Of a stretch of DNA of 64,000 bases, positions 1 through 64,000 are shown piece by piece. The notes beneath the pieces were generated by a model. The model did no database searches. It saw nothing but the letters and a program-made list of their open reading frames with translations, and had not been told where the DNA came from. This stretch comes from Okamejei kenojei (taxonomy: Eukaryota), in NCBI GenBank assembly GCA_035221665.1, contig CM069148.1, forward strand, positions 11,160,001-11,224,000, in the 5' to 3' direction. Made by a program: the position numbers and the translations under genes. Positions within the stretch are counted from its first letter, which is position 1. Every line of letters starts with the position of its first letter.

Positions 1-899
1 AATGTTCAAAATTATGCTGTCATTTCGCACTGAAAGGCATGAGTCATTTTAGTTTTAGTGGCACTAATGACTTAAGATAGAAATTATAATTAGTTTTGTG
101 TTTGCTGCAAAAAATAATTCAGGTAATTTATTCATTTAATCATTTAACCCAAATCCTCACATGATCATTTAGACGACAAAGGGGACTTTGTGCTTACAAT
201 AGATCTCAACTTTGAAAAGACAAAATGTTCTATGCATATATTACACAAGGGGTACTTGTGGATTGCACTGCCATGAGAATAAATGTCAAAACTCTCCTGT
301 GGCTTCACTAATTATGGTTTGTGTGGTTTTCTGCAATATTGGGATAAAATGATAAATAATGTTGAATTTAAAAAGACATCTAGTGTAAAGATACACAAGA
401 TATATTGCTAAACTCAGACTTTCTTCGACTTTAATATTACCCTCCACAACAATTGCAACAATATAAGGAAATTAAGTTTAATCTGTTGCAAGAAATAGAT
501 GACAGTGTTAAATGAAAATTAACTGAGAGTTATTCATGGCACTGAATATACTGCAATAAAGGTGGTATTTAATATTGATTTTCTGATGTCAAGAAATTAA
601 TGAAAATAGACCAATAATATATTGACAGTCATGAAAGAGTTTAGCTTCCACTAAAGTATGCAGTATGTGAGTTTTTATGACTATACCATAGAACATAGAA
701 TATATAACATTACAGTGTAGGAACAGGCCCTTTGGCCCACACTGTTTGTACTGAACATGATGCCAGATTGAACTGATCTACGCCTGCATATCCCTCCAAT
801 CCCTGCATATCCATGTGCCTAGCTAAAAGCCGCTTAAGTGCCACTGTCATATCTGCCCTGGCAGTGCATTCCAGGCACCCATCAATTTTAATTCAATTT

Positions 900-1225
900 C
901 GTCTAGAGCATGGATACAGCATGGAACAAGCCAATTGAGTCCACACAGACCATCAATCACCATTTCACACTTGTTCTGGGTTATCCCATTTTCTCATCAC
1001 TCCCTTACACATAGACCTTACATGCCCCAGGGGAAATATTACTGAGGCCAATTGCCCAACAAACCCGCACATCTTTGACATGTAGAAGGAAACAGGAGCA
1101 CTCAGAGGAAACCCACACTATCACAGAGAGAGTGTGCAAACTCCATGCAGACAGCACTGAAAGTCAGGAACAAACTCAGGTCTCTCATGCTGTGAGGCAG
1201 CAGCTCCACTCCAGCTGCGGTTCTC
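900..1225 (-). mobile_element. tRNA-derived V-SINE (HE1-like), degraded
   Basis: Shares the blocks ggaaacaggagcac...gaaacccac...gtgcaaactcc...gctgtgaggcagc with the copies at 1.5, 7.4 and 25.1 kb. Confidence 0.7.
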
Positions 1226-1389
1226 TGCTGCCCCTTCCCAGTGTAACAAATTATTGTCCCAGATCTCCTTTAAACTTTGCTCCCCTCACCTTAAGATAAT
1301 GCAGTCCATGACTAAAACATGCAGTAGTTGAGTGTTTATGACTGAAATATTAATATTCTTTCTCTGTTTCTCGTTCTACTGACCTTCTG

Positions 1390-1681
1390 TTTTGTTTAGT
1401 GTGGAGGTATAGTGTGGAAACAGGTCCTTCGGCCCACCGAGTCCCATGCTGACCAACAATCCCCTGTATACTAATTCTATTCTACACACTAGGGACAATT
1501 AGCAGAAGCCAATTAACGTACGTCTTTGGAATGTGGAAGAAAACCAGAGCACCCGGAGAAAACCCATGCGGTCACGGGGAGAATGTGCAAACTCAGTACA
1601 GGCAGCACCCGTAGTCAGGATCAAACCTGGGTCTCTGGCGCTGTAAGGCAGCAACTCTACTGCTGCGCAACTGTGCCACCC
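1390..1681 (-). mobile_element. tRNA-derived V-SINE (HE1-like)
   Basis: Reverse strand begins ggtggcacagttgcgcagcagtagagttgctgcc (A-box-like) with B-box-like ggtttgatcc. The 3' part resembles a CR1-type LINE tail (gggccgaaggacctgtttccac). Confidence 0.8.
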
Positions 1682-2383
1682 TACTGTGCGTTTCTACAAA
1701 TTTTTACTTCTGTTATTTGCAAATCCCAGTTATTGTTATGGGGCCACAGAATGACATCCTGGCATCATTGAACTATAACTTCTTTGGAGTGCATTCTGTT
1801 TATTGGAGAAAAATATTATAATATTGCTCTGTCAATGTGAACTTGGTCGCGAAGGATGGAACATTTTGTCAACTGCTTTCCTAATATATAATGAAAAGAG
1901 TCAGAAGGGATGACAATTTATAAACTACGTTCTCTATTCTGCGTTCTGTCTAGGGAAAAGATTACCAGCTAAACGGAGAAAATTATGCAAGGATGTGGCA
2001 AAAATCTCTTTGAAGAAAGGCAATATCCTCATTAACCATGTATGCTCTAGTGGAGGGCCTTGATTTTATGCAGCAGGACCTCACAGAAGCCTTACATATG
2101 AAAGAAAGATTGCACTACCTCATAAATTACCCACCTACTGCACTTTCAGCCATGTCCTGCCCCATCTGTGGAAGAGTAATGGTTCTAGTATTGGCCTCAT
2201 CATCCACTCAGAAACTCACAAATCTGGAATGATTGGCATGTGGTAATAAAATAGAACTCATTTGTGACTTGCAAATATTTATGTAGTCTCTATAAAAGGA
2301 ATGCACACCATGAACTAAATCACAATATCCACTCTCTTACTCTCTCTCTCCCTCTCTTACCTCTCCCTCCTCTCTCTCCCCCT

Positions 2384-2533
2384 NNNNNNNNNNNNNNNNN
2401 NNNNNNNNNNNNNNNNNNNNNNNNNNNNNNNNNNNNNNNNNNNNNNNNNNNNNNNNNNNNNNNNNNNNNNNNNNNNNNNNNNNNNNNNNNNNNNNNNNNN
2501 NNNNNNNNNNNNNNNNNNNNNNNNNNNNNNNNN
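2384..2533. other. Assembly gap (150 N) inside a CT-rich simple repeat
   Basis: Run of N flanked by (CT)n. Confidence 0.99.
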
Positions 2534-3059
2534 TCTCTCTCCCCTTTTGTCCTTTTCTGTATGTGTGTCTGTCTGTTTCCCTGTCCCTATCTCTATCTCT
2601 CTCTCAACAACCACTTGGATTTATAAAGACACTTCCCAATACCATGATAAACAAAACTTGACATTCAGCTGCATAATTATCTATTAGGGAGCTTGGCCAA
2701 AAGCTTGGTCAAAGAAATCATTTCTAAAGAACATCTTAATGGAGGAAATAAAGGCAAAGCAGTTTAGCGAGGGAATTGTGCAAGTTTGACAGCTGAAGGC
2801 ATGACCACCATGGTGGAACAATTGAATACAGGGATGAGCAAAAGGTTTGAATAAGAGGAGCATAGGTATCGGAAGATTTACTGGGTTGGAGAACATTACA
2901 GATTAAGGGATAGAGAGGGGCCATGGAGGGATTTGAAAGCAATGACGAAGATTTTAAGAACTTTTATTCTTCAACTTTTAAAACCTTTACAGGAATAATT
3001 TCCCATTATGCAGCAATTTTGGCGTTGTATAATTTCTCAAGGCACTGTGCAAGAGCATT

Positions 3060-3400
3060 ATTAGTATTGGTTTATTATTGCAACTTGTACCGAGATAGAG
3101 TGAAGAGCATTATATTGTGTGTTATTCAGGTAAATCATCTATACATGATTACAATGAAACCATGCAGAATATAACGTGGTATCAACAGAGAACAAGCAAA
3201 TAAAATAAAGAACACAAGGGCTCAAACGGGGTAGATCGGTAGATCAGGAATACATCCTTAGTTTATAAGAGATCCACTCAAGGGTCTAATAACATTGAGG
3301 AAGAAATTGTTTTTGGATCTGATGGTACGTGCTTTCAAGCTTTTGTACCTACTGCCCAACGGGAGAGGGGAAATGAGTAGATAACCAGGGTGTGAGTGGT
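3060..3400 (-). mobile_element. Rex1/Babar-type LINE 3' fragment
   Basis: Minus strand translates to ...SHPGY..SPLPLGSRYKSLKART..NNFF..VIR, the C-terminal motif also seen at 11.5 kb. Confidence 0.6.
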
Positions 3401-6400
3401 CTGAAGAAGGGGCCCAACCCAAAATGTCACCCATCCTTATTCTCCAGAAATACTGCCTGACCCATCGAGTTCCTCCAGCACTAAGTGTCTATCTTTGGCC
3501 CTTGATTATTTATGTTGGCTGTTATCAAACAAAATATGGCATCAGCTACATTGGTACTGTACATGTATGGACAGATGACCCAATATTTTGTCAATGAGAA
3601 AATATTCATTTACTCATTGAGTCAATGCAGTACTACAGTGCTGGGGGGGGGGGGTCTGATGTCTCAGTAAACTGCTTTAGTACTCTTTTATTTAAAAAGC
3701 TTATCATTCACTTTCAACTTCATGAAGTCTCTGCACTTTGCTACTCGTGAGTAATTTTGAAAATCCAAATTGAAATGAGAGCAGAGGGTGAAAGTGAACA
3801 GTTGCAAAATTACCTTGCCTTTTTACATATGTAGTGGAAGAAAAAGCCTTTAATAATTATTCTACATTTTGGAACCAAAATGGTCTTCTGGTACTGTCTA
3901 TTCCAATATCATGAAATTATGCTGTGATACAAAAAACAATCATGGTATAACATAATGGCTGTAACACTTCACCATTGAATATCAAGTCATCATTTACAAA
4001 GGACTAACATAATAATAGATATTGTAGATATTACTATGCTGCAGTTAATTTGAATACACCAATTACAATGATGTCAACATTCATTTGTAAAGGTAAAATA
4101 GCAGTTATTTTGAGTTAAGAGTTTTGAGTTCATGTTGGAATTACACTAATGTAATCTCCATTCTCAAACCGTTTCACCAGGCTATCAACATGTTCCAATA
4201 TGGATTATATGGGTCTGAATGGAGCACTTTGGTAAGGAGAGACATTTCAGCATGATGATGTAGGAAGTATGCATGAATCTGTATTAATGTAGGAAACAGA
4301 TACCTAATAATACATGTTACTTGCTTTACTTTCAAATAGAAATTCAAACTGATATACTATTGATTGCATAGCAAATGTGATTTTATTTGTCGATATTATC
4401 TGTATTTACATCTGCAAACTTCTTTTTCCAATATTTGAAGACATATCCAACCATAAATTTGATATTGGTTAATGAGTTCCATATGATGTTGTCTAAAGTT
4501 TTATCCAATTGAAAAGGTTGGTTGTATTTCTTGGTTGGAAATCTGTTAGCATTAATTAGAAAAAATGGGTATTGTCATCATTGATAAATTATAAACAAAC
4601 AAGCCTCACAAGTCCAACTCTTATCATGAAATAATCCCACCCCAAAATCTTTGTGACTACTTTTATCTTTTATTCAACACAAAACTCTGCCTCTTGCCTT
4701 GATTGGTTTCATATATCCTTCTCTGTGCCCTTCTGCCCATCTGTTACAATTATTTGATGATTCAGTCCAATTCCCATCAGAATGCATCACCAGACTCATT
4801 ATAATTGCACTAGGTGGCAGTCTATTCCATAAGTCAGTGATTACAAGGAAAGTTTATTTAAAAGTTAGGTTTAACTCTTGATTCCCATGGGTTATTATTC
4901 TCTCCTATGCCTCTTCAATGCTTTACGTTTGCCTCAGCAATTTTCTTAATTATCTTAAAAATCTGGCTCCCATCCCACATATTTTATCCACAGTTGGAGT
5001 TGGTTCAGTTTCTTTAATCTCGCTGTTCCACAATGATCTAAACCTCAAATTATCTGAGCTCCCCAATAGCACAGTGGGTAATGTATCACATGAAATGTGG
5101 TTGACTACAAAGGCAAGAAGCCATCAGAACTGATTCCTGCTTTGAGCTGAGCTGGCTCATCCCAGCCAGGTCAGATGTTGTGTAATTACAATTATCCTTG
5201 GTGACTCTGAGACAGAAAGAGGAAAATAATTTAATATTCCAGCCATCAGACATGTAAATGTGTGGCCTTTATGTGAGTACAGTCCTGGAATGAGCTCAAA
5301 GCGGGTTTTGCGAATTAAAACTAACCGTTCTGAAACTAAAAATGCAGTCACATGCACGAAGATGCTTGGGTACAATATTTTGGGTAATGGGACAACTGAT
5401 GGAACTGTACCCATTGTAAATCATTGCCTTCAGAGGAGAAAGGAACCGAATTGAAGGGTAGCAAAAAACATAATAATACAGCTGTACGTGAGACAAAAGC
5501 AATAAAATTCATCACATCTGCATTCTGTTTGTGGATGTAGACTTTGATTATACATTTCACATTGCAACTCAATTAAGCAAAGACATGATATGGTTATTAC
5601 ATAATAAGAAAGTTTATGTTATACTATTTAGTACCCCTATATATAATGTGGCATCTAATTCACACAGTGCACCATTCTTTTTTCACCATGCTTCTTGAGT
5701 TTCCTTGAAGTCATCATGGCATGAGTATATTTATATATCTTGTAGTTCAGCCCTTCAAATTCTATAATTATTAAAGAATGGCAAGCAGCCACAATTTAAT
5801 ATGTAGAAAACACTTTGGAAAGTGGGGAGATATATCGACTTTGGAAGTACTTTAATCTGTCGGAATATTTTGGTGACATTGCTTTGGGTATACCACACAA
5901 TTCTCACCATTGATCTCAAGAGTCAAGAACGTTTAATCGGTATAGGTACGGACAACAGAACAATGAAATGCTTACTTGCAGCAGCTTAATGGGCCCGTAA
6001 ATGAAGTACAGACTGATAAACAAAATACTAAAAAATACAATAAATTAATAACAGTAATACTAGTGCAAAAAACAATCCATATAAAGGAAAGTTCCATTGA
6101 GCATCTATTTATTTAATACAGTCGACAAGACCAAACTTTCAAAGAAGCTTTACAGGAGCTCAATCAATAGAAACCAAAAAGGCTTTAGAAAAGACCAATA
6201 ACTTGGTCACACTTTTAAGTAGGGCCCTGGGGAAAAAGAATGTACAGCAAGGTAGAGAGGATGAGATAGGAATTTAGTACTTTGACAGCTGAGGTGGAAG
6301 AGCTCAGATGTTGACCCACAGAGATTTCTTAAGGCGTGTGAGAATACATAGTTTTAGGCTTGCAGAAGTTTGCAGACATGACATCAGTTTAGTTGAAGGG

Positions 6401-7309
6401 AAGGATTTTCAAATTAAGCTGGGGATAGTCTGCTCTCTATTCGATTTGTCAGCTGCGCTTAGTGGGTTCTGGTATACCTGGAGCAGTCCGATTCTATTCT
6501 GAACTAAAGATCAGGACCAGACACACATGACCCAGCGAGCCCTTGGTACTATTCCTCTTGTCATAGTGGACCAGTGTTAGTTAGACATGATCTCCTAAAA
6601 AGATCCGTAAAATATGCCCAACCCAACGTGGGGTTAGGTGCAAATCAGTTCTAATCTACCACTGGTCCTTTCTCAAATAAGAGATACATAGGTACCTAGG
6701 AAACGCATTTAAAAAGAGACTCAAAATGCTGGAATAATTCGGTGAGCCTGGCAGCATCTCTCGAAGACAAGGATAGGCAATGTTTCGGGTCGGGATGCTT
6801 CTTTGGACTCAATTGCACCCATTTCTGCATTTCTTTAAAGCATGAATTGCACATAAAAGCTATTTTCCTCAGGCTAAACAGCAGCGGTGATCATTTCCAG
6901 GTCAAATCGTAACGATCTGGAAATTGGCCTGGCCACATAAGGGAGTGATTCACATGGCTGACGTTTTCCTTTCGTTATTCACATCCCCAATGACATCATA
7001 TTCTGGGGGGGGGGGGGTAAATTTTCTTCACTAATAGCAGAAATTCGAGGCAAACTACAACCGTTGCTTTTCACAGACAAAGTAATAGGAGAATTGTGCA
7101 CACAGAACAAGATGGCATACTAAAGGATCTGCACCATCACATCAATCTCTTGCACACAATATCTCTTGCTCTCTCTGCATTCTGGAGAACTAATCAATGG
7201 CATTTCCTTCATTAACCATAGCCTGCCTTTCAACATTGATGGGACGTTTGCTATAATCAGCCCACACTTCATGGTGGCTTGGGACAACTCAATGCATGGG
7301 AACCAAATT

Positions 7310-7612
7310 TTAGACTGTAGAGATACAGCATGCAAATAGGCCCTTCGGCCCACGGAGTCCACGCCGGCCAGCGATTACCCTGTACACTATCACTATCCTA
7401 TACACTTAGGACAATTTGCAATTTTACCGAAGCAAATGAACCTATAAACCTGTATGTCTTTAGAGTGTGTGAAGAAACCAGAACACCTGGAGAAAACCTA
7501 TGCGGTCACAGGAGATCGTACAAACTCCATACAGACAACATCCATAGTCAGGATTGAATCCGGATCTCCAGCGCTGTTAGGCAGCAAGTCTACCACTGTG
7601 CCAGGGTGCCAC
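7310..7612 (-). mobile_element. tRNA-derived V-SINE (HE1-like)
   Basis: Same layout as the copies at 1.5 kb and 25.1 kb (B-box-like ggattcaatcc on minus; LINE-like tail). Confidence 0.8.
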
Positions 7613-8046
7613 CCTTAATCTGTCCAGTTCCTCAAATAAAAGGTATCAGTCACATTATAAGAACCATGTCGCTGAAGCTGTGAACTTTCCTTGCTACTGT
7701 GTTCCTATTATTTTCATATAATATTTCCCATTTTGGAGAATATTTTTGGAAGGCCTGATTGTGTTAGTGCGAGTCACTGTACACGTTTAATGCACAAAAT
7801 AAGGTGGCACAGGAGGGCCTTAGGTATCTACACTCCATCAAAACCACCTTCCGCGTCATGTTTTAAGTTAGGATTTTATTTGTATTGTTGGGGATTGTTG
7901 CAGCAGGCACATGGGAACACCACCATCTGCAGGTGTCCCTCCAAGATGCACACCATCCTGAATTACGTTTAGGTTTTGGTTTATAATTGTCACATGCATG
8001 GAGGTACAGTGAAAGGGTTTGTTTTGTCTGCTATGCAATCAGAACA

Positions 8047-8207
8047 ATATTTTGCTCTCTGTATCTTCCCCTTTGCGCTACCTATTGTACTTGAGTTTGA
8101 CCTGATTGTATTTATGTGTAGTTTTAGTTGATCTAAACATAAATACAATCAGGACAAACTCAAGTACAATAGGTAGCGCAAAGGGGAAGACACAGAGAGC
8201 AAAATAT
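8047..8207. repeat. Near-perfect inverted repeat (71-bp arms, 19-nt loop)
   Basis: 8047-8117 is the reverse complement of 8137-8207 with 2 mismatches. Confidence 0.9.
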
Positions 8208-8559
8208 AATTCCCAGCATTGTGGCACACCAGTTACACGGACTAAGTCTAATGTATGCAATAGGGTAGAGAAGAATCAGATAGTACCCCAGCTTATGGAA
8301 GGACCATCCAAAAGCCGAATAACAGAGGGGCATAAGGAGAATAAGCTGCATCGCCAGTCCCTCACCATCACTGGATCTAAATACAGAGAGCGAAATATAG
8401 TTCTCAGCTTTGTGGCGACCAGTTCATAAATTAAGTCTAATGTACGCAATAGGTTAGGGATTAATCGGACAGCACTGTAACTTACAGAAAGACCATTCAA
8501 AAGCCTGAAACAGAAGGCAATACGGGGAAAAATCTATATCCGCCAGTCCTTCACCATCA

Positions 8560-10382
8560 TTGAAGAGAAAGAGGTTAGTTAAAACAAATGTAGGTCCCTT
8601 GCAGTCAGAAACGGGTGAGTTGATCATGGGGAACAAGGATATGGCGGACCAATTGAATAACTACTTTGGTTCCGTCTTCACTAAGGAAGACATAAATAAT
8701 CTGCCTGAAATAGCAGGGGACTGTGGGTCAAAGGAGGAATTGAGTGAAATCCAGGTCAGTCGGGAAGTGGTGTTGGGTAAATTGAATAGATTAAAGGCCG
8801 ATAAATCCCCAGGGCCAGATAGGCTGCATCCCAGAGTACTTAAGGAAGTAGCTCAGGAAATAGTGGATGCATTAGTGATAATCTTTCAAAACTCTTTAGA
8901 TTCTGGAGTAGTTCCTGAGGATTGGCGGGTAGCAAATGTAACCCCTCTTTTTAAGAAGGGAGGGAGAGAGAAAACGGGGAATTACAGACCAGTTAGTCTA
9001 ACATCGGTAGTGGGGAAACTGCTAGAGTCAGTTATTAAAGATGGGATAGCAGCACATTTGGAAAGTGGTGAAATCATTGGACAAAGTCAGCATGGATTTA
9101 CAAAAGGTAAATCATGTCTGACGAATCTTGTGGAATTTTTCGAGGATGTAACTAGTAGCGTGGATAAGGGAGAACCAGTGGATGTGGTATATCTGGACTT
9201 CCAGAAGGCTTTCGACAAGGTCCCACATAAGAGATTAGTATACAAACTTAAAGCATACGGTATTAGGGGTTCAGTATTGATGTGGATAGAGAACTGGCTG
9301 GCAAACAGGAAGCAAAGAGTAGGAGTAAACGGGTCCTTTTCACAATGGCAGGCAGTAACTAGTGGGGTACCGCAGGGCTCAGTGCTGGGACCCCAGCTAT
9401 TTACAATATATATTAATGATCTGGATGAGGGAATTGAAGGCAATATCTCCAAGTTTGCGGATGACACTAAGCTGGGAGGCAGTGTTCGCTGTGAGGAGGA
9501 TGCTAGGAGACTGCAAGGTGACTTGGATAGGCTGGGTGAGTGGGCAAATGTTTGGCAGATGCAGTATAATGTGGATAAATGTGAGGTTATCCACTTTGGT
9601 GGCAAAAACAGGAAAGCAGACTATTATTTAAATGGTGGCCGATTAGGAAAAGGGGAGATGCAGCGAGACCTGGGTGTCATGGTACACCAGTCATTGAAAG
9701 TAGGCATGCAGGTGCAGCAGGCAGTGAAAAAAGCGAATGGTATGTTAGCTTTCATAGCAAAAGGATTTGAGTACAGGAGCAGGGGGTCTACTTCAGTTGT
9801 ACAGGGTCTTGGTGACACCTGGACACCTGTATTGCGTGCAGTTTTGGTCTCCAAATCTGAGGAAGGACATTATTGCCATAGAGGGAGTGCAGAGAAGGTT
9901 CACCAGACTGATTCCTGGGATGTCAGGACTGTCTTATGAAGAAAGACTGGATAGACTCGGTTTATACTCTCTGGAATTTAGGAGATTAAGAGGGGATCTT
10001 ATAGAAACTTACAAAATTCTTAAGGGGTTGGACAGGCTAGATGCAGGAAGATTGTTCCCGATGTTGGGGAAGTCCAGGACAAGGGGTCACAGCTTAAGGA
10101 TAAGGGGGAAATCCTTTAAGACCGAGATGAGAAAGACTTTCTTCACACAGAGAGTGGTGAGTCTCTGGAACTCTCTGCCACAGAGGGTAGTTGAGGCCAG
10201 TTCATTGGCTATATTTAAGAGTGAGTTGGATGTGGCCCTTGTGGCTAAGGGGATCAGAGGGTATGGAGAGAAGGCAGGTACGGGATACTGAGTTGGATGA
10301 TCAGCCATGATCATATTGAATGGCGGTGCAGGCTCGAAGGGCGCTGAATGGCCTACTCCTGCACCTAATTTCTATGTTTTCT
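8560..10382 (+). mobile_element. CR1-clade LINE (HER1-like), 5'-truncated, reverse transcriptase ORF2 with a frameshift near 9785-9830
   Basis: RT motifs KSPGPD, NYRPVSLTS, QHGF, LDFQKAFD, GVPQGSVLGP, FADD; CR1 C-terminus RRLRGDLIE...FFTQRVV..WNSLP; 3' tail tttctatg. Confidence 0.95.
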
Positions 10383-11499
10383 ATTGGATCTAAATCCTGG
10401 ATTAGGCCCAGTGATGGATCTAATCCAGAAATTGGATCCTTAACCCTACCCATCAGCAGTACTCAGGGTGTACATTCACCTGAAGGACTGCAATGGTTCA
10501 AGGTGGCTTGGTAGAACATCTTCATGGCAGCTAGGGATGGACAAGAAATATGGCTTTGCCTAACTACCTTCAGATCCCGATGATGAATTAAACAACAGCA
10601 TGAGATACAATTTTTACTTGATTCTCAGGAAAGAATAAAGATAGAAATTATCTGAAGCCAAATTTATTTCCAAAGTGACGCAATAAGCCCTCCACCAACA
10701 GTCACATCCTACTGTTCCACCATGGTACAAACTTACCATGAGCAATGCCACCAGGGATCTGTTAATATAATAGCTAATAACTGAAACCACAACCCCATTT
10801 TGTAAGGTGCCGGGCTTCAATATGAAGCAATTTTGAGTGCTTCTTCATGTGAGTCTGTCAATATACCTTCTCTGTGAGACTGACAATCTGCTTTGCAAGT
10901 GCACCAAGCGTGTGGTTATGATGTCAGTTTTTGCATCATTATCTCGTGACTTCTTCTTCACTGCAACTAAGACTGACAGTATAACTCAGGTCAAACCGGA
11001 ATCAAGTTCTAATCTGGCTTCAATATGCAATGATTTGATATTCTATCAGAGAAACGATCAAACTCTTCATAGTTTGAGGCTGCCTCAAATATTCATCTTC
11101 ACGCTGTTGAACTTGCTTTAAAAAAGGTGCTGAGAGTCTTTCATTTTACCTTTGTACATTTGAATTGTGTTTACTCCTGTACGTGCATGAAAATTGCAAT
11201 CCTCCCCTCCAAATTCCAGAACATTCAGAATCTACCAACCTAGACCAGAAGCTTCAAAGGACATAACACTTTTTATTACCAGCAGGCCATCTTTCTGCCT
11301 ACTGCATAACATGGCTGTTAGACTCCAGTTTGCAATCTGATCCAAGTTATTGTCACACCACAAGTTTCAGCAGTGGGCAGTTCCTTGATCTCAGATCCAT
11401 TCAGGTACAGAATCAATGGTCATTCCAGCCAGTTGGACGTGTCTCTCTTGTGCAGCATGAGAATGTGCCATCTATTGGAAATTGGTGCCCTAACCTTTC

Positions 11500-11945
11500 T
11501 CTCACACAAACCAATCTCCCATCCATTCACTCCATCTATGCTTCACACTGCCTCGGCAAGGCCACCAGCATAATCAAGGGTGAGTCTCATTCCAGTTACT
11601 CCCTTTTCTCCCCATCTCCCATCAGTCAAGAGGTGCAGAAGTATGAAAATGCACACCTCAAAATTCAGGGATCGTTTCTTCTCAGTTGTTATCAGGCAAC
11701 TAAACCACCTTATCACCAACCAGAGAGCAGTCCTGAGCTACTATCTACCTCATTGGAGGCGCTCGGGCTACCTTTATCGGGCCACACTGGACTTAATCTT
11801 ACACTGAATGGTATTCCCTTTATCATGTGTCCGTACACTGTAGATGACTCGATTGTAATTGTGCATAGTATGTCCACTGACGGGTTAGCACACAACAAAA
11901 GCTTTTCAATGTACCTTGGTGCACATGACAATAAACTAAACTGAA
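11500..11945 (+). mobile_element. Rex1/Babar-type LINE 3' end
   Basis: Frames join to TNLPSIHSIYASHCLGKATSIIK..HS..LFS/LPS.KR.RS.K..TSKFRDRFF..VIRQLN; ends in an aaact-type tail. Confidence 0.7.
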
Positions 11946-12321
11946 CAGTTTTCTGTAAAAGATCCTGGAAATTGTTCCAAAGAGCAATGTTTCAAGACAT
12001 TTCTGGCTCTCTATCCAAGACTGAGCCCTAAATGATTTTCAAAAAAATCAGTTTATTTGGTAATTACTTCATTGCTGGTTGTGAGACTTGGGCTTAACAC
12101 GGAACATAGAGCATTATAGCTGAGGAACAGACTCTGATCCCAAACGTGCCAAACATGAAACCAAATTAAGGTCACGTTCGCAGCCTGCATGTTATCTACA
12201 TCCCTCTATTCCCGGCATATTCATTTAAAAGCCTCTTAACGGCTTTCACCACCACCCTTGCAAGTACAGTATGTTCGAAGCACACACCACTCTCTAATCA
12301 CACCTCATATCTCCTATAAAC

Positions 12322-12457
12322 TTTCAAGAAGGAACTGCAGATGCTGGAAAATCGAAGGTAGCCAAAATTGCTGGAGAAACTCAACGGGTGCGGCAGCTTC
12401 TATGGAGCGAAGGAAATAGGCAACATTTCGGGCCGAAACCCTTCTTCAGATTGAAGG
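12322..12457 (-). mobile_element. Penelope-like short element with 10-bp TSD, nested in an old CR1 3' fragment (about 12100-12560, minus)
   Basis: tcctataaac at 12312-12321 and 12458-12467; minus strand has ctgaagaagggtttcggcccgaaatg. Confidence 0.75.
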
Positions 12458-12849
12458 TCCTATAAACCTTCCCCTTCTCACCTTTAACCAATGCCCTCCA
12501 GTCTTTGATATTTCCACCCTGGGGAGCAGAGTCTGACTGTCCACACTGCCTATGCCTCAAAAGTACTTCACTGGCTGCAATGTGCTTTGGGATGTCCAGA
12601 GATCATAGATGTATGGGAGGCAAAGTTATGAATGTTGATTGGAGTCTAATCTACTGTGTAGCAAGAGACCCATGTTCATAAGTTAAATGTCACCCATGTG
12701 CTCAGTGGATTCTGCATTTAACTGTAGGACCAATTCTGGAACCAGCAAAAATCAATGAAGTCAGTGAAATTTATCTTTGAAAAATACCAACAAGCTGTTT
12801 ATAAACAGCAAAAATCTAAACAGAGTATTTGTTAAATGGTAAGGGAATG

Positions 12850-13380
12850 GGTTGTTCAAGGTACCTTGGCTGTGTCACTGAAAGCCAACATGCAGATGCA
12901 GCAGTTGAGGAAGAGAGTAAGTAGTCTGTTCATTTTTATAATGAGAAGACTTGACAGCAGCAGTAAGGCGACTTATTGTATAACTGGGGTAACATACGTA
13001 GTTTTGGTCTCTTCATCTGATACACATGCCATGGAAAGAATGCAGTGAATGTAGATGGCATTGGTTCCAGGGTGGTGGGTTTGCCATGTAAGAGAGGCTG
13101 AGTCAACTGGGGTTGTATTCTCCCAGAGCTTAGATGAAATTTCATGGAAACATAAATCTGTTAAAGAGCTTGATGTCTGGATTGAGGGAGGGTGTTTTCC
13201 CTGGGCTGACAAATCCAGGAGTACCAGTTAAGAATGAGAGGTTGGCCAGTTAAAACTGAGATTACTGTTCATTAGACTAAGATGGTCAGACTCAGAGATG
13301 GTGAACCTTGGAATTCTCTATCCCAGAAAGGTTTGGAGGGTGAGGGACTGGATTCAGTCAAAGCCGAGATCATTTTTTGA
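12850..13380 (+). mobile_element. Old degraded CR1 LINE fragment
   Basis: Residual similarity to the CR1 C-terminal region (SLKANMQMQQ.., ttttggtctc, tggaattctcta). Confidence 0.6.
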
Positions 13381-16137
13381 AAAGCAAGGAAACACAGATG
13401 CTGGAATCTTGAGCAAAGGTGCTGGAGGAATACAGCAGGTCTCGCAACATCTGTGAAGGGAATGGACCGGTGACATTTTGAGTCGAGACTTAATGTAATT
13501 TGGACGAGAAAGCTGGAAAAGTGAGGTGAGGGTGGGAGAAAGCCTGGCAGGTGAGAAGTGTTCAGGAAATCAAACAAAATGGTACTACAAGGAACTGTAG
13601 ATGCTAGTTCACTAAAGACACCAAATGTTGGAGTAGCTAAGTGGGTCCGGAGAACATGGAGTGGTGAAATTTTGGGTAGGGGAGGGGGGGAGAAAGATGT
13701 AAGAGAGGTGGTGGCAGCACAAAGCCTGGCAATGATATGTGGGTACAGGTGAGGGGTGGGTGAGGTTGTTTGGCAGGTGATGATAGCGATGGTAATTGAG
13801 GTGGAAGATCAATTTCAATCTTGATAAATAGCAGAGCCAGCTCAAAGGGCCAGGTGTCCAATTCCTGTTCTGATGTCTGCAAAATGAACATTATTATTTG
13901 AGAAAGCCAAACCAACGTGGTTCGTCTCTGATGGGCACAAAGTGCTGGAGTAACTCAGCGGGTCAGGCACCATTCATGGAGATACACAAAAGAGCACAAA
14001 ATCTCTTCCTCCGATAAATTTCTAACTCCTTCTGGGTCTGATAAAAAATCAGTGACGTAAAGCCTTAACTCTTTTTTTATCTCCACAGATGGTGCCTGAC
14101 ATTGAGTGTTTCCAGAATTTCCTCATTTTATGTATTTCATTATACAGATGCCTGTCTGAAACTGGGTATCTATAGCAAAACACCAGCCCAGTACATCAAC
14201 AACTACAGCACATCTGCCAGTAGCGAAGAGGAAATGTCTATCACTCCACAAACAACTAAACAGAGTAAATAAGGTACTAATTAATGCTACAAAGAATAGC
14301 ATATTAAAATCCTTTGGTAACAATATGAAGTGTTTGCTTTTATTTGAAGTGCACAAGCTTGTAATCTTTATTCAATTACCGCACAACCTTTTCTGGGGGG
14401 GAAGTCTGAATTATGTCAACTGGAGAGGATAACTTACACCCACTAAATCTGCAGTTGAAGGAATCAATAAGTATGAAAGGACGGCTTGGATTTCTGATTC
14501 ACAGTCTTAGCCAATGCAGTAATTTTGAAGACTGCTCAAGATTACGATGGTATATAGGGATCAACTCACACACATCCAAATCCAACACAGGGTGATGTGA
14601 TAATGACTAGATAACCTATTTCCTTTTGGCAATGATGACTTAGCAGCAAATACTGAGTCAAAGAGACACAGCACAGAAACATGTCCTTAAACTGCATGAA
14701 CTAGCGAGCATGCACTTACACTCATTCTTCACTATTCCTATTTTTTATTCTCCCCACGTCCCCATCAATTCCTCGCCTGACTAGACCATCTCACCGACAC
14801 GCTAAGGGGAATTTACAATGGCCAATTAACCTGCCAACCAGCATGTTTTGAGGGATGAGCATTTGGCAAAATCAGTACTGCACCATGGAGTGAAGAGAAT
14901 TAAGGCACAATGTAGAACCTTTGATGCAATGGGATTGGGGGCCAATGTGGTCCAAAATAGTCCCAAGAATTGTTTTGCATCCATATTTTACGTGGAAAGT
15001 GACACCTCAGATGGTGCAGAACTCTTTCCATCTGCACTGGAATGAGAGCCTAACATCTCTGGAAGGGAACGTATCATTATCCTCCTGTGACCAACGAAGC
15101 TACAGAAAACAAACAAAGATGTAGTAAAACACAAAGTTCCAGAGGAACTCAGTGGGCTGTGCAGCATCTGTGGAGGGAATGGATAGAGAATGATTTGGGT
15201 CGGAATCCATCTTCGAACATATAACTTCCTAGAGCTTAGAACATCCAAAACATTTTTGTAAACTGTTGCAATAGAGGAAGCTTTGCTGCTTATTTTTATC
15301 AGCAAGGTCCCGTGAACATGAATATGGTAAATATTAAAACATCTGTTAGAGACACTGGCCAAAAGATAGTTATTGATCAGAGCACAGCAAAGATTTTCAC
15401 TGCACTACTTTGCAGTTATACCTAAGAAGGTAGCTAAATCCATGGTTGGATACTTGAGCCAATAACCTTCTGGCCCAGAGATAACATTGTGTTCCCTGAG
15501 TCGCAACTGACACCATTTTCAAGAATTGGGTTGGGTTGTACATGGCAAGGAAAGAAAAGAGGAGTGAAATAGGGGCTCGTGGAGTCAAGGGATATGGGGG
15601 GAAGGCAGGCACGGGTTATTGACAGGGAACGATCAGCCATGATCACAATGAATGCTGGCTCGAAGGCCGAACGGCCACCTCCTGCACCTATTTTCTAAGT
15701 TTCTATGAAATGTAACGTCAGGCATACGGATGTGGGAAGATGAGAGCAGAGGGGAGGAGAAAGATGGGATCTATAAAAATATGTGATTTGGAGATGGGAG
15801 TGAAGCATGCTGGATTGGTGTGCGTGTGGCCGGGGGGAGGGGGGGGGGCTCATGTTTCCTCATACAACAATCACAAAGACGTGTAAAACTGCCCCGACGG
15901 TGTAAGGAGTGAATGAGAAAGTGAGATAACACAGTACTAGTGTGAACGGGTGATCAATGGCTGGTGTGGACTCAGTGAGCCAAGAACTTATTTCCATGCG
16001 GTATCTCTAAAAGTAATAGCGAAAAAAACTCAAAGGGAAGCTAATTAATTGAGTAGACAGAAACATTATGGTTGTTCCTCAGGCCTCTATTTAACTTACT
16101 AAGGAACCATTCCTAGAGCCATATCCAGGCCAATCAT

Positions 16138-17341
16138 TCACTCAATGGAATTCCTTTGTATAGGCCAGTTCGGTATTCCGAAAAACGCAAGGAATCATGG
16201 GATTTTTCAAAGGTCATTCGAGAATAAACAAAGCAATCGGGAAGCCTGGTAGCGGGGTGTAACAGCGAGAGAGAGGGGGTAGATGCGAGTGGGAGACAGG
16301 GAGAGACGGTGCGAGGTGGGGGAAGAGAGGTTTCAGTTAGACAGGTAACCACTGGTAAAGCCATGGCTCGTTGCTTCTTGGAGAGTCAAGAAAATGTCCT
16401 CAATCTAGAGAATGTAACTTCAGAACTCCCTCGTCTCAACCGCGCTGGAGATTTCCGCTGGCGCAAGGAACAAAGGACCTGAAGTTTACGTTGAGTGAAC
16501 TGTGTTCTTACCGTACACTGGCGTTTTGTGAGAGTGATTGGATCCCGGGATCGAGGAGTCAGCGCCCGACAGGTGAGCGGTAGCTGGTGCCTCTCCACTC
16601 GTCACTGGAAGAACTGACACCTCTACTCCCTGGGTCGAGCGCTGCCTCCTCGATCCTGCAGCTCGGCGGCAGCAGACCTGGATTCCTGAGCGTCGCCGAT
16701 GCCTCCCATCAGCTCCTGATCCCCCGCCACCTGTCCGGATGAGTTGAAGCTGGGATCCAACCACTCTCACAAAACGCCGGTATACGGCGAGGACGTTAAG
16801 AACACTCAGTTCACTCAACTCAAACTTTAGGTCATTTGTTCCTTGCGCCCGTGGAAATCCCCGCTCCCATCCATTCCAACCACGGCGCAAAAGTCTAATG
16901 TGTAGGGAGTCTGAAGGAGGGTCTTCTATCCAGAGGTCCGCGGATGGGAGTGTCAGCTCAGGCCCGCAGCCAGCGAGGAGGGGAGGCACTGGCCCCAGCC
17001 CAGCCCCAGCTCCCGGACGGGGTTGAGCTGGAGTTGGTGCTTCTTTTCCGTGCCGCCTGCCGGCCTGGGCCGCCGCTGCGACGGGACAAGCAGAGAGCCG
17101 GGCCAGCGCGACCCCCCCCCCCCCCGCCGCGCTACCGTCCGGCTCCCGCCGCACGGGCCGCCCCCCGGACAGGACACTCGGGAGGGGATGGGGACGGCCC
17201 CAGCGGCAGCGCAGCTGGATGGGGACGAGACGTAGGTCTGCACCCATGCAGTGGCTCGGCCCCCGCGAGTGTTTAGCCCGAGCGACCTATGACCTGTGCA
17301 TGCGCAGTCGGAATACCGAACTGGCTTATTCCACTGAGTGA
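16138..17341. mobile_element. Putative non-autonomous DNA transposon with terminal inverted repeats, internal foldback and GC/CpG-rich core
   Basis: taggccagttcggtattccga (16161-16181) versus tcggaataccgaactggctta (17308-17328), 1 mismatch; tcactcaatggaa versus ttccactgagtga further out. Confidence 0.6.
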
Positions 17342-17390
17342 TCAACTTGCTGTTTTTACTACCGTGAACACATTGATCTGCCATACAAAT

Positions 17391-17586
17391 GTGTAGGAAG
17401 GAACTGCAGACGCTGGTTTAAACCGAAGATAGACACAAAATGCCGGGGTAACTCAGCGGAACAGGCAGCATCTCTGGAGAGAGAAGGAATGGGTGACGTT
17501 TCGGGTCGAAGAAAGATCTCATTCCTTCGCACCAGAGATACGACCTGTCCCGCTGAGTTACTCCAGCATTTTGGGTCTATTTTCGA
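17391..17586. mobile_element. Palindromic Penelope-like terminal fragment pair
   Basis: gtaggaaggaactgcag...actcagcgg..caggcagcatctctggaga followed by a partial inverse copy. Confidence 0.65.
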
Positions 17587-17912
17587 TTGGCATAAAACGT
17601 GGATACATATTTCCAGGCTAGTTTACTGGCGGATAATGTCGATTCTGACTGCCAAATTAATCTGTATCAAACGCTCCCTAAATGCCACAAAGCCCTAGTA
17701 GTAACTCAGCGGGCCAGACAGCATCCCTGGATCGGGATCACTAAATACTAAATGCGATGCTTCACGCCTTAATAGCACCGGAAACACCTGAAGTATCTCT
17801 CATGTGATAGACATTACATGCTGGAGTAATTCGGCGGGACAGGCAGCTTCTCTGGATGGTAGGAATGGGTGACGTTCCTGAAGAGGGGTCTCGACCCGAA
17901 ACGTCACCCATT

Positions 17913-19232
17913 CATAGAAACATAGAAACATAGAAATTAGGTGCAGGAGTAGGCCATTCAGCCCTTCGAGCCTGCACCGCCATTCAATATGATCATGGCT
18001 GATCATCCAACTCAGTATCCCGTACCTGCCTTCTCTCCATACCCTCTGATCCCCTTAGCCACAAGGGCCACATCCAACTCACTCTTAAATATAGCCAATG
18101 AACTGGCCTCAACTACCCTCTGTGGCAGAGAGTTCCAGAGACTCACCACTCTCTGTGTGAAGAAAGTCTTTCTCATCTCGGTCTTAAAGGATTTCCCCCT
18201 TATCCTTAAGCTGTGACCCCTTGTCCTGGACTTCCCCAACATCGGGAACAATCTTCCTGCATCTAGCCTGTCCAACCCCTTAAGAATTTTGTAAGTTTCT
18301 ATAAGATCCCCTCTTAATCTCCTAAATTCCAGAGAGTATAAACCAAGTCTATCCAGTCTTTCTTCATAAGACAGTCCTGACATCCCAGGAATCAGTCTGG
18401 TGAACCTTCTCTGCACTCCCTCTATGGCAATAATGTCCTTCCTCAGATTTGGAGACCAAAACTGCACGCAATACTCCAGGTGTGGTCTCACCAAGACCCT
18501 GTACAACTGAAGTAGAACCTCCCTGCTCCTGTACTCAAATCCTTTTGCTATGAAAGCTAACATACCATTCGCTTTTTTCACTGCCTGCTGCACCTGCATG
18601 CCTACTTTCAATGACTGGTGTACCATGACACCCAGGTCTCGCTGCATCTCCCCTTTTCCTAATCGGCCACCATTTAAATAATATTCTGCTTTCCTGTTTT
18701 TGCCACCAAAGTGGATAACCTCACATTTATCCACATTATACTGCATCTGCCAAACATTTGCCCACTCACCCAGCCTATCCAAGTCACCTTGCAGTCTCCT
18801 AGCATCCTCCTCACAGCGAACACTGCCCCCCAGCTTAGTGTCATCCGCAAACTTGGAGATATTGCCTTCAATTCCCTCATCCAGATCATTAATATATATT
18901 GTAAATAGCTGGGGTCCCAGCACTGAGCCCTGCGGTACCCCACTAGTTACTGCCTGCCATTGTGAAAAGGACCCGTTTACTCCTACTCTTTGCTTCCTGT
19001 TTGCCAGCCAGTTCTCTATCCACATCAATACTGAACCCCTAATACCGTATGCTTTAAGTTTGTATACTAATCTCTTATGTGGGACCTTGTCGAAAGCCTT
19101 CTGGAAGTCCAGATATACCACATCCACTGGTTCTCCCTTATCCACGTACTAGTTACATCCTCGAAAAATTCCACAAGATTCGTCAGACATGATTTACCTT
19201 TTGTAAATCCATGCTGACTTTGTCCAATGATT
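17913..19232 (-). mobile_element. CR1-clade LINE, 5'-truncated, near-identical to the copy at 8560-10382
   Basis: 377-aa minus-strand ORF (RT C-terminal half); (catagaaa)x3 tail at 17913; interrupts a Penelope-like repeat at cacccatt|ccttct. Confidence 0.95.
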
Positions 19233-20839
19233 CCTTCTATCCGGTGATTCTGCCTGTCCCGCATTTTGTGTCTCGGTGTAAACCGGCATCTGCAGTTCCT
19301 TCCTACGCGTCTCTCGAAGATTAGTGCACAAAAAAAAGAGTTAACCTTGTTGCAGTGTTCATGTCAGGAAAATTAACGTAACTGACAGAGTAGTCTTGAC
19401 AGGATTAGATCTTCCTCGAAATGTGGAAACAAAGAACTGCAGATGTTGGTTTATACCAAAGATAGGCACAGCGTGCTGGAATAACAGCGGGTCAGGCAGC
19501 ATCTATGGAGATCACGGATGGGTGACATTTCGGGTCTGGACCCTGCTTCAGACGAGGAGTCCCGAACCGGAACGTCACCCATCCTTTTTCTCCGTGGTGC
19601 TGCCTGACCCGTTGAGCATTGTGTCTATCGTTGGATCTTCATCGAACTTGGTTTGCTCGCTTGATACAGATTAATGTGGCAATCGCATGCCAGAACAAGG
19701 TCTACTTGCACCTGTAACGATTAGCTAGTGAAAGGGTCAAGAGTGTTTTGTTGTCATATGTCCCGAAAACGAACAATTACATTCTAACTTGCTGCAGCAC
19801 AACAAGCCTGATTTGAAATTTGCAATCTACGTGCATTTGGCTGCTATCGCTTAAAATTATACAAATGCACGACTTATTTCTTTGTCGCATTATATCTTTG
19901 ATTTGTATCTTTATCTCCCTTGCTCCCTGTGATTTTACCCCTTAATGGTGTATTATCTAATGACTGGGTGAGATATTTCATCGATTAAAGCAAGTCAGAA
20001 AATGCTGCAAGCATTCAGCGGGTCGGGCAACACCAATAAATCGAAACGGAGTTAACATTTCTCCGTCAATTCTTCGACCTTATCGCTGTTTCTCTTTCCA
20101 CAGATGCTGCCTGACCTACCAGGTGTTTTCATCATTTTCCGATTTCATTTCAGATTCCTCGCGTCTGCCTTTTATTTTCAAATTCTGGGACAAGTGATCG
20201 TTCATCTTGGATTTTTTTTTAAATTTCAGATAAAAGTATAGAACTTTGGAACGCTATTTGAAAACTAACACATCATTCAATGCTAAATGGGAGATTGAAC
20301 TCGCATTAAATTCATTTGATGCCGCAACTCCGTGAAGGCAAGGGGCCCGTTCCGGATGTAGTTCATTGATCCAACTATTCTTGTGTACAAATTTCATAGA
20401 ATTATAGAAAAGTATTAATTGATTGCACTTTTATTGTTATATATTATCTGTGTTGTTACTTTTTCTGGCCTGTTAAGATACTGCAAGTAAAAATGGCATT
20501 GTACTGTTGTCGGTACTTATGACAGTTAAGCACTTGACTTGAATTTAATGCAAGGTGTGGATTCATTTGTCCACCCTTTTTTCGTGATCTTATCCCTTCT
20601 TTTCCGCACAAACTACTTATGTGAACGAAATGCAATAATCATCTTCGCTCAATCTCTCCCTGTGAGTCAGTTTCATATCCTAGCCTCTAAATAAACAAGT
20701 CTCCCCAAATTCCCTATTACATGTATTGATGATAACCTTATACTTGTAGTGTCTAGTTTGGTCTTCCCAGGAAATTGAAACATCCTCTCCACCAGCGCAA
20801 CGGAGCTTAATTACCGAGGGCCCTATTAGATCACCTCTG

Positions 20840-21310
20840 AAACAGTCATACAGCAGGGAAACAGCCCCTTCGCCCAATTGACCAGGCCAACCAAGATGCC
20901 CCATCTAATATAGTCCCACTAAGAGTCATAGAGTTATACAGCGTGGAAACAGGCCCTTCGGCCCAACTTGCCCACGCCGACCAACAAGTCCCAACTACAC
21001 TAGTCCCACCTTCCTGAGTTTCGGCCATATCCCTCTAAACATGTCCTTTCCATGTACCGTTGAACATTGCGAAAGTATCTGCCTCAATTACCTCCTCCGG
21101 CAGCTATTGCCATACACTCACCATCCTTTGTGTGAAAATGTTATCGCTCAGGTTCCTATTATATCTCCCCCCCCCCCCCCCCCCCCCCCCCCCTCGCCCC
21201 CCCGTCTTAAACCTATATTCTCTGGTTCTCCATTCATTACCCTGGGCAAGAGATTCTGTGCGTCCACCCGATCTGTTCCTCTCTTGATTTGTACACCTCT
21301 ATAAGATCAA
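20840..21310 (-). mobile_element. CR1 3'-end fragments (tandem partial copies)
   Basis: ggaaacaggcccttcggcccaac...ccatatccctctaaac...cctcctccggcagc, as in the fragments at 22660-22915 and 56640-57020. Confidence 0.65.
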
Positions 21311-22209
21311 AATAAGATCACTTCCCCAGAATAAAGAGTCCGAATGATCTGTTGTTGCGTTCTGGTGCCATTCTCCCGTTGTACCATCTGCAGTGCTTTC
21401 TTGCTCTTTATATAATTTTACAGACATTCGGCTGCACAACTTCAACAGCGGTATAGCTTTGAACATGACACGGTATTGAGGTACAGTACCCAATGGAGAA
21501 TCGACGAGAAAAACCAACACTGCAGATGCTGAAAACACGAACTAAAACACAATTACCAATGTGAAACTTCCAACTGAATGAAACTTCAACCTGAAACACG
21601 AACTATTTTTCTTTCTCCACGGGTGCTGTCTGACCTGTTGAGCATTTCCAGCATTTTCTGTTTTTATACTTCTGAAACTTTGCCAAATGTAGTTTTTTCT
21701 AACAGTTTTCGTATTTGTATCGTCTAATTGAAATGCCGCAGTAAAAGTATTGTTTTCTCTCCAGCCCCCTGCGTTCTTGTACCTATTGTACAAGCAAATA
21801 CTAACTATTGCAACACAGATTAGATAGATCCGCCACGATGAAATGGAGGAGTAGACTTGATGAGCCCCGTGGCCTAATTCTGCTCTTATCACTTATGGAC
21901 ATGAAAATATCTCCAAATGTTAGCAGAATTAATATGAATGTTGGAACTTTTTTCTTCATCCAACTGCTATCGTGTCCGATTGCATGGTACCTAGAGTCTA
22001 AAAAGTATTGAGGGCTGTGGCTTCTTGCTCTTCTGATTAGTGTGTATTTCAGCGTGGGCAAATTGACAAACTCAAGTGTGTCACCTTTTGCATTGAAGCC
22101 CAATGTATGATTGAACTGATCCCGTGGTCAACAGTACATTTCGTTGTTTCACCTCCATTTTGACTTTTGATTCTGTAGGGAGACGCTCAGAATCACCCGG
22201 ATCATAATG

Positions 22210-22540
22210 TGGGACACAAGAAACTGCATAGGCTGGAATCTTGAGCAAAACACAAAGAGCTGGAATAACTCAACAGGGCAGACAGCATCCGTGGAGGGAA
22301 TTGGTAGGTGACGTTTCAAGGAGAGAAGAGTGAAGTTCAAAAAGAGAGAAGGGGGTAGATGGAAGGGGACAGACGGAAGGGGACATGGTAGATAGTTGGA
22401 GATAGACACACAAAACTGGAGTAACTCTGCACGTCAGTTGGAGAAATGGTCTGCATGCACATTAAAGAGAAAGGGAGTAGTTAAGGGGTATTACTTGAAA
22501 TTGGAAATCCAATGTTCATACCGTTGGGTTGTAGGCTACA
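22210..22540 (-). mobile_element. Penelope-like retroelement 3' fragment
   Basis: Minus strand of 22491-22539 reads SLQPNGMNI.F, resembling the C-terminus of the PLE GIY-YIG region. It is joined to the gaactgca..ctggaatcttgagcaaaa terminal repeat. Confidence 0.65.
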
Positions 22541-23959
22541 ACATTGTTATGGTTTTGCTACTGCCTCTGGTAACCTCAACGATTTAGTTCAAATGCCATT
22601 CTCCATGAGGGCGAATCCAATATGATAGAACGATATGTTTCACAGCACAACATGCAGTACGAAGATCCAGCACGGACACAGGCCGTTCAGTCCAACTTGT
22701 CCACGTCGACCAAGATGCCCCATCTAAGCTTGGCCACTTTGAATCAATACTCCCTAAACCTTTCATATTCATGTACCTGTCCAAATGTCGTTTTAAATTT
22801 GCTGTTGTGCCCGCCTCAATTACCACCTCCGGCAGCTCGTTCCATATACCCAGCACCATCTGTGTGGGAAAACTTGCCGCTCAGGTTCCTGTTCAATCTT
22901 TTCCCTCTCACTTTAAATAAGTCAGGCAGTTTATCAGATAGAACTTGGTTGACTCTGGCGATATGAAGTTAACGCACTAACAATGAATTGTGTAGGAAGG
23001 AACTGCTGATGCTGTTTACACCGAAGATGGACAAAATCCTGGAGTAACCCAGCAGGACAGGCAGCATCTCTGGAGAGAAGGAATGGGTGACGTTTCGGAT
23101 ATGAAGAAGGGTCTCGACCCGAAACGTCACCCACTCCTACTAACAATTATTTTTGTTTTCGTATTGTCTGCCTTTAGTTATCAGAATAATCGACGGAGTG
23201 TCAAATTACAATTATTTGCCTTAGGTTTGTGTATCTCTGGGGCCAATATTCACTCATATATATTCAAATACACCGAAGATCCTTAATGTCACGTTGGCGT
23301 CAGCGATTTTCGTAACTCCAGAATTAGTGGAATTTGAGAGTCTTAGGTGCATTTACAGGCGACATAAATGTTTATTAACTATGTTTTAGATATTTTTCCG
23401 GCGGAAGTGGGGAATAAGACCGGTCCGCGTAACTGTAAAAATAATAAAACTAAAGTTGTTGGCATCTATCATTTTCAATGAGCTGTGTCATGGCAACGAG
23501 CGACGGGTGGGTAGAAGTAACGGATCGGTCCAGAGAGCGTGGCGGGAACAAATAGACCCACAGTAACAGGTCCTGGGCTAAAGTTCCCTCCTTGAAGCAT
23601 TTCCCATTAACGGGAGATTGTCGCTTTACCGGTTCCGGTGGGTGCGGCGTGGGGTATGGAGGGCAGGGGTAGGGGAAGAATGTGAGGTTTTATTAGCTGT
23701 CTAATTAATTGGTAGTTTAGAACATGCCAATTTATTTACCATTGATGCTTAATGAATGGGTGAATCTGAAGCGCCTTCTGAAATTTCTGCTTAAAGTGGT
23801 TTTTTTAAATGTATTTGTTGTCTGGTCAAGTGACAACTGCCAAACATGCTAGCTCAGTCTATCTCTCTCTCTCTCTCTCTCACTGAAACACACACTCTCT
23901 CTCTTTCATCACTCTCCCACTCCGTCCTTCACTTTCTCTCTTTCTCTCTCTCCTGGCAG

Positions 23960-24135
23960 AGAAATGACAAATGTAGTGTTTTATCCATGCAATTTATTTC
24001 ATTATTGTTTCCTACACCAAGCATCATTATCAATCACGTGAAAGTTCAGTTGGCAGGTGTCAATCTTGGTATATATATTTTTGTGTCTCCGTCTATATTT
24101 AATCCAATTATAAGGGTCAAGGACTGAGTGCAAGT
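23960..24135 (+). promoter_or_regulatory. PAX6 pancreas enhancer homolog
   Basis: Contains CATTATTGT (24000-24008), caatca, cagttggcaggtgtcaatcttgg and TTTAATCCAATTATA (24098-24112), which I recall from the mouse/human pancreas element upstream of P0. Confidence 0.75.
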
Positions 24136-24339
24136 CCCCTTGTTACAACTCACTTGTCATTCCCGATTTATGGTCAAAGTTAAATTTGATCATACTCGAG
24201 TTAGGAAGCAAAAAATGCCTCTTCCAAGCCCGGAGAAGACCGCCACGGCTTTCATTAAACAGGTGCTCTCCGGTTGTTAATGGAATATTTATGAGTGTTT
24301 ATGTGTAAATGAATCATCCTGTTATTTCCTAAAGGAGGG

Positions 24340-24515
24340 GGAGGTTTTAATGATGGAGGCTCTGTCTCGGCTCACTGCGCATTCGACTACAATTGTAGAT
24401 CGAACTCAGCCCTTGTCACGTCGGGAAACAGTGAATCTATAACATACAGGACGTAGCTGTCGACATACAGCAAATTGCATTCAATCAGCCCCGGGGAATT
24501 CGGCTAATGCTTCGG
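24340..24515 (+). promoter_or_regulatory. PAX6 ectodermal (lens) enhancer EE homolog
   Basis: ttaatgatg...tacaattgtagatcgaa...ccTTGTCA (Meis/Prep site, 24413-24418)...gtgaatct.taacat.caggacgt...aattgcat.caatca...gggaattc.gctaatg is collinear with the mouse EE core as recalled. Confidence 0.8.
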
Positions 24516-24806
24516 CCGAAATCTCGGCGTGGGAGGGGGTGGGGTGAAGTGGGTGGGTGGGGGGGGGGGGGGGGTGGTCGGGGGTGGGGGGGATGGTGGT
24601 CGGGGAGGGGGGTCGAAGAGAGGGAACAAATAAAAAACAACATGCAGCTGATACAGCAGAGCCACGTGAAACGAAGTTTAGGGAGAAATGACTACCGCGT
24701 CCCCACTTGGACTAATAACAATACATAACGATTAAAGATTGCAATAGTCATTCAGATAGTTGGGGATTTATTGTATTTTTATATGTGGTTTGTATTGTGG
24801 GTCCGA

Positions 24807-25003
24807 NNNNNNNNNNNNNNNNNNNNNNNNNNNNNNNNNNNNNNNNNNNNNNNNNNNNNNNNNNNNNNNNNNNNNNNNNNNNNNNNNNNNNNNNNNNNNN
24901 NNNNNNNNNNNNNNNNNNNNNNNNNNNNNNNNNNNNNNNNNNNNNNNNNNNNNNNNNNNNNNNNNNNNNNNNNNNNNNNNNNNNNNNNNNNNNNNNNNNN
25001 NNN
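24807..25003. other. Assembly gap (197 N)
   Basis: Run of N. Confidence 0.99.
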
Positions 25004-25069
25004 TGTGTCTGCATGTGTCCATGTGCGTGTGTGCCTTCCGAAGAGTCCACCAGGGACTATATACTGGAC

Positions 25070-25252
25070 AACCTGTATGTCTTTGGAGTGTGGGAGGAAA
25101 CCGAAGATCTCCGAGACAACCCACGCAGGTCACGGGGAGAACGTACAAACCCGGACAGACAGCGCCCGTAGTCGGGATTGAACCCGGGTCTCCGGCGCTG
25201 CACATTTTTTGCTGTAAGGCAGCATCTCTACCGCTGCGCCGCCGTGACTGCC
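25070..25252 (-). mobile_element. tRNA-derived V-SINE (HE1-like), 5' half
   Basis: Minus strand ggcagtcacggcggcgcagcggtagag (A box) and GGTTCAATCC (B box, 25175-25184). Confidence 0.85.
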
Positions 25253-28161
25253 ACTATGAGCTTGTCTCTCTCTATGCCCCTGTGTTTATGTGAGTGTGCA
25301 TGTTTGTTTGAACCAGAATCCATGCAGCAAAGCACCTGAATCCCGGCGCTCGATCACATCGTTATGTTTTCGATGATTGTTTAGCGTGCACTTGCCAATT
25401 GGATTGACATATGTCAGCTATGTACAATTACTTTTCAGTGTCTGTTTACTTCGTGTGGGGGGGGGGGGGGGGGGGGTCGTATACAACGCCACAGCTCAAA
25501 AAAGAGGAACAAAGTTAAACCCGCAGCCACACTCGCAGCGAGAACATGGGAATATCGCAACCCTAGACAACCCCAGAACTCTCTGAGTGCTTCATTAACG
25601 CAACCAGGTTCCTCCTGGCCTTTTCGAAGTTACAAATAGGGATAACTATACTATGTTTGACATGCATGCACACCGAATGCAGGTTTTTTTAAAACACGTG
25701 CTTATGCATAACGTGTGTTTTATTAAATCAGCGGGTTTTATTAAACGCTAAGTAAATAAACTTGCTGAGGACTTGAGTAACGGTACGCTATAGCTCTCCT
25801 TTTTCGGACGAATTGTTCAGACAGGGCGGTGTATATCCAAGTGAACTATAAGGTATAACATTGGAACGATAATCGGGAGCAGCATTTTGTAACCCGATAG
25901 TTGTTGTACACACTAACACTAATCCTTCCAGGGGCTTTCGGCTTAATATAAATTTCCAGTAACCACTAACCGGCTGCTAATATTAAAATAACCGGTGTTG
26001 CCTAGTCTCCGGATCGGCGCTGTAAACGTTGGGGAATTGACATTTAATAAACGTTTTGTGAGGCTATTAGGAGCAAGCGGGAGAGGGTGGTGGGGGGAAG
26101 GTGTGGGGGTCACATATTTAGACATCACATTCTTTACAAATGCCCGATTCAAAGCAACGCGTGTTTCAAACAGGGGCCTGCATGGTGCAGCGACCACAGT
26201 GAGGTGAACTGTGAATGGCGGGGGACAGCTTACTGTAAGACGTGTCCAAATGTACCCACCAGTGGCACCGACTCCGACCAAGAACCTTGGAGAATTGTCC
26301 AGTTAGAGTCACCGCGTTTTATTTTTCGTTAGCTGTGTTGTTTTTGTTTCCCCTGGAGGACATGACCCACGCAGAAAGTGCCCTGGTGTTCATTGTGCTT
26401 GAAGCGCCTTCCCCACTTTGAAATTTATGCCGCGAATTTTTGTATTAAAGCTCTGAACTAAATGGATCGGCAGAAAAAGAAAAGTTATTTAAAGGACGTT
26501 TCTCATTACGTGCCCAAATGATTCTGAGACCTACGGTGTGACCATTATTCGGAATATGTTTCTATTTACAATAAAAACTATTACAGTATTTTTTTTTCAA
26601 AGATGTCAGGGGGGAGGGGGGTGGTAATTACTTGCTTTATTTAACTGGAGGGATTTCAGAAATGCCCCACCCAGCGAGGAACAGTCCAGTCAAATTCAAG
26701 GTCGTGAGTGCTAAGCGAGGGCTGATTGGGGGGGGGGGGGGGGGGGTGATGTTGGTGGGGAAGGGGAGAGGGTGCATGCGGATTACACTGCTGATTGAGT
26801 TAATTGTTCTTTCAATGCTATAAATCAGCTCCTTCATTTAGTTTGGATGCTGCCCGCTGTGTTATATAAAGATGCAATGGCATGAAATCTTAAAATGGAT
26901 TCAATCCACGTTATCTCACCTGCCAGTGAAACGGCTTCGTATTTCGTTGCGGCGCTTCTCACTTCCCGTCACACCTTTTCGTTCAATTCCAGCTTCCATA
27001 GCTATTCCGGCAAATTGGATTTTGTTTAAAAATCCCTCTGTGCTTGTGTCCGCGGTTTGGTCATCTCCCGCTCTTTGGCAATCGATTTTAGCTTGCGCGG
27101 GCCAGCTTCACGATGTTGCTTAAACTGCGTGAATAGGCAGGTTAATTATTTAAATTTCTGTAGCGAATGCTGCACCTCACGTTAAGAATGCCATAATTAA
27201 AGAGACAGCAGCTTTCTTTTGTTGGCCTCACAGCAGAAGCATCGTGCATGGTCACATACATCAGTCCTAGCAGCCCATTACTATAACTTCCAGTTATTTT
27301 TTTCTTGAAGTTGTACAAGGAGTCAGAAATCGTGCAAGAACCCAAGCGGCATATCAATTTATTATCAGGGGCAATAATGGATCATACCTACATTTTGAAA
27401 ACGAAGATATCATGTTCTATGTAGGGTGCGTTCTAAAATAGCAATATCCCGCGTAAAATGCAAAGAAAAAAATACCTAGTATGTTTGTCAGCTAAGTGAA
27501 ATCAAATAAAGACACTCCAAATACGAATGTGACATCTTAAGCACTATTTACTACAGTTCTGATCATATTCTGTCAGTTGAATATCTTCTATTTAATAATG
27601 GGACCCTAATCCAACTCAGCAGTTTTACATTAGGAAAATACTTTAACGGGCGTATTATAAAGGTGCTTTCTGCAGCTGCGCATTTGAGTGATGATACTCA
27701 ATTGACTCCAAACATTTTATATTGTTGATGCTACCAGAATTTTGTCACCGAATAAAGACAATTGCTTTCTACTCAACATATTGTCCATTTCTGGGACTAT
27801 GAAATTCACTAAACCACATTCCCACTTAAAAGTAAAGTTCCACTCCTTGTGGACTATTACTTTATCCAAACCCCCAAAACTGGTCTGAGGGCTTGTGTTT
27901 AAGTTTCAGTGTAGAAACTTATAATCACAGCAACGGTGTCTATACTTTCGAGTCTCTTCGCTCTGACGTGCTTTGGGAGCCGTTTGAAGTTGCACTACAT
28001 AAATACAAACCTTTATTTTTCAATAAGTAAACAAGGAAAAAAATCTCCTTTGTTAATTACCCATCTACCACGTTCCTATCAAGAACGCGTGGCCTAATCT
28101 TACTTATGTCCCTGATATTAAAGTGTTCTATCACCTAGTGAAGCGAGGCTCTAAATAGAGA

Positions 28162-28253
28162 GCTGAAGAAGGGTCTCGACCCGAAACGTCGCCTATCTCC
28201 TTCGCTCCTTAGATGCTGCTGCACCCGCTGAGTTTCTCCAGCTTTTTGTGTAC
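28162..28253 (+). mobile_element. 92-bp Penelope-derived insertion with hammerhead-like core and 14-bp TSD
   Basis: gctctaaatagaga at 28148-28161 and 28254-28267. Confidence 0.85.
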
Positions 28254-29119
28254 GCTCTAAATAGAGACACTGGTGTCTACTTGCTTAAAATGTAACCCGC
28301 GTTACACCTAATGTCAGCCATCCTCAGACCGTGTCACTTGGCACAAAAGACGCCCAGATGAATACCCCATATTTGGAACACCACATTAAGTCGAAGTCAC
28401 CATCCGCTCCCTCTGACACCTATCCACAGTTAAACACACACAAAAAAAATAAACTCATCAAATGCTCGTGATGTATGTCATGTAAACAATCCAGCGCTTC
28501 GGCGACGGGTCAGGCTGCACAGATTGATTCACGGATGAACTCGTTTTGAAGAGTTGTGCAGTTTGGAAAGGAAGAGGCAACACCTGGCTGCTTTAGCTCC
28601 GTTTACCTTTGCCGAGAGACAGATAAGGGTTCAACACGCCATTTCCAGCCCCTCCTTCCAGAACCCTGGTCGGTTGCACGGTTTCAGAGCGCGCCTAATA
28701 GCGAAGGGTCGCATCATTAGCAAAGCACCTTTCGCTTACAGCTTCTCATTAAAATAAAACTGTTGAAACATTATCCGCTGACTTCCTGCCATACTGGCCA
28801 ACATATTGTCAAGTCATATCCAGAGTAGAGGTAAACACTACTTGCTCCTGTGTCCTTCCTGACATGGTAAACACACACATTTATTTTAAAACCCATTACT
28901 TCACTTAGTCTAACATAAAACAGAAAGCCAAAACGTGACAAAACATCCTACCTTCTATAATAAGAAGTGGACAATAGCTTATCCTGCTGCCCAATTTAGA
29001 AAATGGATATTCGCATGTAACTATACCACAGGCAAAGCCCCGTAACCGGTTGCACAAATCCTCCTACAATTATAGACATGCTGGTATATTTTATTCATAT
29101 ATGCTATTTAATGTATGTG

Positions 29120-29190
29120 TGTATATTTTATTTATATATAAAATAAAATATATATTTATATATAAAATAAAATATATAAAATAAAATATA
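29120..29190. repeat. AT-rich low-complexity repeat (tatataaaataaaa)n
   Basis: Direct reading. Confidence 0.85.
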
Positions 29191-30979
29191 CTTAATGCCT
29201 TTTGTATAAAAACACACACAACTATCTAGATACAGATGGATACAGATACGTCTGTTTAAAAAGAAAATCGCCTGTTTCACCGTAACATACCCAAAGGGGT
29301 CATTTTTGTTCTCCGATCCTTCAATGCAACTTTCGGGTTGATAATCGAACTCAGTCGGAATAGAGAAAGGAAAAGCGGTGCAGGCGTGCAGATTATTTTC
29401 TTTGAATGTTTAGTTCGGAGCGGTAAACCGTGGCGTTGTGTGGGCAGATCCTAATCAATTATTTACTCTGCAAAATATGTGTAAATAATGGCCTATCTGA
29501 AAATCAGTTAAAAAAAACTATACTGACATTGAACGAGATGCCTGGGTGATTAAATGTTCGAACAGGCTGATAAAAATCGTTAAAGATGTGCAAATGTACC
29601 CATACACACCCATTAGACAAGCCATGAACGGACGGACACACACACACACACACGGATACTTCAGTACACTTAATTGTACCTATATAAGAGCGTGTATCTA
29701 TTTGGAAAAATGTACATGTATGTATGAAATGTGTATGAGATGTGAGTCAGATGTACATGAAAATGCACATTAAAGGACATCCAGATCACGCGCTCTGGAT
29801 CTGTATGGACACGTGTGTTTGTGTTTTTATATGTTGAGACCGAATGACCTCAGATATTCCTTTGTAACAAACCGGGGAACCATAAATGTCATGATTTGGA
29901 AGGAGACCAGCGACACTCGGAGCTCTTTATCCAGTGTCCCCTGCATGTCGTGATGTTCCGAAGAATATAACCTGAATCATCAGTCACTTAGCAGCGCATT
30001 ATATTAGACAAGAAGTGTGAGCCTTGATTTCATTCCTGTTGACAAGTATTTAAGATATTTTCAGGGACCGTGTGGAGACGGTGCAGTGGTAAAGACGGGT
30101 CAGGTAAGCTGGTTGAGGGCTTACACTTTCGATCTATTTCCATTGAGTTGAGGCTAGTTACCGTTTTAATGAAGGTATCCAGGCAGACGTAGAAAGTTGA
30201 TTTTTCTACCTGACTGAACCCTTTCAATAAACAGAACCGAGCGCCAATAGATCAATGTTTACTTTATTGGTGACTTCGAACTAAATCATGGAGAAACCGG
30301 CCGTAGAACTGAGGTGAATGATAAATTATATCAAGTAATTATCAGTCCTGGCGAATCTTTCCCCACTTAATGTCAGGCAGTGGGACTTAATTGCGTGAAT
30401 AATTGTTATATGGAGGCTGGTGTCTCATACTTCACACCAGATAAACATCACTTTCTTTACCCGGTGGTACGTGTGCACCACAAAAATAAAGTGGATGACA
30501 CGTACAGAGAAAAGAATCGGCCACGAGGCACCTGCAGAACTTGGTCGATTCTTATACGATCATTGCGACATTACAGTATTGAAAATTGGCATTTAAAGAT
30601 TGCCAATTTGTTTATTGCAGAACTGGATGTTTATCTTCCTATATCAAATATGGAATTCGGATCATACTTCTATGATCATAAAATGAGTGTATTCTCCTGA
30701 CTTCCAGTCCACCAACACCAATCGTACTCAAAGTATGAAAAGTTCATAGTCATTACTCGCGATGTTGCTTTAGAATAAATAGCCATATAGGGGCAAACAG
30801 CACGAGGCCGCTCTTTTCTTAAAGGGGCATTATAAGTTTGGCACAAAAGAGTAATCAGCGTTCCCTGAGTGCTTCCGGTCTTTTCCATATTTCACAACAC
30901 GGGAGGAGGGAGCGGCGGGGAAGGGTGGGACGATGCCTAAACCCAGTAGCATTTCCACTTAAAACGAGCCCGGCTCCTT

Positions 30980-31070
30980 GTGTTTGCACAGGGTGTCGTT
31001 GCGTCACGCAGGCGCCCGGTCCAATCAGCGGCAAGCTGACACTGATATTAAGGGGGAAAGTTTGTGTTGA
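30980..31070 (+). promoter_or_regulatory. PAX6 P0 promoter (probable)
   Basis: CRE-like tgcgtca, CCAAT (31021-31025) and TATA-like ATATTAA about 25 nt later in a CpG-rich patch, about 6.5 kb downstream of EE. A possible exon 0 donor is ccag|gtactg at 31221/31222. Confidence 0.65.
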
Positions 31071-34000
31071 ACGAAAAGCCGATCCGTGGTCCCCGTGACA
31101 TTTAAACTCTGAGCGAGAGCCCGATCTGAAAAAATAAGGCGACAAAACCCCTTTCCTGACTCTTTCCAAGTCACCTCACCGGAAGACAATGAGAGCCTTT
31201 TGATCACCGCCATTGATCCAGGTACTGTGAACCTTCCTTCCCTTCACCTCGCCGCTACTCGCTGTCCTGAGCTTGTTGCAAGCACCTCCCCTATCTGTTC
31301 TCCATTCTGTAAACCAGGGTGCGTTCCCATCCTTTGATCGCTTGTATTTTTTTTTTGTTTAGAAATCCTCCTCTAACATCTTTCCAGTTCAGATCTGTAC
31401 GGGGCTGATTTTAACTTCTGAGCCTTTTATTTTTAAAGAAAATTGATATTTCGATGTATTAGCGTGTGCAGGACCTTTTTTTACAGAGGGGCATGGTGCC
31501 AATTGTAATCAGTCAAGGCGGATATAGTTAAAATATCTAATGCTTCAGGAAGCTACAACCGTTCAGTTCGGGGAGGGGTTGAGTGGAGAGAGGGAGGGAA
31601 GAGACGGGCAACTAAGTTCCTCTCAACCCCTGTTAACAGGTGGCGCGGAGACGCTACAAACCTTGTCAATTCTTTCCGTTTCCATCACCCACCCCGCTCT
31701 TTGAACTGCTTAGTTCGTGGTAGGAGAAATAAATGGTTGGCCCGTGTACTCTAAAGACCAGCCTGTGTTAGCACACCTCAGAATTAAAGTAACGAAAGCT
31801 AAAGAATGCGCTTTACTCGCCTAACGAGAGAATTAATTCCTAGAGAGAGGGCTAAAGAAAAGGACTTGATCCCTGGTCTCCGTTCGGACCGAATATAATG
31901 AACGGCTTTCAGGGTCGGGTTTACGTTAGAGGAATCTCTGCACTACCTTAGTGTAGATCAAAGTTCCACAAATCGGGTGATCTTAAGCAGTTGTGTACAT
32001 CAACCGTTCTTGCACACCAAAGGTGCATTAGGAAATGTAAAGAAAACTTCATAGAAGGTAAATCATTAGCCCAGTTTAAGGGGAGGTTTCTACTTCTTGG
32101 CTGGTCAAGATAATTGCCCCCTTTGTGGCAATCAAAATTAGAACTTTAGTAACTCTTGAGTGAAGCATAGTTGGGGGTTAAACAGAAGAAAAACAGACCA
32201 ACTCACCTTAAGCGGCTCCACTTTGCTCGCTGTGTTCATCTCACTGTTCCCCCTTGTAAGGACCATAAATCATTCAGAGGGATATCCGAGGGTCGTTCTC
32301 GTGGATACGGCTGTAGCAAGGTATTGGATGAAAGTGCTACTGTACAAGGGGTTCACTGCAGCGGACCATACCTCGGTAATAAATCGAGCGTTCTGCATTA
32401 CAGACCCTCCTCCCTAATTAGAGATGTTTATCTGAGATACTGTTTATCCAGCTGCCATATCGAGATTAGGCCTGTAACATAATTACCCCGCGTGTAAGCC
32501 CCCTTTGCCCGAATAACCAAAAGAGACTAATACACATTTAAACACAATATGTTTCTCCGGAAATATGTTCTCAAAGAGACCTCTCCTTGACCTCTTGTGA
32601 TAATTTCTGATCCAGTATCCCTCCCGAGGTATTAATGAAACGCGTAGATCTTCCATGTGTGATAAGTTTCCGGGACTGATGGAATATTGGGTGTCTTTCC
32701 TCCCGGGGTCGGATAATATCGACTTTGTTTTCAATATTCACGAAGCCTTTTCGAATGACACCAGAAAACTAACGATGCAGGGAGAGACGGCCAAGCCTCT
32801 CCGGAGTACAGGCGGAGAGAAATAGACTTTATCTCACTTTGTGTCGGTGTTACAGCTGAGAAAATATTTTGTGTTCAATACACAGGCAGGCATAAAGAAT
32901 CCGCGAGGCACGGGTGCTGGGATAAGTTGTCAGAATCGTACATCTCCACAGTTTACCGAGTGGACCAGACAAGAGGACTTTAAGTATTCTGTGGATTGTG
33001 AAGGGAATTTGGTAGATTGCTTTGCTAATGCAATGAGTCGAGGTCAGTTTTTGTACTAGAACCATTAAGTGATTTGGACTTCTTGGGGTTGAGTGGGATC
33101 GCGGGTCGGAGGGGGTTGCAGTTAAAACGTTACTTGAGCAACTTATCAGCTCCGCTGGGACCAAATATATTGTCATCGAGGCCTTGGGAGGGGAGTCAAT
33201 TCTCCCCAGTCTTTTTTTAAAAACTATATTATGGACCAGAAAGTCATTGAATTCTAGCGAGATTCAAACTTGGATTGTCAGAAGACCTGTTCAAACGAAT
33301 TGCACAGATGGTTTAATATACTTTTCGACAAGGTCATTTTGGTGGGTTTGTATAGAGTCTATGAGCTGACGCAACCTCTGCCATTATGTCTACATAGATA
33401 AGCGAAGCATGTTTTATTATAATTACTTTAATTGGGTGATTTTATACACTATTTTTCAGCCAAAAGGTATTTAATCGCAGTGCACCGCAGCAACCTGCAT
33501 TAATGGTGACGATTAGTTTCATTAAACCGCAGGCAAGAGGCTCCTGTTGTGGAGTCGTGGTCATCTAATCCCTCATTGATTTTTTTTAATCAAAAAAAAA
33601 TACTAATAATCTCAACTATCACAAAAAATAAACTAATATTTGATTAATTATGTACCAAAGCGGCAAGCTTAACCAGGGTCGTTCACTCTTCCTTCCATGT
33701 GTTCATACTTATGGATTCTATTATTCATTTGGATATGAATTAAGAACACGGTTTATTATCGGACGGAGAAGGGGTGGTCTACCCCAGCGATGCTCTTGCG
33801 AGAAACTTTCAAATCATAGCTGGGCCTCGCAAAAAAATATAACCTTTTCGCCGATCAATGGCCTCCCCATATTCATACTGCACGATTTCACAGAATCTAT
33901 TTGTAACGTTGGTTTCATATTTCTTTTCATTCAAGAATCAGGCAAACTTAAATTCGAACACTTTGATTTGAGGTATATTCCTGCTTCCAGAGTTTAGGCA

Positions 34001-34819
34001 TCATTCTCGGTGTTTTGCGTTGCACTTTCCGCCAACTTTCTAGTCTGCTTCTCCTCACTGGCGTAGGTGAAGAGAAGAACGCCTTTTAGATTAATCGCTC
34101 TTAACAAGGCAGGGATTTTTTGACATGCTTCTTGTCCACGGGTTTCTCTTTCCACTTGTACTCTCTGGACAATTTTAATCAAAATTAAAGTGAACAATTT
34201 TACTTAGAGCCCGCGGCCTAGTAATAACAAAAGTAATAGCCGGCATGACGATTTATCTTCTGTTAGTCGGTGTCCCATCAAAAATAAAGCAGAACTTCCG
34301 CGTGAGATTCCCATTTTAACTTTTATTAAAGCCCCTGCGATTTACATAAAATTAATTGGTGCTTCTTCTGACTGATGCCTTTGGATGGTTTTATTCAAAT
34401 GCCTCCTCGACGGTGAAGCAGCTCAGAATATTTCAATTTAACAGACTTTTTGAAACTGCATTTTTTTCCCTCCTTCCAAAAGCTGGGGAGAGCCATGTTC
34501 AGTAAAATGGCGTCACTCCGTTTCTTCCCCTAAACTCCAGAGAGGGGAGTCGAAGGGATTTTCTTTCTCCAGAACCAACCTCACCACCCCTTCTCCCCCT
34601 CCCCCGCTCTCCCCCTCTCCCATTCCCTCCCTCACACCCAACCTCAACATTCCCACAGATAGGAGAGTTTTGGATCAGGTAATAATCTCCTCGTAACTTT
34701 TTAATCTCTGCACATTTTAAGAGGAAGGACCTTATTCAGATACAACAGCTGTACACGCCACACGGGCCTGGTTGATTAAAAAAAATGTATGTCTGTATAT
34801 GATTGCAGAGATGATGTTT

Positions 34820-35030
34820 TAAAACGCCGCACCAAAGGCAATGAGGAAATGTACAGCCAGAACAATTGGAGATTTATTGTAATGATAAACCTTGTCTACT
34901 GTGCTTTCCCATTGGCTGCTAGCGCCTATTTCTAACTCCTTGATAAATCCATGGCAGCCAATGTATCCCAGGCTCTGTAGCCGATGCGCTTTAATAAGTC
35001 CCTTTCTCCTACAGAATGACGTCAGTTGCA
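34820..35030. promoter_or_regulatory. Candidate conserved non-coding element between P0 and P1
   Basis: Repeat-free, motif-dense block (atttattgtaatgataaacc, cccattggctgc, gcagccaatg) at the position of described P0-P1 CNEs; identity not verified. Confidence 0.45.
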
Positions 35031-37779
35031 TTCAGTAGTTCTTTCCCTCTGCATATTTTTTTTTTGTGTGTGTGGGTGTTGTGTGTGTTTAAAACTTTTT
35101 TTTTCGGGGCCCACAAAGAACATTTTGCCCCGGGGGAAATAACGCCCGTATTAGTGCGTGTTAATCCCAACCGCGCTAATTGAGCTTGCAACGAAAGAGG
35201 GAGAGAGAGAGAAAAAAAATCACCATCGTCTCCTGCGGATTTTAGAAAGGAACCGACTATACCTTCTTCTAATGTTTGTTTCTTGAGAAGCAACGAAATC
35301 TCTCGTCCCAACAAGTTACAGAAAAGAGAAGAATCCGAAGAAGCCAGCATTTTATTAAACGTCCGCAATTAAAAAAAAAGGTGGAGATTCATTTAAAATT
35401 GTCTTAAAAAGAACGGCGGGACGGATTCTACCCTACAAATAATCACAGTCTGACTAATGCACCATTGTTTCCAGCTAATTTGCAAAGATCTCGAAGCTGT
35501 CCCCATTCCAGCAGCCAAACGACAAGGAACGGGTTTGTACCTCTCTTTGATTTTAACAAAAAAGTCATGTGCATTTATTTTGTTGCGACTGTGGAGTTTC
35601 TGTTTGAAGTCTGGTGCGAAACTCGGAAGAGTTTGAGTGTGTGGACTTCAGTCTGCTGCTGGAATAAATTAGCAGCCCGGCAAGTTTCTGCGCGCTGTGG
35701 TCAGGCCCTCATTCCATCGCTGGTTATCGGTGGTTGGCTAATAAATTGTTGCAGATTTGAATTGCAAAAGTTTATTTTTCACACTACTGCCTGTTCAACG
35801 CTTGCAGTTGTGTGCGCGTCTGGTTCCAAAACTTTAATACACTTCGCCTGTATCTTTCTCCCCTTCTTCGGCGTTAGTTACCGTTTAGCAGGGGAGAATG
35901 CAAGCGATTCGCCGAAACTCCGCCACCGGGGCCGTGTAACCCAAAATATATTTGTGTTACAGAGGGTGAAATTCTTGAATGTGAAACGAGTGCTGTCCTC
36001 TTTTGCATAATAGAACGGTGAAGGCGATCCACTGTAAGAAGTTACAAACACCCCCACCCACCCCCATGTCTCTCATTCCACTCTCGCTGTAAAAAGGACG
36101 ACGTTCCCATACAAACTCTGTACCCGATCACAGCGTGACTTATAACTCTCCTGGAAAAAAAACATTTTTTTTTTTCATTTCCGTCCACCCCCAGCTCATT
36201 TCCACTCTCCGGATAGCCAACAGTTTCGCAGATTACCTCGACAAGGACGTAGTTTTAAAAAAAAGCAACCCCACACTGGTATCCAGCAATATTGGCGTTA
36301 GCTGGAGGAAAGATAGACTGTGTTGGATCCATATTAAGAGAGTGGCAGCTCTCGGCACGACTCGAGATGACAGTGCATGACGGTCTGGCTAGCTCATTAT
36401 CCAGATCCCATTGAGGCGTCCTTTTCAGACTCATGCAAAGTATTTGGCAGAGTCGTTTGTCTCCGCATTGTACTTTAGTTAGGAATGCAATGGTTGTCAG
36501 TGCTCTTATTCACTTTCAAGATACTTTATTGATGAGGTCTGACTTTTAGCACTTTTCACATGTCAAGAGAAGTCAAGTGTATGCGTCCAAGACTTCATTT
36601 TATGCTTTCCGCGTTTTTAAGACCCCCGCCCTCTTTTCTCTCTCTTGCTTGCTTGATTTTTCTCTCTCTTTCCCTCTGTCTCTTATTCTCCCTCTCCCAC
36701 ACTGTTTCTCCCTCTTCTCCTCCCCCCCGACCCCCTCTCCCTCTCTTCCTCTGAGTGCGTGGACTTCTGTCTGCTACTCTCTGCCTCTCCCACTCTCTCT
36801 TCCTCTCTCCATTGCAATTGGATATATAATGAAGACACCCCAAGCCGAGACTGGTGTTACCTCTGTAACCTCAAACCAGGCGCTGGGGGGGGGGGTTTCT
36901 TTGGTGTTTACTGAGGTGTGCAGTAATACTTGGGCTTTCAACAAATATAGTTCTGGTGTGTGGTCAGCGTCCAGGCCATTTACTTACCTTCCCCGCGATT
37001 TCTGGCAGCCAGTTAAATGCCAAAAGCCTATTGGAAATAATCATTTTAATTATTAGATCTTGTGGTGAACAGCTCTAAAACAGCGGCATGCTGCTCTGTG
37101 TAGAATGGTAAATGTGCTCGCTGCTCCCCCTTTCTCACTCAATCGTTGACTATCTCCTTCAGAAAAGTTGAGGTTTAACTTACCACTGGCACCGTAAAGC
37201 TAATAGCGGGCACGGAGCTAACAAAGGGCGCGTGGGAGAGGCTTGTGAGTGTTTTCTCTGATGACACTTAAGGCCTATTTACCAGGTCGCGAATCCACAA
37301 AGTAAATGTGTATTTAATCAGCGCTGTCAAGGGGGTTTGGGATTTCTCTCCTCCCTACGTAGAACATTTCCAGAGATAGGTGTCTGTGATAATTCATTAC
37401 CGATCCATGTTTACTTTTTTTTTAAAGAAAGAAATAATCATTAACAACACCCATGTTAAATATGCCCACAGCCAAGTAGCGTGTTTACTTTACAAAGGTC
37501 AACCTGGTGTACAGATGAAATCCCTTTAAGTGAAGTCTATCCATGTAGGAACCATGCTTGTCAAAGCGATTGGTTCCTGATATTTAAAATCATTTTAGTT
37601 ATCATTCGGTTGCCACAAAACTTTTCAATTGGCCTAAAATACAGCCGTGGGATTTGTCAGTTGTTCGGGGGATGTGTACATTGTGTTTTGATGGGCATTT
37701 TTGTTGTGTGTATATATAGATGGCCACGCGCTGCCACGGTTTCGCCATATATTGTGACAAAAAACTTGTATACGCACAA

Positions 37780-37890
37780 ACTCTCTCCATAGAGTGTTCC
37801 CATTGAGACCAACGCTTAACAGCGAGGAGGGCCAACCATAGCCGCCGTCTCCTCTGCTCTACATAAGGAAATATTTATTTGTGTGCATTT
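37780..37890 (+). promoter_or_regulatory. PAX6 P1 promoter
   Basis: TATA-like aatatttatt followed by gtgcatttgcatgt, directly upstream of exon-1-homologous sequence. Confidence 0.7.
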
Positions 37891-38112
37891 GCATGTGGTG
37901 CAAAAAAAAAACAAAAAAAACGCGTGGAGTGATTAGTGGGTTTCAAAGAGTGCATTTCCCGCTCTGGAGAGGCGCAGGGAGGAAGTGTTTGGCTTGCTGA
38001 TGATGACAAAGGTCACTCTCTACTAATGGGCCAGTGAAGTGGAGGCGAGGCGAGCGCACCTCCCGAATTCAGACATACATTAATACAACTAGCACAATCA
38101 GCAATCAGCTAG
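37890..38112 (+). other. PAX6: PAX6 5'UTR exon 1 (start approximate; donors after 38011 and 38112)
   Basis: ggagtgattagtgggttt..catttcccgctctgg..aggcgcagg.aggaagtgttt..gatgatgaca.ag|gtca..ctaatgggccagtga..caatcagc.ag|gtgtg matches human exon 1 as recalled. Confidence 0.8.
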
Positions 38113-38117
38113 GTGTG

Positions 38118-38139
38118 TTCTCTCTCTCCCTCCCTCTTT

Positions 38140-38180
<41 letters not shown>

Positions 38181-38512
38181 GCACGCACACACACACACAC
38201 ACACTCTCCTCATTGCTTCTCTTTTCTTATCTTTCTCCTCTCACTCTCTCTCTCCCTCTCTCCCTCTCTCTCCCTCTCCCTCTCCCCCTTCTCTCTCTCG
38301 TTCCTCTCCCTCTCCCTCTCCCCCCACTGTGTGCCTGAATAACTCCCCATCTCCTCAGTGACAGCAGATTTCATTGTCAATCTCTGTTTCTTTCGCAAGA
38401 ATTTACTCCTGTGTGTGTGTGAGCGTGTGCATGTGTGTGCATGTGCGCGTGTGTGTGTGTCTGTGTGTGTGTGTGTGTGTGTCTGGCTGTGTGTGTGTGT
38501 GTGTGGGGGGGG
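38118..38512. repeat. Compound (CT)n/(CA)n/(GT)n microsatellites in intron 1
   Basis: Direct reading. Confidence 0.9.
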
Positions 38513-38574
38513 GAGAGAAACTAATTTATTGGCAAGGCTAAAAAAAAGTCGCCCATCATCTTAACTATTTCCAG

Positions 38575-38610
38575 GACAATGTTGACAAGAAGTCGGAATG
38601 CCCCATAAAG
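38575..38610 (+). other. PAX6: PAX6 5'UTR exon 2 (3' end certain, acceptor uncertain)
   Basis: atgccccataaag|gtgagt matches the human exon 2 end (ATGCCTCATAAAG|gtgagt). The nearest acceptor is tttccag ending at 38574. Confidence 0.7.
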
Positions 38611-41064
38611 GTGAGTTTACTTGCTCTCCTTGTATGTTGGTTATTGAATTTTGAATATATTGTTTTCACAATCCTCAATCGCGAGGAAAGATACATATCC
38701 TGCAAGTTTCCATCTTCGATTTATTGCACAACTCCGATTTAGTAAACATATTTCACACTTTAACCAGCTTTGTATCGTTGGCAGCTTGTTTGAAATATGG
38801 CTTTGGGCACATGAGTAATCTTCGAGCAGAAATATAAAACGCTGGGGAATCTGTAGGAAATTGAATGGGAATTTAGGTCAATTTACCGCCGTGGTGTTCA
38901 ATCGTTCGCCGGTCTTAACTTGTGGAGTGCTTTATTCCCCCCTAATCTCCCAATCAACGTCAGGAAATATTCATTTGTGTACATTTGCTGGGCTTGTACT
39001 AATAGCTGCCGATTTATTTTAACCGTAGACGGCCGCCACGCATCCGTTTATTTTACCAATGAAATAAATACATTTCTCAGAGGTGAACCAGAGAATTTAG
39101 TAAAATTTCCCTCAGCGAATGTAGCTCAAGGACTCTGTCAGCGTGCCGGCAATGTATCAGATATACTGTAACGTGGGTTTGTCTAACGTCACTTTTTCTG
39201 CATGTTTATAAGTAGTTTATGTTTATTAATGATAAGAAAGAGCAAAATAATTCACTCTAGGCCAAAGCTAGCTGTCTGATGCAGAAGCAATGACCCGATA
39301 ATGTATTGTGTCAGTTTGAATTAAGCAATCAGCAGATTCATTAGGGCCGCTTCCTCAATGTTTCCAACTCATATTTACTCTGTACCAACGTTTGGGTTTG
39401 TTTAAAACCTCGATATTACTATTCATTCTCATCTCGGGAATTAATGTTTAGCCAGCTAGCACCAGCCTGCACTTGTGCCTGCTAAAACGCAAAATAATCG
39501 AACAACGTGTCTCCTTCTCTATTGCAGTTTCCTTAAATTATTGCATAAAAATATCACCCGCTTCGCTACTTGTTTATTGCAAAATTTGTTTAATTTAGAA
39601 CAATTAATGTGCCGACAATTAAAAGATAGCACAGGCCGGCGAAAGGAAAAAAAAATTTGTGATATATTGTTTCGGGATGTCGTAAATTCAGAGCTCATTT
39701 AGATCTAACATATAATTTCAAATTCACTTTCAATGCAAGGCGCCAGGAAGACATTTAGCATTTAAAGGGCAGGAGTTTACAGATCTCACTCTGAACTAAC
39801 TACTCGCTATCCAAATAAATTAACATGGACTTCACCAGGCCGCGCTATCTAATAAACACATCGTAAAAAGATCAGTACAGGTTTATCTGTGAATGTGTAG
39901 AAGTATTTCTAGTGCATGCGTCTTCACAGTAAACAAAACAGTAAAATAGCAGCGTGAGTGGAAATTGTAAATAAATCCCGGTTTCAACAAAACCGAAGTA
40001 CCAGAATTTCCATGACTGATTTTTTTTTATATGGTCAGAAATGGAAATAGGTATGGCGGGGATTTTATGGCTATTCTGGTGCGCTTGTGGCGTTTAATTG
40101 AATAGTTCATAACATATACCCTCGGCCGGCCGTGAACGGCTGGGCAGCCAAAACAGTGTTACAGCTTGGGTCGAAATTTGCAGCAGGGCAGACGGAGGAA
40201 GACCACAATCGGTGGACTGCCGTCCGCACTTCGGCGTAAAAATGAAAGGGGGGTAAGATGGGACTCTGTATTTGGGCCTTTGATAAGCAATTGCCTGATC
40301 AGCACTTGTTTTTTTTTTCTCTCCCTGCACCGAGTCGACAATAGTAAACAGTGGGCTGAAATTACGGCACTGAAATATATCAGCTGGTGATTCCGTTTTC
40401 TATTATTTTAAAAATACAATTTGATAAGTCTGTAAAACAGCGTGTGAAATTTTCGGGGAGTGATAAATTGCTTTTTGCAATCCGACTAATTAGGAAGGCA
40501 TTTCCAGCCCTCCGGTAAGAAAAAAATCCATCATCGTTAAAAGATAGCAATGTGTTTGTGTATATGTTGATCAAATGTTGCAAATGCACCAGCCACTTCC
40601 TAAACCGAGGAAAGACTAATGAAGGTAGTTGAAATCTCCTGGTCAGCGACGGTTTCTGTTGGGTTCAGTTGGGGAAGTTAAGCGCCCGGGCATCGCCTTC
40701 GCGCTGACTTTTCTGAGTAATCAGGTAGTCACCCTTCGCTGCTGTAAATATTTACGCAGGAGAGCCGGCATGCTGGGAGAAAGTATTTGTTTGAAGTTTA
40801 TTTTTTTTGTGAGTGTGTGCGTGCAGGAATAGATAACAAAGCTAGTCTATAAATTATATTCCACCGATCTCTAATGAATAGAAAGAAGAGGGGAGGGAGG
40901 AAAAAAAAGCAAGCGTCCAGGAATTTGAGTTCAGATAGAATAGTGCGGGTGCTGGATGTGGGGGGGGGGGGGGGGGGGGGGGGGCAATGAGCGTCATGCT
41001 CAGGGTGGTAAAGGAAACAGAATGAAGTATTTGGAAAAAGAGAAGGTAAAAAAAAAAGAAAATG

Positions 41065-41255
41065 CAAGCTGGTCCATTTCGTTATTGTACCCCGCTTTTA
41101 GCAAACCCCTTCAATGGGACCTTTATTATAATTGTCTCTGCGCAATTGAGCGCCCCGCGGAGCTGTTGTATCTTTTTACAACCCTTTACAACCCGTACCA
41201 GCAACACAATTACCTCCAGATACTCATAACAGAAATTACTTGCTTTATTTCTGGA
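41065..41255. promoter_or_regulatory. Candidate conserved element in intron 2
   Basis: Complex Sox/homeodomain-motif-rich block (ttattgt, ataattg, caatta) between low-complexity G-rich flanks; not verified. Confidence 0.35.
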
Positions 41256-42343
41256 GGGGGTCGGGAGGGAGGAGGGAGGAGGGAGGGGGGGGGGGGGAGA
41301 AGAAAACAAAAGAAAATGATAATTCTGCTCGGTGACTGCTCGATGTTGGAAGTTGAAAGTCTTGAAGAGCGCGCTACGTTTAGCTGGACGCTGTGTTGCT
41401 GGTTGGGGAGTACGGGAGGGAGGGAGGGGCGGCTGGAGGAGAGGGGGTGGGGGGTGTCGGGTGCATGCTCGATGGGTATGGGCTGTAAGCAGAATAAAGA
41501 GCATTGTTCACATTCTGTAGTCTTTGTCGATCAGTTCTGACCCCCTCCCGTTACTGCTTTTTAAGCAGCCAGGCAAGGTAGACAGCGTGTGTCAGAATAC
41601 CTCAGTATAAAGAAGATCTAAAGACCGGGGAAGAAAGTTAATCATGAGTAACTAAGTTCAAAAGTGCGTTATGGTGTACAGTACCTTAAGGCCTTTTCTT
41701 GTTGTGGTTACAAAGAAAGCACAGGACTCAAGACTACCCAAACTGCGTGGACCATCGTGCAATAATGTCCGTAAACACAACCCCTCGGAGTTTATTTTCC
41801 CTTCCAAACCGGGCGCCAACACTTGAGTTTAAATATATCTTAAAGGTATTAAAATGAGACCACTTTCCGCCCACACTCGTGTCGTTATTACACAACGTTC
41901 TTGCACCAGGCAGGTTCACCAGCAACAAATTGAAGTCATTAGGCCGAGCGTGCGGCCCGAACGCTCTCGGAATCAAGAAACAAGAACCCCGTGTGTGCAG
42001 GCAGGCTAAGAGTGTGCATCTGTCGCGGTTCTTGAATCGAATAAAAAGGCTCTTCTCACTGTTCCCCGTGCACGGGAGAATTCCAGCGGAAATCCGTTGC
42101 ACCTCCAAATATTCAAAATAGAAAAAGCGTTCAGTAAGTATAGTACACCATGTTAAAAAGAGCAGACCCCGGTACAAACTTTACGCTTCTCATAGTCAGG
42201 GCCAGGCACCCATAAACTGCGGAATCTTTAACGAGTGATTTAGTGAAATTTAAATAGTGAAATTCTCGAAATTGCATCGATTATATTACATTAACACTAC
42301 TTCCTGGTTGCCATAATAAACTTTTTTTTTGCTTTTTCCATAG

Positions 42344-42407
42344 AGGGAAGACTTTAACTAGTGGTAAACAGATGTCTGTGGCCACTGATTGCCAACACAG
42401 CTTTGAG
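42344..42407 (+). other. PAX6: PAX6 5'UTR exon 3 with GC donor
   Basis: Polypyrimidine tract plus tag|agggaagactttaactag..cagatgt (human GGGGAAGACTTTAACTAG..CAGATGT); donor gag|gcacgt. Confidence 0.8.
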
Positions 42408-42722
42408 GCACGTTTCGCGTGATTACTATTTTCATTATCCCAGCAGAATTTAAATAGCAAATTTTCCAAGCAACCTTTAAATATCAGAAAACGATCGTTT
42501 GGCGTTAAACTTAAAAAAAAACTTTATAATTTGCCGTTTTCTGATTCTACAGTAAGCACTCTTGGCTTTTTTTTCTTTTACATTTGTTCTGTGAGTGGAA
42601 AATTTTAGATTAGATTTCTGAACGATTGTAGAGTTTGTGACTTTAACTGATTAACACATACTTTTTATTACTAATAGAGCACTGTAAACAAGCCACGTGG
42701 GACATTGGTGTAACAATTCAAC

Positions 42723-42732
42723 ATGCAGAACA
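42723..42732 (+). CDS. PAX6: PAX6 exon 4 coding part (MQN+; whole exon 42678-42732)
   Basis: ATGCAGAACA|gtaagt, in phase with exon 5 (A|GT = Ser). Confidence 0.93.
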
Positions 42733-44369
42733 GTAAGTGACGCTTCGCCAACCTTTATCAATCACCCAATAATTATCAAATATTAATGTTCATGCGTGGA
42801 AGAGGCCGCTCTTCTCGTAACTCAAGGGTTAAAGACTCCCATAATTAATAATAATTGTATAAATTGCTGTGCAGAAAGACCTTTCGTCTGCTCGGCAAAG
42901 TATACAATGTTGGGATACCTATCGTAAAGTTAACGTGAGTGCAGGGTTTCTGACTATCCGCTGTGAATGTGTGTACTGTTAAACGCCAACAAAAATTACC
43001 ATCTTAATTTACCAACTAATTGAATAGAAAATGACATTTGATCACGTCAGTCGCCTACGATTCCTTATTTTGAAAGGACACTTGATATCTCGAGTTCCTA
43101 TTTTATTCCTTCTCCATGATGGGACGGAACTGGGAGATTCAAATGCTTATGTGTTCTTTGTTCAACTCCAATCACGGTCGCGTCCCATTAGTTAGCTACA
43201 ACATTTAATCTCCAATATTTGCTCCAAATTTCGCCCCTCCCGCCAGGAAAACGTACTATTTTCATTTACGGGTAATAAAATGAGTTGTGAAAACCTCCAA
43301 AAAGTGCCATCGAAAATACCCACCGAGAAAGTAGGTGTAAATATAAACCCGGACACTTTTTGAGGTTAATCTTAATGGGATTAATTGAAATGGGATGTAT
43401 GTGTATTATCGAGTAAACTGTTGTGCGAATCGCTGAGTAGATATCGTTCGGGTGAAGCCTGCAGTTTGTCTAAAGGTCGCGTCGGGCTCTTCGGGCTTTG
43501 TGCTAATAACTCCTGGGTGTATATGCTGCATAGCATCCAAATTGCCACCATATGTTTTCGTATTAGATGACTCGCAATAGAATACAGGACGCATTATCAT
43601 CGCCGCTGGGCGATTGCTGCCCGTCCAAGCAGGGAGATTAATACTGTGATTAAGATGCACTTAAAAAAAAAAGTCAAAATGTCCTGTTTATACAAACCGA
43701 ATGTACCTTTCCTTTGAAAAAACAATAAAATCCGGAAATTAGCAGGTGGAGTATGGGGGAGGGGGATGAATGAGATACTGCAACGGCCTTAGCTATGTGT
43801 TAGTTGGTGTAAGGCATACCACTTAATATACAGAGAGTCTTTTGATAGAGAATTGGATACTCCCACAGTACCCCAGGTAGCTGAGGCTGCCGGTTTTGTT
43901 TCAAAGATTCACACCTTTTGCTGTTCTTTGAGAATGCCAAGGTCTTTCCAGAACTGGTGTTCAGTTTGGTTGTGTGGTTTGTGGATTTATTTATTTTTGG
44001 GGTTAATTACCGATGTTATCGTTAAAACACTCGTACTACCAATGTATGCGAAAAGAGTCACTGAGAGTTCCTTTAGCCTTTAATGGGTTTTCCCAAAGAA
44101 AATTGTATTATTAATCCTACATTTGAATGTTTGGAGAGATTATCTATATATTGGAGGATTAAACGTTAAAGCAGAATTTTGTTCATTTGTAGCAAATCAA
44201 TGTTAAACAGCAAGGCACGGAAGAGTTAGAAATAGGAATTGTACGTATCTTACGAAGCCCCCTTGCATGTACTTTAAAAAAAAAAGTAAATTTGTGTATT
44301 TGTATCATGAAGCTGCATAGAATTAAGTAGGGCGCGCGTTCCCGGCGTCGTGACCGCGCCTTGCCCCAA

Positions 44370-44720
44370 AGCAACCTTAAAATGAAGCTGTCCTTTCAGG
44401 GCAACGAGTGTGGTGCAATACGCTATGAATGATATACAAATGCGGACAGAAAGGGACGTTTTATCATGATACTATTTGTCGTGACGATGCGATTTTCAAA
44501 GTGGAACCGTGTCATGAAGTGACATGCCTGCCACAAGTGTTTGCGGCTGATCTTTTCAATTATCCTTCGTGCGCTATCCAAGGAGACTTCCGCTTATTTC
44601 TAGAAATTAAGCTCAAAGTTGACGTGCAGCTAGCTTGATTTTGGAGACAAATGTCAGCAAAGCTCATCATTTTCCCTCCTATATTCGGAGCTTATTTATG
44701 GCTAAGTGGCTTGGCTTTTT
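44370..44720 (+). promoter_or_regulatory. PAX6 intron-4 alpha / neuroretina enhancer (exon alpha region)
   Basis: gacttccgc.tatttc.agaaattaagctcaaa.ttgacgtgcagctag..gacaaatgtcag..gctcatcat..ggagcttattta and aagtgacat.cctgcca..ctgatcttttcaatta match the highly conserved human element as recalled. Confidence 0.85.
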
Positions 44721-45261
44721 GGACCAATTTAGCAGGCGTTCCTAGGGAGAGAAGAACAGGTTCTCCACGAGCTTCCTCCAGGGACACGGTAGCTGTCTGA
44801 GGTCCAGGTCCGGAGTCTTCACGGGCTTGCAATTACTGCCCCACTTCTGTTTCTGATAGGCAAATGCAGTGGTTTGCGGTCGGTGCATTGGATTTCACTT
44901 GTGATTTCATGAAAATCGCGCTTCTACTTGCAATGTTGGGTTGAGTCGAGTTTGCAACGAAAATTTTGCGGTGAATTGTTGGTTGCATCGCTCGATTAAG
45001 TGCTCTCTCGTCCGGTTTAGCGAAACAAAATGTTGCTTTTGTTGGCTCACTGGTTTTAACGCGCTGTTTGGGTCGATTAGTATGTTGCATTTTTTTTCGG
45101 TTTGGGGCAATTGAATCGACGCCTTCTTTGCTAGTCAGGTATTTTGATTGGCAGTTTCTGTGTTCAGAGGGAAAGAGCGCGTTTATAGGTCAGTTTTTGT
45201 TTTGCAATTGGGATATCTGGCGGGATTAACCAAGGCCGGTGTGAGGAGCGAACGTTGCTGA

Positions 45262-45612
<351 letters not shown>

Positions 45613-45684
45613 TAATTTCTTTCGAAATTGGCAAACGAACAAGAAATTATCTTGAATTGATCGTAAAATGGTAATACTCCCCCC

Positions 45685-45743
45685 TGCCATTTAAGGGTTT
45701 ATTTTTGTATTGTAGACCCAATGTTGATGCAAAACAAAATTAA
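45685..45743 (+). pseudogene. Degenerate duplicate of the exon 5a acceptor and 5' half (pseudo-exon)
   Basis: tgccatttaagggtttatttttgtattgtag|acccaatgttgatgcaaaa versus tgccatttaaggtatatttttgtattgtag|acccatactgatgcaaaa about 124 bp downstream. Confidence 0.8.
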
Positions 45744-45838
45744 GTTTGAAACTTTTTTTCATAACTTTGGCACACGCCAAATTGATGCAATATTGGTACG
45801 TTTCCCATTGCCATTTAAGGTATATTTTTGTATTGTAG

Positions 45839-45880
45839 ACCCATACTGATGCAAAAGTCCAAGTAGTGGATAATCGAAAA
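45839..45880 (+). CDS. PAX6: PAX6 alternative exon 5a (THTDAKVQVVDNRK)
   Basis: 42 nt, tgtag|...aaa|gtaagc; homologous to human THADAKVQVLDNQN. Confidence 0.95.
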
Positions 45881-46009
45881 GTAAGCTCAACATTGTTTAA
45901 CTATATCTAAATATCTACATAAATATATACTATCAAACTAAAAGAGCCATTTCATTTGTTAAACATTATTTGATGTCTTTGCTTTCCACTTATGCTTGTG
46001 CACTTATAG

Positions 46010-46243
<234 letters not shown>

Positions 46244-46954
46244 TAACTTTTAACGGAGGGAATGGTGTATTTATTACCGTTAACGAGTGCACACATAAAA
46301 ACACCCTATTTGACATGGATTTTTTTTAGTATATGTGTGATTTCATTAACGGGACCACGAATCGAGATCTCATAGGCGTCGGTTTTATTACAGAAATGGT
46401 GCTTTTGATTATTTTTTTCCTCACAGATCACTTTAACCCAATGTTTATAAAGCCATCATCTTTAAAAGCTAAATACCCAAAGACGTGGAGCAAATGTATT
46501 TATATTCGGCAAAATTATAATAGTTTTACAATAATAATTTCAGTAATTATTTTCAAAATTTGTTTTAAACTTGTTAGTTAATTGATGAGGGTGCGTAAAA
46601 AGGCCGACCGTACAACACTCAAAATCAATTGCTGTAGATTCAGTTATAATTTTGCACATTAATTAAACCTGGTCAGCGGTGATTGCGAACTTAAAAAAAT
46701 ATTTCAAAGGAAATACATGGCTGTCTAGTTACGTAATCGCTAAGTAATTATGCTTCACTTAACAACAAAACCTGAACAATTCGTGTTCTTAATATGAAAC
46801 ACATTTCATAGATCAAGTGATATTGATTAGTTAACCATAATTCTTATATATAAATTATCTTTTACTTTTAGTTAAAATCCTCAAATTAATCGTCTTCATC
46901 GTTGATGTTTGACCCTCCCAAATTGTTCTTTTTAACGATATTTATCAAGAGTGA

Positions 46955-47176
<222 letters not shown>

Positions 47177-48819
47177 TAACAGGGAACGGATGCATATGGA
47201 TCCTGTGCGAGATTATTTGATTTTGGCATCGTGATCGGCACGGACATTGTAGGCTGAAGGGTCTGTTCCTGCACTGAATTGTTCTATGATCAATGCTCCA
47301 TGTCCTATAAGCGGCTAAATAGTCCAAAGTACAAGATGCTCCAGGTGTAACAGATAAGGAAAGAAATACAGTGCCAAGTATTCAGCTATATGATGAACAT
47401 CTAAGAGTTGGTGACCCACTGCAGGCTAAACCAGACAGTTGAAGTTTGTTCAACGGCCCTTTAATGACAAATCATTTGTTATCTTTGGAATGTGTTTCTC
47501 AGCTGCTCTCATTGCCAAGGCTCAGTGGAATGCAGAGACCTTCTGTTCTTTCATTTGAGGAGCAAATGTATTACATTCGGTCAACGTGAATGGAGAAACT
47601 CGGATACCAAGTGATAAAAATCAAATCAAAGGATGTATTTTCTATATTGCCCTCAAACCCATAGATTAATTCGTATCATGATGATTTTTGAACGTCGAAA
47701 CGCACCAACGCATAAAATGAGCAAATGACCCACTGACTATTCTCCCCGTTCTAAGCGGCGGGGCCGGTAAATGCGAATAACAATTTGTGTCTGTTTCGCG
47801 CTTTTATTGGTGTAAACGCGCGCCCCTTGCCTTGAGCGGATCAACTGGCTCATATAATGTCGCCATTGCTATCCAGTCCCTTCCACAATTTCGGACAAGA
47901 ATGTTATGTGCGGCGTAGCTTCAGAGCCCGGAAATGACCCATTCATTTGGCTACAACTTCGCTCCTTTTACCCTAATTTCAATATATATATATATCCCAA
48001 GTAACAACAAATTCACGCGGACATTAAATAACTAGAACGTATTTTATTGCGAGGGGTCTGATTAAATCACCGAGCGCCTTCACTTTCATCTTTTTACTTC
48101 TTCAATATAAAAACAATCTTCATTTAGAAAGAGTTTTAAAGTGCGTGACAATGCTGATAAGAAACAAAAACGTTCAAGCCCATTAACAGAGAGGGAATCG
48201 AAAGAATAACGAGGGAAAAACGAGGGAAGCATATTCCCGGATAGGATAGAAGAAGACATTAATTTAAAATATCTTAATTGGGGAATGACCTTAACCTTGA
48301 ATACTTTGCCGGAAGGTTAAGAAAAAACCTAGATCACATTCGGCAGAAACCAAATGCCTGGTGCAAATTTATTTAAGTAATCTTATCCCGTCGCACAATA
48401 ATCCTGTTGACAATGAAGAACGAAACTACTCCAAGGCCAGAGATTCTCCAAACCAAAAAAAATAGTTTCCAACAAACTACACTGTATGTTGCAATTGCGT
48501 CCCTTTAACTAAATTACTGTCCAATACTTTGAGAAACATTGTAAGATACAGGTTCAATGGTTCAATTGGTCAAAGTTTCACAAGTTTTGGACTTTACATT
48601 ATTGCGCGCAACTTTGTGCGGCTGATGCCAACTGCGCGGCCGACACCGTTCATGTTGAAGGTTAGCCGCTGTTTATTATCGCGATAGCGGTGAGATACTG
48701 TGCAGTGTAATTGGATGTGATGTTACTCGCTGGGTTAGAGGGGAGGGAGGCTGGGGAGGGGGCAACGGGGAAGGGAAGGGAGAGCGGCCAGTGAGGCACA
48801 TTTCCCCCCTTCCCGTGTA

Positions 48820-49260
48820 TCCCGTGTGTCATTAGTGAGCCTGTGAGTGGCAGTCATCAGCTCGGGGAGGAGGGATTTCGGCCACAACCTGCTTTTTGTT
48901 CACAGATTCAGCAACAGTGTGCGGAATATATTGTACAAAGGATGTTTCTGCCACACGCAAGAATTTGTTATGGGAACAATTCTGTCGCTATGTAATTGCT
49001 CATTAGAGAGCGTTTTGTTTCTCATTAAGCAACATGAATAAGCGTCTAGTTCTCGGAGACAGCTGTAGAAATGTTGCACGTGAGACCCCTGGACACCATA
49101 TCGCACCACTTGCCAATTAGACGTGTCAGCTTTCTGAGAAGCAAACAATATAAGAAGGGCACTAAAAAGATACACAGCAGCGGATTGCTTTCTGTAAAAT
49201 ATCCCCAACTTGTTATAGCACTCTTAATGAAGCCATCGACGCAACTAACAACCAATGTAT
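48820..49260. promoter_or_regulatory. Candidate intron-7 conserved enhancer (CE1-CE3 class)
   Basis: Repeat-free block dense in homeodomain/Sox-like motifs (tcattag, attgtac, aacaat, taattg, caattag). PAX6 intron 7 is known to hold several CNEs; assignment unverified. Confidence 0.5.
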
Positions 49261-52200
49261 TGCAACACAGGGGCGCTTCAGAAGTCCAGACTCCAAACTT
49301 CTAAACAACTTGAACTCGCCCCTCGTCCCAATGAGAGACAAACAAATCCTGGAACCCAACTATTGCCGAAAGACTCGGTGTGGGAGTACAGTTGTTTCTG
49401 CAGTCTGGAGCATTTGTAGATGTGAAGTGTCGGGGTTGTGATTCGGGAGAAGGCGATACAAACCTAACGCCCGTTACTTGCATTCAATACATTTAAAAAA
49501 AAAACGATAACCTTGGACTTTTGTTTTAAACCCCCCGTTTCGATGCTGCTTACTGTACAACCCGCTGAGAATTACATGCAGGATGTCATGGGTCACTGGT
49601 CCTGGCGTAATTTCAATAAATTGCTAGATGAGGCGATTTTTTAAAACAATAAAATGAGATTTTGAGATACTTCCTTTTTTTATGCCATATAGGAGCCACT
49701 ATAGAATAGTTATAGGTCAAGATTAAAATCACGGACATAAGTAATTACCACCATTTATTCCGTCCCATGGTGTGTTTCCCATGGCTTGCAAGGGTGGGCA
49801 ATAAACGCGAAGTGACTGCTAAGGCTGTCTGGATATTTTAGGTGAATTATGTTGATTGGAATCCCCAGGGATAGCTGGGGAAATCCAAACTTGTTTACTG
49901 CAATTACACGGTAATGATGTCGGTGGAGGTGGGATTTGTCTGACAGTTGTTTTAAGTAGTTAGGACCATGCAGGCCGCGGGGAGATTTCATACCGAGCTG
50001 AGACTGTTCTCCGTTCGAACCCTGGCTGCCTGTTTAATAAATGTACTCCACGGCAGAACCTAATGGGCTACTTCGGGCCTCAACAGAACAAAAATCTGCA
50101 TAACGTTTGTGAACTCGGAAATATTCCTCACGTACACTCACAGAGCCGACAGCAGAGAACGATATGTGTAGGAAGGAACTACAGAGGCTGGTTTACACCG
50201 AAGATAAAAACAAAATGTAACTCAACGGGACAGGCATGATCTCTGGAGAGAAGGAATGGGTGACGTTTCGGTTCTAGACCCTTCTTCAGACTGCGATATC
50301 ATTTGTTCTCTCTGAAGTACATGCCTCCACTCTGCCCATAGTTTTGTAAAAAACAAAGTTTCCCCTCTATCGTGCTTCTTTCTATTCGAAGCATTGTAAT
50401 GAATGCAATGTAATCATTGCAATCGCATTAACACAATCGATTGGCCGGTCGCTGTCGCACTGTTGTTTGTGCAAACTTGCTGAGGGTAAATTGGCTTCCA
50501 TCGCAAGCGAGATGCTTGGCAAGAGAGGGACCCTGACCCGAAAGGTAGCCGATCCATGTCCTCCGGAGATGCTGCCTGGCCCGCTGAGTCAGTCCCGCAC
50601 TTTGCGCCTTTTTTTTTTAAATTTATGTAAACCAACATGTGCAGTTCCTTGTGTCTACGAGAACGTGATTGGCAGATCATCTGAAAGATGCTACATTATC
50701 GCGAGTCCGTCAGTTACCAGTCTGAAGAAGGTTCCCAACCCGAAAGGTCCTCTGTCCATTCCCTGCACAGATGCTGCCTGACCCGCTGAGTTGCTCCAGC
50801 ACTTTGTGTTTTGCTCACGATTCCAGCATTTGCAGTTCCATGCGTCTTCAGATACTAGTCTCAGCTTGTCATTCCCTGATCCCGAAGTGTAATCATCGTG
50901 TTCTATTATACATTAAACCGAGGAGGGATTATATTACCAATGACAGCCGATTGTATCTCCGAGCTGTTTTCAGCAGAGAAAGGCTTTCCCATCATCTGTT
51001 ACAAGATATCATTGGTCTGGATTAGAACAACTCTACATTTCGCCATTAAAAAAAATAATGTCTTAATCGCATTATCAATTCCGACCATTAACTTTCCCTT
51101 AGCAAAGCAACTTGTAACCCCAACAGGAAATCTGTAATCACATCTCTCTCCGAGATGATTAAGAGCCACCCTCCACTAAATAGTCCGAAAAAGAACTCGA
51201 GAAAATATTGAAACTAAGCCCAAATCAGAATATCCATAAAAAATAAACGAAATAACCAAAAACATGGAAACAAGTTAGCCTATAAAGTCACGAAACAAGT
51301 TCGCTTCACTTCCTCATTATGAAATATTTCATGGAGCATCCGTCCCTGTGGCCAACTTGGTTCGACTAGTATTCGAAGTTATCTGACCCTTCATTACAGT
51401 CTTGCAGAGGAATGTTATTTTTACGCTTTCCCAATGACCCGACGATTAGTGAAAAAAATATGGCGATTAATGTTATTTCCAAGCCACGTGTTACGGAAAT
51501 ATATTGCAAACGAACTTTTACATGAAGTTAAACATGATTTCGGGCCTTGATGATTATTTCAATTAGCTCAACCATGCATGCAATATTATCCACAGTAGTC
51601 TTTTAATTCGATACCACTTTAAAAATATAGGAGCCACGAGGAGGGAATAATTGCTTTAATGTCCCAGTTCCAACGAATTGTTCCCCTCGATCCAACTGAA
51701 CGGCGACCTTTGTATCTTTGACCAATAAAGCGACACGGAGCAGATGTATTCCCCAAATAATAAACGGGACTCCTTTAAGAATATCCACACAACTTCTTAA
51801 TGCTCCGGATCCAACTCGTGCCTCGATGTTTGAGTAGGTTTTTAAAAGTCCATTATGTGAAGCGCAAGTCAGGGTTAGATCTCAGAGAGGGAGTATGGTT
51901 TCAGGACGATTTATGTCAACCGGCAGAGGAGAAAAAAATAATAGCAATATCGAGTGTGATAATAGTTTAAGGGAGACATCTTTATCAACCCTGTCCTTTA
52001 GATCAGGGAGTGCGACATTCTCCAGCGAATTAGGGGGTTTAAGCATCGCTGTGACAGTTTGTTCTTAATCTTTTTTTTTCTTAAAGCCTTCTACAGGATT
52101 TAGACACTTTTCTTTCACAAGGTTTATAGTGAAAGCCAGTGTGTTTCTCATCTGCGCTGGTGCGCTGAAGAGTGCCGCAATCCGTTTGCTATCTCCTTGC

Positions 52201-53079
52201 TTGTTTTCCGCGTGAATGATTAAGACACTGAGAAACTAAGGAATGATTTTATTTCCCAGAGCCTTATTGTAAAAAACAAATCCTAACCCCAGCGTCAGTT
52301 GGTCTGGCTGTGGGATAAAAGGACGCACATTTATCCTTCTTTTTACGGATTAGCTCTCAGGAGTAACAACACCAGGGACCGAGTTATTCAATTGGTTCTT
52401 TCGGAGATTTCAAACCGCCCTCCCCCAAAAAAAGACATAAAAGAAAGATAACTTAATTGTCTGTCGTTTGGTGTGTGTTTTTTTTTTTTAATTCCTGTAC
52501 CGCCTATATTTCAAAGACAATCGAGAATAATCGGTTTATGTCTGAAGAAATTGACAATATTATTGTGTTTTACTTCACCTGTATTCAAATACAGCGTATA
52601 TTGGGCATGGGAGCCTTAATCTATATTGCTTGCTCTATAGCATGTAGATTTTTAAGTAGGCTGATAGTATGTAAGGTGCATTTTGAAATGTTGTATTCAA
52701 CTAGAGTGATGGCTGGGAGCAGTTATTATTAAGTTTTAATTTGAGGTTTAACAGCAGAGTCCATAGTTCATTCGCCCTAATTCACCGTTGTTCGTCGGCA
52801 GCCTTGGTTGCAGTGCACAAACCCAAGCTTTCTCCTCGAAATGTTAGGATGGAGATGTAGCCAGGGTGTGGTAGGAAATCAGTAAAGCCAACGAATATCA
52901 GGTGGACGAGTTACTGGAATTTGGATATTTGATGGAGAGTGGGGGGGGGGGGGTGGAGGGCGTGTAGGTTTGGAGGCTTGGAAATTCGTTGAAGAACAGT
53001 TCGTTCAGATTCCTGCACAGAGCAACGGGAGGGAGAAAAAAAAAATGTAAAATAGAAAGCAAAGTTGATGGCAAACCGG

Positions 53080-53450
53080 GAAAATCGTGTCGCCCGCAAA
53101 TCCACCCAGGGAAGCTGTGCAGGTGCAAAGTGTTATAGATGTGGACATTGAACAGGGGATAATGGGGTCGATAAAAATGTCACATTTCGTCCTGCAAAGG
53201 CATAAAATAACGTTGCTCTGGAAATAACATGCTCCAGAGGAATAGTTTCCATTACCGAAAGCGACCAAAACAAATGACAAGAAAAACCTTACAACGTTTT
53301 GGGGGGACGCAACAACTAATATAAATGTAAAGGTTAATTTTGCAACCTGAGTTAAAGAAGATTTTATTTTCTTGTTAGCGAGCAGGCTGGCGCACTGAGA
53401 GAGTCTCATTCACACTGTTGTCCCAAATGCTTTGGCCCATTCTCCTCCTA
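53080..53450. promoter_or_regulatory. Candidate intron-7 conserved enhancer (CE class)
   Basis: Complex non-repetitive block with tgtcac/tgacaa and ttaatt motifs; position-based inference only. Confidence 0.4.
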
Positions 53451-54622
53451 TAGAATGTATACGCGTTGAACAGTCCAACTCGGAGGACATTGATTAATGA
53501 TAGTGCCGTACAAAGGTTAACATACTTCACTGAAAAGTCTGTTGACTGTGATGCTGAAGTGACAATGTGGAGAACTGCCCGCCTGAAGAGAATCCTTTTG
53601 TTGCCTTCCCGCGATAACTAGCGATTGTATTCTCAAAATTCTGCCCAAGAAAATTTGCCAAACCTTCTGGCCCGGGACTTTAATGGTTTCCGTCCCTATG
53701 CTGGCATTGTGCGCCTGAAAGGCTATTCAAGAGTTGGCGGCCACCGCAAAAGACATTTAAAAACCGCCCATATGGTGGTCAGGAACATAGAGACAATCTC
53801 TATTTTAAAGGAAATTCCTTAACTCTCGGAATTTTTATGTAGCTTGGCTTGTGAAACGCGGGTTTCCGTGAGTTTCTAAATGGGCTACGTTCAGAATGCA
53901 AGTGGGTTAGAATCATAGACTTTTCTTTAATTAATTAGGAATTGTGTGTGTGTGTGTGTGGAAATCGGGGTGCATCGTAAACCATTGACTTCGATGGCCA
54001 CATGACACAATAATGCTCGCTGGGTTTCAGCCTTAACGGCTCTTTAAAAGGGTTCGATCAACCATGAATCATATGAAAATTGTTATCTCATAAACCTTGC
54101 AAAGATGTGATTGAGCAGTAATATTGACATATGTTTACAGGATTCTGCTTGCTTTGTTGCCGGAGTTTAATAATGTAAGGTATGTGCTGACAGATGCACT
54201 TCTCTGCACTTGTTTGGTTGTTTAGGCATTGAATACAGTCCTCCGCTATTACAATCAAATATGAATCTAAGCAATCGGGGTCGCTTCAGTTAACCAAAGT
54301 GTTAAAATTTGGATTTATTATAGCGCTCGTCACAATTCTGTTCCTTTTTTAAAAAGTACTTATGTATCACATGTACGAGCTGTCCTTTATTCTATATATA
54401 AGAAAATTACAGGCTGTTATTACTGATAATATAATTGCCGCCAGGCTCAGCAGTGAGAGGCCAAGATTATGAGCTTTCAGACTTCTACTTAAATCAACGA
54501 AGAGAGAAATTCCGGAGTTTGAACTTCTGGAATGTACCGTCTATAAAGTTACTGTGTGACTTGGCGAAGAGGGGTTTGATTAAAACAATGACTGCAGTAG
54601 GGAATATGCGGTAAATACTAGT

Positions 54623-54895
54623 ATGTAGGAAGGAACTGCAGATGGTAGTTTACACCGAAAGACAGAAAATGCTGGAGTAACTCATCGGGTCAGGCAGCAT
54701 CTCTGGGGAAAAGGAATAGGCGACGTTTTGAGGTCTACTGTGGGCTCTTTAGCCATCGGAGCCCTTTTCATACCTCGAGTTTCCCTTTCCTTGACTCTCG
54801 GTCTGAGGAAGGGTCTCGACCCGAAACGTAACTTATTCCTTTTCTCACAGAGATGCTGCCTGACCCGCAGAGTTATTCCAGCATTTTCTGTCTAT
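54623..54895. mobile_element. Penelope-like inverted terminal pair
   Basis: gtaggaaggaactgcag...caggcagcatctctgg then ctgaggaagggtctcgacccgaaacg...gatgctgcctgacccg. Similar units occur at 19420-19630, 22990-23137, 50165-50840, 55297-55655 and 61320-61530. Confidence 0.65.
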
Positions 54896-56042
54896 ATTCA
54901 TGGAGAATACTAGTTTGAGATGGAAACTCTGGGGTATTGTCGTTTCAAATGGTAGTCTGCATATTAACAGTATCGGGATATTGTCATTTTGGGACTGGAG
55001 TTGGACTGGCCGTTGCACGGAGCTCAGCAATTAAAGACTTGTTCACTAATAGTGTAACAGAGACGCCGAGGGTTACGAGGACTGGCGACTCCTAACATCG
55101 TAGTTGATTCTATGGTAAATTTATCAAGTTATCAGAAGGTCCAAAAGTCTTGCCGTGACCTGTCCCTGTAGCCCGTCCGGTGCCAAACACTGCGAGTGGT
55201 TTCACACTTGGTTCCAGTAATCCAGTAAACAGGATGTCCTCTTGACCCATGAGGTTACTGCCGGCTCCCATCCAGATCGATGTAATAGCGCAGAGAGTGT
55301 AGGAAGGAAATGCAGTTGCTGGTTTAACAAAAAAGTTAAAGACACACAAAAAAGCTGGAGTACCTCAACGGGCCAGGCAGCATCTTTGGAGAAAAGGAAT
55401 AGGTGATGTTACGGGTTGTTTCCACCTAGCCCACAGCTAACAATGGACCTTGATTATCGTTACTTTTCGGCATAATATTTCGTTCATTTGTTCTAACCTC
55501 TCTCTATGTCACCGTTTACATGTCTCGTTTCCGTTTCATCTGACTCTCCGTCTGAAGAAGAGACTGGACCCGCAATGCCAACTGTAAGGTTTTTCTTCCT
55601 TTTCTCCAGAGATGCTACCTGACCGCTGAGTTATTCCAGCTTTTTGTGTCCATCTAATATTAGAGATTCTGCTATCTCTGAAGCAAAAGACCATGCCCGC
55701 TTGAAGTTGCAATTTCCCCACTCCCATCAATTTAACGTTAGCTTCATCTAAACAATCAACTCATTACATGTTTATTGGTGAATTAAGAATGTAATAGAAT
55801 ACGGGCCAGGCCATTATGTCCATCTGGTCGTGTTGTTAATAATGGGAATAAAAAATATTGGAACGAAGGATTGATAGTACAATGTATAAAAACGATTAAA
55901 TAATATGAAATGAATTATTTAAGCAGTGTTTTTTTATTCTTAAATGTAAAACAATAAAAATATGGGTAAATAGGTTGTATTGTATTTGGTGTAAACCAGC
56001 ATCTGCAGTTCCTTCCTGCACAAACTATTACTTAAGTCGTGA

Positions 56043-56327
<285 letters not shown>

Positions 56328-56359
56328 TGAGTGCTTGACATTAATACCAAGAGGGTGGG

Positions 56360-56522
56360 GGAGCGGGTGAGGGTGAGGGAGAGGGAGAGGGTGAGGGAGC
56401 GGGAGAGGGAGAGGGAGAGGGAGAGGGAGAAGGAAATGTAGATGGATAGATATAGAGACTGAGAAAGAGGGGAGGGAGGGAGAGCGGGAGGGATGGAGAG
56501 AGAAAGAAAGAGAGTGAGAGGG
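56360..56522. repeat. GA-rich simple repeat (gggaga)n
   Basis: Direct reading. Confidence 0.85.
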
Positions 56523-59236
56523 TGCATAAGAGCGATTTTTTCATTTCTACACAGATTTTCAGACAAACATTTAACGTCTGTCCCTATCTGGCCTTGAGAA
56601 GGCAACAATAAAGACAATGTTGCAACCACAGAGTAATAGAGTTTCATAGAGAAATACAGGATGGAAATAGCTCTTTCGCCCCAACTCATCCATGCTGATT
56701 AAAATGCCCATTTAAGCTAGTCCCATTTACCTGTGTTTGGCCAATATATTTCTAAACATTTATAATGTATTTGAAATATTGTAATTTTACCTGCCTCCGC
56801 TAATTTCTCTGGCAGCTCATTCCATGTACCCACCATCCACTGTTTGAGGAAGTTACCCCTCAGGTCCATTTTAAACCTCTTCCCTTTCACCTTAAGTCTC
56901 TAATTTATGATTGTCCTTCTCTGGGGAAAAGGCTGTGTGCATTTACCTTATCTATGGCCCTCCTTATTTTGTGCAGTTCATGAGGTCACCACACAGTCTT
57001 CTAAGCTCCAAGGCATAATGTTTTACTTTAGGAGGGTCTAAAGAAGTCAGGTCACCATCCTGAAATGTTGTTGGTCCATTCCACCAGATGCTGCCTGACT
57101 CTCTGAGGTCCTCCAGCATGTTGTGTTTTGGATAAAGCCCTAACCTGCCCAACCTCTCCCCACAACACAGGTCGTTGAGTCCTGGATATTATTTGCACTC
57201 TTATATTAAGAGTATTTTCAGTATTATTATTAATTGCATATTTCCCTATTATTGGGTGGTCAAATCTATACCCAACATCCAAGTCTGTGTGCTAATTGTT
57301 AGATTTTTTACACATTAAGGGAATCAAGGTATGTTGAGTTGTACATAAAGGTTAAAGGTCAGCCATGGTTTATTGAATGGCTGGTAGCAAAGGGGTTGAG
57401 GGGCAGGTTTGACTGATCTACTCCTGTTCATTTTTAATGTTCTTATGAAAGCTCTCTCATTGTGCTGTTGCTAGAAATTATAAGGACTTGAGCCCACAGT
57501 AATGAAAGATCAATTATATATTTCCAAGTAAGGATGGTGTGTGAGTTAGAGGTTGTGATATTCCCACGGGCATGCTGCCTTTATTTAATGCACTGTAGAT
57601 GGCAGATTTGGAAGATGCAGCCACATAAGCTTTGATGGGTTGCTGCAGTGCATATATTAATTTAATGTTTAATGCACATATAGCAGCAACAAGCACTGTT
57701 GATGGAGGAAGCGATGTTTGAAATGATAAAATTATATCAATGAGGTGACATTCATGGCAGAATACCAGCTTTTGAATGTCCTTACAGCTACAGTATTTTC
57801 ATATTTGATGCAACTAATGTTTTTCTCTATGCTGAGCTCCCCTTGATGGTAGACCATAGAACAGTACAGAACAGGAACAGGCCCATTGGCATACAATGTC
57901 TGTGCCAAACTTGATGCCAAGTTAATCTAATCTCACCTACCCACATTTGCTCCATATCCCTCTATTCCCTGCATATCCATTTTGATGAGGATCCAACTAC
58001 TGAAGGCCACAGTGTGGTATTTGCTTTCTTTTATTGGAGATGATCACTGCCTTGCACTTATGCGTTACAAATATTATTAATGAATATCAGCCCAAACATT
58101 GTTGCCCAGGTCTTGTTGCATGTGGATAGGCACAGCTTGACTTCAAAGGAAAAGCGAGAGAGATAGAAATACAGAGAACATGAAGTGCGGGGGGGGGGGG
58201 GGGGGGGATTAGCAAAAGAGCAGTGTGCGACTGGTGGTGAATGAGTTTGTGGATCAGAACACATAGGAGTCAAGTCAAGAGTCACAAGAGTGTTTTATTG
58301 TCATATGTCCCAGACAGAACAATGAAATTCATACTTGCAGCAGCACAACTGATTATGCAAGTGAGTATGTGAGACAAATTGTTTATGAAAGTATGTTTGA
58401 GTGAAAGAGTGAGATCATGAGCATGGAAGTGTGAGTATGCACATAAAAATGAAATAATTTGATAGAGAACATTCTAAGAATGTGACAGTCAGATAGTGAG
58501 GTTGCGTATGAAAGGGAAAGAGAGAGACAGTGACAAGAGAATAAATGAAAAGTGGAGCATGGTGCTTGAAAAGTAAAGAATCATATCTTATGCTCCCTAC
58601 CACCCCGTTTTATTTGATTTTTGGAAGATCTGGGAGATACAGCACGGAAATGGGCCCTTCAGCATAACTCAGACATGCTGATCAAGATTCCTCCTTGAGC
58701 AAATCCAATTTACACGTGTTTGGTCCATATCCCTCTAAAACCTTCCTATCCATGTACCTGTCCACATGTCGTTTAAATGCTGATAATGCATGTACCTCCC
58801 CAAATGTTGTCTTACAAAGAACATTTGGACAGGTTAGAACCGTGAGAGGTGACTTGATTGAAGATGAGATGGAGGTCTTGATAAGTGGAGAGAATTGTTT
58901 CCTCTCAAGAGAGAATGGTAAACTGGGGTCAATATCTCAGAACAAGGAGACACCAAGTCAAGATTCAGATCATGTGAAACGTGTTCTCTTGGAAGTCCAC
59001 AAGACTTTGGTACTCTCTTCCTCAAAGGATGATGGAAGAAGAGACTGGATATTTTAAGACAGAATTATACAGACACATGATTAGCAATAAGATGAAATGT
59101 TTGCTAGGGATAGGCTGGAATGTGGAATTGATGTTAGAGCCACGTCAGTCATTACTTTATGAAATAGCACCCCATTCCTGCCCCTTAACTGCATGTTCAT
59201 ATGTTTGTACATATTTGACAAGATCTGTAAACAAAT

Positions 59237-59328
59237 CTGAAGAAGGGTCTCGACCCGAAACGTTGCCTATCTCCTTCGCTCCTTAGATGCTGCTGCACCC
59301 GCTGAGTTTCTCCAGCCTTTTGTGTACC
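59237..59328 (+). mobile_element. 92-bp Penelope-derived insertion with hammerhead-like core and 7-bp TSD
   Basis: aacaaat at 59230-59236 and 59329-59335; 2 mismatches to the copy at 28163-28253. Confidence 0.85.
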
Positions 59329-59355
59329 AACAAATAAAAACATCTTGTTTTCCAG

Positions 59356-59438
59356 AATTTGAAAGAACTCATTATCCCGATGTGTTTGCCAGAGAACGAT
59401 TAGCAGCCAAAATTGATCTACCTGAAGCTAGGATACAG
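59356..59438 (+). CDS. PAX6: PAX6 exon 9 (homeodomain)
   Basis: [28 protein letters not shown]; 83 nt; ccag| and |gtaaac. Confidence 0.99.
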
Positions 59439-59619
59439 GTAAACCAAAATCTACTTTACTATGGTCATTGGCATTGAAATTATGCTAAATGCAAAATAAA
59501 TCAGTGTCTTTTGAATTGTCGTGACAATATTTCCCAAAATTTGGACCTGGAACTTTTTTTTCCTGTCTGATGTGGATCTGGAATGATAATTTCAGTCCCA
59601 CTCTTGGAGTGGGACCCCT

Positions 59620-60110
59620 GATAGAAGCAGGGTCGGTTCACCAGGTTAATTCCCGGGATAGCGGGACTTTTCATCATTCCCAAAACGATGAAGGAATTGA
59701 ATGACGGGGCTTGCATTCACTGGAATTTAGAAGGATGGTTATAGAAATATATATATATATTTTTTTTTTAAGGGATTGGACAAGCGAGATGCAGGAAACA
59801 TGTTCCTGATGTTGGGAGAGTCCAGAATCAGGGGCCACAGTTTAAGAATAAGGGGTAGATGAGGAAAAACGTTTTCACCCAGAGAGTTGTGAATTCGTGG
59901 AATTCTCTGCCTCAGAAGGCAGTGGAGGCCGATTCACTGGATACATTCAAAAGATAATTAGATAGTGCTCTTAGGGCTAGCGGAATCCAGGGATATGGGG
60001 AGAAGGCAGGAATGGGGTACTGATTGTGGTTGATCAGCCATGATCACATGGAATGGCGGTGCTGGCTCGAAGGGCCGAATGGCCTACTCCTGCATCTATC
60101 TATGTATCTA
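59620..60110 (+). mobile_element. CR1 LINE 3' fragment in intron 9
   Basis: Similar to 9895-10380 (ggttcaccagg..gaatttag..gatgcagga..ggctcgaagggccgaatggcctactcctgca). Confidence 0.85.
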
Positions 60111-60170
60111 ATATTTTTTTTCTTTAAATTGCTATTGATTAAGATTTCTGTTCCATTTCCGTTTTGGTAG

Positions 60171-60464
<294 letters not shown>

Positions 60465-60660
60465 TGACCTAAACACCACACCATCAGTCATCCAGTTACG
60501 AAAAAGTGCAACCACAAAAAAACCCAGTGCAAAGTCATTAAAGTAGTGAATGATTTAAGAATCAGCAAGCTTTATAAACATCAAGCTTAATATCTTTTAA
60601 GGAACGCCAACATTTTCTAAACCGCCAACTGCTGTCGAATTAATTTAAAGATTTCAAGTG

Positions 60661-60689
<29 letters not shown>
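60661..60689. repeat. (CA)n microsatellite
   Basis: Direct reading. Confidence 0.95.
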
Positions 60690-60692
<3 letters not shown>

Positions 60693-61579
60693 TATTCAAT
60701 TGAGTATTCAGATCCTGTAATTATGATTCCCCAAGATCTGAAAGTGCAGTGATTATAATGAGAGAACATGGTATGGTAAAATGTTATCTGCTTTTGCGGC
60801 CCATTTGTCCACATACCCCCCGAGGGCATCGTAAGAAAAGAAATATGTTCTACATGGAATTGTAGCCTTAATTGGGTCAGGGCTAATGGGAAACATTCCG
60901 TTGAAGCTAGAATTTTCTCAGTGTGTTAAACCAGGGACAGATGAGTTGTCCTTAATGGGGAAGCTGTCTGATAAGGGAGACAATCTGTTTCTATCAAGGT
61001 AGTTAGGACTGGGTCACAATGTGAAAACACTATCAAATCATCTACAGTTCCGCAATATTACATGGGGAATTATCTCTGAAATCCCATGCGATTTATGGTG
61101 CGAGGGTTGTAAATTTCATTGCGTTACTTACAATGCGTCGGAGAAACTGTATTCATTCTCCCCTCCACCGTTTAAAAGACAAACCCGGTGGGCTCATCCT
61201 GTTAGGAAGGGACAGAGTTGACCCGCTGAGGTTTGTCAAATCAAGAATGGCGTTTGGTGAGGAGAACGGTCCCGGCTAATTGGTGGCTATGATTATATTT
61301 GCCAAAGCCGAGTTCGGCAACACATTTTCAATTGTTAGAGCAAAACACAACGTACTGGAGGAACTCAGTGTGTCAGGCAGTTCTGCGGAGGGAATTGTCA
61401 GGCGACATTTCGGGTCTGAAGAGGGGCTCTCAACCCGAAACATCATCTGCCCATTCTCTCCACAGATGTTGCCTGACCCGCTGGGTTCTTCCAGCATTTT
61501 GTGTTTTGCTAAAGATTCCAGCATCTGCAACTAAATGTATCTCTAGTGACTAGAGGTCGGCTACTTGTCCACGCAGATA

Positions 61580-61812
61580 TACGGGAAAAAATTTTCACCC
61601 AGAGAGTTGTGAATTTGTGGAATTCTATGCCTCAGAAGGCAGTGGAGGCGGATTCACTGGATGCATTCAAAAGAGAGTTAGATAGAGCTCTTATAGCTAG
61701 AGAAATCAAAAGGTATGGGGAGAAGGCAGCAACGGGGTACTGATTGTGGATAAACAAACCATGATCTCATTGAATGACGGCCTACTCTTGCACCTACTTT
61801 CTAAGTTTCTAT
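61580..61812 (+). mobile_element. CR1 LINE 3' fragment in intron 10
   Basis: FTQRVVNLWNSMPQKAVEA...YGEKAATGY* plus ttctaagtttctatg tail. Confidence 0.85.
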
Positions 61813-62500
61813 GTAAGGAGAGAGGGAAAACAATCTCCAGCAGATCTTTGGCAGCAGTGGGAGAACTGGATCACGAACGGGGAGGAGAGAAGGGGTGGGG
61901 GGGGGGGGGGGGGGGGGGGGGGGGGTGATTAAGTTCAGACGAGGGAGCTAGCAAAAATTAAAAACAATCCCATTAGCCCTGACCCAAAAATAACTCTCCC
62001 TGAAAATTATACAAGTTCCGCGTTTGCGGGTCAATTGAAACTGACCAAACTGCGGTTGATAGATCTGAAGAAGGGTCCTGACCCGATTCATCACCCATCC
62101 TTTTTCTCCGGGGATGTTGCCTGACCCGCCGAGTTACGCCAGTACTTTGTGTCTATCTTTGGATAGATGACAGTAGCGTAAAGTAATTGAGATTTTTTTT
62201 TTTAAACCGAAGCAGGTAAATTGAGTTTAAAAACAGATCAGTCATTGTCCAAATCTTCCGATGAATGGGAGTTGTACAGAGTCTGTAAGTGGGAGACTGC
62301 CGAGGGATTGGGTGGGGAATGGAAATAGGAACCAGTAAAATCATAAACAGCATAAACTGGACTAGGACATGGACTGGGCCTCTCTTCCCATTGTTCAGTG
62401 TACTAAATAAAATGCGTGCATTGGTTGATTAGAGCTTAATGAGGTGGCTATGGCACAGAATGTATCCTGATTATAGCGTGTTCTCATCTTCCATTTGCAG

Positions 62501-62616
62501 TGTCCTCTTTTGCCCCGGGCGCAATGCTGGGCCGGGCAGACACGTCTCTCACTAACACTTACAGCGCGCTGCCACCAATGCCCACTTTCAGCATGGCAAA
62601 CAACCTGTCTATGCAA
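62501..62616 (+). CDS. PAX6: PAX6 exon 11 (PST domain)
   Basis: [39 protein letters not shown]; 116 nt; gcag| and |gtaagt. Confidence 0.97.
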
Positions 62617-62715
62617 GTAAGTATGGACCAGAGCAAACAGAGTCAAGAGCCATTCAATGCTTTCTCTACGGCATGCACAAACGGATCTTGTGTTTTCCAT
62701 TTATTTTTCGACAAG

Positions 62716-62866
62716 TCGCCAGTATCCAGCCAAACGCCGTCATATTCCTGTATGCTGCCCACCAGCCCGACAGTCAATGGACGCAGCTATGACACGTACA
62801 CGCCGCCTCACATGCAGTCACATATGAATCCTCAGACCATGGGCTCTTCCGGCGCCACATCCACAG
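62716..62866 (+). CDS. PAX6: PAX6 exon 12 (PST domain)
   Basis: [50 protein letters not shown]; 151 nt; caag| and |gtgaga. Confidence 0.95.
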
Positions 62867-62989
62867 GTGAGAACCATCGGAAAACCTTCAGCAGCTCTGG
62901 CCCAGATATATACGAGTTAATTGTCTATGAAATTGCGCTTTTGTTGCCTCTCCGTTTCTCAACTAACCCACCTCGGCACAATTTTAACA

Positions 62990-63400
62990 ACATGGAACTG
63001 CAGATGCTGGTTTATACCAAAGATAGACACAAAATGGTGTAACTGAGACTGATTGTAATAAGGGGGAGAAAGTTGGAAAAGGGCCGGGGCGGGGAAAAAT
63101 CTGGCAAGTGATAGGTGGATACAGGTGAGGGGTTGATTGGTAAATGGATAGTCAAAGGGTCGAGATTAAGAGGAAACAACGAGGTGTCAGAAAAGGAGAG
63201 AAAAGAGGAATGATATGTAAAACTTGAGGGTGGGTGGGGGATAGATACGGGGGGGAAGGGAATAAGTGGGGAAATGAAGGCAAAAATGGGGTGAGGGTGA
63301 CACGGGAGAGAGAGTGGGGAGAACGGGTGTTACTAAAAATTGGAGAAGTCAATGTTCATACCTAGGCCACCCCAGCGGAATATGAGGCGTGCTGTTCCAG
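62990..63400 (-). mobile_element. Penelope-like retroelement 3' fragment
   Basis: Minus strand of 63333-63400 reads LEQH/(frameshift)LIFRWGGLGMNIDFSNF*, like the end of the PLE GIY-YIG region, followed by a pyrimidine-rich UTR and the shared terminal repeat. Confidence 0.7.
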
Positions 63401-63989
63401 CAGGGGAGGTTTTGCTTGTCGTAATTATATAAGAGTTAACCGGTTATCTAAAATAGGAGTACCACAGCAGTTTTATTTAAGAGGAAAGTGTTTGGCCAGT
63501 GCACACAATGTCCTTCAGTAACATTAAAGGTAAAAGGGAGGGAATAGAAGAGCTCGCAGGGTTCTGTACGCCGAGTAAATGGATAGGTCAAAATAAAGGC
63601 CCGGCTTAATTGCGACGCTGTTACTTAAAATAGCAGCAACCCTCTTGCACAAGTGCAGCAAACATTATTATATTTAACCTCCCCCCGAGGGACGGTGCAG
63701 TCAAGTCAGATAATAAACAAGTTATGTTTTTTTTTTAACTGAATTATTTGGGGAATTAGGACGCACCGATAATAAATAAATACTTCTGTTTTTCTGATGA
63801 TTTTGTTTTGTGGCGTTTCAATATTATCCCTTTGCACAACAAGTTGTTATTGTAAAATTGGAAGAGAAAAAAAAAACAACCATCGCGTGCAGAATAAAAG
63901 GGGTAAATTAAGAGGTGGGTTTTTGTTGTTGCTGTTATTGTTGTAGTTTGATGCTGTTTTAACGGTGGGTTTTGTTTTGATTCTGGCAG

Positions 63990-64000
63990 GACTTATTTCC
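63990..64000 (+). CDS. PAX6: PAX6 exon 13 start (GLIS..., truncated by window end)
   Basis: ttttgattctggcag|gacttatttcc continues G-L-I-S in phase with exon 12. Confidence 0.93.

What the first reader, a model, noticed from the sequence alone, without database searches (positions are those of the whole stretch)
28148..28267. Tiny (91-92 bp) mobile unit starting exactly at a hammerhead-ribozyme-like core, recently retroposed twice in this window
Seen: 28163-28253 and 59237-59327 differ at only 2 of 91 positions and share both ends. Each is flanked by its own direct repeat (14 bp and 7 bp), and a relative at 12322-12457 has a 10-bp TSD. Variable-length TSDs suggest retrotransposition. Each copy begins CTGAAGA-A-GGGT-CTCG-ACCC-GAAA-C-GTY, i.e. 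CUGAnGA/stem II/GAAA/UH. Across copies the stem persists while the loop varies (TTCG at 12.4 kb, CCAG at 19.5 kb, CCTG at 62.07 kb). Established: PLEs carry minimal hammerhead motifs with palindromic stem III that act as dimers. Caveats: there is an extra purine before stem II, stem I is very short or missing, and the 5' end is not at the predicted cleavage site. Inference: a minimal non-autonomous PLE-mobilised element family.
Basis: partly seen in the sequence, partly recalled or inferred. Interest (0 to 1): 0.7.

Follow-up and report, generated by a model that had tools for sequence, protein, structure and literature searches.

The report
Penelope retrotransposon stubs with hammerhead motif
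These 91-base pieces are the stub ends of an abundant Penelope-type jumping gene, not a separate mini-element; most start at one narrow spot just before its hammerhead motif, which likely marks where the element's RNA begins.

Summary
In detail: the two copies differ at 2 of 91 bases and have 14- and 7-bp duplications. The 91-mer is the hammerhead-bearing pLTR end of a ~3.95-kb Neptune-type Penelope-like element (RT, zinc-finger linker, GIY-YIG). Its core has 37,093 exact matches in the genome. Short and long copies share variants, divergence and tail frequency, so no separate non-autonomous master is seen. 3' ends fall at two sites about 34 nt apart (the known tail), and 18 of 20 head-to-head pairs have one tail. 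5' ends are not random: 54 of 88 start within -7..+8 of CTGAAGA (2.6 expected), and none starts at the predicted ribozyme cut. Best mechanism (inferred, about 55%): RT primes internally about 95 or 130 nt from the transcript start and runs off the RNA's 5' end. A genome-wide cap-G test looked strong on raw counts but was inconclusive after confounders were removed. Ribozyme activity is untested, and helix I is only 2 bp. The scan has noted such stubs, and this idea, in other genomes. New member of a known kind.

The parts
28163..28253 (+). Short insertion of the pLTR end (+1..+91) of a Neptune-type Penelope-like element, without tail
28148..28161 (+). Left TSD (14 bp); 28162 is one extra G
28254..28267 (+). 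Right TSD (14 bp)
28163..28190 (+). Minimal hammerhead motif: core 28163-28169, extra A 28170, stem II 28171-28174/28179-28182, GAAA 28183-28186, palindromic stem III remnant, predicted cut after 28190. The 5' strand of helix I (-2,-1) is missing from this copy
   Evidence: sequence; features in PMC4209133; conservation
28211..28242 (+). Conserved paired elements: the 5' arm of an 8-bp helix whose partner lies in the tail (absent here), and a 4-bp hairpin at 28227-28242; predicted RT-recognition structure
   Evidence: invariant in 6 subfamily majorities; no compensatory change
59237..59328 (+). Second short insertion (+1..+92), 20 nt (after its TSD) upstream of a Pax6 exon acceptor
59230..59236 (+). 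Left TSD (7 bp)
59329..59335 (+). Right TSD (7 bp)
12322..12457 (-). Older subfamily copy with tail; 10-bp TSD at 12312-12321 / 12458-12467
54662..54891 (.). Example of older divergent copies (54662-54732 minus, 54803-54891 plus). Head-to-head arrangements also at about 17433-17576, 17812-17912, 19468-19619, 23031-23138, 55344-55649 and 61345-61504

Best explanation
The 91-mer is the end piece of a ~3.95-kb Neptune-type Penelope-like retrotransposon, inserted with target-site duplications, and it is likely a dead-end run-off copy made when the element's reverse transcriptase primes about 95 nt inside the RNA and runs off the transcript's 5' end. Shown: identity with the pLTR end, TSDs, two 3' end sites (+90-95 and about +126), a 5' end zone at -7..+8, and variants shared with long copies. 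Inferred: transcription starts at an Inr-like site (A at -3) just before the hammerhead core; the GIY-YIG domain cuts AT-rich DNA; RT starts at one of two internal sites, as shown for the anole element PAc. Priming at the first (5') copy of these sites gives 91-95-nt or ~130-nt stubs; priming on read-through or tandem RNA gives 5'-extended and full-length copies; priming on both cut strands gives head-to-head pairs with one tail. The hammerhead is carried along uncut and does not set the ends. Confidence: about 0.95 for PLE terminus, about 0.88 for by-product rather than own family, about 0.55 for transcript-start run-off.
For: Upstream extensions encode GIY-YIG, a C-x4-C-x2-C linker and RT. 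L118 shows an inverted copy plus a partial tandem plus the body; 6 of 11 long loci have the 91-mer at both ends, 3.87-3.99 kb apart. 3' ends: 85 of 123 at +85..98 and 38 of 123 at +119..134, none beyond. 5' ends: 54 of 88 at risk in -7..+8, against 2.6 expected from the upstream truncation rate. Of 14 ORF-bearing copies that reach the 5' 91-mer, 4 also start in this zone. Solo and long copies: position 81 C in 13/54 vs 8/32, position 91 A in 11/54 vs 7/32, divergence 1.9% vs 1.8%, tail 16/54 vs 9/32. One tail in 18 of 20 pairs. Two subfamilies with different 3' UTRs both end in CAGT before the core. Internal RT initiation, two start sites equal to the tail ends, cutting of both strands and a dispensable HHR cut are in PMC11167929; an internal pLTR promoter is in PMC2377424.
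Against: No RNA 5'-end data: only assembled contigs were available. Ends spread over about 15 nt, and 6 reach -5..-7, beyond the proposed start. 9 of the 14 ORF-bearing copies extend further upstream. The cap-G test is inconclusive. Raw G/A ratios were 1.26 at -3, 1.42 at +3 and 0.58 at the +1 control. With inverted, tandem and multiplied junctions removed they are 0.92, 1.05 and 0.67, and the contrast with the control is 1.4-fold (95% interval 0.57-3.3). In Drosophila Penelope the transcription start lies about 120 nt upstream of the hammerhead (46 nt plus a 75-nt intron). None of 11 long loci has an uninterrupted ORF through the endonuclease.
Confidence: 0.6

Rival explanations
1. Roadblock truncation: same parent element, but RT on a longer RNA stalls or falls off at a structure or bound protein at the hammerhead core, making a truncation hotspot.
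For: Ends are spread over about 15 nt, often with microhomology. Both stubs and ORF-bearing copies stop there while others pass. The corrected cap-G contrast includes 1. A 6-bp pairing of GAAAC with an upstream segment is predicted.
Against: Predicted hairpins lie 3' of the zone, so a stall should fall at +20 or later, where no ends are found. The zone has a sharp upstream edge and is shared by subfamilies with different upstream sequence. The folds are no more stable than shuffles (z 0.3-0.9).
Confidence: 0.25
2. Independent non-autonomous mini-element: solo copies are transcribed and re-mobilised in trans as their own lineage.
For: About 56% of the sampled copies are stubs (54 of 97). Non-autonomous pLTR derivatives exist (bioRxiv 10.64898/2026.07.22.740005; PMC8557442). 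Stubs keep the putative promoter region.
Against: No private variants; same divergence and same tail fraction as long copies. Tail-less stubs lack the partner of the conserved helix and the downstream RNA that PAc needs. Both ends vary between copies.
Confidence: 0.08
3. Splicing-related 5' ends: the pyrimidine tract and CAG at -4..-2 act as an acceptor, and the template begins there or RT stops at a branch point.
For: Acceptor-like sequence. The Drosophila Penelope intron ends at hammerhead helix I.
Against: Solo copies share no upstream exon. There is no GT..AG joint into -1 among the 15 rows shown in each (42 and 110 rows were not shown). Many copies include -4..-2.
Confidence: 0.05
4. Ribozyme cleavage defines the 5' end.
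For: The core is conserved (21 of 22 positions invariant). A few tandem junctions fall near +28/29 (L198, L200).
Against: The predicted cut would give starts at +29; 0 of the 97 unbiased copies start at +20..+30. No alternative register fits a cut at the zone (inspection of the sequence).
Confidence: 0.02

Closest known systems
EN+ Penelope-like elements, Neptune type (PMC8557442, passages; PMC3846280, passages)
   Same: RT, Zn-finger linker and C-terminal GIY-YIG; partial tandem forming a pLTR; adjacent inverted copy; optional 30-40 bp tail; heavy 5' truncation; TSDs; hammerhead in the pLTR.
   Different: More than half of the copies are ~91 or ~126-nt stubs with a narrow 5' end zone. The ORF starts about 162 nt after the core, so the stub is all UTR. 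The clade was not confirmed by a tree.
PAc (Poseidon, green anole; PMC11167929, main text)
   Same: Two RT start sites that define the tail, AT-rich targets (TSDs 65% AT), both strands used, and ends not at the hammerhead cut.
   Different: Other clade; in PAc the ORF begins in stem II. The text that I read describes no 5' end hotspot (figures S1-S2 not seen).
Minimal PLE hammerheads (PMC4209133, parts 1-2)
   Same: Core, extra base between 9 and 10.1, G10.1-C11.1, palindromic 15.2/16.2; mostly single dispersed motifs ascribed to truncated PLEs; opposite-strand pairs noted.
   Different: Helix II is 4 bp and helix I only 2 bp, against 4-5 bp (2 bp also in Drosophila Penelope).
Non-LTR retrozymes (bioRxiv 10.64898/2026.07.22.740005, parts 1-3)
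   Same: Short, non-coding, hammerhead-bearing, related to pLTRs.
   Different: Defined as tandem repeats. These are mostly solo or head-to-head copies with TSDs, and identical to the parent's end.

Membership tests
EN+ Penelope-like element (parent) | RT followed by a C-terminal GIY-YIG in one reading frame | tested here: met
   One 549-aa stop-free stretch in L278 hits RVT_1 (E 5e-5) and GIY-YIG (E 0.0015), both below Pfam's cut-offs; 43% identity to the GIY-YIG end of the RT+GIY-YIG protein P0085
EN+ Penelope-like element (parent) | Partial tandem forming pLTRs; adjacent inverted truncated copy | tested here: met
   L118; 6 of 11 long loci with the 91-mer 3.87-3.99 kb apart; 27 of 97 copies have an inverted partner
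EN+ Penelope-like element (parent) | Optional 30-40 bp tail | tested here: met
   Two 3' end classes about 34 nt apart, 85 and 38 of 123
EN+ Penelope-like element (parent) | Variable TSDs and 5' truncation | tested here: met
   TSD of 7-25 bp in 33 of 55 rows (33 of 48 without the 7 sister-subfamily rows); chance 13 of 300. Counts fall from 37,093 to 1,212 to 408 along the element
Neptune clade | Zn-finger-like CX2-5CxxC linker between RT and EN (shared with Nematis) | tested here: met
   C-x4-C-x2-C; definition
Neptune clade | RT phylogeny with named Neptune references | not tested
   No named reference was on hand; the homologs are unnamed or uncharacterised
Minimal PLE hammerhead ribozyme | Core, extra base, G10.1-C11.1, palindromic stem III, H not G | tested here: met
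   21 of 22 positions invariant in 6 subfamily majorities, against 7 of 20 in the following spacer
Minimal PLE hammerhead ribozyme | Helix I of 4-5 bp | tested here: not met
   2 bp in the parent; the 5' strand is absent or partial in the window copies
Minimal PLE hammerhead ribozyme | Compensatory changes in stem II | tested here: inconclusive
   Only a one-sided T-A to T-G change in a sister subfamily; the loop varies. The predicted folds do not form the hammerhead. No Rfam hammerhead hit
Minimal PLE hammerhead ribozyme | Self-cleavage, as dimer or protein-assisted | not testable with these tools
   Needs an in vitro assay
Non-autonomous (SINE-like) family | Own master lineage with private variants | tested here: not met
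   54 solo vs 32 long copies, all p at least 0.4
Non-LTR retrozyme | Tandem repeats of two or more hammerhead units | tested here: not met
   The window copies are solo with TSDs; head-to-tail runs are occasional (L034, L268/L269)

The most novel reading that the evidence does not exclude
Tens of thousands of stubs are strong-stop-like run-off cDNAs: the genome records the transcription start of a PLE, placed 3 nt before the hammerhead core. Internal priming at the first copy of the RT start site would then be the dominant, abortive outcome, and template jumps from the capped end would build the tandem and inverted structures that PLEs need.
Probability: 0.5. Interest if true: 0.55.

Novelty: new member of a known kind. 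Interest (0 to 1): 0.3.

Why it matters
As an element it is ordinary: a stub of a very common Penelope-like retrotransposon. Its value is as a large natural record of a poorly understood insertion cycle. It matches in a genome the two internal RT start sites and the use of both strands shown in vitro for PAc, and it points to a testable transcript start beside the hammerhead. It also warns that repeat annotators may file such stubs as a SINE.

Tried and rejected
DNA search of the genome with the 91-mer returned 0 because common words are skipped. Rfam gave no hammerhead, only two weak miRNA matches elsewhere. The first end maps were distorted by unanchored alignment and were replaced. Rows dropped: 3 segmental duplicates of 126 places, and 7 copies that seemed to start at -4 but continue in a sister 3' UTR. 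The descriptor scan had a bug and was redone; its 225 hits come from loci chosen for the family. Cap-G test: the raw p-values (about 1e-24) are not valid, because the counts are inflated by a preferred inverted junction (8 of 20 control loci) and by multiplied composites. What remains is weak: at -3 the G lies outside the TSD in 10 of 13 solos against 8 of 19 for A, and four contig joints in run X21 have a G before -3. Sequencing runs were contigs only, with RNA status guessed, so no start or expression level can be read; loose ends at -4/-3 appear in all four runs. No PDB relative of the RT-EN stretch. Type III or shifted hammerhead registers were considered by eye and do not fit. PMC5785218 is not held, and the supplementary figures of PMC11167929 could not be seen; either may already show the 5' pile-up.

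Full report
Numbering: +1 is the C of CTGAAGA (window 28163). The window is G000:C18:11160001-11224000 in a 2.76-Gb genome. The closest named homologs of the element's RT are from sharks and rays at 66-75% identity, so the host is inferred to be a cartilaginous fish.

Observation. The two copies differ at 2 of 91 positions. The TSDs of 14, 7 and 10 bp are there. The ends agree within one base. The motif pattern matches 4 times in the window and never in 100 shuffles. The family is very common: 30 nhmmer hits at E<0.01 in the window and 37,093 exact matches of a 41-mer in the genome.

What it is. Of the first 30 genomic loci, 8 continue upstream in a shared sequence. That sequence encodes a GIY-YIG endonuclease, a C-x4-C-x2-C linker and an RT. 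L118 shows the layout described for Penelope-like elements: an inverted truncated copy, a truncated tandem copy ending in the 91-mer and tail, the body, and a final 91-mer (PMC8557442 passages). In 6 of 11 long loci the 91-mer recurs 3.87-3.99 kb apart. The ORF starts about 162 nt after +1, and none of the 11 is uninterrupted through the endonuclease (longest stop-free stretch 1,009 aa). Exact-word counts fall from 37,093 at the end to 1,212 in the RT and 408 (one mismatch allowed) near the ORF start. A 41-mer spanning -29..+12 has 15,451 matches, a count that includes related subfamilies. The linker points to Neptune (or Nematis); no tree was made.

Ends. I mapped 126 places and dropped 3 segmental duplicates: 97 from the first 100 listed matches, all at the start of one chromosome, and 26 from a variant search. 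3' ends are at +85..98 in 85 of 123 and at +119..134 in 38 of 123. This is the PLE tail, whose two ends are the two internal RT start sites in the anole element PAc (PMC11167929, parts 1-2 of 4). Seven copies that seemed to start at -4 belong to a sister subfamily with another 3' UTR and were removed. In the unbiased sample 54 of 88 copies at risk start in -7..+8, against 2.6 expected. None starts at +20..+30, so the predicted cut after +28 does not make the end. TSDs of 7-25 bp are found in 33 of 55 non-inverted rows (33 of 48 without the sister rows), against 13 of 300 by chance. 27 of 97 copies have an inverted partner, and 18 of 20 distinct pairs carry exactly one tail (21 rows, two of them one pair). 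Four of 14 ORF-bearing copies that reach the 5' 91-mer start in the same zone, one at +16, and nine further upstream.

Own family or by-product. Solo (54) and long (32) copies have the same variants at positions 28, 81 and 91, the same divergence (1.9% and 1.8%) and the same tail fraction (16 of 54, 9 of 32). No private stub lineage is visible at this sample size.

Hammerhead. The core, the extra purine, G10.1-C11.1 and the palindromic stem III match the minimal PLE hammerhead (PMC4209133, parts 1-2 of 4). Across 6 subfamily majorities, 21 of 22 core and stem II positions are invariant against 7 of 20 in the next spacer, but two downstream helices are just as invariant (16 of 16, 8 of 8). There is no double-sided change, helix I is 2 bp, predicted folds do not form the motif, and Rfam does not hit. 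Conservation could also reflect promoter or RT-binding needs. In PAc the ribozyme needs protein and is not required for insertion.

Mechanism. PLE promoters lie inside the pLTR (PMC2377424 passages; PMC6765202 passages). Both subfamilies have an Inr-like CAGT just before the core (the Inr consensus is recalled). If the RNA begins there, internal priming at +92 or +126 of that first copy runs off after about 95 or 130 nt and gives these stubs. An extra G marks capped 5' ends in L1 and SVA (PMC4859970 passages), so I counted the base before three start positions genome-wide: G/A was 992/787 at -3, 830/584 at +3 and 446/764 at +1. Inspection of 20-30 loci per class (150 loci of 4,403 matches) showed that inverted junctions and multiplied composites distort these counts. 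Solo-only ratios are 0.92, 1.05 and 0.67, and the -3 to +1 contrast is 1.4 (0.57-3.3). This test is inconclusive, so a roadblock on a longer RNA stays a serious rival.

Literature and earlier notes. Nine searches showed, in their listings, no paper on this family or on a 5' end hotspot beside the PLE hammerhead. The library lacks most subscription papers and the repeat databases, PMC5785218 is not held, and the PAc supplementary figures were not seen. Also seen: PMC3846280 and PMC6155905 as passages, and bioRxiv 10.64898/2026.07.22.740005 parts 1-3 of 5. This scan's notes hold 229 findings with these words in at least 26 genomes, including the same run-off idea; a look-up by sequence and one on the cap test gave nothing. 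These notes are not independent evidence; my reading was written down before I saw them.

Verdict. A real, young, very abundant stub of a known class of retrotransposon. Interest 0.3; new member of a known kind. The transcript-start reading has a probability of about 0.5 and would deserve 0.55.

Noticed in passing
window 59230-59438: Copy 2 lies in sense orientation 20 nt upstream of the acceptor of an 83-bp Pax6 homeodomain exon (27 of 27 residues identical to PDB 2cue_A), that is in the branch-point zone; it brings an acceptor-like pyrimidine-CAG. Effect on splicing unknown.
   Followed up: partly
L048, L169-L171, L173, L175, L176: Sister subfamily with the same endonuclease end, a 3' UTR about 130 nt shorter, a T-G pair in stem II and a GUU triplet.
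   Followed up: partly
L185, L198, L200, L205, L035; table 5c: Short head-to-tail junctions in which a piece ending at +24..+36 is followed, often after a G, by a new start near -3; possible template jumps or insertion into existing copies.
   Followed up: no
L062, L303, L306, L309, L314, L315, L317, L318; L248/L249, L255, L259, L262/L263: Two head-to-head composites recur with the same flanks at many places, so they have been multiplied inside larger repeats.
   Followed up: no
L048 and L177: Two independent insertions beside the same short sequence of another common repeat; a possible target preference.
   Followed up: no
window 28211-28242 and the tail (L121:976-1120): An invariant 8-bp helix between +49..56 and the tail encloses the first RT start site; predicted recognition structure.
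   Followed up: partly
L271:rc 985-1150: An upstream ATG inside the 91-mer opens a short out-of-frame reading frame that overlaps the main ORF start (read by eye).
   Followed up: no
window 8088-8166: AT-rich palindrome with weak miRNA matches below threshold; probably a small inverted repeat.
   Followed up: no
window 2384-2533, 24807-25003: Two runs of N, away from the finding.
   Followed up: no

Follow-up and report, generated by a model that had tools for sequence, protein, structure and literature searches.

A decayed tandem copy of exon 5a in intron 5 of skate Pax6.1, probably an inert pseudo-exon

Exon 5a and described cases of duplicated or unproductive exons

Exon 5a of Pax6 is an innovation of the jawed vertebrates that, as described in the available parts of the reports, is present in chimaera and little skate (PMC3554528, PMC4488758, PMC6925180), the latter record being for Leucoraja erinacea (PMC4488758). 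PAX6 is dosage-sensitive, transcripts with a PTC are thought to undergo NMD, and the ratio of the isoforms matters (in the accessible text of PMC6947179). Introns 5–6 of human PAX6 hold latent splice sites, the use of which leads to a frameshift and predicted NMD and can be read out with exon 5–7 minigenes; in the accessible portions of these studies, such cryptic sites and pseudoexons are activated by disease variants and do not derive from a duplicated 5a (PMC9863980, PMC11936725). An upstream copy of 5a is not mentioned for any species in the available text of PMC3554528, PMC4488758 and PMC6925180, and the text supplements of PMC4488758 show only a protein alignment and accessions. A search of the literature, with subscription journals outside its coverage, returned no report of a duplicated Pax6 5a, and the duplication described below is apparently undescribed.

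The closest described arrangements are tandem exon duplications, in which an exon and its splice signals lie head to tail (PMC5740500; U2AF1 exons 3/Ab, PMC5224494; SCN-alpha exon 5, PMC12772994; each as far as accessible). The skate copy shares this layout as well as a spacing short enough to hinder joint inclusion, and a donor-to-branch-point distance of less than 50 nt is a recognised exclusion mechanism in the accessible part of PMC5740500. By contrast, the two members of a mutually exclusive coding pair are both in frame and encode equivalent peptides, whereas the Pax6 copy is frameshifted, bears a stop at codon 4, has probably lost its donor and offers no alternative peptide. By analogy with the accessible accounts of these systems, the copy would work like the dead outcome of a tandem exon duplication, mutually exclusive exons being another product of that process. 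With poison cassette exons in their customary definition it has so far one feature in common, namely that a dosage-sensitive regulator would, on its inclusion, acquire a PTC a long way 5' of later junctions; it differs in that the native donor is probably lost. It also resembles the decoy exons of SF3B1, OGT and ARGLU1 as an intronic, cryptic cassette that is non-coding and has a recognisable acceptor. These decoys, however, are highly conserved across vertebrates and lie mainly in retained introns of more than 1 kb, a predominant rather than absolute property, whereas the Pax6 copy is a decayed duplicate in an intron of 571 nt (PMC6097662, as far as available).

The Pax6.1 locus and its duplicated exon

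The window, a stretch of 64,000 nt from the skate Okamejei kenojei (C18:11160001–11224000), contains Pax6.1, the coding start of which is at position 42723 and which has five coding blocks after exon 6, reaching to 62868. Among five cartilaginous-fish Pax6 models compared, that of Leucoraja fits best, followed by Amblyraja. The functional exon 5a (Table 1) is the exon known from jawed-vertebrate Pax6(5a): it encodes 14 amino acids in frame, has AG and GT borders and is placed between the 131-nt and 216-nt paired-box exons, 400 nt downstream of exon 5. Its peptide is identical to that of the Leucoraja, Amblyraja, Rhinoraja and Narcine models. The only other DNA match in the genome is a diverged paired box on C14 (near 15.76 Mb), which is Pax4-like by eye and uninterrupted at the position of Pax6 intron 5, so that there is no place for a 5a exon there.

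Table 1. Features around exon 5a of Pax6.1, in positions of the window.
Feature	Positions	Strand	Description and basis
Pax6.1 exon 5, PAI subdomain	45308-45438	+	131 nt; tblastn with shark and skate Pax6; contig of an RNA-type run spanning exactly 45308-45438
Decayed upstream tandem duplicate of the 5a unit	45654-45778	+	Alignment to 45779-45856, weakly to 45877-45902
Acceptor core of the copy	45685-45715	+	TTTAA resembling a branch point, U-rich tract and TAG; differs from the 5a acceptor at 2 positions
Predicted 8-bp stem over the AG of the copy	45695-45719	+	45695-45702 with 45712-45719; folding prediction only
Exon remnant	45716-45739	+	24 nt; 1-nt insertion, TGA at 45725-45727, putative 19-nt internal deletion
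Putative paralogue of the 5a donor, GT to TT	45740-45745	+	AAAA/TTAAGT compared with AAAA/GTAAGC
Cryptic donor-like site	45796-45801	+	U1 pairing above 94% of 505 GTs; -4.9 kcal/mol; twin at 45671
Donor-like AAG/GTATAT inside the 5a acceptor	45820-45825	+	U1 pairing above 97% of 505 GTs; -5.7 kcal/mol
Functional exon 5a	45839-45880	+	42 nt, THTDAKVQVVDNRK; preceded by TAG, donor GTAAGC at 45881
Pax6.1 exon 6, RED subdomain	46010-46225	+	216 nt; tblastn with Pax6 proteins

Several further observations concern the anatomy of the gene. The intron 3' of exon 7 (47136–56120) spans about 9 kb and holds several dispersed-repeat copies. Exons 11 and 12 form a single open frame (62500–62868) with a 33-codon insert at the place of the expected short intron; the insert is also present within skate, stingray and catshark models (469–474 aa), which suggests in-frame intron retention or an alternative acceptor. 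Near 46010–46030, the Narcine, Hypanus, Mustelus and Heterodontus models pass from VSNGCV directly to exon 7, a jump that resembles the shortened exon 6 of human PAX6, as far as the latter is described in the accessible literature, and that seems to be an event common to cartilaginous fish. Some mammalian Pax6 models have a 25-aa extension 3' of exon 5, with or without 5a, which equals in size the use of a 73–75-nt intron-5 cryptic donor in human minigenes, again as described in the accessible reports.

Upstream of 5a, the segment 45654–45734 aligns with 45779–45856 with 16–17 differences in 82 columns, which are divided into 11–12/32 in the distal intron, 2/31 in the acceptor core and 3/19 in the exon start. 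The offset between the two is 123 at the AG and 124–125 farther upstream. The strict local alignment score of 67 compares with a maximum of 32 among 2000 dinucleotide shuffles of the intron (0/2000 as high), and a 19-mer spanning the acceptor has exactly two occurrences in the 2.76-Gb genome, both at the Pax6 locus. A tandem duplication of 5a had been proposed in the first-pass annotation and is, by these two measures, real and restricted to a single locus. The stop-bearing body of the copy was likewise read correctly: it runs ACC CAA TGT TGA, a 1-nt insertion bringing the TGA into frame. Of the near-identical acceptor of about 30 nt with a period of about 124 that was claimed, the identity holds and the extent does not, as the copy covers at least 45654–45734. 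Homology beyond chance thus includes exon and flanking intron, and the inactivating lesions are found on one copy alone, a pattern characteristic of a pseudo-exon derived from tandem duplication.

Short local direct duplications (period 60–400, at least 45 nt, simple repeats excluded) number 17 in 263,653 bases with the 5a copy included, or about 1 per 15.5 kb; 12 of them come from 20 stretches of 10 kb and 5 from the window, and some are neighbouring transposon copies. Such duplication is a common event, and what makes this one notable is only where it lies. The possibilities of a third copy or of a 60-nt period were rejected, as the alignment of 45600–45653 to the spacer is non-significant (p=0.08). 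Upstream of the gene, a second decayed tandem duplication is found at 8192–8559, with a period of about 190, 77% identity and a divergence like that of the 5a copy.

The 3' part of the copied unit is less clear. A segment of 31 nt (45736–45766) aligns weakly with 45877–45902, which comprises the end of 5a, its donor and the following intron. Against 45857–45925 the best local alignment begins at the donor register in 5/5 scoring schemes (unanchored shuffle p 0.03–0.11), and with the longer target 45857–46009 other places outscore the donor register. When the alignment is anchored at the start of the spacer, 24 and 15 of 600 shuffles reach its score, in a test that was chosen after the alignment had been seen; for an 11-mer around 45740, the top match inside intron 5 is the 5a donor (9/11). 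Judged from these alignments, the whole exon was probably duplicated, in a unit of about 140 nt, and the native donor of the copy has probably been destroyed by a GT>TT change at 45740.

The age of the duplication can be approached through codon 3, the first base of which is G in the copy, consistent with Ala. At this codon Ala is found in 5/5 shark and chimaera genera retrieved, and Thr in 6/6 ray and skate genera and in the 5a of the window. On the simplest reading, the duplication preceded the Ala-to-Thr change and would predate the last ancestor shared by skates, stingrays and electric rays, with the dating resting on one letter and the chance of an A-to-G change on a branch of 0.2 estimated at about 10%. 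That ancestor is Mesozoic. The split between rays and chimaera is usually estimated to be much older than 96 million years; the latter figure, given in the accessible text of PMC10787021, was not used for dating. The divergence between the copy and 5a is far above the distance of the species to four organisms with which it shares 31-mers, which by arithmetic is about 1% per base. DNA runs of these four contain 0.76–0.78 of the 31-mers; a missing unit would cost 0.16, and the values fit presence and absence of the copy alike. In protein sets, 118 of 219 proteins have extra residues inserted where the exon 5 motif gives way to that of exon 6, 16 of these inserts being of cartilaginous-fish type (ending VVDNRK). 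All 16 contain one 14-aa 5a and none a second coding 5a; a stop-bearing form would be invisible in such sets.

Preservation of the acceptor and possible splicing of the copy

The AG, the branch-point-like motif and the U-tract of the copy are all intact, which would be the more surprising at the age indicated by the codon-3 letter. The acceptor is the best-preserved part of the copy, but the proposal that the splice signal is better preserved than the exon body does not reach significance in a direct comparison (2/31 versus 3/19 differences, Fisher p=0.27). Set against all remaining columns, the core gives p=0.011–0.017 with borders picked by eye; fixed windows of 20–40 nt give p 0.014–0.33, and a 31-column window with two or fewer differences appears somewhere in 12–18% of permutations (scan p 0.12–0.18). 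Part of this apparent preservation stems from selection on the working copy, which holds the 5a acceptor fixed, so that a comparison of the two acceptors shows the changes of one lineage only. This was taken into account in a frozen-copy model, in which the working copy is fixed in core, exon and donor, these parts showing the changes of one lineage and the free intron those of two, with borders set and donor-side differences counted by hand. The per-lineage divergence is then about 0.2 and 5.3–6.0 core differences are expected compared with 2 seen (one-sided p 0.039–0.062); with the working copy treated as fixed in the distal part too, p becomes 0.012, and the expectation across models is 5.3–7.3. 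As modelled from the alignment, the deficit of changes in the core is borderline and would leave a function possible without establishing it.

Folding predictions place both core differences in the 5' arm of the stem over the AG of the copy. Burial of the AG as strong as that of the copy arises in just 2, 15 and 10 of 700 random substitution-plus-insertion pairs in three settings. Equal burial is predicted for the genuine acceptors of exons 6 and 11 (0.10 and 0.00), and the U-tract plus AG of the copy is more open than in 634–636 of 700 pairs in two of the three settings; as a sign of silence, the predicted burial is suggestive at most. With the copy present, the branch-point region of 5a is predicted to be more open than without it in 4/4 span settings, and the predicted pairing of the 5a U-tract stays the same. 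At the working acceptor, folding predictions join the U-rich tract to the 20 nt with which 5a begins (45824–45859, −10.7 kcal/mol; z −2.3, matched by 6/200 shuffles), and this stem, for which a literature search found no paper, could be one reason for 5a being a weak, alternative exon.

Potential donors were ranked by in-register pairing with the end of U1, using its familiar motif, against 505 background intronic GTs, which is a crude measure. By this scale the real 5a donor (−4.5 kcal/mol) stands above 92% of the background. Both donors suggested for the copy in the first-pass annotation, 45744 and 45796, do have a GT. The former outranks only 8% of the background and was rejected as very poor. 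The latter pairs well and is nonetheless not a donor of the copy's own: as part of the upstream intron that was duplicated, with its twin at 45671, it was inherited rather than newly gained. A further motif, AAG/GTATAT (45817–45825), overlaps the branch-point and U-tract region of 5a, and U1 bound at this place might repress 5a. The counterpart of the motif in the copy contains both core changes.

Starting at 45716, exons of 80 nt (to 45795), 104 nt (to 45819) or 165 nt (with the 5a donor shared) are conceivable. All three have TGA at codon 4 with at least five coding exons following, which is the PTC arrangement of a poison exon, and the 165-nt form is stopped a second time by the TAG of 5a itself; by analogy, NMD would be the expected fate of such transcripts. 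The 80- and 104-nt forms would exclude 5a, because they end only 43 and 19 nt before its acceptor; by distance alone, 45796 and 45820 both fall below the limit of 50 nt from donor to branch point. Re-initiation after the stop to give a paired-less Pax6 was given little weight, as the exon-7 AUG is preceded by out-of-frame AUG frames, either three short or two longer.

Contigs were aligned from 4 of 6 runs whose RNA nature is guessed rather than on record. Two of the four, from one sample, reach no further than exon 5 and the tail of intron 4 and leave the copy uncovered, as they do the positive controls 5a and exon 6, so that the blank at the copy carries no weight; the other two gave nothing. 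One contig stops exactly at 45438, which fits a junction to a non-G base, and 5a and the copy, both beginning with ACCCA, are indistinguishable by it. Word shares of 0.37 and 0.35 are nearer to the exons plus the tail of intron 4 (0.36) than to a model of the 165-nt form (0.49), and are not evidential, the positions of the words being undefined. At 45200–45337, contigs of two runs (one sample) lead from the end of intron 4 into exon 5 at a depth of about 7; this signal could stem from DNA, from a retained intron or from transcription at an internal promoter. At 45283, an ATG in frame agrees with the MFAVA start of skate models.

Readings of the copy and their meaning

On balance, the tandem duplicate of 5a is probably an old, functionless pseudo-exon that is likely skipped and has probably lost its own donor. 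A unit of about 140 nt, running from about 62 nt upstream in the intron, through the 42-nt exon and its donor, to about 25 nt downstream, would have been duplicated head to tail, and the upstream copy then likely disabled by GT>TT in the donor, a 19-nt deletion and a 1-nt insertion, because a second 5a would disturb a dosage-sensitive gene. With no downstream donor, exon definition would fail and an orphan acceptor would be left to decay. This reading is consistent with homology that spans intron, exon start and probably donor register, with exon lesions confined to the upstream copy next to a working 5a that is the same as in other skates, with the ordinary rate of such duplications and with the 16 cartilaginous-fish-type inserts, which show no sign of a coding second copy. 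It also agrees with the outcome of the Fisher and scan tests for the acceptor, and with two core changes predicted to pair the AG more strongly than nearly all random pairs. Against it stand the 2 core differences where 5.3–7.3 are expected (p 0.012–0.062) in an acceptor with all its elements intact, the pairing of 45796 and 45820 with U1, which is as good as that of the real 5a donor, and the weak alignment of the donor paralogue; nor is a buried AG proof of silence, given the acceptors of exons 6 and 11.

A selected poison exon or competing 3' splice site, in which exon 5 is joined to 45716 and the new exon closes at 45796, 45820 or the 5a donor, is unlikely, although it is the best placed of the alternatives. 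It would explain the intact acceptor with its borderline deficit of changes, it could draw on plausible cryptic donors, a stop is present in every form, and both the exclusion mechanism based on a spacing below 50 nt (PMC5740500) and the dosage sensitivity, presumed NMD and isoform ratio of PAX6 (PMC6947179), in the accessible text of either, would suit it. If true, the 80- and 104-nt forms would exclude 5a and the 165-nt form would replace it, lowering Pax6(5a) or total Pax6. However, the native donor is probably destroyed, 45796 came along with the ancestral intron when that was duplicated, the sign of conservation does not hold up in the scan test, and the core changes are predicted to pair the AG. 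A more specific version is somewhat less likely still: a 5a duplicate ancestral to all skates and rays, with its coding body destroyed and its acceptor kept, would pair with the donor-like sites ahead of 5a and so set Pax6/Pax6(5a) in the eyes of rays. Such a cassette would be stop-bearing and sterically exclusive with 5a, a poison exon born from its own target exon.

On a par with that version is a role as an unspliced modulator, in which the orphan acceptor binds U2AF/SF1 or alters folding and thereby shifts inclusion of 5a or retention of intron 5. The borderline retention of the core and the predicted opening of the 5a branch-point region would favour it, and decoy exons do work without efficient splicing; yet, in the accessible text, those decoys are highly conserved and reside mainly in retained introns above 1 kb, unlike intron 5 of Pax6.1 (PMC6097662), and the 5a U-tract is predicted to pair in the same way with or without the copy. 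With the two functional alternatives added together, the poison or decoy idea has a real minority chance and is still improbable. What stands of the original interpretation is the duplication, the stop-bearing copy and the near-intact acceptor; the poison or decoy role is not supported so far, as the native donor is likely destroyed, the excess conservation of the acceptor is borderline, duplications are common and the intron is short of 1 kb.

Gene conversion is more doubtful again: the copy would be inert and its acceptor core refreshed from the working copy 123 nt away, mimicking selection, as the patchy identity (11/32 distal, then 2/31, then 3/19 differing) might suggest, but this patchiness is within chance by the scan test. 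Conversion tracts between copies so short and diverged are also uncommon. An assembly artefact, considered from the outset as a possible refutation, is largely refuted and extremely improbable, because the copies, with 16/82 columns differing and a long gap besides, diverge far beyond what alleles or read errors would allow, and 107/107 sampled 31-mers of 45250–46260 are present in contigs of 5 runs from 2 samples, although these five runs with all words are perhaps the assembly's own source and hence non-independent.

As an inert relic, the copy is a small, datable record of the duplication and decay of an exon in a highly constrained developmental gene, and possibly a marker common to rays and skates. 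If its acceptor is used or selected, it would illustrate how duplication of an exon can give rise to a poison exon that controls the original, and would offer a natural means of studying what sets the Pax6/Pax6(5a) ratio.
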